NCBI GenBank assembly: GCA_030390025.1
Contig: CM059432.1
Location: 28,150,001-28,214,000 of the forward strand
Length of the DNA: 64,000 nucleotides
Source of the DNA: Squalus acanthias
Taxonomy: Eukaryota
Reading direction: 5' to 3'
The notes below the pieces were generated by a model that worked only from the letters and a program-made list of their open reading frames with translations, made no database searches and was not told the DNA's origin. Both the position numbers and the translations under genes were made by a program. Below, piece after piece: positions 1 through 64,000 of the stretch (the first letter of the stretch is position 1; every line of letters begins with the position of its first letter).

Positions 1-491
1 GAGAACTGCCCTGCTGTTCTTCAAATAATATCACAGGACGTTTTACAGGCTGACTGGACCTTTGTTTAACATCTTGTTTAAAATATCAGGTGGTATATAT
101 AGGGTCCATGTGGTCCACTAGACTAGTTTCAATCATCTAAGGATGTCAGAGAAAAAAAATCCCAGGTTTTTTCATCCCTGATTGGCCTTGGTGGATTTCT
201 TTGTTTAAATTCTCCCAGGAGCTTACATGACTGTTGGTGGGTTTGTGAGCTGGTGGGTATGGGTGCCTAATCGTGCTGCTCCAGGCTTTTTCTAAATTAT
301 TCATTCATGGGATGTGAGCGTCACTGGCAAGGCCAGCATTTATTGCCCATCCCTAATTGCCCTTAAAACGGTGGTGGTGAGCCACCTTCTTAAACTGCTG
401 CAGTCCAATGCTGTTGGGGAGGGAGTTCCAGGATTTTGACCCAGCGACGATGAAGGATGGTCTTTTCCTGCCCGTCGATTTTATATGTTTG

Positions 492-642
492 CATCTCATC
501 CAAAAGGTGGCACTTGCGACAGTGCGGCACTCCCTCAGTACTGCTCTTGAAGTATCAGCCTAGATTATGTGCTCAGTGGGGCTTGGAACTCATGACGTTC
601 TGACTTAGAGGTGAAAGTGCTACCACTGAGCCAAGGCTGACA
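492..642 (-). mobile_element. SacSINE1-like DeuSINE, 5' part (continues at about 1-80 after intervening inserts)
   Basis: Reverse complement of the tRNA-like head and Deu-domain start seen at 48370-48805. Confidence 0.7.
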
Positions 643-732
643 CTATAGTATTGAATAACTTGCCAAATACTTTACTAATATTCCTTAATAAAGTGGATGT
701 TCCATTCATATCGATCTCTCTTTTTCTTCCAG

Positions 733-819
733 AGAAGGTGATTGGTGGAGAGTGAGGTCCATTATTGCTGGACATGAGAGCTACATCCCACGTGCCTGTG
801 CCGCTCGAGTTTACCATGG
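733..819 (+). CDS. SLA: Src-like adaptor exon, C-terminal half of SH3 (EGDWWRVRSIIAGHESYIPRACAARVYHG); earlier exons lie upstream of the window
   Basis: Pyrimidine tract plus AG at 731-732, GT at 820. 87 bp, phase 2/2. WW and YIP SH3 motifs; resembles human SLA GGWWKAISLSTGRESYIPGICVARVYHG. Confidence 0.93.
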
Positions 820-877
820 GTAGGTTTATTAGATACAGTTCACCTTTTCTTGTTTGTTTGTCTTGCATTTTCCTCCC

Positions 878-1225
878 CCAACAACAACTTGAATTTATAT
901 AGCGCCTTTAATGTAGTAAAACATCCCAAGGCGCTTTGTTAGCAAACAAAAATTTGACATCACGACACATAAGGAGATATTAGGACAGGTAACCAAAACC
1001 TTGGTCAAAGGGGTAGGTTTTAAGGAGCATCTTAAAGGAGGAGAGAGAGGTAAAGAGGCGGAGCGACTGAGGAAGGGAAATCAAGAGCTTGGGTCCAAGG
1101 CAGCGGAAGGCACGGCCGCCAATGGAGGAGCGATCAAAATCAGGGATGCGCAAGAGGCCCAAATTGGAGGAGTGCTGAGATCTCAGAGGGTTGTAGGGCT
1201 GGAGGAGGTTACAAAGATATGGAGG
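878..1225 (-). mobile_element. L2-type LINE 3' fragment
   Basis: APPYLCNLLQPYNPLRS...GGRAF C-terminal ORF2 remnant and (gtt)n tail. Confidence 0.75.
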
Positions 1226-1392
1226 GGCTCCACATTCAATCAAAGAACTGGCCTCAGCACTCCTGGGGCTAAGGAGGGGGAAAATTAATCAGTTTCTTCT
1301 CTTGAGTACTATCAAGTACCCCATAGTGGAAGGTGCATTTATGGGGTCACTTAGTGAGGACAAATTCAAGCTCAGCTGGGATGCACCTCCAT

Positions 1393-1678
1393 GTCCAAAA
1401 ATGTGCGGGTTAGGTTGATTTGGCTATGATAAATTGACCCTTAGTGTTAGGGGGGGATTAAATATGTGGGGTTATGGGGATAGGATGGGATATGTTAGGG
1501 GAAATTAAATACATGGGGTTACGGGGGTAGGGTGGGATATGTGTACTGTGGGGATTAAAGCAGGGACAGGGTATTGGATTTGGATGATCAGCCATGATCG
1601 TATTGAATGGTGGAGCAGGCTCGACGGGCCGAATGGCCTACTCCTGCTCCTAGATTCTATGTTTCTATGTTTCTATGT
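1393..1678 (+). mobile_element. 5'-truncated HE1/V-SINE body carrying a long CR1-derived tail
   Basis: Near-identical to 5350-5450, then the same 3' end and (ttctatgt)n tail as the CR1 at 14010-14101. Confidence 0.75.
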
Positions 1679-2289
1679 CGAATATCCTGCCAATCTAGGC
1701 CCGCATATGAAGGATTATTACTTGTCTGAAGTACCGAGCACTGACAGCTCCCATGGGACTATAGCCCAACATAAGTCAGCACTTTGAAGAAAGAAGAGGA
1801 ACAATTAGGGGGGGGGAAAGGAAACTGAGATCTGCCTGCATTGAGTTAATAGGATCAAACAAGCCCAAGTCTGTTCCTTCAGTCCCAGTTCATTATTTGC
1901 TAAAAGATACAAGGTCAGTTCAGACTAACCTCCTCCCCCCCCAAAAAAAACATAAACACCGTGGTTAGACAATAACCAGGCTGATCCTCCTGCTGCTAGA
2001 ATCACACCGTCTTTGTGACACAACAATGCAGGGTTTTCAACCTGCACTTAAGCTTTAGTGACCTAAGTACAACACCAAGATCCAATTGTGGTGACTGTAG
2101 AATTTCCCCACCTTGTACAATGTACTTCAGGTACTCACTGCATCGAGTATCTAATTGACCTCATCTAATTGTAGTAATTAGACTTTGTCATCTAGACAAG
2201 TTAAACCAAGCGGCACCTGAGCAGCAGAATAATACGCTGTGCATTGCAAGATATAAACCCTTCTGTCCTCATAAAGCAGCCTATCATAG

Positions 2290-2850
2290 AATTATCGAAT
2301 CATAGAATCTTACAGCACAGAAGGAGGTCCTTCGGCCCATTGTGCCTGTGCCGGCTCTTTGTAAGAGCTATCCAATTAATCCTATTCTCCTGCTCTTTCC
2401 CCATAACCCTGCGAATGTTTCCTTTTCAAGTATATATCCAATTTCCTTTTGAAAGTTACTATTGAATCTGCTTCACCATTCTTTCAGGCAGTGCATTCCA
2501 GATCATAACAACACGCTGCTTTCAAAAATTCTCCTCATCTCCCCCACCCCGGCTCTTTTGCCAATTATCTTAAATCTGTGTCCTCTGGTTACCGACCCCC
2601 CCCTCCCCCCCCTTCCCCCCCCCCCCCCAGCTTGGTGAAAGAGGCACGTTTTAAGGAGCATCTTAAACAGTGGAACCAGTTCTCCATTTTGATAGTTTTG
2701 ACCCATCATAATTTTGAACACCTTTATTAAATTTCCCCTAACCTTCTCTGCTCTAAGAAGAACAATCCCAGCATCTCTAGACTCTCAACATAACTGATAT
2801 CTCTCATCTCTGGCATCATTCTGGTAAATCTCCTCTGCCATCTTTCCGAG
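2290..2850 (-). mobile_element. Degenerate CR1 3' fragment
   Basis: FKIM...TRGHRFKIIGK remnant and CR1 tail. Confidence 0.7.
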
Positions 2851-3524
2851 GCCTTGCTATCGACCGACATTGTCAGCAAAACCACAGGAGATCTTTTCAT
2901 AATTTAAAACAATACTAGAACTATACGGCAAATCAGTAAGCATCTAAAAGAGAAAGATAGGTTAATAGTTCAGCTGCTTTTAGACATTAACAGGAAGGGT
3001 GGTTGAAGCCAGGATGCTGGATTCATTTGAGCTTGATGATGTAAGAGGAAAACAGTAAGTTGGTATTCTGGAAGGCCAAAATCAAGTAGGCTACAGGGAA
3101 TTCTTCAGCCACCCTCTTGTGATCTTGTTTGACCCTCTAGTCAAACTAGACAAGGAAGGGCAACAGGTAGGGAACAAAAGTTAAAATGATAGTTAATTTC
3201 ACAAAAAAATCAGCTAATAGAAAGAACTTGCATTTGGACAATGCCTTGTCCTCGTCTCAGGATGACCCGAAATGCTTCACAAGATAATAGGCTTATAAAT
3301 GCATTTTAAAATGTTAAAAAGAGGTGAAAGGTATTACACAAAGGTCATCTCCATCTGGCATGTGAAAAGGCATTGGAAGATAAAGACATGGGCCATTCAT
3401 GGGTCCACAGTGGAAAGGGAAGCAGTGGAATGGAATTGAAAATCAGGGAGATAACTAAGGTCTGTTAGTTTGCGAGTGAAGCACCAGTGCGGCAATACAT
3501 GTTTCCTCTGCTGAGCTTCACGTG

Positions 3525-4170
3525 TGCCCGTGCTGGCTCTTTGCTAGAGCAATCCAAAACTAACTCCACTGCAGATCTCTCCCCATAGTTCTGTATCTTC
3601 ATCGACTTCAAATAGTTATTCAATTATCCCTTAACCAATACAATGGTCTCTGCCTCAAACACTCCCTGTGGCAAAAGAGTCCATGTTCCAACAATGCTCT
3701 GTGTAAACAAAACATTCTCTGAACCTCAATTCAAAATTGATGACCCTTCATCGCTGACTCTCCAACCAGAGGAAAGACTTTCCCTATTCACTCTATCAAA
3801 ACTCTTCATAATTTTAAAATTTTTATTTAAATCTCCACTTAGCCTTTTCTGCTCCAGTGGAAATGGTCCCAGTATCTCATGTGTCTCCTCATACCTATAG
3901 TTTTCCATCTCTGGTATCATCCTGGTAAATTTACACTGTAAATGCTCTATGGCTTTAATGTCCTTTTAATAATGAAGCACCCAAAACTGCTCACAGTACT
4001 CTAATGGGCCTAACCAATGTTTTCTATAAATTCATCATTACTTTAATCTTATACTCTATGCCCATATTAATAAACCCTGAATTTCTATTGGTCTCTTTAT
4101 GGCGTTCCCTACCCGCACTTATGCTTTCAGGGAATTATGTATTTGAACCTCTAGGTCTCACTCTTCATCC
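3525..4170 (-). mobile_element. Degenerate CR1 3' fragment
   Basis: MIPEM..YEE..LEQKRL.GDL...FKIM remnant. Confidence 0.7.
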
Positions 4171-4711
4171 ACATTCTTGAAGTTAATGGAAAAGAAAATC
4201 GGGCGAGGTGTAAAAATGGGCTGCTGATTTGCTATCACCTGATTTTCGTCCGTCAATAGTTTAAATTACTCCCAGGAAGTGCGGCATTGTTGGAGATTCT
4301 GCCTTTCAAAGGAACAATTAAACGAAGTCCTGTCTGCCAGTTCAGATGCATGTAAAAGATTGTGCAGCATGATACGAAGAGCAGGGAGATGTCCTGGCCA
4401 ACATTCCTCCCTCAACTCAAAACTAGTTACTTATCTCCTTTGCAGTTTCTGTAAATGTGTGTAAATTTGCTGCTAAATTTCCTTACATGACAACAGTGAC
4501 TGCACTTCAAAGACATCATGAGGATGTGGTATGATGCCTCTATCAATGCAAGTTCTTTCTAATCAGCATTTAGAATGCTTTTCTTAGTAATGAATTAGAG
4601 GTAATTAATCCAAGATCCAGTTTTCTAGATTGATGAGGTAAATTGAGCAGAATGTCCTTCCTCATCTTATTTATCTGGTGAATGATCACTGGTGCCATGT
4701 TCTGTACACAG

Positions 4712-4815
4712 TTGGCTCTTTGAAGGAGTCGGGAGACAGAAGGCAGAAGAGTTGCTGCAGCTGTCCGGCAACAGAGTAGGCTCCTTCTTGATAAGGCAAA
4801 GCGAAAGCCAAAAAG
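4712..4815 (+). CDS. SLA: SLA exon, SH2 N-terminal part (WLFEGVGRQKAEELLQLSGNRVGSFLIRQSESQKG)
   Basis: AG at 4710-4711, GT at 4816. 104 bp, joins the previous exon in frame (GG+T=Gly). Contains the FLIR phosphotyrosine-binding motif. Confidence 0.95.
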
Positions 4816-5201
4816 GTAGGTTCTATTGTACATGAACAGCATATGTATGGAATCATTAAAAGTTAAAACACAGAAATAAGCCACAAAGTTTGTGTTGGTG
4901 TTTTTCACCATTTGACTCATCTAGTCTGATTCCACTCTCCTGCTCGCTCCCTCTTGCCTTTTAATATTCCTCTTTTTAAGTAACTATCTAATTGCCTTTT
5001 AAAAGTATTTGTGTATTCTGCTTCAACTATGGTTTGTGGCAGGCAATTCCACATTCTGACCATCATCTGGCTAAAGATTTTTTTTCCAAACGTCAGCTTT
5101 TTATTATGTTAAGTTTGAGCCTAAGATCTTGTGCGTTGAACATTAACTAGTGCTGTGGGGGAGGGTTTAAACTAATTTGGCAGAGGGAGGGGAACCAGGA
5201 C

Positions 5202-5515
5202 AACACGGTGGCATAGTGGTTAGCACTGTTGCCTCACAGCGCCAGGGACCCGGGTTCGAATCCAGCCCCGGGTGACTGTCTGTGTGGAGTTTGCACATTC
5301 TCCCCGTGTCTGCGTGGGTTTCCTCCGGGTGCTCCGGTTTCCTCCCACAGTCCAAAGATGTGCGGGTTAGGTTGATTTGGCTATGATAAATTGACCCTTA
5401 GTGTTAGGGGGATTAAATACGTGGGGTTACGGGGATAGGGTGGGATATGTGTCGGTGCAGGCTCGATGGGCCGAAATGGCCTCTATCTGCACTGTGGGGA
5501 TTCTGTGATTCTGTG
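5202..5515 (+). mobile_element. Full-length HE1-type V-SINE inserted in a decayed CR1 fragment (about 5135-6090)
   Basis: A box TGGCATAGTGG, B box GGTTCGAATCC, V-domain (tgtggagtttgcacattctccccgtgtctgcgtgggtttcctccggg), (ttctgtga)n tail, AGGAC duplicated at 5197-5201 and 5516-5520. Confidence 0.9.
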
Positions 5516-6449
5516 AGGACGTAGCAGCAAAGAGGAGAGAACAGGTGCATAGAAAACTAGGAGGAGCAACAGAATAAAGAATAGTGTAGAAAAAGCAGGA
5601 ATTAGATGGAGGGAAAAAAAGCAAAGCAGACTAGCATGGTGTTGGAATGTATGTGTGTTAATGTGAGGAGTGTTACAAATAAGGTTGATGAGCTGCAGGC
5701 ACAAGTAGGTTATGATATAGTGGCTATAACGGAGACCTGGCTTAAACATGGGCAGGAATAATAACTAAACATTCCTGGCTATAATGCATTCTGATGGGAA
5801 AAAAGAGAGCAATATTACAGTTCAACAGAGGGACCTTGGGGTTCAAAGACTGAACTATTTGGTTAGAGTAAAGGATCAGAAAAAGTGCTGTAACATTGCT
5901 GAGTTTTTACTATATACTCCCAAATAGTGAGAAGGAGATAGAGAAGCAAATCTGTAGGCCAATTTCAGAGAAATGTAAAAATAATAGAGTAGTAATTGTA
6001 GGGGACTAGTCAGAGAAAAATACAGTGCAAAGAGCAAGGAGGGTGATGAATTCCTAAAATGTATACAGGAGAACTTTCTTAATCAGTATGTTTATTTAAT
6101 GATGTGTATCAGTACACCAAACTTCCTTTGTGTCTCTACTCCATTTAACTCTTCCTATTGAAGCTGCGTTTAATTTTCCTATTCTTGCAACACTATGTCC
6201 CAACTCTGCTCCCTCTCCAACTGGTTAAGAGTGCAGCCACCAGCTAAGAAGCAACCTCAACCTTCACATACAGTGCTCTCTAACTATACATTCATATCTG
6301 TTACCTGCCTATGTATATGTTGAATGTCTTCAAACACATATGTATAATGAACACATATACAAGTGGTAGTGTGACTTTATATTTAGCATGGTTTAAACAG
6401 ATATGTAAACCTTGCGAATTATTTAGTGTTCGTGTGCATGTTCTTGCAG

Positions 6450-6599
6450 GTACATATTGCCTATCTGTCAGACACTACAGTGATATACCTCAGAGACAGG
6501 TAAAGCACTATCGGATCTTCCGTTTGCCCAATAAGTGGTATTATATCCAAGAACGCCTCACCTTCCAGTGTCTAGAAGATCTAGTCAATCACTATTGCG
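6450..6599 (+). CDS. SLA: SLA exon, SH2 core ([50 protein letters not shown])
   Basis: ttgcAG at 6448-6449, GTGAGT at 6600. 150 bp. Nearly identical to human [33 protein letters not shown]. Confidence 0.96.
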
Positions 6600-6879
6600 G
6601 TGAGTATCACAATAACTTCAATTACACCTCTTGAAAGCTCTGTGTTGCAGCTTTGAAATTGAGTTCACTGCGTGCCAGAGGTGGGTTAGCCCACTGCCCT
6701 TCCAAAATTACTCTGGGCCAGGTTTCAAATCCAGGCCAAAGATAAACACCTCTTCTCCATTTTAATGCATTTTTTGGTAGGTGTCGCACAAAAGTACAAA
6801 ACTATCCAGAATTAGCAATCTCATTCAAAGAGACCGCAAAGATGGCTTGTATAAGAATTAGAAAGATCTCCGTTAGTGG

Positions 6880-7165
6880 ATGCTGTTGTATGTTTTATGC
6901 GCACAGTAAGGTCCCTAAAATGACAAAGAGATAAATGACCAGAAAATCTGTTTTTAATGATGTTGTTTGAAGGATAACTATTGGCCAGGACACCAGGAGA
7001 ACTCCCCTGCTCTTCAAAATAGTGCCAAGGGATTTTTTACATCCATCTGAGAGGGAAGATGGGTTTAACGTCTCATCTGAAAGCTGGCACCTTCGACATT
7101 GCAGCGTTCCCTCAGTACTGCATTTGGGTGTCAGCCTGGATTATGTGTTCCAGTCTCTGGAGTGG
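6880..7165 (-). mobile_element. SacSINE1-like DeuSINE fragment
   Basis: Reverse-complement similarity to 48370-48805. Confidence 0.7.
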
Positions 7166-7169
7166 GCAG

Positions 7170-7805
7170 ATTGAGAGTCTGGCTGGCTGGCTGTCAGGCA
7201 GTTAGGCCTTCGGTACCAGGCCGCAGCCGGGGAGCGGAGAGGAGAGAGAGAGGGATCAGAAAGGCCGGGGTGGGGGGGAAAGATCGGAGGCCAGAAGGCA
7301 GAACGGAGGCCAGAGGATAGATCGGGGTCCGGAGCAGGAGGGAGATCGGAGGCCAGAAGGATGCTGGGGCAGGGTGATCGGAGGCCTTGTTGAGGAGATC
7401 AGAAGTTGTGGGGGGGGAGATCTGAAGAGTTGGGGGGAGATCAAAAGGGTCGGGGAGGTGTCTGATCGTGGAGGGTTGGTGAAGCAGGTAAACTGTATCC
7501 AGCAGGTAAGTGGAAAGGCACTTACCTCCTAGATCCAGAAGTCCTCGCCTCCCTCTAGCCGTCGGGTTTCCCGAGGCCCGAAATACATGGCCGGCCAGGG
7601 TTAAATGTAGAATGGTGGTTAAAAATGAGGTTAAAACTGCCAACCAGCCTCCTGGGAGCGGGTTGGTTGCCCGCACCCCATCCCACCTCCATTAAAACCG
7701 GAAGTGGGCAGTTTGAAGGTGGGTTGGGGTCGGGATTCAGATATTTAACATTTTACCATCCCACCCGCCCAAACCCACCAGTTTTTGGGGGTTAAAATTT
7801 CCCCC
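7170..7805. mobile_element. Partial non-autonomous DNA transposon, probably Harbinger-type; same end as 28677-28915 in reverse orientation
   Basis: End gggggttaaaatttccccc; 7560-7805 is reverse-similar to 28677-28915; internal gatcggaggcc repeats. Confidence 0.55.
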
Positions 7806-8577
7806 ATTGGCTCCAAAAATCTGTGTACGTTCCAGGAAAGTCAGGGCACATTCTGGGCGGGCAGATATTTGGGACAGCGGAAATTGGGGCAGGACTCAGT
7901 TACACGAGGTCTCTGTCCAGGAGACTGCTTGCTGGCAACTTGCACAAGGGTGGAACTTCTATCTGCCCCATCATGGTCCGTGATATCAGAGGAGGTGGGG
8001 TGAAGCGAGGAACTTCTCCACACCAGGAATTCCTTAGGGTTCTGCCTCCCTTCTGTCCAGCAATCTGGACACAGCGAAGAATCTGGGCTACAGATCGGCT
8101 TAAAGGCGGAATCCTGGCCTGGACACCTCTAAACTTGCTGGCTTAGAAAGTAATATGGGCTCCATTATACAGAAGGCCAATTGGTCAAAAGCTAAAAAGG
8201 AGCGTCCAAATCAGTGGCACCAGCTAACCTGCAAGCAACTTGCTAGTGCTGCATTGTCTGCCTCCCTCCCTCCCAGTGGGCACTCAACATGCACCCACAC
8301 TGGGACAGGTGCCCTCTGAAGGAGAGATGATCCCACCCTGACCATGGACACTCTGGAAGAGTCAGGAGCAGACGCTGGTGCCTCCCATTCCACCGCACTT
8401 ACATCAGCAGAGGACTGAGGACTTTCGAGGCTATCTAATTATGGGCATGAACCATGGGTCCCGGCACAAAGTCTTATTGTCTCATTATTTATTAGTTTGT
8501 TTTCAGTTTGCATTAAAATGACCAATCGCAATCACAGACACTGCAGAGCTGACGCACCAAATGTCTCTTTATTTCAG

Positions 8578-8701
8578 AGGTAGTAGATGGTCTGTGCTGT
8601 TTGCTGACCCATCCTTGCCTGGCTCAGCTCAGCACCGAACGCCCTCCTGAGCAGTCTGTCATACTACGTCACAACGACTTCAGCTGGAGGAACGTGAGCA
8701 G
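8578..8701 (+). CDS. SLA: SLA exon, SH2 end and linker (EVVDGLCCLLTHPCLAQLSTERPPEQSVILRHNDFSWRNVSR)
   Basis: tttcAG at 8576-8577, GTAACT at 8702. 124 bp, in frame. DGLCCxLxxPC motif. Confidence 0.95.
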
Positions 8702-8725
8702 GTAACTGGACTAAAACATTCTATC

Positions 8726-8936
8726 ACAGTAGCAAAATACTGCGGATGCTGGAAATCTGAAATAACAACAGAAAGTGCTGGAAACACTCAGCAGGCCAGG
8801 CAGCATCGAGGAGAGGAGAAACAGAGTCAATGTTTCGGGTCGAACCAAAGGATTCAACCTGAAACGTTGACTCTGTTTCTCCTCTCCTCGATGTTGCCTG
8901 ACCTGCTGAGTGTTTCCAGCACTTTCTGTTGTTATT
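8726..8936. mobile_element. Palindromic insertion, probably Penelope-derived, with 14-bp TSD
   Basis: taaaacattctatc at 8712-8725 and 8937-8950; 85-nt inverted arms at 8760-8844 and 8853-8937. Confidence 0.8.
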
Positions 8937-10294
8937 TAAAACATTCTATCCCTCCTCTTCAGCAGGACCCCAGGAATCTCAGATATTCATTGGGCAAAAC
9001 GCTCTAATACAGCAGAGATTACTAGATTAACTCCATTTTCCCCATTTTGAAAAGGAGCTCCCCTGAAATCAAACCAATCTGTGGTATCTTGTGACGTACA
9101 TCCTCTTTTACATGTAATCCAAAAAACTCTGGTTCCCTCTTTCATTTCAACTTTCTCCTGAAAAACCTTTAACACTTAAAAGGCCAAGTCTGTCAACAAA
9201 CTTGAAATCCTGCTCTCATGCCTGGGGACACTCTCCCAGTATTGGATAGGATACAATCCTACCCCCAACCTCTAGCCTCTCTCACACTCGCACTTTGGTA
9301 ATCTACACAGAGAGGTGACAGGCAAGGAGACTGAAAAAATGCCACACTGGTGCACCAGGAGTGGTCTACTGAGGTAAGGGCATAGGTACATTGCACAGAC
9401 AGAATAGAGGGAGCTGTACTTTAAATCGAACTTGTGCATTATCCTAAGCTGCGGATGCTAAATGGGGCAGTGTGGAGGATTTAATTTGGATGTAATATGG
9501 ACTTTGGAGCACTTAGTGCTGAAATAATGTGCTCAAGGTGGAAAGTGTTTCACTCCCTGTCACAAAAACAACTTCCCTTCAGCAGCACAATTATTTTTGG
9601 ATTAGGTCAATAAACTGACAGGCGTATTGGAATATAAGATGTGCGGAGACACAATGGTGCAACATGTTGGAGTAGCACCACAAAGGACATGTATTTATGC
9701 CCATAATTCCTTTCTCAATACCAGTAATGATGGAAGATGCTGAGTGGAAGCTGCACTATATGACATGGAATTCAATTTGTATCCAGTAGCTGGAAGCTGC
9801 CCCTCCCAACAAAACATTCCTCGAACTCGGGCCTTTTGTGCAGCCTCCCCTCTCCCTTTGCCCCACTATTAGCAGTTGTGTTAATGTATAGGGCCCATGC
9901 TCTGGCAATCCCTCGCTAAATCTCTCCGCCTCTTCACCTCCGTCTCCTCTTTTCCGCCCTCCTTCCTACATTACAACAGTGACTACATTTCAAAAGTACT
10001 TCATTGGTTGTAAAGCGCTTTGGGACATCCTGAGGTCGTGAAAGGCGCTATATAAATGCAAGTCTTTCTTTTTTTTCCCCTTCAAATCCATCTCTGACCA
10101 ATCTTTTGGTCACCTCTCTCTTCTTTATCTTGGTGTCCATTTTTATCTGATGACTTCTCGGCGAAGTGCCTTGGGATGTTTTTCTACATTAAAGGCACAA
10201 TATAAATGCAAGTTGTTTTTGCAGTTCTATTACTGTACTCATTTTGGTTGAGAGGTCAAAAACTAAGAAATTAGAGGATGTGCTGCTGAAGGAA

Positions 10295-11140
10295 CAGATG
10301 AACGTAGGAACGAAGAGGTCACTCAGTCCATCGAGCCTGTTCTGCCATTCAATTAGATCATGGCTGATCTGTACCTCAACTCCATTTACCCACCTTTGTT
10401 CCATATCCCTTTATGCCCTTACCTAATAACAATCTAATAATCTCAGTCTTGAAAATTTCAATGGGTCCAGCATCCACAGCACTCTGGGGGAGTGAGTCCA
10501 GATTTCCACTACCCTCTGTGTGAAAAAGTGCTTCCTGATTCCACTCTTAAATGGCCAAGCTCTAACTTTAATATTATAACCCCTTTGTTCTGGATTCCAC
10601 CACCAGAGAAAATAGTTTCTCTGTTTCTAATCTATTGAATCCCTTTGTCATTTTAAACACCTCAATCAGCTCACCTCTCAACCGTCTGAACTCAAGGGAA
10701 TACAAGCCAAGTTTATATAACCTGTCTTCATAACTTAAGCCTTTAAGCCCTGGTATCATTCTGGTCAATCTGAACTGTACCCCTTCCAAGGCCAATATAT
10801 CCTTCCTGAGGTGTGGTGTCCAAAACTGAACGCAGTACTCCAGATGGGGCCTGACCAAGGCTCGATACAACTGAAGCATAACTTCCCCTATTTTGAATTA
10901 CAACCCTTTGAGATAAAGGCCTACATTTCATTAGCCTTTTTTGATTACATTTTGTACCTGTGCACTAGCTTTTAATGATTTGTGTACATGGACACCTAAA
11001 TCATTTTGCTTCTCCACAGTTCCTAGTCTCTCACCATGAAGAAAATATTCCAATTTGCCTTTCTCACACATTGAACTCCATCTGCTACAGTTTTCCCCAC
11101 TCACATAGTCTGGCTATGTCCCTTTGTAACTTCCTGCTCC
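10295..11140 (-). mobile_element. CR1 3' fragment
   Basis: [17 protein letters not shown]...RRLRGELIEVFK. Confidence 0.85.
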
Positions 11141-11174
11141 TACCAATCAAGGAAGGAAAGAAAAGTAATTGAGT

Positions 11175-11312
11175 ATGGGGAGTTCAGTCTACTGTGCATC
11201 TCCCTTCTTTCCCCCCTCCATTAGTGGCACAGCTACAGCCACCATGGGGGCTTCAGTCTACTGTGCATCTCCCTTCCCTCCTCCCTCCATTAGTGGCACA
11301 GCTTACAGTCAT
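11175..11312. repeat. Two-copy tandem duplication, period about 69 bp
   Basis: atgggg..ttcagtctactgtgcatctcccttc...ctccattagtggcacagct starts at 11175 and 11244. Confidence 0.85.
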
Positions 11313-11452
11313 CCCCAGCAATCTGGAATATGTTCCTAAACCCCTCCACCTCGTCACGTCTCTCCCAACCTTCCAAAAATCACCTCAAAATCTTCTGAAG
11401 AAATACATACCTCTTTGACCAAACTTTTGGTCACCTGTCCTAATATCGTCTT

Positions 11453-11791
11453 TTTCTTTTTGATAAAAACAATTAAGTAACTGTAACTCAGTAAAACTTT
11501 AAAGGAAACTTAACAAATCAAATTAAAATTTGGTAGTCCGCGGTGACGATGCACTCCAGTCCCCGTGGCGCCCACTGGTCGCGGAAAAACTCAAGCGTGC
11601 CAGCGGACACCGCGTGCTCCATCTCCAGGGCCACCCGGGTGCGAACATGGCCGCGGAAGAGAGGCAGGCAATCGGGCCGGACGACCCCCTCGACCGCCCG
11701 CTGCCTGGACCAATTAATGGCTTTCTTAGCCAGGCCCAGGAGCAGTCCCACGAGGAGGTCCTTCGACCTGCCCGCTCCCCTCCGCACCGGG
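11453..11791 (-). mobile_element. Tx1/L1-group retrotransposon 3' fragment inserted in an L2 tail
   Basis: 14-bp TSD cctaatatcgtctt (11439-11452 and 11792-11805); A-rich tail; ORF end LLLGLAKKAINWSR...FRDQWAPRGLEC. Confidence 0.8.
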
Positions 11792-11941
11792 CCTAATATC
11801 GTCTTATGTGGCTCAGTGTCAAATTTTGTTTGATAATGACTCCTGTGTAGTGCCTTGGGACGTATTACTACATTAAAGGTGCTGTATAAACACAAGTTGT
11901 TGTTGAAAATAGATAGTTGGCAATGAGTTACACAGCGGATA

Positions 11942-14101
11942 TTTAAGGGGCTATCAGTGGAAGGGCAATGGCAGACATTTAGAGATCGCATGGATGAACT
12001 ACAACAATTGTACATCCCGGTCTGGCGTAAAAATAAAAAAGGGAAGGTGGCTCAACCATGGCTAACAAGGGAAATCAGGGATAGTATTAAAACCAAGGAA
12101 GTTGCATACAAATTGGCCAGAAGTAGCAGCAAACCCGGGGACTGGGAGAACTTCAAAACTCAGCAGAGGAGGACGAAGGGTTTGATTAGGGCAGGGAAAA
12201 TAAAATATGAAAGGAAGCTTGCAGAGAACATTAAAATGGACTGCAAAAGCTTCTATAAATATGTAAAAAGAAAGAGGTTAGTAAAAACAAACGTAGGTCC
12301 CCTGCAGTCGGAAACAGGGGAAGTCGTAATGGGGAACAAGGAAATGGCAGATCAATTGAACAAGTACTTTGCTTCGGTGTTTACTGTGGAGGACACACAC
12401 AACCTGCCGGAAATAAAAGGGGTCAGAGGATATGGTAAGAGGGAGGAGCTGAGGGAAATCCTTATTAGTCGGGAAAAGGTATTGGGGAAATTGATGGGAC
12501 TGAAGGCTGAAAAATCCCCGGGGGCCTGATGGTCTGCATCCCAGAGTACTTAAGGAGGTGGCCTTGGAAATAGTGGATGCATTGACGATCATTTTCCAAC
12601 ATTCCTTAGACTCTGGATCAGTTCCGATGGAGTGGAGGGTGGCCAATGTAACCCCTCTTTTTAAAAAGGAGGGAGGGAGAAAGCAGGGAATTATAGACCG
12701 GTCAGCCTGACATCGGTCGTGGGTAAAATGATGGAAACAATTATTAAAGATGTCATAACAGACCATTTGGAAAGTGGCGACATGATAGGTCCAAGTCAGC
12801 ATGGATTTGTGAAAGGGAAATCATGCTTGACAAATCTTCTGGAATTTTTTGAGGATGTTTCCAATAGGGTGGACAGGGGGGAACCAGTAGATGTGGTGTA
12901 TTTGGACTTTCAGAAGGCCTTCGACAAGGTCCCACACAAGAGATTGGTGAGCAAAGTTAAAGCACATGGGATTGGGGGTAATGTGTTGACGTGGATTGAG
13001 AACTGGTTGGCACACAGGAAACAAAGAGTAGGAGTAAATGGGTACTTTTCAGAATGGCAGGCAGTGACCAGCGGGGTACCGCAGGGTTCGGTGCTGGGAC
13101 CCCAGCTGTTTACATTATATATTAATGATTTGGACGAAGGGATTAAATGTAATATCTCCAAATTTGCGGATGACACTAAATTGGGAGGCAGTGTGAACAA
13201 TGAGGAGGATGCTAGGAGGCTACAGAGTGACTTGGACAGGTTGGGTGAATGGGCAAATGTATGGCAGATGAAGTACAATGTGGATAAATGTGAGGTTATC
13301 CACTTTGGTGGTAAAAATAGAGAGGCGGACTATTACCTGAATGGTGGCAGATTAGGGAAAGGGGAGGTGCAACGAGACCTGGGCATCATGGTACATCAGT
13401 CACTGAAGGTGGAAATGCAAGTGAAGCAGGCAGTCAAGAAAGCAAACGGAATGATGGCCTTCATAGTAAGGGGATTTGAGTACAGGAGTAGGGAGGTGAT
13501 GCTGCAGTTGTACAGGGCCTTGGTGAGGCCACACCTGGAGTTTTGTGCGCAGTTTTGGTCTCCTAACTTAAGGAAGGACATTCTTGCTATTGAGGGAGTG
13601 CAGCGAAGGTTCACTAGATTGATTCCTGGGATGGCCGGACTGACATATCAAGAAAGATTGGGTCAACTGAACTTGTATCCTCTGGAGTTCAGAAGAATGA
13701 GGGGGGATCTTATAGAGACATTTAAAATCCTGACTGGTTTAGACAAATTAGATGCGGGCAGAATGTTCCCAATGTTAGGGAAAACTAGAACCAGGGGTCA
13801 CAGTCTAAGGATTAAGGGGAAGCCATTTAAGACTGAGCTGAGGAGGAACTTCTTCACCCAGAGAGTGGTGAATCTATGGAATTCTCTTCCACAGAAGGTT
13901 GTTGAGGCCAGTTCGCTAAATATATTCAAAAGGGAGTTAGATATAACACTCACAACTAGGGGGATCAAGGGGTATGGCGAGAAAGCAGGAATGGGGTACT
14001 GAGGTAGCATGTTCAGCCATGAACGCATTGAATGGCGGTGCAGGCTCGAAGGACCGAATGGTCTACTCCTGTACCTATTTTCTATGTTTCTATGTTTCTA
14101 T
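11942..14101 (+). mobile_element. Young 5'-truncated CR1 LINE (ORF2 RT region, two compensating 1-bp indels)
   Basis: ORFs 11957-12529 and 12719-14002; [10 protein letters not shown] and FADD motifs; (ttctatgt)n tail; GGATA at both junctions. Confidence 0.96.
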
Positions 14102-14176
14102 GGATAATAGACAGGAGGTAGTGAATTATCTATAGGTTCCTGAATGACTAGTTTTTTCTTATGGTTCGGTTGACAG

Positions 14177-14402
14177 GGCCGAGCTGCTGAGCGACAACGC
14201 GTCGTCTCAAGACGAAGCCTTCCTCAGTTACGGGCTGCGGCACAGCATCGCGTCCTACATGACCTTGTCACAGCTAGACGACGACTCATTCACGGGCGGC
14301 AACAAGAATTGGCTCCAACCGGTCAGATCCGGTGCTCAGAGCCGGCACAGCTGCCTCCTCGCTACGACGCTGCGAGAGCCGTACGAGGATGACTTTGATT
14401 AA
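14177..14402 (+). CDS. SLA: SLA last coding exon (AELLSDNASSQDEAFLSYGLRHSIASYMTL...EPYEDDFD*)
   Basis: AG at 14175-14176, TAA at 14400-14402, in frame. SYGLRHSIASYMTL matches human SYGLRESIASYLSL. Confidence 0.93.
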
Positions 14403-15297
14403 GGCATGCTCCGTACCTGCCTGTGATCTACACACACTTTAGTGAGCCATTAAGTGTCGTGCCACTGACTCTCGCTGTTCCAATGCAAATCAGACTTTGG
14501 CAATCGGGGGAGGGGGGCTGCTCTTCAGGTCTTTTCACTGATGGTTTGTTTTTTTCTTGCAAAATCTGTATAATTCTGTCGGATTTTTTGAGAAGTTTTA
14601 TTCGTATGAATCCGATCCTCTGCTATTTAAGCCCTTGTGTGCTGTCCCCCCACCCCACCCTGAGATTATTGCTTTGTATATACGATGTATTTAAATTGCA
14701 CAGTAGCATGTTTTTTGCATTCTTATTTGGAGAGGGGGTCCCCTGCTCAACGGGAACGATTTAGTGAAATGATTGCTCCTGTGCTGAAATTTTGTGTCAT
14801 GTATCTTTTTAAATTGTGTATTTATATAACTCGCTCAGTGGTTAAAACATCGTGCAATGTCACGCAGAGTACGAAGTCCCTCGGCCTGTGCTGGTCTCAG
14901 CCGTGGCAGCAGTTGGGGAGGGGGATTACTACAAATTTGGCACAGAAAAATCAGCCGCCCTCCCATGCCTGATCTCCCACCTCCACCGCTGGAAAGTGAA
15001 CATGTCCAGACATCAGGTGAGAGTGGAATTAGCCTCAGTTGCCATATCCTCCACAGTCAAATAACCTGATGACACTCACTTTCCCACTTCGCACATTAAG
15101 AGCTCTGCCTAAGGCCTAGTGTGACATGGAGGCCTTCAGTGCCAGAAATAGAAAGCACAATCAATGCAAGCTTCTCTCCCTCCCCCACCCCACCCTTATC
15201 CATTAGATTGCGAGGTAACCATCAGCAAAAATGGCCAATGATGTAACCACACTGAGAGCTTTTCCATTAGACTGTGCAGGAAACTCTGAGGGAAAGA

Positions 15298-15303
15298 AAT
15301 AAA
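15298..15303 (+). promoter_or_regulatory. Candidate proximal poly(A) signal for SLA
   Basis: AATAAA about 900 nt after the SLA stop; usage unknown. Confidence 0.3.
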
Positions 15304-15310
15304 ACTTTAA

Positions 15311-16011
15311 GGGGGAAAAATTCGGTTGCTTTGCGCCTCCCGTTAGCGCCCGTTGGCAACAGGGCACAAAGCGACTAGCACTCGGGCGCGGCGCCGCCAA
15401 CGCCTCCCGCGAAATTCAGCAGGAGGTTAGCGGCGGTGCTAACCGTTAGCGCCCCGCGGCGCTGCGCTGCCGGCGATGACGTCATCACCCTGCGCAGCGC
15501 CCCGCTCGCGCCCCGGCCGCGATCTTCGGTAGCGCCGCCTGACTTACCATCGGACGCTATGTCCGACGGGGTCAGGGGGGCCTACCTGCGGCCGGGGCAG
15601 CGCTATTTAAAGGCGAGGTGCCGGGCGGCCTCTGCTCCCGTCCCCGGCCTCCTGACCCATCCCCCCGCGGTGTGCCAGCTGCGCTCCATGAGTCTGGCAC
15701 TTCTCTTGAGTACTGGGCTCTTTTGCTGGCACTCTGATCCCTGGTGGCCCATCTGGGCCCCAGGTCGCGCTGCGTAAGGCCCCTCCCCTTTAAGAAGGGG
15801 AGGAAGGCCTGCAATACCACAGCACGTAGCGCCGCAATATTCCCTCGTAGCGCCCCAAGAGGGAGGCGGGCGCTTCCAGTAGCGCCTCGCTTCCCTCTTG
15901 GGGCGCTACCACTCAATTTCGGCCGCGTGGGTGGTAATGTTTCCGGGGTGCTAAAAGTAGCGCCCCAGCGAAGTTAGCGCCCCAAAGGGGGCGCGACTCA
16001 ATTTCTCCCCC
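15311..16011. mobile_element. GC/CpG-rich PIF/Harbinger-type MITE (family A)
   Basis: TIR gggggaaaaatt / aatttctccccc; TAA on both sides; inverted relative at 27625-28345. Confidence 0.85.
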
Positions 16012-16217
16012 TAATAGTTTCTTTTTAAAATGTGACCAAAGGAAATGGGTGAAAAATGACAGAAGCGACACTTTTGCATATTGGAGTCAGACCACACCAC
16101 ACAAACCACTCTCAATTTAGAAGGTTAAATAGGGGTGGGATTTTTTTTCTGTGGTGAGAGATTTTGGGCAATTAGGGTTTGTACAGCAGCCTGCTCTATC
16201 TAACATGGCTGCTGCTT

Positions 16218-16348
16218 TGTATGTGTGTGTAGGTGCGCGTTGGTGTGTGTGTTGGTGTTGGTACATGTAGGTGTGTGTGTACACATTGGTATGTGTGTAC
16301 ACACACATACACACACCAACACACACACACCAACACCAACACATACAC
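16218..16348. repeat. Compound (TG)n then (CA)n microsatellite
   Basis: TG-rich half 16218-16295, CA-rich half 16298-16348. Confidence 0.85.
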
Positions 16349-16748
16349 TTTGTTTCTAGAGAGGGGGAAGGTTTTGGGCTGGGATGCCCATCAGGAAATG
16401 GTCAGTTCTAAAACGACAACCATGCATTTATTCGTAATTTAAAAAACACAGAATGCTTCAGCAAGTGTTCACAAAAATGTATGAGTTGAATAGGATATTG
16501 AACTACTACCACTCATGTTTATGTTGCTCAGTTTCTGCTGTATAATATAATAATATAATCCGTCTTCTAAACACTGTGGATCAGTTCTGTATGGTACTAG
16601 ATTGCATGCACAGCAGACTGTATGTAAAAATCACACTGTAATAGTCCATATCAATCACAGCAAGCAAAGCTTATACAGTATTGTTTAAAGGGGGAGGAAA
16701 ATCTTATGGGATTTTTTTTTTGTTCATATTTAATCCCCCTTTGCTTGG

Positions 16749-16754
16749 AATAAA
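16749..16754 (+). promoter_or_regulatory. Candidate distal poly(A) signal for SLA
   Basis: AATAAA at the end of an AU-rich, non-repetitive, UTR-like stretch (16430-16760). Confidence 0.4.
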
Positions 16755-17364
16755 ATGATAGTGTTGCCAGAAAGCCAGTAGCTTCTCCAAATCATCTGCC
16801 GTAATTTTGCCGTTTGCACCGTTTCTCTGGAGTTTACGCCAATCTTCTGCCAAAGTTACGGCCGGAGATCATTGACTCCCAGGAAAGTCTACCCCAAAGT
16901 CCTCTGTTTAATAAAACATCATACAATCGATTCCCCTGATCTTTGCCCCCCCAGGGAACGCAAAGCAGAAGGAAAAGGAGTGGAGGCACATGATGTTGGG
17001 ACTTGCCCCCCCCCTCTGCATTGCCCTCGGAAGTCCGGTGGTTTCTCTGGGGGGGTGGGGGTGCGGGGGGGTGGTGGGAGGAACATTAGGAACAGGAGTA
17101 CGCCATTCTGCCCCTCAAGCCTGCTCCGCCATTCAGTTAGATTATGGCTGATCTGTACCTCAACTCCATTAACATGCCTTAGCTAACACATTCCTTGATA
17201 CCCTCACCCAACAAAAGTCTAGAAATCTCAGTCTTGAAAGCTCCAATTTTCCCAAGCATCCACAGCCTTTTGGGAGAGAGAATTCTAGATTTCCACGACC
17301 CTCTTTGTGAAAAAGTGCTTCCTGATTACACTCCTGAATGGCCTAGCTCTAATTTTAAGATGGC

Positions 17365-18125
17365 GGGGGTTAAATTGGATAGTACCCGAAAACGGGCGCA
17401 GGGATCATGATGCGCCATTAACCCACACCCGTTGATTGAGATGCAGGCAGGATGCCAGCTTTGTGCTGCCTGCGCATTACCATGATTTCTACATGCAGCC
17501 AGCGCTCCCCACACTGTATCTTGGCTGCACGCATCAGTAGGGGGCCCACTATCATGAGAGCCTAGCAGTACGGAAAGCTAGCCTGCACCTCTTAAAGGGG
17601 AGATGCATTGTGGCTGCTGGAGGTGCTGAGATCATTGGGAATAGTGTGATGTTCAACAATCAACAATGGCTGACCGTGGAAGAGACCGGGCGCCGAGGTT
17701 TTCAGATGCTGCACTGGAGGTCATGATTGAAGAGGTGAAACGGAGGAGAAATGTCTTGTATCCGCAGTGGGGGGGCAGGAGGACCTCCAGAAGGCAGTAG
17801 CAAGATATAGCCGTGGAGGTCAATGCCAGGAGTATAGCTCTAAGAACATGGATGCAGTGCAGAAAGAGGTTTAATGATCTTACACGAGTGGCCAAGGCCA
17901 GTGAATGTATCTACAAATACAATATTGTATCAACTGCATCACCATCCTCGGCCTCTGCTCAATTCACCACACCCCCATCACTCACCTACCAACAATCTCT
18001 ATCAATCAGGACTCATACATAACATATATATGTTTTACCTCGCCCTCACATACTTAGCACTGTTGCAAGCCTCAAACCAACATCTCACAGCTTGCACACA
18101 CTGGCAGCTATTTAATACAAGCCAA
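17365..18125 (+). mobile_element. Harbinger-type transposon remnant with a Myb/SANT-like (NAIF1/MSANTD-like) pseudo-ORF at 17666-17897
   Basis: MADRGRDRAPRFSDAALEVMIEEVKRRRNVLYP...RQ*QDIAVEVNARSIALRTWMQCRKRFNDLTRVAK; ggggg-ttaaattgg TIR-like start. Confidence 0.75.
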
Positions 18126-21032
18126 GTTTGTGCAACCTGTCCTCATAATTTAACCCTCTAAGCCCCAGTATCATTCTGAGGGAGTGGAGCACTTATGTTT
18201 ACAACAGCCACAAGCATTGAAATGATATGGAAATGAGGTGGGAGTGACATCACCATACCTACTACCTGCCCTCTCATTCTTCTAGGTCTCTGCTTGCCAG
18301 ATAGAATCATAGAATAGAATCATAGAATCGTTACAGCACAATAGGAGGCCAGTCGGCCCGTCGAGCCCATGCCGGCTCTCTGCAAGAACACTTCAGCTAG
18401 TCCCAATCGCCTGCCCTTTCCCTGTTACCCTGCAAATTTTTTTCCCAGTGGAGGTTAGCTCACAGGTAGTAGGCCTTACGCCCAGCTCTCTCAGCTTAGA
18501 GGATCTGTGAAGAGACTGAGAGCAAGGTCTGGAAGGCTGCAAACAGGTAGGTTTACTTTCCAACATGCCTGCTCACAAAGCCACCGCCCCCACCCCTGTG
18601 CCTCCCCACCCCTCCCCCCCTTCCCAGTACAGCACAACTTTGCAGCCAGAAAGGCCCTGTCGTTTTTCCTCCCTCCTCCACAAAGCTCTGCTAAGGTTCC
18701 TGTGCTGGAGCAACACCAGTTCTATTAAATTGACCTGAAACCAGAAATACAGGCAGGCTCAGGTCAGGCGAAGTGCACATCAGGTGTGTTCTGCCTGATT
18801 CGTGCCCAAGGTAATGGGGTAGGGTTTGGGAGAATAATCGGCCTTCAATTTTCTCACTGACATGGAAGATCCCCAATTAAAGTCTCCCTCCTTACTAGGC
18901 CAGTGGGTGTAACTTCAAATCGGCCTGAGAGCTGTCCTGAATTTACCCTACCCAGGACAATGTTATTGCAGTCTCAGAAAGTTGCATCTTCAGCCCTGCA
19001 GTGCACTTTCCCAGTTGTTCTGAAATTGTGCCAGACTCCCATGCTATTTGCAATGGAGTCAATCTGGGATGTTCCCAGAAATAGATACTACTGAACAGAT
19101 GAGGATAGAGAAAGAGCCTACTCAAGCAAATTCGTTGCTCTTAAAAGAAAGTGAAATCAATTTAAGGTCAAGCTGTCATTTTCTTCTTTAAAAGGGGGGA
19201 GTTACTGTGATCAAAATGGCTTCTTTAAAGTAGCCACATTTCAGCATCTTCCTCCTTCATGCCCAGCTCTGTCAGTCTCTCCCTCCAAACAGGAAGCAGT
19301 TTGCGGTGGTCATCTGTCCTTTGAATGTCTAACCAACATCAGACGGAAGCCCACCATGCCATTGGGATCAGAAAATCGCTGGTGCCTGCAGTGCTTTAAA
19401 GAGGCCAGCTGCCATCCAGTCAGCCTCTGAGCCTAAAAATAATACCTGCCAGTGAGGGAAAGCGTATCTCTTGCCCCATGTTTGATTATAATCACTGAGG
19501 GGCGCCACGGAAACATCGGCAGGAGCTGGGCAAAAATTGGTTGGGGTTGGCAGAAGGCAGACAGAGGCCCCACCCAACAATGTTAGACCAACTATCCCGG
19601 CCAGGAGGAAAATCCTGGTTCAAACATCTAAAATGTTTCAGAGATTTGAGTTTTGGCACACAACACATTCAAAGTGAACCCGCAACTTATAAAGTCCGAG
19701 CACCCGCACCCCCGCCACACTCCCCGGAATGTACTGAACCCCTCCCCATTTTGGTGACATTCCCAGAATCCCTTGAATTTCAAGCTTCCGATGCTGGAAA
19801 GCCAAAACAAATCCCCAGTTCCTTATTATTGCAGGATCCATAGGATTTAATCCAAAAGTCAGATGGGTTTTAAAGCATTTGAATCCCTGGGACCAACAGC
19901 GTTCATTAACCCTAAATCTACCAGTCGCAGTGTTTGTTTCCCGAACTTTACAGAGCTCCTGTTTATCAGTAGGAAAGGAATTAATAAACAAATTCATCTC
20001 AATAAATAGACACAAATTACAACAACAGCCTACAGCAACACCACTCATATAGGTACAACATCTATTTTGCATTAGTTTAGGTAAAATATACATAATCTAC
20101 ATTCTACAGGATGTGTACAGACTATGCAGGATTATATAACTCAGAACAATCTCACTTAAACCCTACCACACTGGTCCCCATTCACATTTCCATCTTTACT
20201 CATCTTTGAGGCTGAGACGATGGGGGTAATTTTAACCTGGGGCGCTATTGGATTGGCCACCCGCTATATATTAAAAATTGCGAACAATCTGGATATCTCC
20301 CGTTTTACACTAAAATTGCCCCCAATTTTCCTTCCAATCTCCCTGACCTCTCTGGGCCCTACAAGGCATGCAGTTCAGAGAGTGAGGGCTGATCTACTGT
20401 AGGACTTCAACAAACGGAGCTCCTCAGCTGGTCACGGGATAACGCATCATAATTAGGCAGGGACAGCTCCCTCTTCCAGCCAATTGGGAATTGCTCAGTT
20501 TTGACTGGCCCTTGCCCACAGTAGCACGGCCACAATTGGGAACTTTGCAGTATGGAAGGGGGTGAGGGTGGTGGAGGGGTGACCTGAAGCAAAAATCTAT
20601 CCTCTTCAAATAAGCTGCATCACATCAGCCTTCCAATCCAAATGTCAGCGAAACCACAATTACACAGATACGACGGAAACTCATTACAGCTGAAAAGAGA
20701 TGTGGGCCGGGAATGTTCTCTGAGCTGCTCCCGCTCAGCTGTCAGAACTCTGCTGGCGTGCAGTGGAGGCTCTGTTTACACGTGAAAATAGGGTTTCCAC
20801 CGCACCTCAGCGGAAGTTACAGCGACAGAGAGGGAGCAGCTCCGAGGAAATTCCCAGCCTTGGTATTTTCCCTCCTTACTGTTACAGAGGGGCAGTCCCA
20901 GACAGGGGCCTTGCGTGTCAAACCATCTTAAAGCGTGTCACAGGAATTATTTTTTGTTCCCACAATGAAAGTGCCTTTTATGCAGTAGATTACTCCCCAC
21001 TTCCTCAAAACCTCAATAAGACTGCCTCTTAC

Positions 21033-21229
21033 CAGTAGCATGGCTCGTTTGAAAAGCTTGGTGCCAGATGCAGCGATGAGGTTCATGCTGGCGATGTCAG
21101 CGCCCCCGCGGTCCGCAGCAATCGTGACCCGTGACGGAGATCCTCCAAAGTAACCAATGTTTCTCTGCAGCCACTTTAACACAGCCATCTGATCCAACAG
21201 GCCCCAGTTGCCACTGGTCGCTTCAGTGC
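21033..21229 (-). CDS. TG: Thyroglobulin exon (human exon 41 equivalent), ChEL domain (TEATSGNWGLLDQMAVLKWLQRNIGYFGGSPSRVTIAADRGGADIASMNL...LFKRAMLL)
   Basis: 197 bp, AG/GT boundaries. GNWGLLDQ and the TG-specific AADRGGAD in place of the esterase GxSxG motif. Confidence 0.97.
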
Positions 21230-21364
21230 CTGCAAGGAGAAAGGAACCTCCCTTTATCAAAATCTTTTTTTTACCCCCAGTTTTTGTACCCCCTCCTTTT
21301 CTGAAGTTGCTGACTCAGGCTGCAGTATGGTTCCATGGAAACTGGAAGCCCTCCACCACCTCAA

Positions 21365-21885
21365 ACTAGCGGCAGCTTTTCACGGCCTCCCATCTTTCAC
21401 CGTCCGTAAACCTGTGCTCATCCCGAACCCTGCTGCCCACATTCCTGACTCGCATCAGGTCCCATTCACCCATCACCCGTGTGCTCTCTGACCTCCATTG
21501 GCTGCTGGTCCATCGACACCATGATTTTAAAATTCTCATCAAATCCCTCCATGGCCTGATCCCTCCCGATCTCTGCAACCTCCTCCAGCCTTACAATCCT
21601 TCAAGATCTCTGCACTCCTCCAAACCTGGCCTTGCGCACGTCCGATTTTCATTGCACCACCATTGGCGGCCATGCCTTCAGCGGTCTAAGCTCGGCAATT
21701 CCCTCCCTAAACCTCCGCCTCTCTCTCCTCCTTTAATACCCCCCTTAAAACCTATCTCTTTGACTAAGCTTTCAGTCACCCATTCTATTATTTGCTTCTT
21801 TGGCTTGGTGTCACTTGCTTCCCCCGTGAAGCGCCTTGGGACGTTTCCATATGTTAAAGGTGCTGTACCCATGCAAGTTGTTGCT
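21365..21885 (+). mobile_element. L2-type LINE 3' fragment
   Basis: ITRVLSDLHWLLV...FKIL..KSLHGL.P..LCNLLQPYNPSRSL and tail. Confidence 0.8.
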
Positions 21886-22464
21886 GATGAGTGCCAGCAG
21901 TTTTCAACCATGAGGTTGCCCTCAGCTGAAGTGCACACACTCTGTACTTCCCAGTATTAGTCACTGGATGACAATCAGTTGTGGCAACTCTAGCTGATTT
22001 TTCCCCTCCCCTTGGACTCTAAGGACTAGCACCATTAGGGTTCAGACTACATAGCTCTGATGCTGAGTTAGCACTGGCATAATGAGGCCTTCCGTGGTGA
22101 AGTTTCTGTAGTTTGAGGACTACCGCGGCGATATTCTTCACTGATGAAATGTTACAAATTAGCACTGCCATTGCAGAGGTTTGCACAGCAGAGACACATA
22201 TGGGGAATTTGGGCGTGGAGCTAAGTTCAGTCGATTTTTGGCTTAGAGGATTTTCTATCCATGCATTTCAATGGTTACAAAAATTGTGCAGGGTTGCAAA
22301 TTGGACTACCCTAACCTTCAGGGCGGATTCCCGATGTGCACTCCTATCCCGTGGAGCTCTGCATCAGGAGTAATAAGATGTAAGGTTCACAACAGAACGT
22401 GCAGTTTTATAGTTCCACCCAGAGCCTTAAAAGAGACAAGGTCACAATTTATCACTTGGCTTAC

Positions 22465-22624
22465 CGTCACTCAGGAATCCAAACACTCCGACCCTATAGT
22501 TTGCTGTCACAACAAGGATGCTTCCAATGGATGCCAGGTAGGACCCGTCAATGTTCGTCTGTCTCTCTCCTCTGTAATCTGCGGCGCTGTTGTAGAAGAA
22601 GACCAGCACAGAGTTGTTCCCAAC
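22465..22624 (-). CDS. TG: TG exon 40 equivalent (VGNNSVLVFFYNSAADYRGERQTNIDGSYLASIGSILVVTANYRVGVFGFLSDG)
   Basis: 160 bp, AG/GT, in frame with neighbours. YRVGVFGFL motif. Confidence 0.96.
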
Positions 22625-23439
22625 CTGTCACGCAACAAAACTCAGAATTAATAATAAGTCAAGAAGACACAGCCATAGCGCATTTATTTATAGAGGTTTT
22701 ACCATCCGTTTTTTTGCCCACTCTTGAAGCTGCAAGGGAGGAGCTTCCACAAGTGCTGATAGTACTCCAGCACCTTGGGTGCTCTTCATGCTTATTCCTT
22801 ATTTATTGACATTCGGAGAAACCCATCCTCTTCCCCGCTTGCTAGACTATCTTTACTCACCTATTCATGTTAATGGGTGGACAAGTATGGGTTGGCAAGC
22901 ATAGAAGTGGAAAATTAAGGCCGTTGAGTCTGCAAACCAAATGGCTGAGAAATTCACACAGGCTCTCTGCCCAATGTGGAAAGCACTCTCCCCATACGGG
23001 CACACCCCACTATTGTATGCGGAGTAGTACTGCAGGAGTTTCACCAGTTAAAACCATGCAGCCTATCAACTGAAAATATCGATGTGCTCTTCTGGGCCTG
23101 GCCTCTTCCTCATCTACATGCTGCCTTTTGGTGGCATCCTATAAAGATATGGGGGTCGATTGTTAACACCTGGGGGGAACCTATCCTAGCAAGCGGCTGG
23201 CCTGTCCAGGAACTTTCCCTGCCCGAAGCATCCTCCTACACACGCCTCCCTGCCAAACCCCTCCGATCCACACCTTGTGCCGTAGATATCCAGCGGCGGC
23301 CTCTGAACCACCTGATTTTAACAGCTGGGCAGCCGCTTCCAGCCAAATTCCCACTCGTGTTGCTACCTCTCCCAGACAGGCTGGCCACTCGCTAGGCCAC
23401 CTTCCCGCCAGGGACAAAAAAACCAGCCCTAAGTCTTAG

Positions 23440-23945
23440 GATGATGCCCCCAATAGGCAGCATATAGAAGAGGAAGAGAACAGAGCCAAGATTAGATTTT
23501 TGGGGACTAGAAGTAATCATGCATGGGTGGGAAGAGAGCTAACGCTGGAGATGCTTTAGCTATGATTGGATGGGTGAAACCAAGTGACGGCAGTCCCACT
23601 GAGCTGGACAACAGAGGAGAGGCGTTGGAGAAGGATGGTGCAGTCAGCCATGTCAAAGGCTACACAGAGGTCAAAGAGGATGAGGAGGGATAACGTACCA
23701 CGGCCATAGTAACAAAGCATGTCATTTGTGATTTTGGTTAAGGCCATTTCAGTCTTGTGGCAGGGGTGTAAACCTGATTGGAGAGATTCAAACATGGAGT
23801 TGTGGGACAGATAGACACCAATTTGGGAGACGACAGCACATACAAGGACTTTGGAGAGGAATGGGAGGTCGGAGAAGGGGTGATAGCATGCAAGGGCAGA
23901 GGGATCAATGGTTGATTTTTGGATGGAGTGGTAACGATGGTTTCG
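23440..23945 (-). mobile_element. L2-type LINE RT fragment
   Basis: FESLQSG..P.H.TE.AL.KITND.....LL.L.DL..AFD motif. Confidence 0.75.
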
Positions 23946-24108
23946 GTGAAGAGATTTGATCTAAAATGTGTGAGCCTAGATTGTGTCCCTGTATTACAAA
24001 GTGGAAAAATCAGCAGAAATCCCCCTCTGATCACTATAAGTCTAGAGAATTACATTCACTGAGGCCCTGAGGTTTTTTGTTGTATAAGCTGTAGCTATCA
24101 CTACTCAC

Positions 24109-24202
24109 AATGCTCTTGGGGACGAATATATTCAGGTAGAGACAGTCTTCATCCACGGTGGAGTAAACGGCCTTCGCGTCTCCTGGTTGTAGGCAGCTGG
24201 GC
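24109..24202 (-). CDS. TG: TG exon 39 equivalent (PSCLQPGDAKAVYSTVDEDCLYLNIFVPKSI)
   Basis: 94 bp, AG/GT. EDCLYLN carboxylesterase-family signature. Confidence 0.96.
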
Positions 24203-24906
24203 CTTAAACAAAAAAGATTATGAATATTAAATACTTGTTAAAACTCTTTGGGGCTAATTTTAACTCTAGGCGATGGTGTGAAATGGCTGATAGCCAATTG
24301 GCTGTCCCTTATACGATTACCCGATTATCTCTTTGCCCCAGGTTGTCCAATGCACATGATGTCTAATATATCAGTTGTCTACTGGACACCTAGACAAATG
24401 GCTAGATCTGGTATTAATCGTGTTCACTTTGATGGCCTTCGCTGGTAACTTATCCCACAACTCTATTACACTTTGGGTGAAACAATTCTGCCAGACTTTT
24501 CTCTTTATTCCTACTTTCCTAATTTTTAATTGATGTTCAACAATTTGACTGGCTCAACTTTTGTCAATCTCCTTTATAATCTTCAAAACTTCAATTGGGT
24601 CATCACAAGTCTCCTATTTTTCCAAACGGAACAGGCCCAGCTTCCCTATAATTTTATTTTTTATTTCTGTTTATTTCAGATTTCCGGCATCTGCAGCATT
24701 TTGCTTTTGTTCCCTATAATTTAAATTCTTGATACCTAAGAATATCTTCGTTGCTTGTCTCTGCACCCTCTCAAAGGCAATATTATCCTTTATCTGATTA
24801 GTTGACCAAAACTGGACATAGTACTCCCGATATATTGCTGGTAGGTGCATAGAAGGAACAAGAAGTAGAGGAAGTAATAGTACCCAACAGGAAAGGCCAT
24901 GCTCAC

Positions 24907-25126
24907 CTGTAGAAAGTAGCGTTCCATTTTCCAGTCCAATTAAAGGTTGCTGGGGCTTTGAATCGGCCTTTGCCAGTGGGGTTAGCTGCATATGGGACAC
25001 CCAGGAAATGATTAACAGTCTTCCATTCCACACCAACACGGGTCACTTGAGATTCTCCAAACAGGATTCCATGACCCGGAATGAAAATGGAGGTCAATTG
25101 GGGCTGGGTTTCTGATAAAGAAGGGT
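24907..25126 (-). CDS. TG: TG exon 38 equivalent, start of ChEL domain (PSLSETQPQLTSIFIPGHG...FLGVPYAANPTGKGRFKAPATFNWTGKWNATFYR)
   Basis: 220 bp, AG/GT. FLGVPYA..P....RF..P motif. Confidence 0.96.
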
Positions 25127-25539
25127 CTGAATTGAAAAGAAATAAAATCCATCAGAACAGATGGAAATGTGGAAAGAGAAAAAAAGCCACTTGGCTTGTT
25201 AAGACCGCTCCTTCCAGAGTAGAGGCCGGCCCTATGATGGGTTTCACCACACTTCTCACTGCAGCAATCGCGTGCGGGCACTCCCATGAAATTTGCTCAC
25301 TCACCAGCGCAGGTATGAATGTCAGGGCAGCAATCCGCGTAATCCGCACACTTCAAGTTACACTGACAGATCTCGTCAGGTTGGTAGTTCCCACAGCGAC
25401 CTGCGCACGACCCTCCGATAGCTGAGAAAACATTAAAAAAGAGTTTTACCTTCAGCTTGTAACTCATGAATTACAAAACAGAAAGCAAGCAAATAGATGT
25501 GAGTGAAGTTGACATTATTACTTACTTTGTTAAATTACA

Positions 25540-25725
25540 GGGGGTTATTTTGACTTTGGGCGATGGTGTAAAACGGACGATATTGGATCAGCCGCCTGTA
25601 ATGCTTCTCTCCCGATTTTCATTTACATCGAAGTCAATGAAAATGAAAACCGGGAGAGATGTATAACAAGCGGCTGAATCGATATCGCCCTTTTTACGCT
25701 ATCAACCAAAGTGAAAATTACCCCC
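25540..25725. mobile_element. Short fold-back MITE of about 186 bp; related partial copies near 4190, 24250, 29830/30470 and 62465
   Basis: gggggttattttgactttgg...ccaaagtgaaaattaccccc; imperfectly self-complementary over its whole length. Confidence 0.75.
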
Positions 25726-25769
25726 TGATCTCGTTCTGTGCCAGTGTATTCCTCCACTGTATACCTTTT

Positions 25770-26695
25770 CGGACTGGAGGAAGGTATACAGTGGTGTTCC
25801 CCAGGGGTCGGTACTAGGACCACTGCTTTTCTTGATATATATTAATGACTTGGACTTGGGTGACAGGGCAAAATTTCAAAATTTGCAGATGACACAAAAC
25901 TTATAGTACAGAGAACAGTGAGGAGGAGAGTGATAGACTTCAAGAGGACATAGGCTGGTGAAATGGGCGGAAAAGTGGCAGATGAAATTTAACACAGAGA
26001 AGTGCGAAGTGATACATTTTGGTAGGAAGAATGAGGAGAGGCAATATAAACTAAAGGGTACAATTCTAAAGAAATAAGAGTCCAAAAACAAGGAAGTTAT
26101 GATGAACCTTTATAAAACACTGATTCGGCCACAACTGGAGTACTGTGTCCAATTTTGGGCACTGCACTTTAGGAAGGATGTGAAAGCCTTAGCGAGGGTG
26201 CAGAAAAGATTTATGAAAATGGTTCCAGGGATGAGGAACTTCAGTTATGTGGATAGACTGGAGAAGCTAGGGTTGTTCTCCTTAGAGCAGAGCAGGTTGA
26301 GAGAAGATTTGATAGAGGTGTTCAAAATCATGAGGGGTCTGGACAGAGTAGATAGAGAGAAACTGTTCCCATTGGCGGAAGGGTCGAGAACCAGAAGAGA
26401 CAGATTCAAGGTGATTAGTAAATGAACTAAAGGCGACATGAGGAAAAACTTTTTTACGCAGTGAGTGGTTATGATCTGGAATGCACTGCCTGAAAGGGTG
26501 GTGGAGGCAGACTCAATTGTGGCTTTCAAAAGGGAATTGGATAAGCACCTGAAGGAAAGAAATTTGCAGGGCTACGGGGAAAGGGCAGGGGAGTGGGACT
26601 AGCTGAAGTGCTCTTGCAGAGAGCCGGCACGGGCTCGACGGGCCAAATGGCCTCCTTCTGTACTGTAACCATTCTATGATTCTATGATTCTATGA
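25770..26695 (+). mobile_element. CR1 3' fragment (same subfamily as 40465-41372)
   Basis: [17 protein letters not shown]...; (ttctatga)n tail. Confidence 0.9.
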
Positions 26696-26779
26696 TGTCA
26701 CTAAGATGAAGGAGCAAAACATTCCAGCAGATGACAGAGATTTGGACTTTCAAGAGCTCCTCGTCATCATGCAATTTCC

Positions 26780-27110
26780 TCATCTTCCCTCGTGAAGGTA
26801 TTGACTCATGCTGGGGTCCAATTCCTCTTCCAAGTGCCCCTTCCTCATGTGTGAGCCACAGTGAGTGTAGTCTGGCTATTCAACCATAGAGCCCAGGCCA
26901 ATCTTGTGTGTTCACACATAGGCAGAGGTCACTGATCAGGTCTTGAACCCCGGCTAATTTCCACTCCTCCCCCAGCCCAAGGATACAGGCCAAGTTTTTG
27001 TACTTTCCCCCCACCCACTTCCACCACCCCTTCAGCTAACTCAGCACAGACCAGGGATCGAACCTGGGCCCTTTGTACCTGCGTCATTCAGTACTACATT
27101 ACATAATCAT
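26780..27110 (-). mobile_element. Old tRNA-headed SINE-like family, unassigned; further copies at about 38095-38460, 41845-42130, 60390-60745
   Basis: Minus strand reads cccaggttcgatccctggtctgtgctgagttagctga (B box); shared body words recur at the other sites. Confidence 0.55.
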
Positions 27111-27624
27111 TTGAGAATGAGCTTTAGAACAGTTCAATATATTGGCCCAGATTTTGTGTTAATAATAACGGTGAGGCTGTCAGCGCTCACCGTTATTATG
27201 GAATAAATTGGACAGCAACTTCTGGAGTTGGCACATGTGCAGTTAAAAGCGGAAATCCAGAAGTTTCGGTCCGAGTTACCCTGCTCCTCCACAGGTTGCG
27301 CTATAACAGAACCTCGCTGATAGACTCGGCATTAATACATGCAACGACGTGAAGTTGGAGTACTTACCCACTAGTTACCCACTAAACACGCTGGTAGAAG
27401 TTAGGGCTGGTGCATTCAGGAGTAAGTGAATTTTTAACGGCGTAATAAGTGCTAATTACTGCCAAATAACACCTCTCACCCTGAAAATTTAATTTTACAA
27501 TTGTGTAGCCTCATTCCTTCAGAAGTTAATTAGTGCCGGAGATTGAAAAAGAAGTTAAAATTAAAATAATTTTTTACTTTTACATTTTCTGTCTGTCTCT
27601 TTTATCTCTCTCTCTTAATTCCAT

Positions 27625-28345
27625 GGGCTAAAAATTGAGTCGCGCCCCATTCGGGGCGCTAACTTCGCACTCCGGAAAAATTAGCGCCCCTATGCCGGAA
27701 ATTGAGTGGTTGCGCCCCGAGAGGGAAGTGGGGCGCTACTGGAAGCGCCCGCATCCCTCTTGGGGCGCTGCGAGTCAACATCGCGGCGCTACGTGCCGTG
27801 GTATTGCAGGCCTTCCTCCCCTTCGTAAAGGGGAGGGGCCTTGCGCAGCGCAACCCGGGGCTCAGCTGGGCCCCGGGGATCGGGAGTGCCGGCAAAAGAG
27901 CCCGACACTCAAGAGAAGTGCCAGGCTCTTGGAGCGCAGCTGGCACTCCGCGGGGGGGAACTGTTCAGGAGGCCGGGGACGGGAGCGCAGGCAGGTGCTG
28001 GCAGGCAGCCAGCAATATAAATGGCCGCCCCGCACCTCGCCTTTAATTAGCGCTGCCCCGGTTGCAGGTAGGACCCCCTGACCCCGTCGGACATAGCGTC
28101 CGGCGGTAAGTCAGGGTCGCTCCCGAAGATCGCGGCCGGGGCGCGAGCGGGGCACCGCGCACGGCGACGACGTCATCGCCGGCGGATGAGCGCCGCGGGG
28201 CGCTACCGGTTAGCGCCGCCACTAACCTCCCACTGAATTTCGCAGGAGGCATGGGCGGCGCCATGCCCGGGCGCTAGTTGCTTTGCGCCCCGTTAGCGCC
28301 CACTTAAGGCTCTAACGGGAGGCGCAAAGCAACCCAATTTCCCCC
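27625..28345. mobile_element. MITE family A copy, inverted relative to 15311-16011 and nested in another element starting near 27143
   Basis: TIR gggctaaaaattg / caatttccccc; CAT duplicated at 27622-27624 and 28346-28348. Confidence 0.85.
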
Positions 28346-29350
28346 CATGTCTTTCCCAATCTTTATTTTGCTTTCTGTACATGATTTAATTCTAATTTAT
28401 ACTTCCTACTTTATACTTAGAATAGTACAGCACAGAAGGAGGCCATTCAGCCCATCGAGTCTGCGCCAGCTCTTTCGAAGAGCGATCCAGTTAGTCCCAC
28501 TCCCCCGCTCTTTTCCCATACTCATGCAATTTTTTCTCCCTCAAGTATTTATCCAATTCCCTTTTGAAGACTACTATTGAATCTGTATCTACCATCCTAC
28601 CAGGCAGTGCATTCCAAATCCTAACCACTCATTGCGTAAAAGGGTGTTTCCTCAATATACCTGGTTTAGACTCTGTGGGGGGTATTTTAACCCCCAAAAA
28701 CAGGTGGGTTTGGGTTGGTGGGATGAAAAAATGCCAAAAATCTGAAACCCGACCCCAACCCGCCTCCAGCCCACCCACTTCCGGTTTTAATGGAGGCGGG
28801 TGGGGGAGAACGACCAATCCACTCCCAGGAGGCAGGTTGGTCATTTAAATATTATAATGAGACTGCGTGCCTCAGCTTTAATCTCCATTTTAAATTTCAC
28901 ACTGGCCGGCCAGGAAATGCCTCGCTTGATAATGCCTCACTGTTGCTGTGCCATTCTGATCAGAAAGGACCAAGGTCTGTGGTTCTGTTGGTCAATTGTA
29001 GCCAGCAGTGGCCATAGGAGTGCTACAGTTAGCTTCAGCATCCTTGTGCTAAAGAAGAAAAACATTAACCAGTGTTCCCGTTCCTAATTGACAGCCAACG
29101 ACCCGCTGTTGGAAAGTGCCCGTGTGTCAACATTGGGTGAAGACACTCACAGTCTAGTCTTGTACCTGAAGAATGGCCAATTAGCAAGTTCCAGTGAACT
29201 GTTAGCACCTATGGTACTACACACAGCACGAGTGAGCACCTACAGGGGAGGAGGGGAAAAAAACTTGTGGGGTGTGACGACTAACAAACAAAATGGCATC
29301 AAAACTTATTACACAACCAATAAACTACGAGCACTATTGATGGAACTCAC

Positions 29351-29515
29351 CCTTCCTGTGGTAGACCTCTTCTGCTGCTTCCTTGAGCAGGATCCGACAG
29401 TCATGGCCTTGCAGTCCAGGTTGGCAGCTGTGGGTATCAGGGTAAAAGACGCATCTGACTCCTGATGGCTGAGGATGAAGAGAAACTGTGACACAAGCGC
29501 GGCTGGAAGCACACG
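29351..29515 (-). CDS. TG: TG exon 37 equivalent (CASSRACVTVSLHPQPSGVRCVFYPDTHSCQPGLQGHDCRILLKEAAEEVYHRK)
   Basis: 165 bp, AG/GT. Cys spacing of the type-3 repeat. Confidence 0.95.
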
Positions 29516-29864
29516 CTGCACAGGAAAGAAGCAGAAACAAGTAAGAGACGGTCCACCATTCCAAATGTCCCCTTTCATGAACATAATAAGCTGTACATAA
29601 CTCTTAACATTCCCATTTTAATTGGGACTTCTTCACCTCAAACGGCATCACTGAGAGAATCAGCAAAGGTGGTAAAACCAGCTTCTACACAAAACCATAC
29701 TCCCGCCCCAAGCAGCAAGCCCGCTCCAACTCTTTCAGCATATAGCAGGTTGAGAAGTATGAAGCTATAAAGTGTATTTGTCAGTACCAACTGCAAAAAA
29801 TTGGCAGCCAGCCTCATTCAGAGACAAGGGAGTAAATTTTGACTTTGGGCGATATTTTGACTTT

Positions 29865-30470
29865 GAGCATTGAATACAAAAATAAAGAAGTCATGCTAAA
29901 CCTTTACAAATCTGTGGTTAGGCCACAGCTGCAGTATTGTGTACAATTCTGGGAACCTCACTTTAGGAAGGATGTCAAGGCCCTGAGAGGGTACAAAGGA
30001 GGTTTACCAGGAAGATACCAGGGATGAGGGACTTCAGTTATGTGGAGAGACTAGAGTAGCTGAGTTTGCTCTCCTTAGAGCAGAGAAGGTTTAGGGGAGA
30101 TATAGTAGAGGTGTTCAAAATGATGAGGGGTTTTAATAGAGAAAGGAGGGAAAAACTGTTTCCTCTGGCAAGTGGGTCGGCAACCAAAGGTCATAGATTT
30201 AAAATAATTGGCAAAAAAACTAGAGGGGAAGTGAGGAAAAATTTCTTCACACAGAGGGTTGTTAAGATCTGGAACGCACTACCTGAAAGGGTGGTGGAAT
30301 CAGATTCCACAGGAACTTTCAAACGGTAGTTGGGCAAGTACTTGAAGAGGACTAATTTGCAGGGTTATGAGGAAAAAGCTGGGGTGTGGGATTAAATTAG
30401 ATAGTTCTTTCAAAGAGCCAACACAGGCATGACAGGCCGAATGGCCTCCTTCTGTGCTGTGCTTCTATGA
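29865..30470 (+). mobile_element. CR1 3' fragment splitting a fold-back MITE
   Basis: ORFs 29839-30027 and 30066-30329 resemble the CR1 ORF2 C-terminus. Confidence 0.85.
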
Positions 30471-30558
30471 TATGTAAAACAGGTGATAACGAGTTGGAAG
30501 CCTGTTTTACATCTCTCCCAATTTTTATTTCCATTGTAGCCAAACCTGAGTTGGAACT

Positions 30559-31691
30559 ATTCATTCTCAAAATGTGGACATCACTGGCAGGGCCAGCATT
30601 TATTGTCGATCCCTACTTGCCCTGAGAAGCTGGTGAGGGCCTTCTTCATTTAGCAGTTTGATACAACTAAGTGGCTTGCTGGGACACTTCAGAGGGTAAT
30701 TAAGAGTTAATCATGTGCGGGTCTTGAGTCACATATATGCCAGTCCGAGTAAAGGTCATTAGTGAACCAGTTGGGCTTTTACAACAATACAATAGCTTCA
30801 TGGTCACTTTTATTGATTTTATTTCCAGATTTTTTAAAAGCTGAATTCAAATTCTCAAACTGTCATGATGGGATTAGAACTCTAAGGGCTGGATTTTCAT
30901 TGACCCGTGGAGGCGGGTTTGGAGGCGTGTGGGGGGTTAAAATTGCGAAAACTGGCGGGTGGGCACAAGTCCGCCTCTATCTCGCCTCCACGCAATTTTC
31001 ATTAAATCGTGTCTGCTGGTCCCGACTCCGTCCCGCATTTAAGAGGCGGGATAGGCTGTTAAGGCCCTTAACAAGCACTAAATTGGCTCTATAATGCAAT
31101 TTTGAAAGGCCTTTGTGATTTTAACCCTTGATCTATGTGAAGCACGCCTGTTGTGAACCACAATTGTGAAACCTGGCGGGAGCACATTTGGATAGCTAAC
31201 TATCAGCTGCAGGTCGACTATTACAACGGAGATGTGACAAAGGTAGTAGTAGTATTAGGCCTGAAAGTCGCCTCTGAAGCTGATGCATTGAAGGTCTTCA
31301 GAGACTGCCTGGCCTTTTCCTTTTTTTTTCTTTTTTTTTTCTCTCTCTTCTCTCTCTCTCTCTCCTCATTTTGCATCTGTGAGGTCCTCTCACAGCAAAG
31401 GCCAAGCAGTCTCTGACCTTCAATGCAGCAGCAATGATGACATCATCTGAGGCGACTTTCAGACTGAAACCACTAATTGGGTCATGGGTTCCCACAAGCT
31501 GAAACTCAATTGCCCAATTAGGTGAAAATTGCATCAATCTCCCACATTCAATTGCAGTCGGGTGGATAACATGAAAAGCGGATGACACGACCCCAACCCG
31601 CCCCAGTATCAAAATCCAGCCCTTCTCTGGATTGTTATTCCAGGCCTCTGGATCACTAGTCAAGTAATATAACCACAACACTACTGTACCC
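30559..31691 (-). mobile_element. tRNA-headed SINE sharing both ends with the LINE at 51813-57732; interrupted by the MITE at 30886-31622
   Basis: Head matches 51813-52140; tail matches 57630-57725. Confidence 0.8.
30886..31622. mobile_element. Harbinger-type MITE (family B)
   Basis: TIR gggctggatttt / aaaatccagccc; TAA on the left; inverted relative at 44218-44977. Confidence 0.85.
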
Positions 31692-31840
31692 ACTGCTGAT
31701 AATAAGTGCCTAAAATGCAAAACTGCCCATTTTCCAGCATTAAATCCCTCATCTCAGAGACCATGTGCACCCCACAAAAAGGAAGAAATTATTTAGAAAT
31801 AAAATGAATCCAAATTCAAAAGCAAAAACATGCACTAATA

Positions 31841-32660
31841 GGACTGGATTTTCCAAGCCCCGAGGAGGCGGGCATGGAGGTGGGACTGCCGATAAATTCA
31901 GAGAAATTGGGGGCGGATGGCAAACCCGTCCCCATCCCGCCTCCGTGTCCATTTGCCAGGAGGCAGGAGGATGTGCAGATTCGGGTCCCGTCTCCTGGAG
32001 GGGGGAAAGGCATTTAGTCCTTTTAACTGACTGTTAACAGTTAGTTAACAGGCAGAAAAAAGGATTAGTGCCATTTTACCTTCACAGGTGAAGGCTTCCT
32101 GACCTCGGAGAACCCCGCCGGGTTGGAGCAGACGTGGAGGAGGTCTGCGGTGGTCGGAGGCACCTGGAAGTAAGGTGTAGAGGTGAGTGATGGGTGCAAG
32201 TGTGGAGTGGTAAGTGTGCAAGGTGAGTGATAAGTTTAAAAAAGTGTTCACTTACCTTGTTTTCCTTCCATTGCCTTTAGCCGCGCTGGATGGGGAGAGT
32301 GGACATCCTCCTTGTCAATTTCAGGTAATGGCTGATGGACCCTCCAATCCATCAGACATCTGAAATTTACAAATTTGCAATGTTTGATGAGTCCTCACCA
32401 CAAAAACTCATCAAACTAAAGAGAATGTCAGTGTTTGACTGCTTCACAGAGCTGTCAAACACTGTCATTTCCTCTTTCAAGAAGTCTTGACAGATAGCAC
32501 GTCTGATGTTGGCGTGATCTGTCAGTGACTTCTTCCCTAATTGTCCTGCTGAACCCGCAGGGCGGGCTCAATTAATGGTCAGGCGAGGATGGAGGCGGGA
32601 CATTGACACAACAAGCAGCAGTCCCGCCTCCAACTCACCTCCATTCACAAAATCCAGTCC
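31841..32660. mobile_element. Harbinger-type MITE (family C)
   Basis: TIR ggactggatttt / aaaatccagtcc; ATA on both sides. Confidence 0.8.
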
Positions 32661-32941
32661 ATAGTGTCTATCCATAATGAGTTGTCTTTTCGATAGAAAT
32701 CTGACCAATGTTAGAGCGCTCCCTTCAAAAGACTCCCATGTGGACACAATGAAGACAGACACTTACTGGGAACTTATGAGCATGTCAGTCAGGGTCACTA
32801 TGTACTACGCAACAAATCAATTCAGCAAACTCTGTAATGTGCATGTTTTGGGCGCTGTCCTGTTTCGAGAAATTGGCTCTTAAATATCAATACAACATGA
32901 GGTTCCTTCCCATACTAGATCAGCTGTTTATATGTGTTTAC

Positions 32942-33085
32942 CTGACAGGCACCAGTCTCTGGCTTTGTTCCTGAAGTCTTTAGTCATCACAGGAGTATCG
33001 CTATTAATGTGTAAAACGTCAAAGGAGGTAATTGTGGGATCGAGGACTGGAGACGCCTTGAGGATCTGCCAGTTATTCAGTGACA
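32942..33085 (-). CDS. TG: TG exon 36 equivalent (SLNNWQILKASPVLDPTITSFDVLHINSDTPVMTKDFRNKARDWCLS)
   Basis: 144 bp, AG/GT, phase 1/1. Resembles human SLDSWQ...DPSIRHFDVAHV...VRDLCLS. Confidence 0.93.
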
Positions 33086-33649
33086 CTGCAATCAAACCAT
33101 AACATTAGAGTCAATGATAATATGAAAAGGCATTGATTGTGGCACGGAACTTAAATATAATGATATAAATGGTAAGGGGTATGAGAGATGGCGGTGTGTG
33201 ATATGTTTCAGCTTGGCCTCATTAACTGTAAAGGTCTTTTCAGTTCTGTATGTGTAATGGATGAGAGAGCAATGTATAGTGACAAAAAAGGTGGAGGAAG
33301 AGAGAGAGAGAGAGAGAGAAAGGGAGAGGAAGAGATAGAGTAAAAAGGGAAAGGAACAAAGGAGAGAAAAAGAAAGAGAACTTAAAAAGAAATGATCATC
33401 CAGACCAAAAATGTCACGAGCTTAAATATGTATGATGAGGTTAGCTCCTCTGCTAGGCTTAGAGAGTTTTTCCAGTAAATCATACAGACCAGGAGGATCT
33501 CAGACGGCTGAGTTAGTTGACCCCAGTTGTAGAGGCACTACAACTGGTCAAACTGCTTCTAGGTGAAGGAGGGGCCTATCAGCCAGGATTCTATGCTCTG
33601 GATGATTATCCAGTGGCCCACGATACAGCTGCAGATATGTGGACAATGG

Positions 33650-34405
33650 ATAGGGAGAGAGCAGGGTAAGCTGGGAATATGGTATTGAGATAGAGGATCA
33701 GCCATGATCATATTGAATGGCGGAGCAGGCTCAAAGGGCCGAATGGCCTACTCCTGCTCCTATTTTTCTATGTTTCTATGTTATATCTAGGGGTATAGAA
33801 TTGAAAAGTAGTGAAGTTATGTTAAACTTGTACAGGACCCTGGTCAGACTGCACTTAAAGAGTACTGTGCACAGTTCTGGTCTCCATGCTATAAAAAGGA
33901 CACAGAAGCACTGGAGAAAGTGGAAAAAAGATTTACAAAGTTAGTACCAAAACTGAGCGATTACAGCTATTGGGAAAGATTGAACAGGTTGGGGCATTTT
34001 TCTTTAGAAAAGAGAAGACTTAAAGGTGACAGAGGTTTTTAAAATGATGAATGGGTTGGACAGGGTAGATGTGGAGAGAATGTTTCCACTTGTGGGAGAA
34101 TCTAAAACCAGGGGCCATAAATACAAGATGGTTACTAATAAATCCAATAGAGAAATAAGGAGAAATATCTTTACTCAGAGAGTGGTTAGAATGTGGAACT
34201 CGCTACCACAGGAAGTGGTTGAGGCAAATAGCTTAGATGCTTTCAAAAGGAAACTAGATGAGTACATGAGAGAAAAGGGAATAGAAAGGATATTCTGAAA
34301 GGCTGAGATGATGTAGCTAGAATGGAAGGAGACTCATGTGGAGTACAAACACCAGCACAGACTAGTTGGGCCTGTTTCTGTGCTGTATATTCTGTAATTC
34401 TATGT
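33650..34405 (+). mobile_element. CR1 tail followed by a second CR1 3' fragment
   Basis: Tail ends near 33781; then EVMLNLYRTLVR...EVFKMMNGLDRVD...FTQRVVRMWNSLP. Confidence 0.8.
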
Positions 34406-35229
34406 AAAAACGGGCATCTGGTAGGTTATATGCCATTATGGCTGCTGCGGAATCGATTTCACAATACAAATGGAGCCGTATCTAAAGCAGCCACTTGCAT
34501 TTGTTTGCCATCCAGTATATCTCCCCTGCCATCCTCATGAGCCCCACACCAGGGATTGAGCACCTTGTCGAGGTTGACAGTCCAGTGCAGTATTGAGGGA
34601 ACATTTTATTGTCAGAGCTGCCAACGTTCAGATGAGACATTAAACCACTGCCTGTTTCAGTGGTTCAGATGAACGGTAAAGACCCCGTGCCACTATTTGA
34701 CCAACACCGCATAAAAACAGATCAACTGGTCATTCGTCTCATCTTTAAGGTGCCAGTTACTTCACTTCAAAAATTAATTCCATGTGCTAAGCACTTTGAG
34801 AAATTCAAAACATAAATGCAAGTATTACCATTGCGTATCAGATTGGCTGGAATCACCTAATGTTACACAAGACTTCAACTGCCATGGCATCTTCTGGATT
34901 TAAACCAGCCTGCCTCATTGTCAGAATAAACCATGGGAATAACTTTGTGCTTCGGCAGGGGTGAAGAACTGGTGGCATGGGATCGGCCACGCATTATACA
35001 CCCCGCCTGTTTAGCCTTTCCCTCGCTTGGGGCATATCACGGGAAGCCAATCCGCTCCTGCCAGTGCTTCCACCCTCGCCGAAGTTGAAAGTTATCCCCC
35101 CATGGGTAGTGACGTGTCCCTGAGACACACCACGGGCTGGTCAATACTGCTATTTTGCTGGCAATCTGACTCCAGGAGTGGGAGTGGGGCATCAATTTCA
35201 GGCTACTCGACCATGGTGCCTGCATTAGG

Positions 35230-35668
35230 TGTCAGCTGTGGCTCAGGGGTAACACTCTCACTTCTGACTCACTTGTGAGTTCATGACCCACTTCAGCACA
35301 TATTCCAGGCTGAGGCTTCACTGCAATGCTGCACTATTGGAGGTGCTGTCTTTCGCATGAGACGTTAAACCGAGGCCCTGCCTGCCATCTCAGGTGGACA
35401 TAAAAGATCCCACAGCACTGTTTAAAGAAGAGCTGGGGAGTTCTTCCAATGTCCTGGCTAATATTTATCCATCAACCAACATCACTAAAACAGATAATCT
35501 GGTCATTATCTCCTTGCTGTTTGTGGGAGCTTGCTGCGCGCAAGTTGGCTGCCACATTTCCTACATTGCAACAGTGACTCCACTTCAGAAAGTATTTAAT
35601 TGGTTGTAAAGTGCTTTGGAATGTCCTGAAGTTGTGAAAGGCGTAATTGAAATGCAAGTGTTTCTTTT
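35230..35668 (+). mobile_element. SacSINE1-like DeuSINE, near full length
   Basis: Deu-domain ggaggtgctgtctttcgcatgagacgttaaaccgagg...aaagatccca; L2-like tail. Confidence 0.8.
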
Positions 35669-37957
35669 TACCCTTAGTATCATGTACGTGATAGAGTACG
35701 CAGATGGCCTTTTACCCAGAGGGTATCCTCATCTCTTTATCTCCAGTTCATATGCTTGGAACGCAGTGAGCCACGTCACAGCCCAAATAATTAAAATAGG
35801 CTTTAGAATGGTGACCACTCAGCTCAGAGCATCAAAATGCTGTACTTGTTTCTTGTGGTTTCTGTATCACAAACAATGGGTGCACCTCATTGTGTTATGG
35901 TGGGGACCTAGTCCAGGAAGCGTGTGGTTTCTTTGTGAAAGGGGGAGGTGTAAGCATTGTCTGTGGTACAGCAGAGTGTTACAGTGGGTGGGTATTCTAG
36001 GTAACTTGCTTCATGTGGTGTCTTCTAACAAAGGCTCTGGGGTATTGCAGAGTATCACAGCGAGGGCTGTGTCTTTTTTTCAGAAAATGTTTCCTTTCCC
36101 CAATTTTCTTCGTTCCTTTCACAAAAGCAGTTATTCTTGATGTTTGAGTTGATTTTAAGTTGTACACAAAATGTGGGCTATCTTGGCAAGGCTACATTTA
36201 TTTCTCATCCGTACATGCCCTGAGAAGGTGGTGGTGGGCTTTTTCTTTGAACTGTTGCAGTCCTTCTGGTGATGGTGCACCCACAATGGTGCTAAGTAGG
36301 GAATTACATGATTTTGGCCCAGTGAGACAAGAGCCGAATTTCTGGCCCATTAAATGAACAACAATATATGTCCAAGTCAGAATAGTGTGCAACTTAGAGG
36401 GGAACTTGGAGCTGACTGTTGACAGGTTGCTTAACCATTTTTTGTTTAGTCGGGTGTCTGACATGCGTAGAGGCCCAACACCATGTTTACAAGTCTCCAA
36501 TTCAAGCTACTGACAAATCTATATCCATCTGTAAAATTTCTGTTTGCCTAATATGGAGGTCTCATTCTCTTCCTGTAGGGACACATCCCACTCACCCAAG
36601 TCCAGAGGACTTGAACACAGGTTGGCAAAGCCAAAGTTTCTGGACTCCTAAGTGTGTGCAAGAGTATTGCCAGAGTTTAACCAAAGTGGTTTTTCACTTC
36701 TTGTCCAACTAGGATTACTTTACCCATTGGGAGATGAGGCTGCAGGGTTACTGGAGCCAAGTAGGAAGAATCCCAGCTGCCAGTGACAGGTGTATAGCTC
36801 ATGGTTCCATCAATGAGCTGGGCAATCATCAACAGTGCTCTGGACTACTGTGGACCTACCTGGCTCAGATGGTGGATTACTTGCTTGAAGCAAAGGGTTA
36901 ACTTGGTTTCCAAGCTTCCAACGCCATGTGTGTCACCTTGGAGCAAGCTCAACCCCAAAGAGACTTCACTTACCACACCCACCACCCGAGAAACCAGACA
37001 CCAAGATGTAAGTTTTCCGAGGCAAGGGTCCAAGCATGAAATGTCGCTCGCTGGGAGAATCAGCTGTAGAGGTTATCATGCTCAGTCACTCTCAATTTTA
37101 ATTTTTCTTTTAATTTTAATAACTGAAATATTGGAAGCACTGTAAATCAGGTGTGCTAACCTACACGCCTGATTTTCCAGCTCCCTGCTTTCCTAGCTAG
37201 AGAGGCACTGTGCTGGGACCCTGGCCTCACATTTTCCTTCAAATGTTTAAAAATACATTTTTCCATTCAATTCTGCTCCTTATGAGGTGCATTAGAAAGA
37301 AAGAAATGACCTGCATTTATATAGTGCCTCGTCACATCTCTCAGAAATGTCTCTACGTGCTTCACATACAATGAATGACTTTGAAGGGCTGTGATTATTG
37401 TTATGTAGGCAAATGCAGCAGCCATTTTGAGCCCACTGAGATCTCACAAGCAGCAATGAGGGGAATGACCAGATAATCTACTTTTGATGGCGTTGGGCAA
37501 GTGAAGAATGTTGGCCCTGAACAGCGGGAGAACTCCCTCCCCTTCTTTGTGTTGTGCCACTGGATCTTTAACATTCACCTGAACCACCAGAAGCAGGCAG
37601 GGATCACTATTTATCCAGGTTATTGAGGTTTCCAGGAAATTTTCATCAGTAGCAAAGAAAGACTCAGACCAACATCTTGCTGATTCTGCCCTCTATCTGG
37701 TTTTGCCATTGGCGATTGGAAGTAACCATTAGGGGCCAACAGGTGCTCTGTGCCACACTACCACTTCACACTGAGCAAAGTATTACCAACAAAACTATTA
37801 TCCTGTAGCAGCAAAATGAACCACTTCGCCTGTGAGACAGTGAATAAAGGGATCAGATGTGCGCATCGTTTGTGATAATTTCCCCCCTCCCTCATTTCTT
37901 TTTTTTGATCATTCTTTGGGCAAGAAAAGTAGGCAGGTGTAAAATGTTTGAGTGTAC

Positions 37958-38023
37958 CTTTTCGAGGAAGTGGAGGAAGGCTAACGGGAGGACACATGTT
38001 GAGTCCACGATTCCACTGGCTCA
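37958..38023 (-). CDS. TG: TG exon 35 equivalent (SQWNRGLNMCPPVSLPPLPRK)
   Basis: 66 bp, AG/GT, phase 1/1. CPxVxLP motif at the expected position. Confidence 0.85.
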
Positions 38024-39439
38024 CTGCAAATAAAAGTTGAGAGACAAGTTAACGAATAGTCCGTAAACTGAGAAACTGACCTTCACAATTCTTCTGTGTT
38101 GCTCTTACTCCCCCATCCTCTCCTGAAGGCACTGACTCTTTTTCAGATACCATTCGCCAATGCCTCATCCAAGCAGCCATTCTTCATGCGTGAACCTGGA
38201 CAGTGAGTGTCGATAGATTACTCGACAGTGGGGGGTAGGAGGTTAATCACAGCTGAGTCCGATCCTCAACCGAGGTCCACATGGACGCTCTTTCCAGCAG
38301 GGTTTCATTGAACAGAGGCAAACAGCTGGAACCTTGGCTGATTTTAGTGCCCCTCGCTGCTTCCTCCCCCTCCCCAGCACACACAGCTGAGATCAGTTAA
38401 CAGCACAGACATGGAATTGAACCTAGGACTTTCCTGGTCTATATGACTCAGTTCTACTGTACAGAGAATCTTGAGCAGCTGTTATCACCAGAATTCCGAG
38501 CAACAGTGCTTCAAACAGAGGATTTCTTGCCAAATTGGCATGTTTATCATTAGTGAGCTGAGTTGAGGGTGCAAGATTCAGATGCTGTGGCTTGATTCAG
38601 AGTTTTGTTAAAAGTAAGTATTTCGTTCCTTATAGCCAATCCTTGGCTCTCAGTTATTGTTGTGTAATATCATCGGAAACACATTTATAACACTGAAGAT
38701 TTCCAGGCCCATAAACAAAAGCTTTGCACATTTCAAAGTGGTGATGTAAGAGCTGTCAAGAACAGATGAAGTAGCCAATAAATGTCTTACAATGTCTCCC
38801 CTTTAGAGTTAATGCAAAGCACTACCAGATGCTCTTCTCAGATCAGTCAAATCATGCATTAGAATTTCCTGAGTATTTGCCCCCAGCGACATGCGTAATC
38901 GGGGGGGGGGGGGTGTAAAGCAAATACCCAGCATAAAAAATCAAACCAACTCAGGCGCGGGGTAAAAGATCAAGCAAACTTGGATGGACATATTTACCCT
39001 ATGCCTGAATTTCTTTGCTCTTTTACGCCCGTCTATCACTCCCTGCGTCAAATGCATCTCGGCTCATTGTAATGGCTCCCTCCAAGGCTAAAGAGCTGTA
39101 CAGGAGAATTTCCTGCTATTAGGCTGGTTCAAAACGGGTGTAAAATTAAGGTCAGAATGGTGCAACAGAAAACAAAGTCATTTTCCTGGCGTTTTTATGT
39201 GATTTTTTTAAGCCATTTAATGAAAAACTTATCCTCGCTGAGATCTGCACTGTATTTCCTGTTTTTCTGAATGCATTTTTATCTCTTCAGTACAACTTAC
39301 ATTAAAAATGCAAATGCTTCCAGGATTGTATGCTTTCAAACATGCTCTGGCTAATGATGGTTAGATGGCTTGAAAATTTACTTTTCATACTTAAAAGAAG
39401 GAATATGTGCTAATTTCTGTTTGTTATTCTGGGGTTATT

Positions 39440-40275
39440 CTCGGTGGAGTGGTAAATAGCGAGGAGGGAAGCCTCAGGCTACAGGACGATATAGACGGGT
39501 TGGTCAAATGGGCAGAACAGTGGCAAATGGAATTTAACCCTGAAAAGTGTGAGGACTAACAAGGCAAGTGAATACACAATGAATGGTAGGACCCTAGGAA
39601 GGACAGAGGATCAGAGGGACCTTGGTGTGCATGTACATAGATCCCTGAAGGCAGATAAGGTGGTTAAAAAGGCATATGGGATACTTGCCTTCATTAGCCG
39701 AGGCATAGAATATAAGAGCAGGGAGGTTATGATGGAGCTGTACAAAACGCTAGTTAGGCCACAGCTGGAATACTGTGTGCAGTTCTGGTCGCCACACTAT
39801 AGGAAGGATGTGATTGCATTGGAGAGGGTGCAGAGGAGATTCACCAGGATGTTACCTGGGCTGGGGCGCTTCAGCTATGAAGAGAGACTGGACAGGGGAC
39901 CTGATTGAGGTGTACAAAATTATGAGGGGCATAGATAGGGTAGATAGAAAGGAACTTTTCCCCTTAGTAGAGGGGTCAATAACCAGGGGGCATAGTTTCA
40001 AGGTAAAGGGCAGGAGGTTTAGAGGGGATTTGAGGAAAAACTTTTTCACCCAGGGGGTGGTTGGAATCTGGAACTCACTGCCTGAAAGGATGGTAGAGGC
40101 AGGAACCCTCACAACATTCAAGAAGCATTTAGATGAGTACTTGAAATGCCATAGCATACAAGGCTACGGACCAAGTGCTGGAAAATGGGATTAGAATAGA
40201 CAGGGTTTGATGGCCGGTGCGGACACGATGGGCCGAAGGGCCCCTTTCTGTTCTGTATAACTCTATGACTCTATG
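39440..40275 (+). mobile_element. CR1 3' fragment inserted in a TIR-type element (about 38860-40383)
   Basis: ORFs 39549-39908 and 39814-40194; (ctctatga)n tail. Confidence 0.88.
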
Positions 40276-40464
40276 TTTACATTCTAGCTTATGCTAATGA
40301 TATTGCACGAATTTAAGAGTAAATTGACATCGGCAAATGGGCGCACAAATGGGCAATTACGCTCTCACAGGAAATTTCACCCCTTAATGCTAAATTGGCT
40401 GTTACTGTATCTTCCAACAAGGAAATCACCCTCAATTCTTTTTATTTAAAATATCTGGGGGTCA

Positions 40465-41372
40465 GCTTGGAAGTATAGAGAACAGTGAGGAGGAGAGTGA
40501 TAGACTTCAGGAAGACATAAACAGGCTGATGAAATGGGCGGACACGTGGCAGGTGAAATTTAACACAGAAAAGTGTGAAGTGATACATTTTGGGTAGAAA
40601 GAATGAGGAGAGGACATGTAAACTAAATGGTACAATCCTGAAGGGGGTGCATGAACAGAGAGACCTGGGAGTGTGTGTGCACAAATCGTTGAAGGTCGCA
40701 GGGCAGATTGAGAAAGCAGTTAAAAAGGCTTACAGGATCCTGGGCTTCATAAATAGAGGTATAGAGTACAAAAGTGTGGAAATTATGATGAACCTGTATA
40801 AAACACTGGTTCGGCCCCAACTGGAGTACTGTGTCCAATTCTGGGCACCACACTTCAGGAAGGATGTGAAGGCCTTAGAGAAGGTGCAGAAAAGATTTAC
40901 AAGAATGATTCCAGGAATGAGGGACTTCAGTTACATTGATAGACTGGAGAAGCTGGGGTTATTCTCGTTGGAGTAGAGAAGATTGAGAGGAGATTTGATA
41001 GAGGTGTTCAAAATCATGAGGGGTCTGGACAGAGTAGATAGAGAGAAACTGTTCCCATTGGCAGACGGGTTGAGAACCAGAGGACACAGATTTAAGGTGA
41101 TTGGTGAAAGAACCAAAGGCGACGTAAGAAAAAACTTTTTTACTCAGCGAGTGGTTAAGATCTGGAATGCACTGCCTGAAAGAGTGGTGGAGGCAGACTC
41201 AATTTTATCTTTCAAAAGGGAGTTGGATAAATATCTGAAGGAAAAAATTTTGCAGGGCTATGGGGAAAGGGCGGGGGAGTGGGACTAGCTGAAGTGCTGT
41301 TGCAGAGAGCTGGCGTGGGCTCGACGGGCCGAATGGCCTTCTTCCCTGCTGTAACCATTCTATGATTCTATG
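40465..41372 (+). mobile_element. CR1 3' fragment
   Basis: ORFs 40590-40976 and 40983-41288 in one frame, separated by a TAG; (ttctatga)n tail. Confidence 0.9.
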
Positions 41373-41607
41373 AAGTATTGTAGTCATCAAGGAGAAGGAT
41401 GTTGGTGCAAGGAAAGAGAACACTTTCCCAACTTTGGGAACCCACTGTCAGCACCAGGCACCTCCAGGTTAAGTAAGCAGAGTAAAGCTCGCCAACTCGA
41501 ATACTGGCCTCCCGCCTGTGGGACCTGGAGTTGTGGCAGGCTGATGGAATGAATATAAACCAATTAAAAAAAAAGATAAATCTGGAAATGTAGAGTTTAT
41601 TACATAC

Positions 41608-41748
41608 CAGGCTTCTGGTACCATCCAAATGGATAGGTTAGTTTGTCCAGGTCAGCTGACTCACAGTCTAGGATATGCCAGCTCTGAACTTCCTCACTGC
41701 AGGACTGCACTCCAAGACTATTGAGCGTAAGGCACGTCATCTCCATGT
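41608..41748 (-). CDS. TG: TG exon 34 equivalent (MEMTCLTLNSLGVQSCSEEVQSWHILDCESADLDKLTYPFGWYQKP)
   Basis: 141 bp, AG/GT. CLTLNSLG and YPFGWYQKP match TG. Confidence 0.96.
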
Positions 41749-42654
41749 CTAGCAAATGTATTTGATAAAGAAAGTAAATATTAACAGGAAAATCCTCGGT
41801 CCCCCTAAGCCAGTTTTACAGGCAATGCCATCCCACATTTACTTCACCCAAGTGACCATTCTTCACACTGTGTTGGCCTTGGAGGTAGGTAACAGTCAAG
41901 CCTCACCCCGTCCTCATCCAACATCCAGACATACACATTTCCAGCACATGTCACTGGATAGTAATCAGGAGCAGGAACACTGACTAAATGCTTTTCCACC
42001 CGCCGCAAAAGCCAATCAGTCACCACCCTAGCTGAGAGCAGCCAGTTAAGCATGAGCCGGGAACCGGTCCTGGGACCTTCCGGGTCTTTCTGAATGAATT
42101 AACCACATGATGCAATAACCACCTGAGCAACAGGAGGAGCTCAGTTCAATGCTCTTGGGCAATGTGACCCATTCGACTGTACGCAAACCAAAAATAAGGT
42201 GAATCAGGACAATGATTCGCATATAAAGTTAAACCGAACACTGAATACAGTGCCATCTATACGGCAGTAGTCGCACAGTCAAAGAAGGTTGTGTGGTTTA
42301 TAACGGCACCTATAGCATTCTGGTGCCTACTCAGCACAACAGGAGTTTAACCTGCGAGTGCACTTACACCAGTGAGGCTTTGGAGGGCTTGCAACACACA
42401 GGGGTAGGGCTTCCATGGGGGTTCGCCCAATCTCCTACCGTAACTTTGGCAGAAGACCAATGGAAACCTCAGAGAAAAAGAGTAAATGGTTGTTTACACT
42501 GTTTCTCCGGGTCTTTCGCTGATCTTCGGCCGAAGTTACGGTGGGAGATCAGAAGAAACGCTGCAGAAATTTGAATCCTCACAGTATAAACCGAATAGAT
42601 CCAAATAATAACCACTGAAATGAAATTCATTGTGCTTATGAGCAGGACCCATAC

Positions 42655-43270
42655 ACTTAAGAACATAAGAACATAGAAATAGGAGCAGGAGGAGGCCATT
42701 TGGCCCTTTGAGCCTGCTCCACCATTCAACAAGATCATGGCTGATCTTTTACCTCAACTCCACCTTCCCGCTCTATCCCCATATCCCTTAATTCCATTAG
42801 TTCCCAAAAATTTATCGACCTCTGTCTTGAATATATTCAACGACTGAGCATCCACAGCTCTCTGGGATAGAGAATTCCAAAGATTCACAATCCTTTGAGT
42901 GAAGAAATTTCTCCTCATCTCAGTCCTAAATGGCCTACCCCTTATTCTGAGACTGTGACCCCGTGTTCTAGATTCCCCAGCCAGGGGAAACATTTTCTCA
43001 GCATTAACCCTGTCAAGTCCCTTAAGAATTTTATGTTTCAATTAGATCACCTCTCATTCTTCTAAACTCTAGGGAATATAGGCCTAGTCTACTCAATCTC
43101 TCCTCAGAGGGCAATCCCCTCATCCCAGGAACCAGTCTAGTGAACCTTCACTGCACTCCCTCGAAGGCAAGTATGTCTTTCCTTAGGTAAGGAGACCAGA
43201 ATTGTACACAATACTCCAGGTGTGGTCTCACCAATACCCTGTATAATTGTATTAAGACTTCTTTGCTCTT
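42655..43270 (-). mobile_element. CR1 3' fragment
   Basis: ILKGLDRV..MFPLAGESRTRGHSLRIRG...; tail at 42660. Confidence 0.88.
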
Positions 43271-44075
43271 GATCTGTGCTTATGGGTCTAGTGAGTCATT
43301 TTGTCCCAGTCATTCCGGAGGTGTAATTCTTATTTAAGTACAGAATTGAAAAAGTCAACTGTGGTACATCTGGCTAGTCCCAAAGTTCAAAAAGTATCTC
43401 ATTAGGCTTTATCTCTTCTACTACTTGATTCCTTTTTTTTTTGCTGCACTAAAGACGATTCAGCTCCCTCTTGAATTTGCTAACGCTGTCCACCTTCACT
43501 GTCTTCCTGTTCCACACATTCACCACCCTTTGTGGGAAGCAGTTAAATATAAGCTGCTTAGTTACCTTACCTCTTCCGGGTTTGCGTCTGTGGTACCAGT
43601 TACGGAGTTTCACTCCAAATATCCTTGGTCCCACTCTGCTGGTGTAAAATGGTGGAGTGGGTGCCACTATCCTACACAGCCGGAGTATCCAGGATCAGGG
43701 TATATTTTGCCATATTTTCAGTGACTTTTGCCCCAGTGCGCTAGCAGGCCCAAGGAATTTTGGACCCTTTGTACTTTTGTCAAACAATTGATTTTGGTTC
43801 AACTTATCTTATATTCAAGACAGTGATCGATATATTTTTGAATATTAAGGGAATCAAGGGATATGGGGATAGTGCAGGAAAGTGGAGATGAGGTAGAAGA
43901 TCAGCCATGATCTTATTGAATGGCGGAGCAGGCTCGAAGAGCCAAATGGCCTACTCCTGCTCCTATTTCTTATGTTCTTATCTACCCTCTTTAACAGCTT
44001 AGTATTTAATGGCTTCTCTTTTTCTTAGTGCACAGTCTGCTACACTCTCCTCATTTATTCATTGATAGTTAATAC

Positions 44076-44155
44076 CTGGCGTCTGTGGGTCTTTCAGAAA
44101 TCCGAATCCTTTGCAACAGGAATCTTCATCGCACAAGCGTTCACACTCAAAGAAC
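44076..44155 (-). CDS. TG: TG exon 33 equivalent (FFECERLCDEDSCCKGFGFLKDPQTP)
   Basis: 80 bp, AG/GT. FFECERxCDxDxCCxGFGFL. Confidence 0.96.
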
Positions 44156-44217
44156 CTTGGAGCACAAAGATGCAGCGAGTCAGTTCAGTAGCAATCTTTA
44201 CAACAATATTACTCTAA

Positions 44218-44977
44218 GGGCTGGATTTTGTCTTGGGGTCGGGTTGGGGTCGTGTAATCCGCATTTCGTGTTCCCAACCCGACTCCAGATTAATGTGGAT
44301 GCCAGATGCAATTTTTACTTAATTGGGCAATTGAGTTGGAGCATGTGGGAACCCATGAACTAATTAGTGTTTTCAGTCTGAAAGCCGCCTCTGATGATGT
44401 CATCATTGCTGACTGGCTAGTCTGAGAGACTGTTGGTGAGAGAGGACCTGCCTGGCTTTTGATGTGGGTGGACCTGGATGCAAAAATGGGTGGTGGTGGT
44501 GTAGAGGAGAAGGGAAAGAGAGAGAGAGAGAGAGAGTTTTTGCCAAGCAAGTCCTCCCAGGCAGTCTCTGAAGACATTCAATGCAGCAGCATCAGAGGCG
44601 ACGTTCAGACCTAATACTACCTTCATCACATCTCCGTTGTAATAATGGACCTGCAGCCGATAGTCAGCTATCCACTTGTGCTCCCGCCAGGTTTCACTGG
44701 AGTGTTTCACACCAGGCGTGCTTCACGTCAGAAGAGGGTTAAACTAGCTACAGCATTTCAAAATGGCATTACAGAGCCAATTTAGAGCTTGTTAAGGGCT
44801 TTAATGGCCTCTCCCGCCTCTTGAAGGCGGGACGGAGTCGGGAACCCCGTGACTGATTCTGTCAAAATTGCGTGGAGGCGGGATGGAGTCGGGATGGGGT
44901 CGGAAACCCCGACCCCGCAAATTTAACCCCCCACACGCCTCCAAACCCGACTCCATGGGTCATTCAAAATCCAGCCC
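44218..44977. mobile_element. MITE family B copy
   Basis: Perfect 13-bp TIR gggctggattttg / caaaatccagccc; TAA TSD on both sides. Confidence 0.9.
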
Positions 44978-45519
44978 TAACTTTTCGCCAAGGGTCACAA
45001 TCCAAACCAATGGTTTTCCCCAGGGATACCCTCCAGAAAGCTGAAGCACATTGCACGACAGAGTGAAGGGACACAGGTTTGAGCCTGCAGTTCCCATTTG
45101 GGAGCTCCTAGTTTCAATCGTACCATTGTGGTTATTTGTTGGATGGTAGTTGTGTTTTAATGGGGTCCTTTCACTTGCTGTATGTATCTAGAATAACTGT
45201 TACCTAATTGTGTTCCTTTGCCATTTTTTTTTTACTGAAGACTAGGAAGTGGGGGGGAAATAGCCCTGAATCTGAACAGTAAGCATCCCAAAGCTGGGCA
45301 GCTGTGCCTGGGGGCCAAAGGCAAGTGGAACAGGAAGTCTGCTGGCGCCCAGAAGGTGAAGGGGAGGTGGGCCACAATTGACCCCCTGCCTATATTATAA
45401 TTAGATTATCTTATGGTGCAGTGTGTTGATAGGCCAGGGCACTGTGGTACAAGTTTCCAAGATTTCCCAACATGGACAGTTCCTAACGTGTCTAAGCATT
45501 GAGCAAGTGAACAAAAGGA

Positions 45520-46065
45520 TAATGGAACGTTGGCCTTTATTTCGAAGGGACTGGAATACAAAGGGGAGGAAGTGATGCTTCAGTTGTATAGAGCCTTGGT
45601 CAAGCCCCACCTGGAGCACTGCTTTCCACACCTCAGGAAGGATATAGTGGCCTTGGAGGTGGTGCCACACAGATTCAATAAAATGATACCGGCGCTTAAA
45701 ACATGAAATTATGAGGACAGTTTGCATAGGCTTGGCCTTTTTTCCCTTGATCTAATCGAAGTGTTTGAAATAATTAAAAAATCATATCCTCTGATGGGGA
45801 ATCCAGAACAAAGGGGCATAATCTTAAAATTAGAGCCAGGCCATTCAGAAGTAAATTCAGGAGTGAAATCAGGAAGCACTTTTTCACCCAAAGGGTATTA
45901 GAAATTGGGAGCTCTTGCCCTCAAAAGACTGTGAATGCTGGGACAATTGGAGTATTCAAGACTGAGATTGCTAGATTTTTGTTAGGTAAGGTTATCAAGG
46001 AATATGGAGCTAAGGCAGATAAATGAAGTTGAGGTATAGATCAGCAATGGCAGAGCAGGCTCAAG
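45520..46065 (+). mobile_element. Degenerate CR1 3' fragment
   Basis: GLEYKGEEVMLQLYRALVKPHLE remnant. Confidence 0.75.
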
Positions 46066-46146
46066 GAAATAAGCAAATCAAGAGGGCGAGTCCAATGTCT
46101 GCTGTGACCTCCACTGTAAAGAAGGCCTTGGAGGATGAATACTTAC

Positions 46147-46258
46147 CCAGATTGGATCCCTCTTGCAGTCACGTTCAGCCTGTTCCTTACTGAGATTCCC
46201 CACAGCTCATGAAATGCCAAGCGGCTGTAGAAATTTTTCACACTTCCTTCCAGCACAT
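46147..46258 (-). CDS. TG: TG exon 32 equivalent (VLEGSVKNFYSRLAFHELWGISVRNRLNVTARGIQSG); earlier exons not found in the window
   Basis: 112 bp, AG/GT. VKNFYxRL and GISxRN match TG. Confidence 0.95.
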
Positions 46259-46535
46259 CTGCAGGAAAGAAGGTGTAATTCAGATTGATTGTTGACTTCC
46301 TGACCCATTATCTCCCTCTGGAATAATGCATTTTCCTCAAAGTCTCAGTGACCCATTTACCATCATTTGATGGGTATGAAAATTATTTTCTTCACAATAT
46401 TGCAATGCCAGTTGTTAAACAGTAGGTATCACCATCAGTGCTCTCCTGAAAAGCCAACTGTTACATTCCAGTTAATGCACAGGATGAGGTATGTTACTTT
46501 GAAAGTTACTCAATGAAAGTTCAGAATTCTTAATA

Positions 46536-46897
46536 AAGGAAACTCTTTATTAACCGGCACCCAAATATCCGGAAATCTCTCTTAACCGGCAAAATTCTTG
46601 AGTAGGTAACCGGGGTTTTCCTTCATCTCTCGTTTAAAATTAACTTAAAAAAACCCCGAGGCGTTTGCCTTGTATCGGAGCGTGTAGATTGGGAGGGGAA
46701 TGTGCAGCCCGGGTAGGCAGTGGACATGACAGATGGTCAGCTGGCGGTCCCCGGGGAGACGGAGCTCCGAATGCAGGCGCATGTCAATGTGTACGGGGCT
46801 CTCGTACGTTGGGAGATATAACTCTCCATTATCCGGACTTTGTGATTAACCAGCGCCACGCCGGTACCGTCGGTGCCGGTTAATAAAGAGTTTCCTG
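46536..46897. mobile_element. Tc1/mariner-pogo-type MITE
   Basis: 26-bp TIR (c/a)aggaaactctttattaaccggcacc with 25 of 26 matching; TA on both sides. Confidence 0.85.
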
Positions 46898-46977
46898 TAA
46901 TAAGTTAATAACATGAGAGGTGAGATTTTCCTGTGTCTGCATCCAGGTACAGTTGATAGCTTGGGCAAAGCAATCAA

Positions 46978-48090
46978 TTGTCAGCTGTGGCTCAGTGGTA
47001 GCTGTCTTGCTTCTGTGTCAGAAGGTTGTGGGTTCATAGTCCCACTCTAGACACCAGCACATAATCAGCACTTCAGTGTAGTACTGAGGGAGTGCTGCAC
47101 TGTTGGAGGTGCAGTCTTTCAGATGAGACGTGAAACCTGGCCCCAGTCTGCCCTCTCAGGTGGATGTAAAAGCTCTTATGGCACTATTTCAATCAAGCGA
47201 GAGTCTAACCACCTCCCCTTGACATTCAACGGCATTACCATCGCCAAATCCCCCACTATCAACAACTTGGGGGTCACCATTAACCAGAAACTTAACTGGA
47301 CCAGCCACATAAATACTGTGGCAAAAAGAGCAGGTCAGAGGCTAGGTATTCTGCGGCGAGTGTCTCACCTCCTGACTCCCCAAAACCTTTCCACCATCTA
47401 CAAGGCACAAGTAAGGAGTGTGATGGAATACTCTCCACTTGCCAGGATGAGTGCAGCTCCAACAACACTCAAGAAGCTCAACACCATCCAGGATAAAGCA
47501 GCCCGCTTGATTGGCACCCCATCCACCACCTTAAGCATTCACTCACTCCACCGTGGCTGCAGTGTGTATCATCTACAAGATGCACTGCAGCAACTCGCCA
47601 AGGCTTCTTCGGCAGCACCTCCCAAACCCACGACCTCTTCCACCTAGAAGGACAAGGGTAGCAGGCGCATGGGAACACCACCACCTCCAAGTGCCCCTCC
47701 AAGTCACACACCATCTTGACTTAGAAGTATATCGCCGATCCTTCATCGTCACTGGGTCAAAATCCTTGAACTCCCTACCTAACAGCACTGTGGGAGTACC
47801 ATCACCACATGGACTGCAGCGGTTCAAGAAGGCGGCTCACCACCACCTTCCCAAGGTCAACTAGGGATGGGCAATAAATGCTGGCCTTGCCAGCGACACA
47901 TACATCCCATAAGCGAATAAAAAAAAACACTATTTCAAAGAAGAGCAGGGGAGTTCTCTCCAGTGTCCTGGCCAATGTCTATCCCTCAACCAACATCACT
48001 AAAACAGATTTGTCATTATCTCATTGCTGTTTGTGGGACATTGCTATGTTGGCTGTCACTTTTCCTACATTCCAACAGTGATTACACTAC
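46978..48090 (+). mobile_element. SacSINE1-like DeuSINE split by a LINE insertion
   Basis: Deu-domain breaks at 47192 and resumes at 47928. Confidence 0.85.
47193..47927 (+). mobile_element. 5'-truncated copy of the single-ORF (Zenon-like CR1) LINE; other 3' fragments at about 296-460, 36195-36420, 50907-51368 (all minus)
   Basis: YKAQVRSVMEYSPLA; AATAAA-containing A tail; 11-bp TSD cactatttcaa at 47182-47192 and 47928-47938. Confidence 0.9.
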
Positions 48091-48369
48091 AAAAAAAGTG
48101 TAGACCCAGGAAAACCTTCCCAAAGAAATTTTAGCAACAGGAAAAGTCCGTCATAGCCAAGCAAACACGTCACTCTCGTATAGATCCTGCTTTCACCAAA
48201 TTTCTTAATCCCTCTCTACCAAAACAAATTGACTCTTCACATGATTTTTTTTTCACATAGAATTACAATAGAAATGACAACATGGAAACAGGTCCTTCGG
48301 CCCAACCAGTCCTACTGGTATTTATCCTCACTGCACATGGTGAGACAGCTTTCTTCAGGGAACCCCCGG

Positions 48370-48805
48370 TGTCAGCCTCTGATTCAGAAGGTCAAGGGTT
48401 CAAGGCAAACTTCATGAAATGTGAGAACATAATGTAGGTTGACACTTCAGAGCAGTACTAAGGGAGTGCTGCACTGTTGGAGGTGCTGTCTGTTGGATAA
48501 AACGTTAAACCGAGGCCCCGTCTGCTCTCAGGTGGACGTAAAAGATCCCATGGCACTTTTCGAAGAAGAGCAGGGGAGTTCTCCCTGGTGTCTTCACCAA
48601 TATTTAGCCCTCAACCAACATCACTAAAACAGATCATCAGGTCATTATCTCATTGCTGTTTGTGGGGCCTTGCTGTGCACAGATTGGCTGCCGTGTCAAT
48701 GTTACAGCAGCGACCATACTTCAAAAAATACTTAATTAGCTATAAAGCACTTTGGGACATCCTGAGGTTGTGAACGACATTGTATAAATGTAAGGCTTTC
48801 TTCTT
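48370..48805 (+). mobile_element. SacSINE1-like DeuSINE
   Basis: gggagtgctgcactgttggaggtgctgtc...aaccgaggcccc...aaagatcccatggcacttttcg, the Deu-domain shared with AmnSINE1. Confidence 0.85.
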
Positions 48806-49469
48806 TTTTGTTTGTTTTAAGTACTGTTGGTAAATGACCAATCATTGTCCCATGCAGTTTTTTGAACAGTGCAGTTTCCAGGGAGAATTTTACTGCATAA
48901 AATTAAATAAATGTAAAGGAGCCTCCAGAACACTCACAAATAATTAAAATCCGGAATTCGGCTGAAGCCCCCCTTGAAAAGTCCCTGATTTACCTTTTTC
49001 ATACCATTTAGAATCTTATACCTCTAAAAGATAATTTCTCATCTTCCTTTCAAGGCTGAAAGGTTCACATTTCTCCAGTTTTACCTCATCGCTCAGACCT
49101 CTAACACTAGAGATCAGCCTTGTGATCCATCTCTGAGCTCCTGGCCAACTGTCTCCTTTGTGTTCTTGGAAACCAAACTGGACACCAAACTACTCAAGAT
49201 GTGGTCTGACCATACAGTTTGATCAAAACTTCCTTTGATATGTATTTTGGTGATATGAGTCAACATTTTATTACCCTTGCATGTCTTTGTGCATTACTCA
49301 AGAGCTACTGTGACATTAATGAGCATTGAGGCCCAGTGGAAAGACACAGCTCTGTGTACACACAATCCCTCACACTGGTGGGTTTCCAATATCAGCTGAG
49401 ATACAGTACATGGAATTCGGGGGAAGGGGAAATGTAAAACAGAAATAAAACATTTTAGAATGAAATTGG

Positions 49470-50752
49470 CCACTGCATCCTGAAAATTTTCAGTTGATCA
49501 GAGAGAGCCAGCATGGATTTGTAAAAGGTAGGTCATGCCTGACGAACTTGTTTGAAATTTTTGAAGAAGTGACTAAAGTAGTGGACAGGGGAATGTCTAT
49601 GGATGTTATTTATATGGACTTCCAGAAGACATTCAATAAAGTCCCTCATAAGAGACTGTTAACTAAAGTTGAAGATCATGGAATTGAGGGAAAATTATTG
49701 ATCTGGTTAGGAAATTGGCTGAGAGGTAGGAGACAGAGAGTCGAGATAATGGGCAAGTACTTTAATTGGCAGGATGCGACTAGTGGCATCCCACAGGGAT
49801 CTGTGTTGGGGCCTCAACTATTCACTGTATTTATTAACGACTTAGATGATGGGATAGAGAGCCACATATCCAAGTTTGCTGATGACACAAAGATAGGCGG
49901 CATTGTAAGCAGTGTAGATGGAAGCGTAAAATTAGAAAGAGATATTAAGAGATAGATTAAGTGAATGAGCAAAACTGTGGCAAATGGATTTCAATATAGG
50001 CAGATGTGAGGTCATCCACTTTTGACCTAAAAAAAATAGACCATAGTGCTTTCTAAATGGTGAAAGGCTAGAAGCAGTGGAAATCCAAAGAGACTTAGTG
50101 GTCCATGTACATAGATCATGGACAGGTAATCAAAAATAATCAAAAAGGCGAATGGAATGCTTGTCTTTATATCTAGAGGACTAGAATACAAGGGGGTAGA
50201 AGTCATGCTACAGCGATACAAAGCCCTGGTTAGACCACACCTGGAGTACTGTGTTCAGTCTGGGCACCACACCTTAGGAATGATATATTGGCCTTGGAGG
50301 GAGTGCAGCATATTTACTAGAATGTTACCTGGATTACAAGGGTTAAATTACGAGTAGAGATTACTCAAACTAGGGTTGTATTCCCTAAAATTTAGAAGGT
50401 TAAGATATTAAGGGGAACTGATAGGGAGAAACTATTTCCGCTGGTTGAGGAGTCTAGAACTTGGGGACAGCCTAAAAATCAGAGCCAGGCTTTCCAAGAG
50501 TGAAGTTAGGAAACACTTCTATACGCAAAGGGTTGAGAAGTTTGGAACTCTCTTCCACAAATGGCAGCTGTTGCTGAGTCAATTATTAATTTTAAATCTG
50601 AGATTGATAGATTTTTGTTAACCAAAGGTATTAAGGGATATGGGCCAAAGGCGGGTATATGGAGTTAGGTCACCAATCATCTAGGATCTCATTGAATGGC
50701 GGAACAGGCTCGAGGGGCTGAATGGCCTACTCCTGTTCCTATGTTCCTATGA
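49470..50752 (+). mobile_element. Decayed CR1 RT and 3' fragment
   Basis: [29 protein letters not shown]; frameshifts; (ttcctatg)n tail. Confidence 0.9.
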
Positions 50753-51524
50753 TTTAATTTGAGTAATTTTTAAATTGCTGTCGGCAAATGTGTTAGGAAC
50801 AAAAAATGGGCTCAAAGCAGAAGTGTCACGATAGCTGGTCGTACAGTGGATTTGCACAAACCCAGACTGATTGAATAAAAGTCTTCCGGGTATCAGAACC
50901 TTATGATTTTTTTATTCGTTTATGAGATCAGGGCGTCGCTGGCAAGGCCAGCATTTATTGCCCATCCCTAATTACCCTTGAGAAGGTGGTGGTGAGCCGC
51001 CTTCTTGAACCGCTGCAGTCCGTGTGGTGAAGGTACTCCCCCAGTGCTGTTAGGGAGGGAGTTCCAGGATTTTGACCCAGCGACGATGAAGGAGCGGCGA
51101 TATACTTCTAAGTCAGGATGGTGCGTGACTTAGAGGGGAACTTGGAGGTGGTGGTGTTCCCATGCGCCTGCTGTCCTTGCCCTTCTAGGTGGAAGAGGTC
51201 GCGGGTTTGGGAGGTGCTACCGAAGAAGCCATGGCAAGTGCATCTTGTAGATGGTACACACTGCAGCCACGGTACGCCAGTGGTGGAGGGAGTGAATGTT
51301 TAAGGTGGTGGATGGGGTGCCAATCAAGCAGGCTGCTTTGTCCTGGATGGTGTCGAGCTTCGTGAGTGAAGTGAGTTTGGCGAGTCTAATTGAACCGCTA
51401 GTCCAGAGGCACTAACAATGGGAATTTCGCCCCCTAAAAGTCTTGCGTATAGGACTTACAGCAAACAGGCCATTCGGCCCAACAGGCCTACGATAGGCTG
51501 GTGTTTATGCTCCACACAAGACTC

Positions 51525-51810
51525 CTCCCACTATATTTACTGGTGCCCCATTTCTCCATTTACTGGTACCCCCAATTCTCCCATTTAATAGTGCCCTCTA
51601 CCAGTGCCTGCACTTACTGGTGCCCTCCCCCAATTCCCCCATTCACTGGTGCCCTCCCCCAATTTCCCCATTCACTGGTGCCCTCCCCCAATTCCCCCAT
51701 TCACTGGTGCCCTCCCCCATCTTTTACCATTTACTGGTGCCCTCTTCCAAATCCCCCCTTTAATAGTGCCCTCTGCCAATGCCCCCATTTACTGGTGCCC
51801 TCTGCCCAAT
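51525..51810. repeat. About 29-bp minisatellite (cccaattcccccattcactggtgccctcc), resuming at 57733-57825
   Basis: About 9-10 imperfect units left of the LINE and about 3 to its right. Confidence 0.9.
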
Positions 51811-51812
51811 GT

Positions 51813-54800
51813 GGGAATGGTAGCATAGTGGTTATGTTACTGGACTAGTACTCCAGAGACCTGGGCTTATAATCCATGAGACGTGAATTCAAATCCCACC
51901 ACAGCAGCTAGGGAATTTAATTTCAGTTAGTTTAATAAATCTGGAATAAAAGAAAAGCTAGTATTAGTGACCATGAAACTGCCAGATTGTCATCTGGTTC
52001 ACTAATGTCTTTTAATGAAGGAAATCTGCTGCCTTTTCCTGGTCTGGCCTGTATGCAACTCCAGACCCACAGCAATGTGGTTGACTCTTAACTGCCCTCT
52101 GAAATGGCAGTATCAAGCCACTCAGTTGTATCAAATCGATACAAAAAACAATAATAACATAATCGGATGGACCACCCATCCGGCATCGACCTCGGCACTG
52201 GCTTCGGACACGACAAAGGCACACCCAGCCCAGCCGGCCCTGCAAAGTCCTCCTCACTAACATCTGGGGACTTGTGCCAAAATTGGGAGAGCTGTCCCAC
52301 AGACTAGTCAAGCAACAGCCTGCTATAGTCATACTCACAGAATCATACCTTTTAGCCAATGTCCCAGACTCTTCCATTACCATCCTTGGGCTTATCCTGT
52401 TCCACCGGCAGGACAGACCCACCAGAGATGGCGGCACAGTGGTGTACAGTTGGGAGGGAGTGGCCCTAGGAGTCCTCAACATTGACTCCGGAACCCATGA
52501 AGTCTCATGGCATCAGGTCAAATATGGACAAGGAAACCTCCTGCTGATTACCACCTACCGCCCTCCCTCAGCTGATGAGTCAGTACTCCTCCATGTTGAA
52601 CACCACTTGGAAGAAGCACTGCGAGTACTCTGGGTGGGGGACTTCAATGTCCATCACCAAGAGTGGCTCGGTAGCACCACTACTGACCGAGCTGGCCGAG
52701 TCCTGAAGGACATAGCTGCCAGTCTGGGCCTGCGACAGCTGGTGAGAGAACCAACACAAGGGAAAAACCTACTGACCTCGTCCTCCCCAATCAATCTGTC
52801 ACAGATGCGTGCTGTGGGCCATCAGCAGCAACAGAATTGTATTCCACCACAATCTGTAACCTCACGGCCTGGCATATCCCTCACTCTACCATTAACATCA
52901 AGCCAGGCGACCAACCCTGGTTCATAGAACATAGAACAGTACAGCACAGTACAGGCCCTTCGGCCCTCGATGTTGTGCCGAGCATTGTCCGAGACCAAGA
53001 TCAAGCTATCACACTCCCTATCACTCTGGTGTGCTCCATGTGCTTATCCAATAACCGCTTGAAAGTTCCTAAAGTGTCCGACTCCACTATCACAGCAGGC
53101 AGTCCATTCCACACCCCAACCACTCTCTGAGTAAAGAATCTACCTCGGACATCCCTTCTATATCTCCCCCCATGCACCTTATAGTTATGCCCCCTTGTAA
53201 CAGCTGCCTCTACCCGAGGAAATAGTCTCTGAACATCCACTCTATCTATCCCCCTCATCATCTTATAAACCTCTATTAAGTCGCCTCTCATCCTCCTCCG
53301 CTCTAAAGAGAAAATCCCCAACTCCCTCAATCTTTCCTCATAAGACCTCCCCCCGAAACCAGGCAGCATCCTGGTAAATCTCCTTTGCACTCTTTCCAAT
53401 GCTTCCACGTCCTTCCTATAGTGAGGTGACCAGAACTGCACACAATATTCCAAATGTGGTCTCACCAAGGTCCTGTACAGTTGCAGCATAACCTCACGGT
53501 TCTTAAACTCAAACCCTCTGTTAATAAACGCCAACACACCATAGGCCTTCTTTACTGCTCTATCCACTTGAGTGGCAACCTTCAGAGATCTGTGGATATG
53601 AACCCCCAGATCCCTCTGCTCCTCCACGTTCCTCAGAACCCTGCCGTTGACCCTGTAATCCTTATTCAAATTTGCCCTACCAAAATGAATCACCTCGCAC
53701 TTATCAGGGTTAAATTCCATCTGCCATTTTTCGGCCCAGCTCTGCATCCTATCAATGTCTCTTTGCAGCCTACAACTGCCCTCCACCTCATCCACTACTC
53801 CACCAATCTTGGTGTCATCAGCAAATTTACTGATCCACCCTTCAGTCCCCTCCTCCAAGTCATTGATAAAAATCACAAACAGCAGAGGACCCAGCACCGA
53901 CCCCTGTGGCACACCGCTGGTAACTGGTCTCCAGTCCGAAAATGTTCCATCCACCACCACCCTCTGCCTTCTATGAGATAGCCAGTTACTTATCCAATCG
54001 GCCAAATTTCCCTCTATCCCACAACTCCTTACTTTCTTCATGAGACGACCATGGGGAACCTTATCAAACGCCTTACTAAAATCCATGTATACGACATCAA
54101 CTGCTCTACCTTCATCTACACACTTAGTTACCTCCTCAAAGAATTCAATCAAATTTGTTAGGCAAGACTTACCCTTCACGAATCCGTGTTGACTATCCCT
54201 GATTAAGTTGCCCCTTTCCAAATGGTCATAAATCCTATCCCTCAGGACCTTTTCCATTATCTTACCAACCACCGAAGTAAGACTAACCGGCCTATAATTA
54301 CCAGGGTCATTCCTATTTCCTTTCTTGAAGAGAGGAACAACATTCGCCACTCTCCAGTCCTCTGGCACCATCCCCGTGGACAGTGAGGACCCAAAGATCA
54401 AAGCCAGAGGCTCTGCAATCTCCTCCCTTGCCTCCCAAAGAATCCTAGGATATATCCCATCTGGCCCAGGGGACTTATCGACCCTCAGGTTCTTCAAAAT
54501 TGCTAAAACATCTTCCCTCAGAACATCTACCACCTCCAGCCTATCCACCTTTATCACACTCTCATCCTCAAGAACATGGCCCCTCTCCTCGGTGAACACT
54601 GACGAAAAGTATTCATTCATCACCTCTCCTATCTCTTCTGACTCCATGCACAAGTTCCCACTACTGTCCTTGACCGGCCCTACCCTCACCCTGGTCATTC
54701 TTTTATTTCTCACATAAGAGTAAAAAGCCTTGGGGTTTTTCTTGATCCGACCCGCCAAGGACTTCTCATGCCCCCTCCTCGCTCTCCTAAGCTCTTTTTT

Positions 54801-57732
54801 TAGCTCATTCCTTGCTACCTTGTACCCCTCAATCGACCCAACTGAACCTTGTTTTCTCATCCTTACATACGCTTCCTTTTTCCTCTTGACTAGACATTCA
54901 ACCTCTTTTGTGAACCATGGTTCTCTCACTCGGCCATTTCCTCCCTGCCTGACAGGGACATACCTATCAAGGACACGCAGTAATTGCTCCATGAAAAAGC
55001 TCCACTTTTCGTTTGTGCCTTTCCCTGATAGTTTCTGTTCCCATCTTATACTCCCTAATTCTTGCCTAATCGCATCATAATTACCCCTCCCCCAATTATA
55101 AACCCTGCCCTGCCGTATGGCCCTATCCCTCTCCATTGCAATAGTGAAAGTTACCGAATTGTGGTCACTATCTCCAAAGTGCTCTCCCACATACAAATCA
55201 AACACTTGGCCCGGTTCATTACCCAGTACCAAATCCAACGTGGCCCCACCTCTTGTCGGCCTATCCACATATTGTGTCAGGAAACCCTCCTGCACACACT
55301 GTGCAAAAACTATCCCATCCGAACTGTTTGACCTATAAAGGTTCCAATCAATATTTGGAAAGTTGAAGTCACCCATGACAACTACTCTGTGACCTCCACA
55401 CCTATTCATAATCTGCTTTGCAATTTCTTCCTCCACATCTTTATTACTATTTGGGGGCCTGTAGAAAACTCCTAACAACGTGACCGCTCCTTTCCTATTT
55501 CTAACTTCAGCCCATATTACCTCAGACGGCAGATCCCCCTCGAACTGCCTTTCTGCCGCTGTTAAACTATCCTTGATTAACAATGCTACTCCTCCACCTT
55601 TCTTACCAACTTCCCTACTCTTACTGAAACATCTATACCCCGGAACTTCCAACAACCATTCCTGTCCCTGTTCTAACCATGTCTCCGTAATGGCCACCAC
55701 ATCGTAGTCCCAAGTACCAATCCACGTTCAATGAGGAGTGTAGAAAAGCATGCCAGGAGCAGCACCAGGCATACCTAAAAATGAGGTGCCAACCTGGGGA
55801 AGCTGCAACACAGGACTACATGCATGTTAAACAACGGAAGCAGCATGCTATAGACCGAGCTAAGCGATCCCACAATCAACGAATCAGATCAAAGCTCTGC
55901 AGTCCTACCACATCCAGTTGTGAATGGTGGTAGATCATTACACAACTGACAGGAGGAGGAGGCTCCATGAACATCCCCATCCTCAATGATGACAGAGCCC
56001 AGCACGCGAGTGCAAAAGACAAGGCTGAAGTGTTTGCAACCATCTTCAGCCAGAAGTGCTGAGTGGATGATCCATCTCGGCCTCCTCCTGAGGTCTCCAC
56101 CATCACAGAAGCCAATCTTCAGCCAATTCGATTCACTCCACGTGATATCAAGAAGCAGCTGAGCGCACTGGATACAGCAAAGCCTATGGGCCCCGGCAAT
56201 ATCCTGGCTGTCATGCTGAAGAGTTGTGCTCCAGAACTAGCCGCGCCTCTAGCCAAGCTGTTCCAGTACAGCTACAACACTGGCATCTACCCGACAATGT
56301 GGAAAACTGCCCAGGTATGTCTGCCCACAAAAAGCAGGACAAATCAACCCAGCCAATTACCGCCCCATCAGTCTACTCTCAATCATCAGCAAAGTGATGG
56401 AAGGTGTCGTCGACAGTGCTATCAAGCGACACTTACTCACCAATAACCTGCTCACTGATGCCCAGTTTGGGTTCCGCCAGGACCCCTCAGCTCCAGACCT
56501 CATTACAGCCTTGGTCCAAACATGGACAAAAGAGCTGAATTCCAGAGGTGAGGTGAGAGTGACTGCCCTTGACATCAAGGCAGCATTTGACCGAGTGTGG
56601 TACCAAGGAACCCATGTAAAATTTAAGTCAATGGGAGTCAGGGGAAAAATACGCCACTGGCTGGAGTCATACCTAGCACAAAGGAAGATGATTGTGGTTG
56701 TTAGAGGTCAATCATCTCAGCCCTAGGACATCACTGCAGGAGTTCCTCAGGGCAGTGTCGTCGGCCCAACCATCTTCAGCTGCTTCATCAATGAACTTCC
56801 CTCCATCATAAGGTCAGAAGTGGGGATGTTTGCTGATGACTGCACAGTGTTCAGTTCCATTCGCAACTCCTCAGACAATGAAGCAGTCAATGCCCGCATG
56901 CAGCAATACTGGATGATATTCAGGCTTGGGCTGATTAGTGGCAAGTAACATTCGTGCCACACAAGTGCCAGGCAGGAACTATATCCAACAAGAGAGCATC
57001 TAACCACCGTCCCTTGACATTCAATGGCATTATCATCGCTGAATTCCCCAACATCAACATCCTGGGGGTCACCATTGACCAGAAACTTAACTGGACCAGC
57101 CACATAAATACTGTGGCTCCAGAGCAAGTCAGAGGCTGTGCATTCTGCGGCGAGTGTCTCACCTCCTGACTCCCCAAAGCCTTTCCACCATCTACAAGGC
57201 ACAAGTCAGGAGTGTAATGGAATACTTTCCACTTGCCTGGATGAGTGCAGCTCCAACAACACTGAAGAAGCTCGACACCAAACAGGAGAAAGCAACCCGC
57301 TTGATTGGCAACCCATCCACCACGTTAAACATTCACTCTTTCCACCACCGGTGCCCCGTGGCTACAGTGCGCACCAACTACAAGATGCACAACAGCAACT
57401 CGCCAAGGCTTCTTCGACAGTACCTCCCTAACCCACGACCTCTACCACCTAGAAGAACAAGGGCAGCAGGCGCATGGGAACAACATCACCTCCAAGGTCC
57501 CCTCCAAGTCAGACACCATCCTGACTTGGAAATATATTGCGGTTCCTTCATAGTCGCTGGGTCAAAATCCTGGAACTCCTTCCCTAACAGCACTATGGGA
57601 GTACCTTCACCACACAGACTACAGCAGTTCAAGAAGACTGCTCACCACCACCTTCTCAAGGGCAATTAGGGATGGGCGATAAATGCTGGCCTTGCCAGTG
57701 ATGCCCACATTCCGTGAATGAATAAAAAAAAA
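51813..57732 (+). mobile_element. Near-full-length decayed single-ORF LINE (CR1 group, Zenon-like) with a tRNA-like 5' head; interrupted by a CR1
   Basis: APE endonuclease (ILTES, YRPP, GDFN) at 52250-52800; RT (QFGFR, LDIKAAFD, GVPQGS, FADD) at 56300-56900; C-terminus to 57669; AATAAA plus poly(A). Confidence 0.88.
52925..55725 (-). mobile_element. Young CR1 LINE with uninterrupted 899-aa ORF2 (EN plus RT), truncated just inside the endonuclease N-terminus
   Basis: ORF 53001-55700 with ITETW, GDFN, SDH, PQGS, FADD; (gttctat)2 tail; GTTCA at 52920-52924 and 55726-55730. Confidence 0.97.
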
Positions 57733-58304
57733 AGTCCCCATTCACTGGTGCCCTCTCCCAATTCTCCCATTCACTGGTGCCCTCACCCAATTCCCCCATT
57801 CACTGGTGCCCTCCCCCAATTCCCCTCTTTATTTATAATCTGAAATACACTGCCTGAAAGGATGGTGGAAGCAGATTCAATAATAACTTTCAAAAGGGAA
57901 TTGGTTATATACTTGAAAAGGAAGATTTTGTAGGACTATGCAGAAAGAGCAGGGGAGTGGGACTAATTGGATAGCTCTTTCAAAGTGCTGGCACAGGCCG
58001 GATGTGCTGTAAGATTCTATGAAGTCCTAAATTCCTGTGGTGTCACACTTACTTCCTGTAACACTTTTCCTGTCACACTGCTGTTCTAAAACAGTGCAAT
58101 TTCTAACCCACCGTAAGCAACGCAGCAAGAGATTTGCGAGCAGAATATTAGAAATTGAGGCACAGACGGAGCCTATTGTTCATTGGAAAAGGATTCAGGA
58201 TAGCTGGTCAACAACTCTTGTCCATGGACTGGGCAAGGGAAGGGAATAATTTTTAAAAAATGAAGCTCTTCTGGTTAGTACTATGCTTATCAAGAAGAAG
58301 CAAC

Positions 58305-58665
58305 TCAGCATCAGCAACAAGCTCTCCCAGGTTAGATATAGCACAACTCGCGGTACAGTAAAGTTCCTTCGGCTCTGCTCTGCTCAAACAATGTGCCACA
58401 GCTCCAACTCAGAAGAGCACCAGGGTGACATTTTTCCATTTTAATTTCCCAGCTATTCCAAGGGCCTTTAGAGTGAGATTACCAATCTGGTACCAAACTG
58501 GGGGCAGTTGCATGCTGTGAGCCATGTCTGCCAAACACTGGATGAAAGCTTCCCAAACTCATTTCATATAGGGATCACACGACCAGTAGAGGATGGAGAC
58601 TTTCATCCAATCAGTTTGAGCTGGATTTATCAATGGTGAAAGGCTGGTAGCTAACACACTATGCT
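58305..58665 (-). mobile_element. LF-SINE-like element
   Basis: Minus strand has, in order, gcctttcacc, aaatccagc, gaaagtc, cctatatgaaatgagtt and ggcacattg, matching my recollection of the LF-SINE consensus. Confidence 0.6.
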
Positions 58666-59029
58666 TTTCATACTAAATCTCTGAATAAGTTCATGTTGGC
58701 ACAAAATGTAATGCCTAGCAGGTGTAGTCTAATTTTTCATGAAGACGTATCTAACTTTGAACCAGGTCGAATAGCTTGTAAACATAATTAAAGCAAGATT
58801 GGCAGCCTGGAGACAAGAAGACCGGTTCAGTGATTCTCGGCACAGTAAAGGTGCAACATCTGGGAGTCTGAAGGAAGTTTTAACTCTACACGAGGGAAGG
58901 CTGTTTGGAAAATATTTTCAGGTTTGGGCTTTGGGCTGCTTGTAAAATTTGGATATTTCTGAAGACAAAGCCAAACACAAATAGGCAAATCTTTTGTGAT
59001 AATTTGAACTGCGCTTTGTCAAACACAGG

Positions 59030-59285
59030 CATGCACATACATACACACATACACATGTACACACGCATACATACATTCACACACACATACATGCACACAC
59101 ACATACATAAACAACAACAACTTGCATTTATATAGCGCCTTTAAAGTAGCAAAACATCCTAAGATGCTTAATAAGGCACCGAGCCACATAAACGCGCGTA
59201 GCGTATACACACATACATACATGCGTACATACACATGTGTACATACATCGACACAAACACACACATGCGTATATACATACACGCA
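59030..59285. repeat. (CA/TA)-rich microsatellite interrupted by an L2/SINE tail at about 59110-59170
   Basis: Directly visible. Confidence 0.8.
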
Positions 59286-59339
59286 CAAAGTTTTTGCAAG
59301 TATATTAAGAGAAAGCTGGTTGCTAACGGTAATGTGGGC

Positions 59340-60232
59340 ACCTTAAAGACAGACAGGTGATATTGCAATTGAAAATAAGGTAATAGCAGACCTGCTAAAC
59401 AATTACTTTGTATCAGTCTTCACAGTAGAGGATGAAGATAAAGTACTAGAGGAAAATTAAAAATAAATCATGGGGAGGGTCTTACTAGTTTAATATAAGT
59501 AAAAAAATGGTAATGGAGAAAATAATGAGACTGAAGATTGACAAATCTCCAGGACCTGATAGGTTCTAGCCCAGGCTATTAAAAAAAGTAGGTGAGGAAA
59601 TTCCAGATGCTTTAGTCATGATCTTCCAAACCTCTCTTGATCTAGGAATTGTCCCCTTGGATTGGGAAATTCTGTGTCACTTCATTATTTAAGAAGGGTG
59701 GGAGAGAGAAAGCAGGAAATTATAGATCTATTAATCTAACATCTGTTGTGGGTAAGTTACTCGAATCTGCTATTGGGGCACAGTGACTTAGACAAATATG
59801 ACTTGATCAGAGCGAGCCAGCATGAATTTGTAAAGAGTAAGTCATGTCTAATTAAACTATTTGAATGTTTTGAGGAGGTTACTATTGCAGTAGATAAAGG
59901 AGCGTCTATGGATGTCACGAACCTCCAGAAGGTGTTTGATAAGAGCCTGGAATTGGAGGTGCTCCCCTTTTATCACTGAAAGCTAGTGGGCAGGTACAAA
60001 AATAATTAAAAAGGCTAATGGAATGTTAGCCTTTATCTCAAGGGGGCTGGAATGCAAAGTTATGCTACTGTTGTATAAAGCTCTGGTTAGACCGCATCTG
60101 GTGTACTGCGTTCAGTTCTGGGCACCGCACCTCAGGAAGGATATATTGGCCTTTTAGGGCGTGCAGCGCAGATTCACCAGAATGATACTGGGGCTAAAAG
60201 TGTTAAATTATGAGGACAGGTTGCATAGACTA
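59340..60232 (+). mobile_element. Heavily decayed CR1 ORF2 fragments
   Basis: DKSPGPD, SQHEFVKSKSCL and LVRPHL remnants. Confidence 0.75.
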
Positions 60233-60792
60233 GAAAGGAGTATTGGGCCATCCAGCTCTCGAATAGGGAGTGGGCAGGAAAGGGTGGAGAGAAACTAGAT
60301 GGAGAGTCCTCAATAGGATGTTCTTCAATGCCTGGTGTCAGCCAGCAGACAAGGAAACTAACCTGAGCCAACTTAACATCCAACCCATCTTTTTAATCCT
60401 TATTTTCTCACCCTCCCACTCCCCTGAAGGTGTTGGCCCTTGCTGAGTTATGGGTTCGCTCAGGTACCTTCCCGAGTGACCATTCTTCATGTGTGCTCCT
60501 TGGCAGTGACTGTCAGCAAGCTGCTTGACTGTGGAGGGCATCACAGTTGAGCCCAGTCTGTCCTTATCTCATATCCATACACACACTGCTGGTTAGTGAT
60601 CAGGAACTCTGACTGGTTTCACCCTCCATAACCTAAGGTCAATGAGGTCAATTGTAGCAGCTCCAGTGTCACCTCGGCTAACTCATCACAGACAAGAAAT
60701 TGATCCAGGGACCTTCACCGACTCAATGGATAAACTCCCTGAATTAGCCCGGGAGCTATATTACTCTAGCTGTAAGAAGTGAGTGACCCGAA

Positions 60793-61789
60793 GGCAGGAA
60801 TTTTGCCGGCGCTCAGAGTGCGGATTTGAAGGCGGGTTAGCTGTCAAAATCACAAAGATTGACAGCGGGTAGGAAACCCACTCATCACTATAGTGGGGGG
60901 GGGGGGGGGGGGGGGGTGGCGGGAAGTTATGTCTCGACATTCACAGGAACTCAGTAAGACACTTCTCAAGGTGCGCACAGATCTGTCCAATAAGGGGCAG
61001 TGTTGAAAATATAGATTTCACTGTATGACAACACATTACCAGAAACTTCACATGGAGATTGGCTAAACCTCTCAAGTGCCTATCTGTGTGTGTTGTTAGT
61101 TGGTTTGCTTGCAGTAGGATGAGGGTGAATGTGAGGGGTGGCTAGTGAGATGGGGAAGTGATAATGTAAATAGAGAGGGTTGGGTGGAGTACAAGGTAAC
61201 TTGGTGTAAGTAAGGATGTGCAGGAGAAGGGTACGGAAGGCAGAGTGATGGGGATGTGTTGAGTGGCACAGCAGGGTGAGCTTTAGTGTGGCTTTGCAGT
61301 AATGTTTTGTGATCCACTGAGATCATTGAAAGTTTGGCGCCACTACAGCCAGGGACCCCTGACGACATCACTGCTTTTGCCCTTCTGTGCAATGTGCAAC
61401 CAGGCTGCGTTGGTGTCCTAGGGAGGTCTCTTCCACCCTTGGAAGGGAAGAGAACCTCCCTGCATGTTGTGACTCACTCCATATGCATATGGAGGGAGTC
61501 ATTGGAGAGACTTGGTGCAAGCGTCCACCTTTGTACAGTGCTTGTCAGTGTTTGCAGCACCTCAATGCTGTCAAACACTGACAGAACAACTGTCAAACTC
61601 AATGTGGCCGTGGTCCCTTTAAGGAAACTGGCTGATGATGTTAATTGGCCGGGAAGCCCGCAGGGTGGGCTTAACAAGGCCAATCAAGGGAAAATCCCTT
61701 TGACAGAGTGGCTGCAGCTGGGATCGGGACTGGAACCCGGAAACCAGCTCTCCCGCCACCATTCCGACGCCGCCGAGAAAATCGCGGCC
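60793..61789 (-). mobile_element. Harbinger-type remnant with decayed Myb/SANT-like ORF at about 61305-61525
   Basis: APSLSNDSL...REVLFPS...AAWLHIA...W..WRQTFNDL with stops and a frameshift; degenerate TIR-like ends. Confidence 0.55.
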
Positions 61790-63213
61790 AAAGAATGAGA
61801 ACGGGAAAAAATTCAGGATGAAAACAGAAGAGTAGCAGACAGATATGCCTATCTACTATTTAAAGCGATTAAAATAGGAACACTCTATTCTCAATGATAT
61901 CATCATCTCTCAAGGAGTCTGCACCTGTTGTACCACCGCCCCCACCCCCCATCCTCCAATGTCTTAGCCTTCGATTTAACTGTACAGCAGAACTTGCAAT
62001 TTAAATCGAAGTGGCTGCTTCCATCCCCACGACTGGGTAAATATCGTGCATAATGTGACACAGAGCCACAGGAGAGGAAGACCCTATTGTGGAACACTGG
62101 TCTGTATTGGATTAGCCAATCTCAACCAGGGTTGTAGTTGTAGGCATCACAATTTTCTCCAGTGTCCCAGGTCTGGGGAATAGGGACAGTGGGGAGGGCA
62201 GGGGTCGGGGGGGTCGGGGGTTAAATCTGGCTGTGATCCAGTGTGTCCCATAACCCCTGCTGGAAAGTCCATGTGTGAGCGTTGGGTGAGGCTGGGACAG
62301 TCCTTGGTGTCACATAGCCTGCAGACGTTCTCTGTCTAGGCTCATGCATGAATAATGGCCTCTTGGTGAAGAGCCAGAGACCTGCAAATATACGTGGATC
62401 CGTAGCCCAGCAAGAATGATCAGTGTCAGAAGAAGGGAGAAATGAATCAGTTATGAGACCTTGTGGGGGTGAAACTGGTCTTGATGTAAATAGAAAAGGA
62501 AATCGGGCGAGGTGTAAAACAGGCTGGCAATTCGCTATGAGCCCGTTTTATGCTACTGACAATGACCAATTTCACACCCTGTGTATCCAATAAAACAGAA
62601 ATGGAGTAAGAAAGATTCTTTTTAAAGTTCCCAAAATCAAAAACTTCATTCCTTTTAGTCTATAAATAGTTAATGAGACACTTTACTACAGTGTAGGGTG
62701 GAGATTTCAAACACACGGAAAAGGGAAAGCTCAGCAAGAGTAAGATTCACCTCAGGCAGTCTCTGTCTCTCACGCTGACCTGTCTGCATCTTTCCATCTC
62801 CTCCGAGGTGATTTAATCCTTTAATCTAAACCACCACAGCTGGAGAAACCCGCTGTTGTAAAATGCTATGTATCATAAAATCTCAGATGAAAGAAACCTT
62901 GCTGCAGACTGGTATTATTCTTCTCTAAGTAACCTGACTGGGGGCTAATGATACGATACTCTGCTGTTTTTGGAAAAAAATAATGATTGGTGCCAGTGCC
63001 TTTCATTTTCAGAATCCAAATTTTACACGTGTCATCAACAATATGAAGCAAGCGAATGAGTGAAAATGGGCAGAAAGCAAAACACAAAATGGTCTACCTT
63101 ATTGGGCCTCACCCAAGGCCTGGGCCTTTATTTATTCAGAAATGGAAGGAGACATTTTAGGGAATGTATTCCCAAATGTCCTGTGGCTGGGAAAATTAAC
63201 CACATGTAGGAAA

Positions 63214-64000
63214 ACATAAGAACATAAGAATAAGAAATAGGAGCAGGAGTAGGCCAATCGGCCCCTCGAGCCTGCTCCGCCATTCAATAAGATCATGGCT
63301 GATCTGATCCTAACCGCCAATCTACTATCTATCACAGAACCATCTCCTGCATCTAACAGAATTGCACACACGAAATAGGAGCAGAATCAGGCTACACAGT
63401 CCCTGGGCCCGCTCCACTACCCACAGGGCCATGACCGATCCGAACCTAGACTCATGTCCAAATTCCTGCCCGCTCCCCGTAACCCTTAATGCCCTTTACT
63501 TCTAGGAAACTGTCTATTTCTGTTTTAAATTTAATTAATGTTGTAGCTTCTACAGCTTTTTGTGGCAGCATATTCCATGGACCTACCACCCTCTGAGTGA
63601 AGTAGTTCCTCCTCATCTCAGTTTTGAAAGAGCAGCCCCTTATTCTAAGACTATGTCCCCTAGTTCTCGTCTCACCCGTCATCGGGAACATCCTCCCCGC
63701 ATCCACCCGATCCAACCCCTTCACAATCTTATATGTTTCAATAAGATCGCCTCTCATTCTTCTGAACTCCAATGAGTAGAGTCCCAATCTACCCAACCTC
63801 TCCTCATATGACCACCCCCTCATCCCCGGGATTAACCGAGTGAACCTTTTTTGCACTGCCTCGAGAGCAAGGATGTCTTTCCTTAAGTAAGGACACCAAA
63901 ACTGTATGCAGTATTCCAGGTGCGGTCTCACCAATACCTTGTACAACTGAAGCAATACCTCCCTATTTTTATATTCTATCCCCCTAGCAATGAAAGCCAA
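63214..64000 (-). mobile_element. CR1 3' end running off the window, with a duplicated 3' UTR module
   Basis: Open ORF2 C-terminus 63452-64000; (ttcttatg)n tail at 63214-63233. Confidence 0.93.

Follow-up and report, generated by a model that had tools for sequence, protein, structure and literature searches.

A tRNA-like promoter is normally confined to short non-coding repeats. In a window of 64,000 nucleotides from Squalus acanthias (contig CM059432.1, positions 28,150,001 to 28,214,000), a coding LINE opens with such a sequence, which raises the question of whether this head belongs to the LINE family and what it might do there.

Identity and layout of the element

Judged from its sequence, the element, less the CR1 nested in it, is a worn copy of the elasmobranch Zenon LINE (Table 1), a family already catalogued, a point that the initial annotation had left open. 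Its first base is that of the SquAca_Zenon-1 consensus, compared by eye, and coincides with the loose-end peak of contigs from public runs. Its single ORF carries APE and RT domains and is collinear with relatives of 944-983 residues, as seen by Pfam and the relatives' alignment, with the RT at 56328-57118 (RVT_1, E = 4e-15). ORF1 is absent: 350 nt separate the 5′ end of this copy from the ORF frame, and the longest ATG frame there has 81 residues. With elasmobranch Zenon (Stuart et al. 2026, PMC13343379) it shares the single APE-RT ORF, the lack of ORF1, the poly(A), the 3.2-3.3 kb length and the first base, and the preprint on the whale shark (10.1101/443036) has the same family as a "CR1-Zenon like LINE". 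Elasmobranch Zenon is catalogued as lacking ORF1 and having a poly(A) tail; this tail is said to be unique to Zenon within the CR1 group, and the named elasmobranch members are over 84% alike in DNA (PMC13343379). The missing ORF1 and the poly(A) end, initially taken for oddities, are thus known Zenon traits.

Table 1. Features of the window, with positions counted from its first letter.
Feature	Position	Strand	Basis or remark
Decayed near-full-length elasmobranch Zenon LINE, split by nested CR1	51813..57733	+	Consensus 5′ end by eye, contig loose ends, Pfam
tRNA-derived head	51813..51901	+	SquAca_Zenon-1 comparison by eye, Rfam alignment
A box TAGCATAGTGG	51821..51831	+	TRGCNNAGTGG matched in 7/7 elasmobranch consensus rows, by eye
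Anticodon-like arm CTGGA-CTAGTAC-TCCAG, AGT	51840..51856	+	Family loop CTAGTAA
Second hairpin, variable-arm position	51861..51878	+	Near copy of anticodon arm in this subfamily; consensus rows by eye
B box GAATTCAAATCC	51885..51896	+	Canonical with family letter G at 51887
Rest of 5′ UTR	51902..52162	+	Common to short derivative up to ~52145
Arg-rich N-terminal stretch and APE endonuclease frame	52163..52774	+	Pfam Exo_endo_phos, E 1e-7; first motif near 52250
5′-truncated canonical CR1, open 908-aa frame	52924..55725	-	GTTC duplication 52920-52923 and 55726-55729
Rest of ORF2: linker, RT, C-terminus	55730..57669	+	Several stops and frameshifts; sense strand without TTTT; ORF2 stop at 57669
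3′ UTR, AATAAA, poly(A)	57670..57733	+	A10 at 57724-57733
29-bp minisatellite, insertion target of the LINE	51535..51810	.	Resumes at 57736-57825
Short SINE-like derivative	30555..31694	-	Head and 5′ UTR followed without a gap by the final 80-90 nt of the LINE
5′-truncated Zenon LINE copy	47180..47927	+	Poly(A), ~9 bp target duplication
5′-truncated Zenon LINE copy	50907..51368	-	

The initial annotation was right that about 3.1 kb leaves no room for ORF1, but that length is a property of this copy, which measures ~3.11 kb without the CR1 insert because ~165 nt were also lost near 52780, against a full length of 3.24-3.31 kb in the elasmobranch consensus sequences. The poly(A) end agrees with Zenon, and A tails recur in the copies at 47180 and 50907; an inner AATAAA, ~45 nt before the final one, is present in 5/6 window copies and mutated in this one. 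The nested CR1 is flanked by a target duplication of 4 bp, and its insertion site is crossed without a break by 399 contigs of run X5. Canonical vertebrate CR1, a lineage with an esterase ORF1 and a microsatellite tail, was rejected as the identity of the host element on account of the lack of ORF1, the poly(A) end and an RT set apart from the CR1s of the window; in a tree of 34 rows, free of labelled references and weak in its deeper forks, the two canonical CR1s pair at 100/98 to the exclusion of the host RT. Among 80 related loci none is close at the DNA level, and the search for homologous proteins gave one match among 3377 candidates. A DNA motif search for shark copies returned none from metagenomes, with a pattern that fits this subfamily only, and none from viral contigs; the single match among prokaryote genomes, in a Bacteroidetes MAG, was discarded as chance.

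The short derivative is 73-77% identical to the host in its head and 5′ UTR and 86% identical in its last 80-90 nt, and is interrupted by a MITE-like insert (30885-31624). The window holds one copy, whose head start recurs as a loose end in nine contigs of run X16. It fits neither the CORE or Deu SINEs with an L2 tail known from sharks (Luchetti 2017, PMC5499810) nor HE1 or SacSINE1, the sole shark names in the available MetaSINE text (PMC4824008), and a 14-letter motif of its UTR matched no paper in a literature text search. Like the lepidopteran Zenon/Persaeus SIDE (Wang et al. 2019, PMC6740152), it is an internal-deletion derivative that joins the 5′ and 3′ parts of its LINE; unlike it, Persaeus is stated to have neither tRNA homology nor a Pol III promoter. 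Bov-tA, SINE2-1_ACar, CoeSINE4 and SINE2_Gav, tRNA SINEs derived from bipartite LINEs, likewise combine a tRNA head, a LINE 5′ part and a 3′ tail, but there the head was added to a deleted, non-coding LINE, whereas here it stands on a full coding LINE (PMC4494074, PMC5786205). In bivalves, Zenon is described as a SINE partner and not as a headed LINE (PMC11481361).

The tRNA-like head and its conservation

The A box, the anticodon-like arm and the B-box-like motif all lie where they were initially annotated; the second hairpin, which follows the anticodon arm and precedes the B box, had been overlooked. The Rfam tRNA model aligns the D, anticodon and T arms (model positions 7-64) and places 23 inserted nt in the variable region; the score is 18.2 bits against a cut-off of 29 (E = 0.13 on 141 nt). 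ARAGORN found no tRNA in the head, and its relaxed settings are uninformative: the head surfaces at threshold 70 alone, as one of 195 matches in the window. A scan for paired A and B boxes with one mismatch, on both strands of the window, gave only two pairs, this head and a SINE at 5209/5252. The family letters, read from public-run contigs, restore a canonical anticodon loop (51851, C>A) and a canonical B box (51887, A>G); in the second hairpin they are A for G at 51865 and a gap at 51877. On a single copy the tRNA-like call would be weak, but conservation through the family makes it strong.

A true tRNA-Thr(AGT) gene was rejected, given the ARAGORN result, the sub-threshold Rfam score, the insert and the lack of an aligned acceptor stem. 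The anticodon position reads AGT in four of the five species and ATT in the whale shark; a "Thr" origin, suggested by this anticodon alone, is putative, and the stems are presumably as close to those of other tRNAs (Gln, Ser, Arg) as to those of Thr. The head may have been captured either by way of a SINE or directly from a tRNA. Like a SINE2, the element opens at its 5′ end with a tRNA-derived head that carries A and B boxes, and it has no internal oligo-T terminator, in that no family TTTT was seen, with 55731-56975 read from one copy; nevertheless, at 3.3 kb and encoding APE-RT it was rejected as a tRNA-derived SINE, the short non-coding form being that at 30555-31694.

The same head opens all seven published shark and ray Zenon consensus sequences, from five species (CarCar, RhiTyp, ScyCan, HypSab and SquAca_Zenon-1/2/3; first 400 nt of each row, by eye). 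In the visible row of SquAca_Zenon-1, 78 of the 89 head letters agree with our copy, which has one extra base. All seven rows begin 5-10 nt before the A box, six have a canonical B box, and both boxes are stable while the anticodon loop and the extra arm drift; the second hairpin has another sequence in three further sharks and is missing in the ray. By the same comparison, the hagfish and coelacanth Zenon rows (n = 3) have no head. Public RNA runs were compared as contigs, whose depth was not equated with copy number: hundreds lose their match exactly at 51813, eight bases before the A box, and unrelated flanks precede that point in 459 contigs of run X1 and 559 of run X6.

A one-off chimera, in which a truncated SINE landed by chance before a 5′-truncated LINE, might be suspected from the SINE-like element with the same head elsewhere in the window, and from the fact that none of the contigs listed, which are a part of the matches and so no counter-evidence, runs unbroken from head to endonuclease. 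It is nonetheless scarcely credible, being refuted by the contiguity of head, UTR and ORF start in 7/7 consensus rows from five species; one X6 contig also bridges 52117-52337, and 13 contigs from three runs join 52108 to 52238. The head-endonuclease junction is thus a family trait, and neither another 5′ UTR nor an ORF1 appears in the seven consensus sequences, which bears out the initial view of an autonomous single-ORF LINE lineage with a tRNA-derived 5′ end.

The family is known, and its head appears to be a structural trait so far overlooked. In the available parts, "trna" has no match in the main texts of Stuart et al. 2026 and 10.1101/443036 or in the Stuart supplement, "promoter" has none in the Stuart main text (PMC13343379), and neither paper remarks on T-runs or the start codon of elasmobranch Zenon. 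Our literature search for an earlier account of a LINE head returned one sentence, on RTE-1_DAn; repeat databases, subscription journals, Zenodo files and preprint supplements may hold another. RTE-1_DAn and elements related to it (Kojima 2018, PMC5786205) are also single-ORF LINEs with a tRNA-like sequence, which matches many SINE2 elements; they belong to the RTE clade, and in the available text the sequence is treated as a nuisance match with no Pol III claim.

Terminator motifs and the start codon

The host copy contains three TTTT runs, all private mutations (52034 and 52350 by contigs, 52010 by consensus rows). None occurs in 55731-57723 of the host or in the copies at 47180 and 50907, although 55731-56975 was viewed in one copy, where private changes could have removed family T4 runs. 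By eye, none occurs in the visible 400 nt of the seven elasmobranch rows, though A4-A9 runs are common there, while T4+ runs are present in all three hagfish and coelacanth rows. As controls, the nested CR1 has 12 T4 and four T5 runs in 2.7 kb, and none of 51 related LINE ORFs of 800 or more residues, from hosts that are mostly more AT-rich, has one or no T4 run (minimum three). No upstream pair of A and B boxes was found at the 80 related loci, with 34/51 control contigs reaching 250 nt upstream of the ORF. With composition held, however, the T4 deficit of the host copy is not significant (codon shuffle, 1 vs 2.65, P = 0.21; dinucleotide shuffle, 3 vs 2.8; base shuffle of the 3′ part, 0 vs 2.7, P = 0.054), and the coding strand is T-poor (20.2%, the lowest relative having 21%). 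The check for T4+ terminators suggested initially came out clean for the visible family rows, but not as a deficit beyond composition.

Ten ATGs lie in 51813-52330, none of them in the endonuclease frame. An in-frame AUG before the endonuclease is present in 23/23 relatives and missing in the host, as read in one decayed copy and, by eye, one consensus row.

A possible Pol III promoter and its alternatives

We propose that a head of tRNA origin became attached to the very 5′ terminus of an ancestor of shark and ray Zenon, and that this head may serve as an internal type-2 RNA polymerase III promoter. TFIIIC would bind the A and B boxes, and Pol III, starting 5-10 nt ahead of the A box, would encounter no terminator over ~3.3 kb. 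On the uncapped RNA, translation of the ORF would begin non-canonically: ribosomes might enter independently of a cap, start at a non-AUG codon or shift frame after the conserved out-of-frame AUG. The copies bear the poly(A), target duplications and 5′ truncation of target-primed reverse transcription, and internal deletion of the headed LINE would yield a ready-made SINE, as at 30555-31694. An autonomous LINE driven by Pol III and translated independently of a cap is our best reading of elasmobranch Zenon, and a modestly probable one. The chances are about even that the fuller proposal holds, namely a coding Zenon transcribed by Pol III into a 3.3-kb terminator-free RNA, translated without cap or in-frame AUG, older than the shark-ray split and a source of SINEs through deletion.

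Against the Pol III reading, transcripts of Pol III are short and lack a cap, and an AATAAA-poly(A) end is a Pol II trait. A capped RNA would be easier to translate, which, together with the AATAAA and poly(A) end found here, the T4 deficit that is not significant under composition control and the absence of the head from other Zenons, makes it possible, though distinctly less likely, that the head is the true family 5′ end while Pol II makes the coding RNA, T-poverty being a compositional by-product; in that case the promoter for Pol II would lie in the head or the downstream UTR, or else TFIIIC would merely assist by binding. Such a scheme sits poorly with a 5′ end that precedes the A box by 5-10 nt in every row, with boxes conserved from rays to sharks, with an AT-rich UTR that also lacks TTTT, and with the many upstream ATGs, none in frame, which would hinder cap-dependent scanning. 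For the Pol III reading counts that ribozyme-cut uncapped LINE RNAs are reported as translated (PMC5786205, PMC13725137); against it, lepidopteran Zenon and its short derivative manage without a Pol III head (PMC6740152).

R2, RTE and Ingi, single-ORF LINEs translated from uncapped RNA, have their 5′ end cut from host transcripts by a self-cleaving ribozyme, unlike the proposed Pol III start (PMC5786205, PMC13725137). With this precedent the head might instead act as an RNA element, through pre-tRNA-like cutting from host read-through transcripts or through ribosome recruitment, taking the part that the ribozymes have in those LINEs. The 5′ end near tRNA position 1, the second hairpin kept with different sequences in four sharks and the missing in-frame AUG are in keeping with such a role, which is nonetheless improbable: there is no acceptor stem within the Rfam alignment, the head folds no better than shuffled sequences (z = -0.1), the ray lacks the second hairpin, and the best-kept letters are those of the promoter boxes.

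SINEs are defined as Pol III retroposons and LINEs as coding elements transcribed by Pol II or together with the host (PMC4494074, PMC5786205). If the Pol III reading is true, a coding LINE would break this rule, and elasmobranch Zenon would provide a natural 3-kb Pol III mRNA for a protein of ~950 residues. SINE birth would then proceed by placing the head on the LINE before deletion, whereas in the published route deletion comes before the head. Should Pol II drive elasmobranch Zenon, a family with thousands of long copies, its head would still be a structural feature that had escaped notice.

Structure of the tRNA-like head and the host LINE

The A box, the anticodon-like arm and the B-box-like stretch that the initial annotation claimed in the head of this decayed elasmobranch Zenon LINE were all found as written. 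ARAGORN called no tRNA on the head. The Rfam tRNA model recovered the D, anticodon and T arms, placed a 23-nt insertion in the variable region and scored 18.2 bits, under the cut-off of 29. In public-run contigs, the family letters at 51851 and 51887 repair the anticodon loop and the B box, respectively. The element was inserted within a 29-bp minisatellite and carries a deletion of about 165 nt near 52780. The nested CR1 is much younger than its host, because its 908-aa frame is still unbroken. Folding of the UTR part most strongly shared with the short derivative is more stable than that of shuffled sequences (z -2.6, 4/200; one of five stretches folded).

Coordinates of the host LINE and other repeats
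Feature	Position	Strand	Remark
Host Zenon	51813-57733	+	
Head	51813-51901		tRNA-derived
A box	51821-51831		
Anticodon-like arm	51840-51856		
B-box-like stretch	51885-51896		
UTR	51902-52162		260 nt, downstream of head
UTR part common to short derivative	52040-52150	+	
APE frame	52163-52774		
Nested CR1	52924-55725	minus	908-aa open frame
Unbroken frame of CR1	53001-55727	minus	
Rest of ORF2 incl. RT			3' of nested CR1; stop at 57669, then A10
Short derivative	30555-31694	minus	
MITE-like copies	30885-31624; 44216-44978		740-bp element
tRNA SINE	5203-5500	+	A box 5209, B box 5252
Second SINE	46979-48095	+	
5'-truncated Zenon	47180-47927		nested in second SINE
Composite	297-642	minus	

The head as a trait of the family

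The head-endonuclease junction was addressed with public sequencing runs and the literature. Part of this stretch is present in 20 of 24 listed runs from at least six coded organisms, and 51,064, 97,459 and 61,155 contigs of three DNA-type runs were placed on 51790-52925. Unrelated sequence lies upstream of 51813 in 459 and 559 contigs of two coded runs (X1 and X6), and the Zenon family therefore begins at 51813. A single contig reaches across 52117-52337, and in 13 contigs 52108 is connected to 52238; none among the contigs listed holds the entire stretch in one piece. In whale shark and horn shark, predicted proteins match the host endonuclease at 69-75%. One gene model of the horn shark (P0001) fuses a pair of Ig V-type domains with a fragment of Zenon endonuclease, probably a gene-prediction artefact.

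The decisive evidence for a family trait comes from the supplementary consensus rows of Stuart et al. 2026 (PMC13343379), compared by eye over the first 400 nt per row. All seven elasmobranch rows (white shark, whale shark, catshark, stingray and three of spiny dogfish; 2.9-3.3 kb) open with the head and then the UTR as in the host copy, and the three hagfish and coelacanth rows start with unrelated sequence. The host copy has the same first base as SquAca_Zenon-1 and agrees with it at 78 of 89 positions of the head (by eye). The headed LINE family is real and multi-species. The proposed LINE lineage with a tRNA/SINE head as its 5' UTR thus stands as regards the head, a support that does not extend to the capture route, and the junction is not peculiar to this copy.

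The initial annotation had left open whether the family is catalogued; it is, as elasmobranch Zenon. According to the accessible parts of PMC13343379, these elements are mutually >84% alike, have a poly(A) tail and lack ORF1, which disposes of an ORF1 in full-length copies, and are missing in repeat repositories, yet named in the whale shark genome. The intact-ORF column gives 0-3 intact among 59 to 2313 copies, so the family looks largely decayed. In these parts, 'tRNA' has no occurrence in text and supplement, nor 'promoter' in the text; across the open-access literature searched, the head is apparently an unremarked trait of a catalogued family.

The short derivative and neighbouring repeats

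With its MITE-like insert (30885-31624) skipped, the SINE-like short derivative has a Zenon-type head and UTR fused, with nothing in between, to the final 80-90 nt of the LINE. Identity to the LINE is 73-77% over the front part and 86% over the tail, so the derivative has its own history. The headed LINE may have taken the front end of this SINE, or the SINE may be a deletion of the headed LINE. Persaeus, from a lepidopteran Zenon, is a parallel but is described without a Pol III head in the accessible part of PMC6740152.

The two MITE-like copies are 77% alike and carry GGGCTGGATTTT..AAAATCCAGCCC as terminal inverted repeats, together with a duplication of TTA/TAA type. We take this element to be Harbinger-like, the tRNA SINE to be presumably shark V-SINE HE1, and the second SINE, which shows a duplication of about 9 bp around its nested Zenon, to be Deu-type. 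The T-arm letters of the tRNA SINE are the same as in the Zenon heads of white shark and whale shark in the visible rows. In the composite, the front of a SINE of the same type as the second SINE is followed, about 37 nt further on, by the final 180 nt of Zenon; this is either another nesting event or a SINE that ends in a Zenon tail.

Promoter boxes, T runs and the start codon

In the visible elasmobranch rows (PMC13343379), an intact A box lies 5-10 nt from the 5' start in 7/7 and a canonical B box in 6/7; the anticodon (AGT in four of five species) and the extra hairpin vary. TTTT is absent from all seven within the visible 400 nt, despite common A runs, and occurs in hagfish and coelacanth rows. 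The host copy has three TTTT runs, every one private to it, and none in its 3' 2 kb, nor are there any in two other Zenon copies; the nested CR1 has 12. The controls were 80 related metagenomic loci (the best 80 of 479 confirmed), 51 with ORFs of 800+ aa, from hosts mostly AT-richer, which counts against the comparison of T-run counts. Among these best 80, at least three T4 runs occur in 51/51 ORFs (median 6.4 per kb), T5 runs are lacking in 3/51, and an upstream A+B pair was found in 0/80 loci, with 34/51 extending 250 nt upstream. The host coding strand is T-poor (20.2%), and its T4 deficit reaches significance neither against codon shuffles (P 0.21) nor against dinucleotide shuffles (3 versus 2.8) nor, for the 3' part, against base shuffles (P 0.054); T3 runs give P 0.045. 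The suggested T4+ terminator check came out favourably in the visible rows and in the private host runs, but not in the deficit itself.

None of the 10 ATGs within 51813-52330 of the host copy is in the endonuclease frame, and such an ATG is present in 23/23 relatives with a recognisable first motif (900+ aa ORFs only). By eye, stingray, the sole undeleted row visible up to this motif, has the conserved ATG displaced by one base from the frame, and the deleted SquAca-2 row has it in frame (PMC13343379). In three gene models of the whale shark, the endonuclease is reached via differing frame changes. At 52104-52115, the visible consensus rows (PMC13343379) have a strong-context ATG with TAG at codon 3; the frame of this ATG with respect to the ORF varies from row to row.

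Pol III transcription from the tRNA head is the best reading of these promoter features, at slightly better than even probability. On thin data, the absent in-frame ATG may fit a transcript that lacks a cap and starts translation in an unusual way, as has been described for ribozyme-bearing LINEs in the accessible parts of PMC5786205 and PMC13725137.
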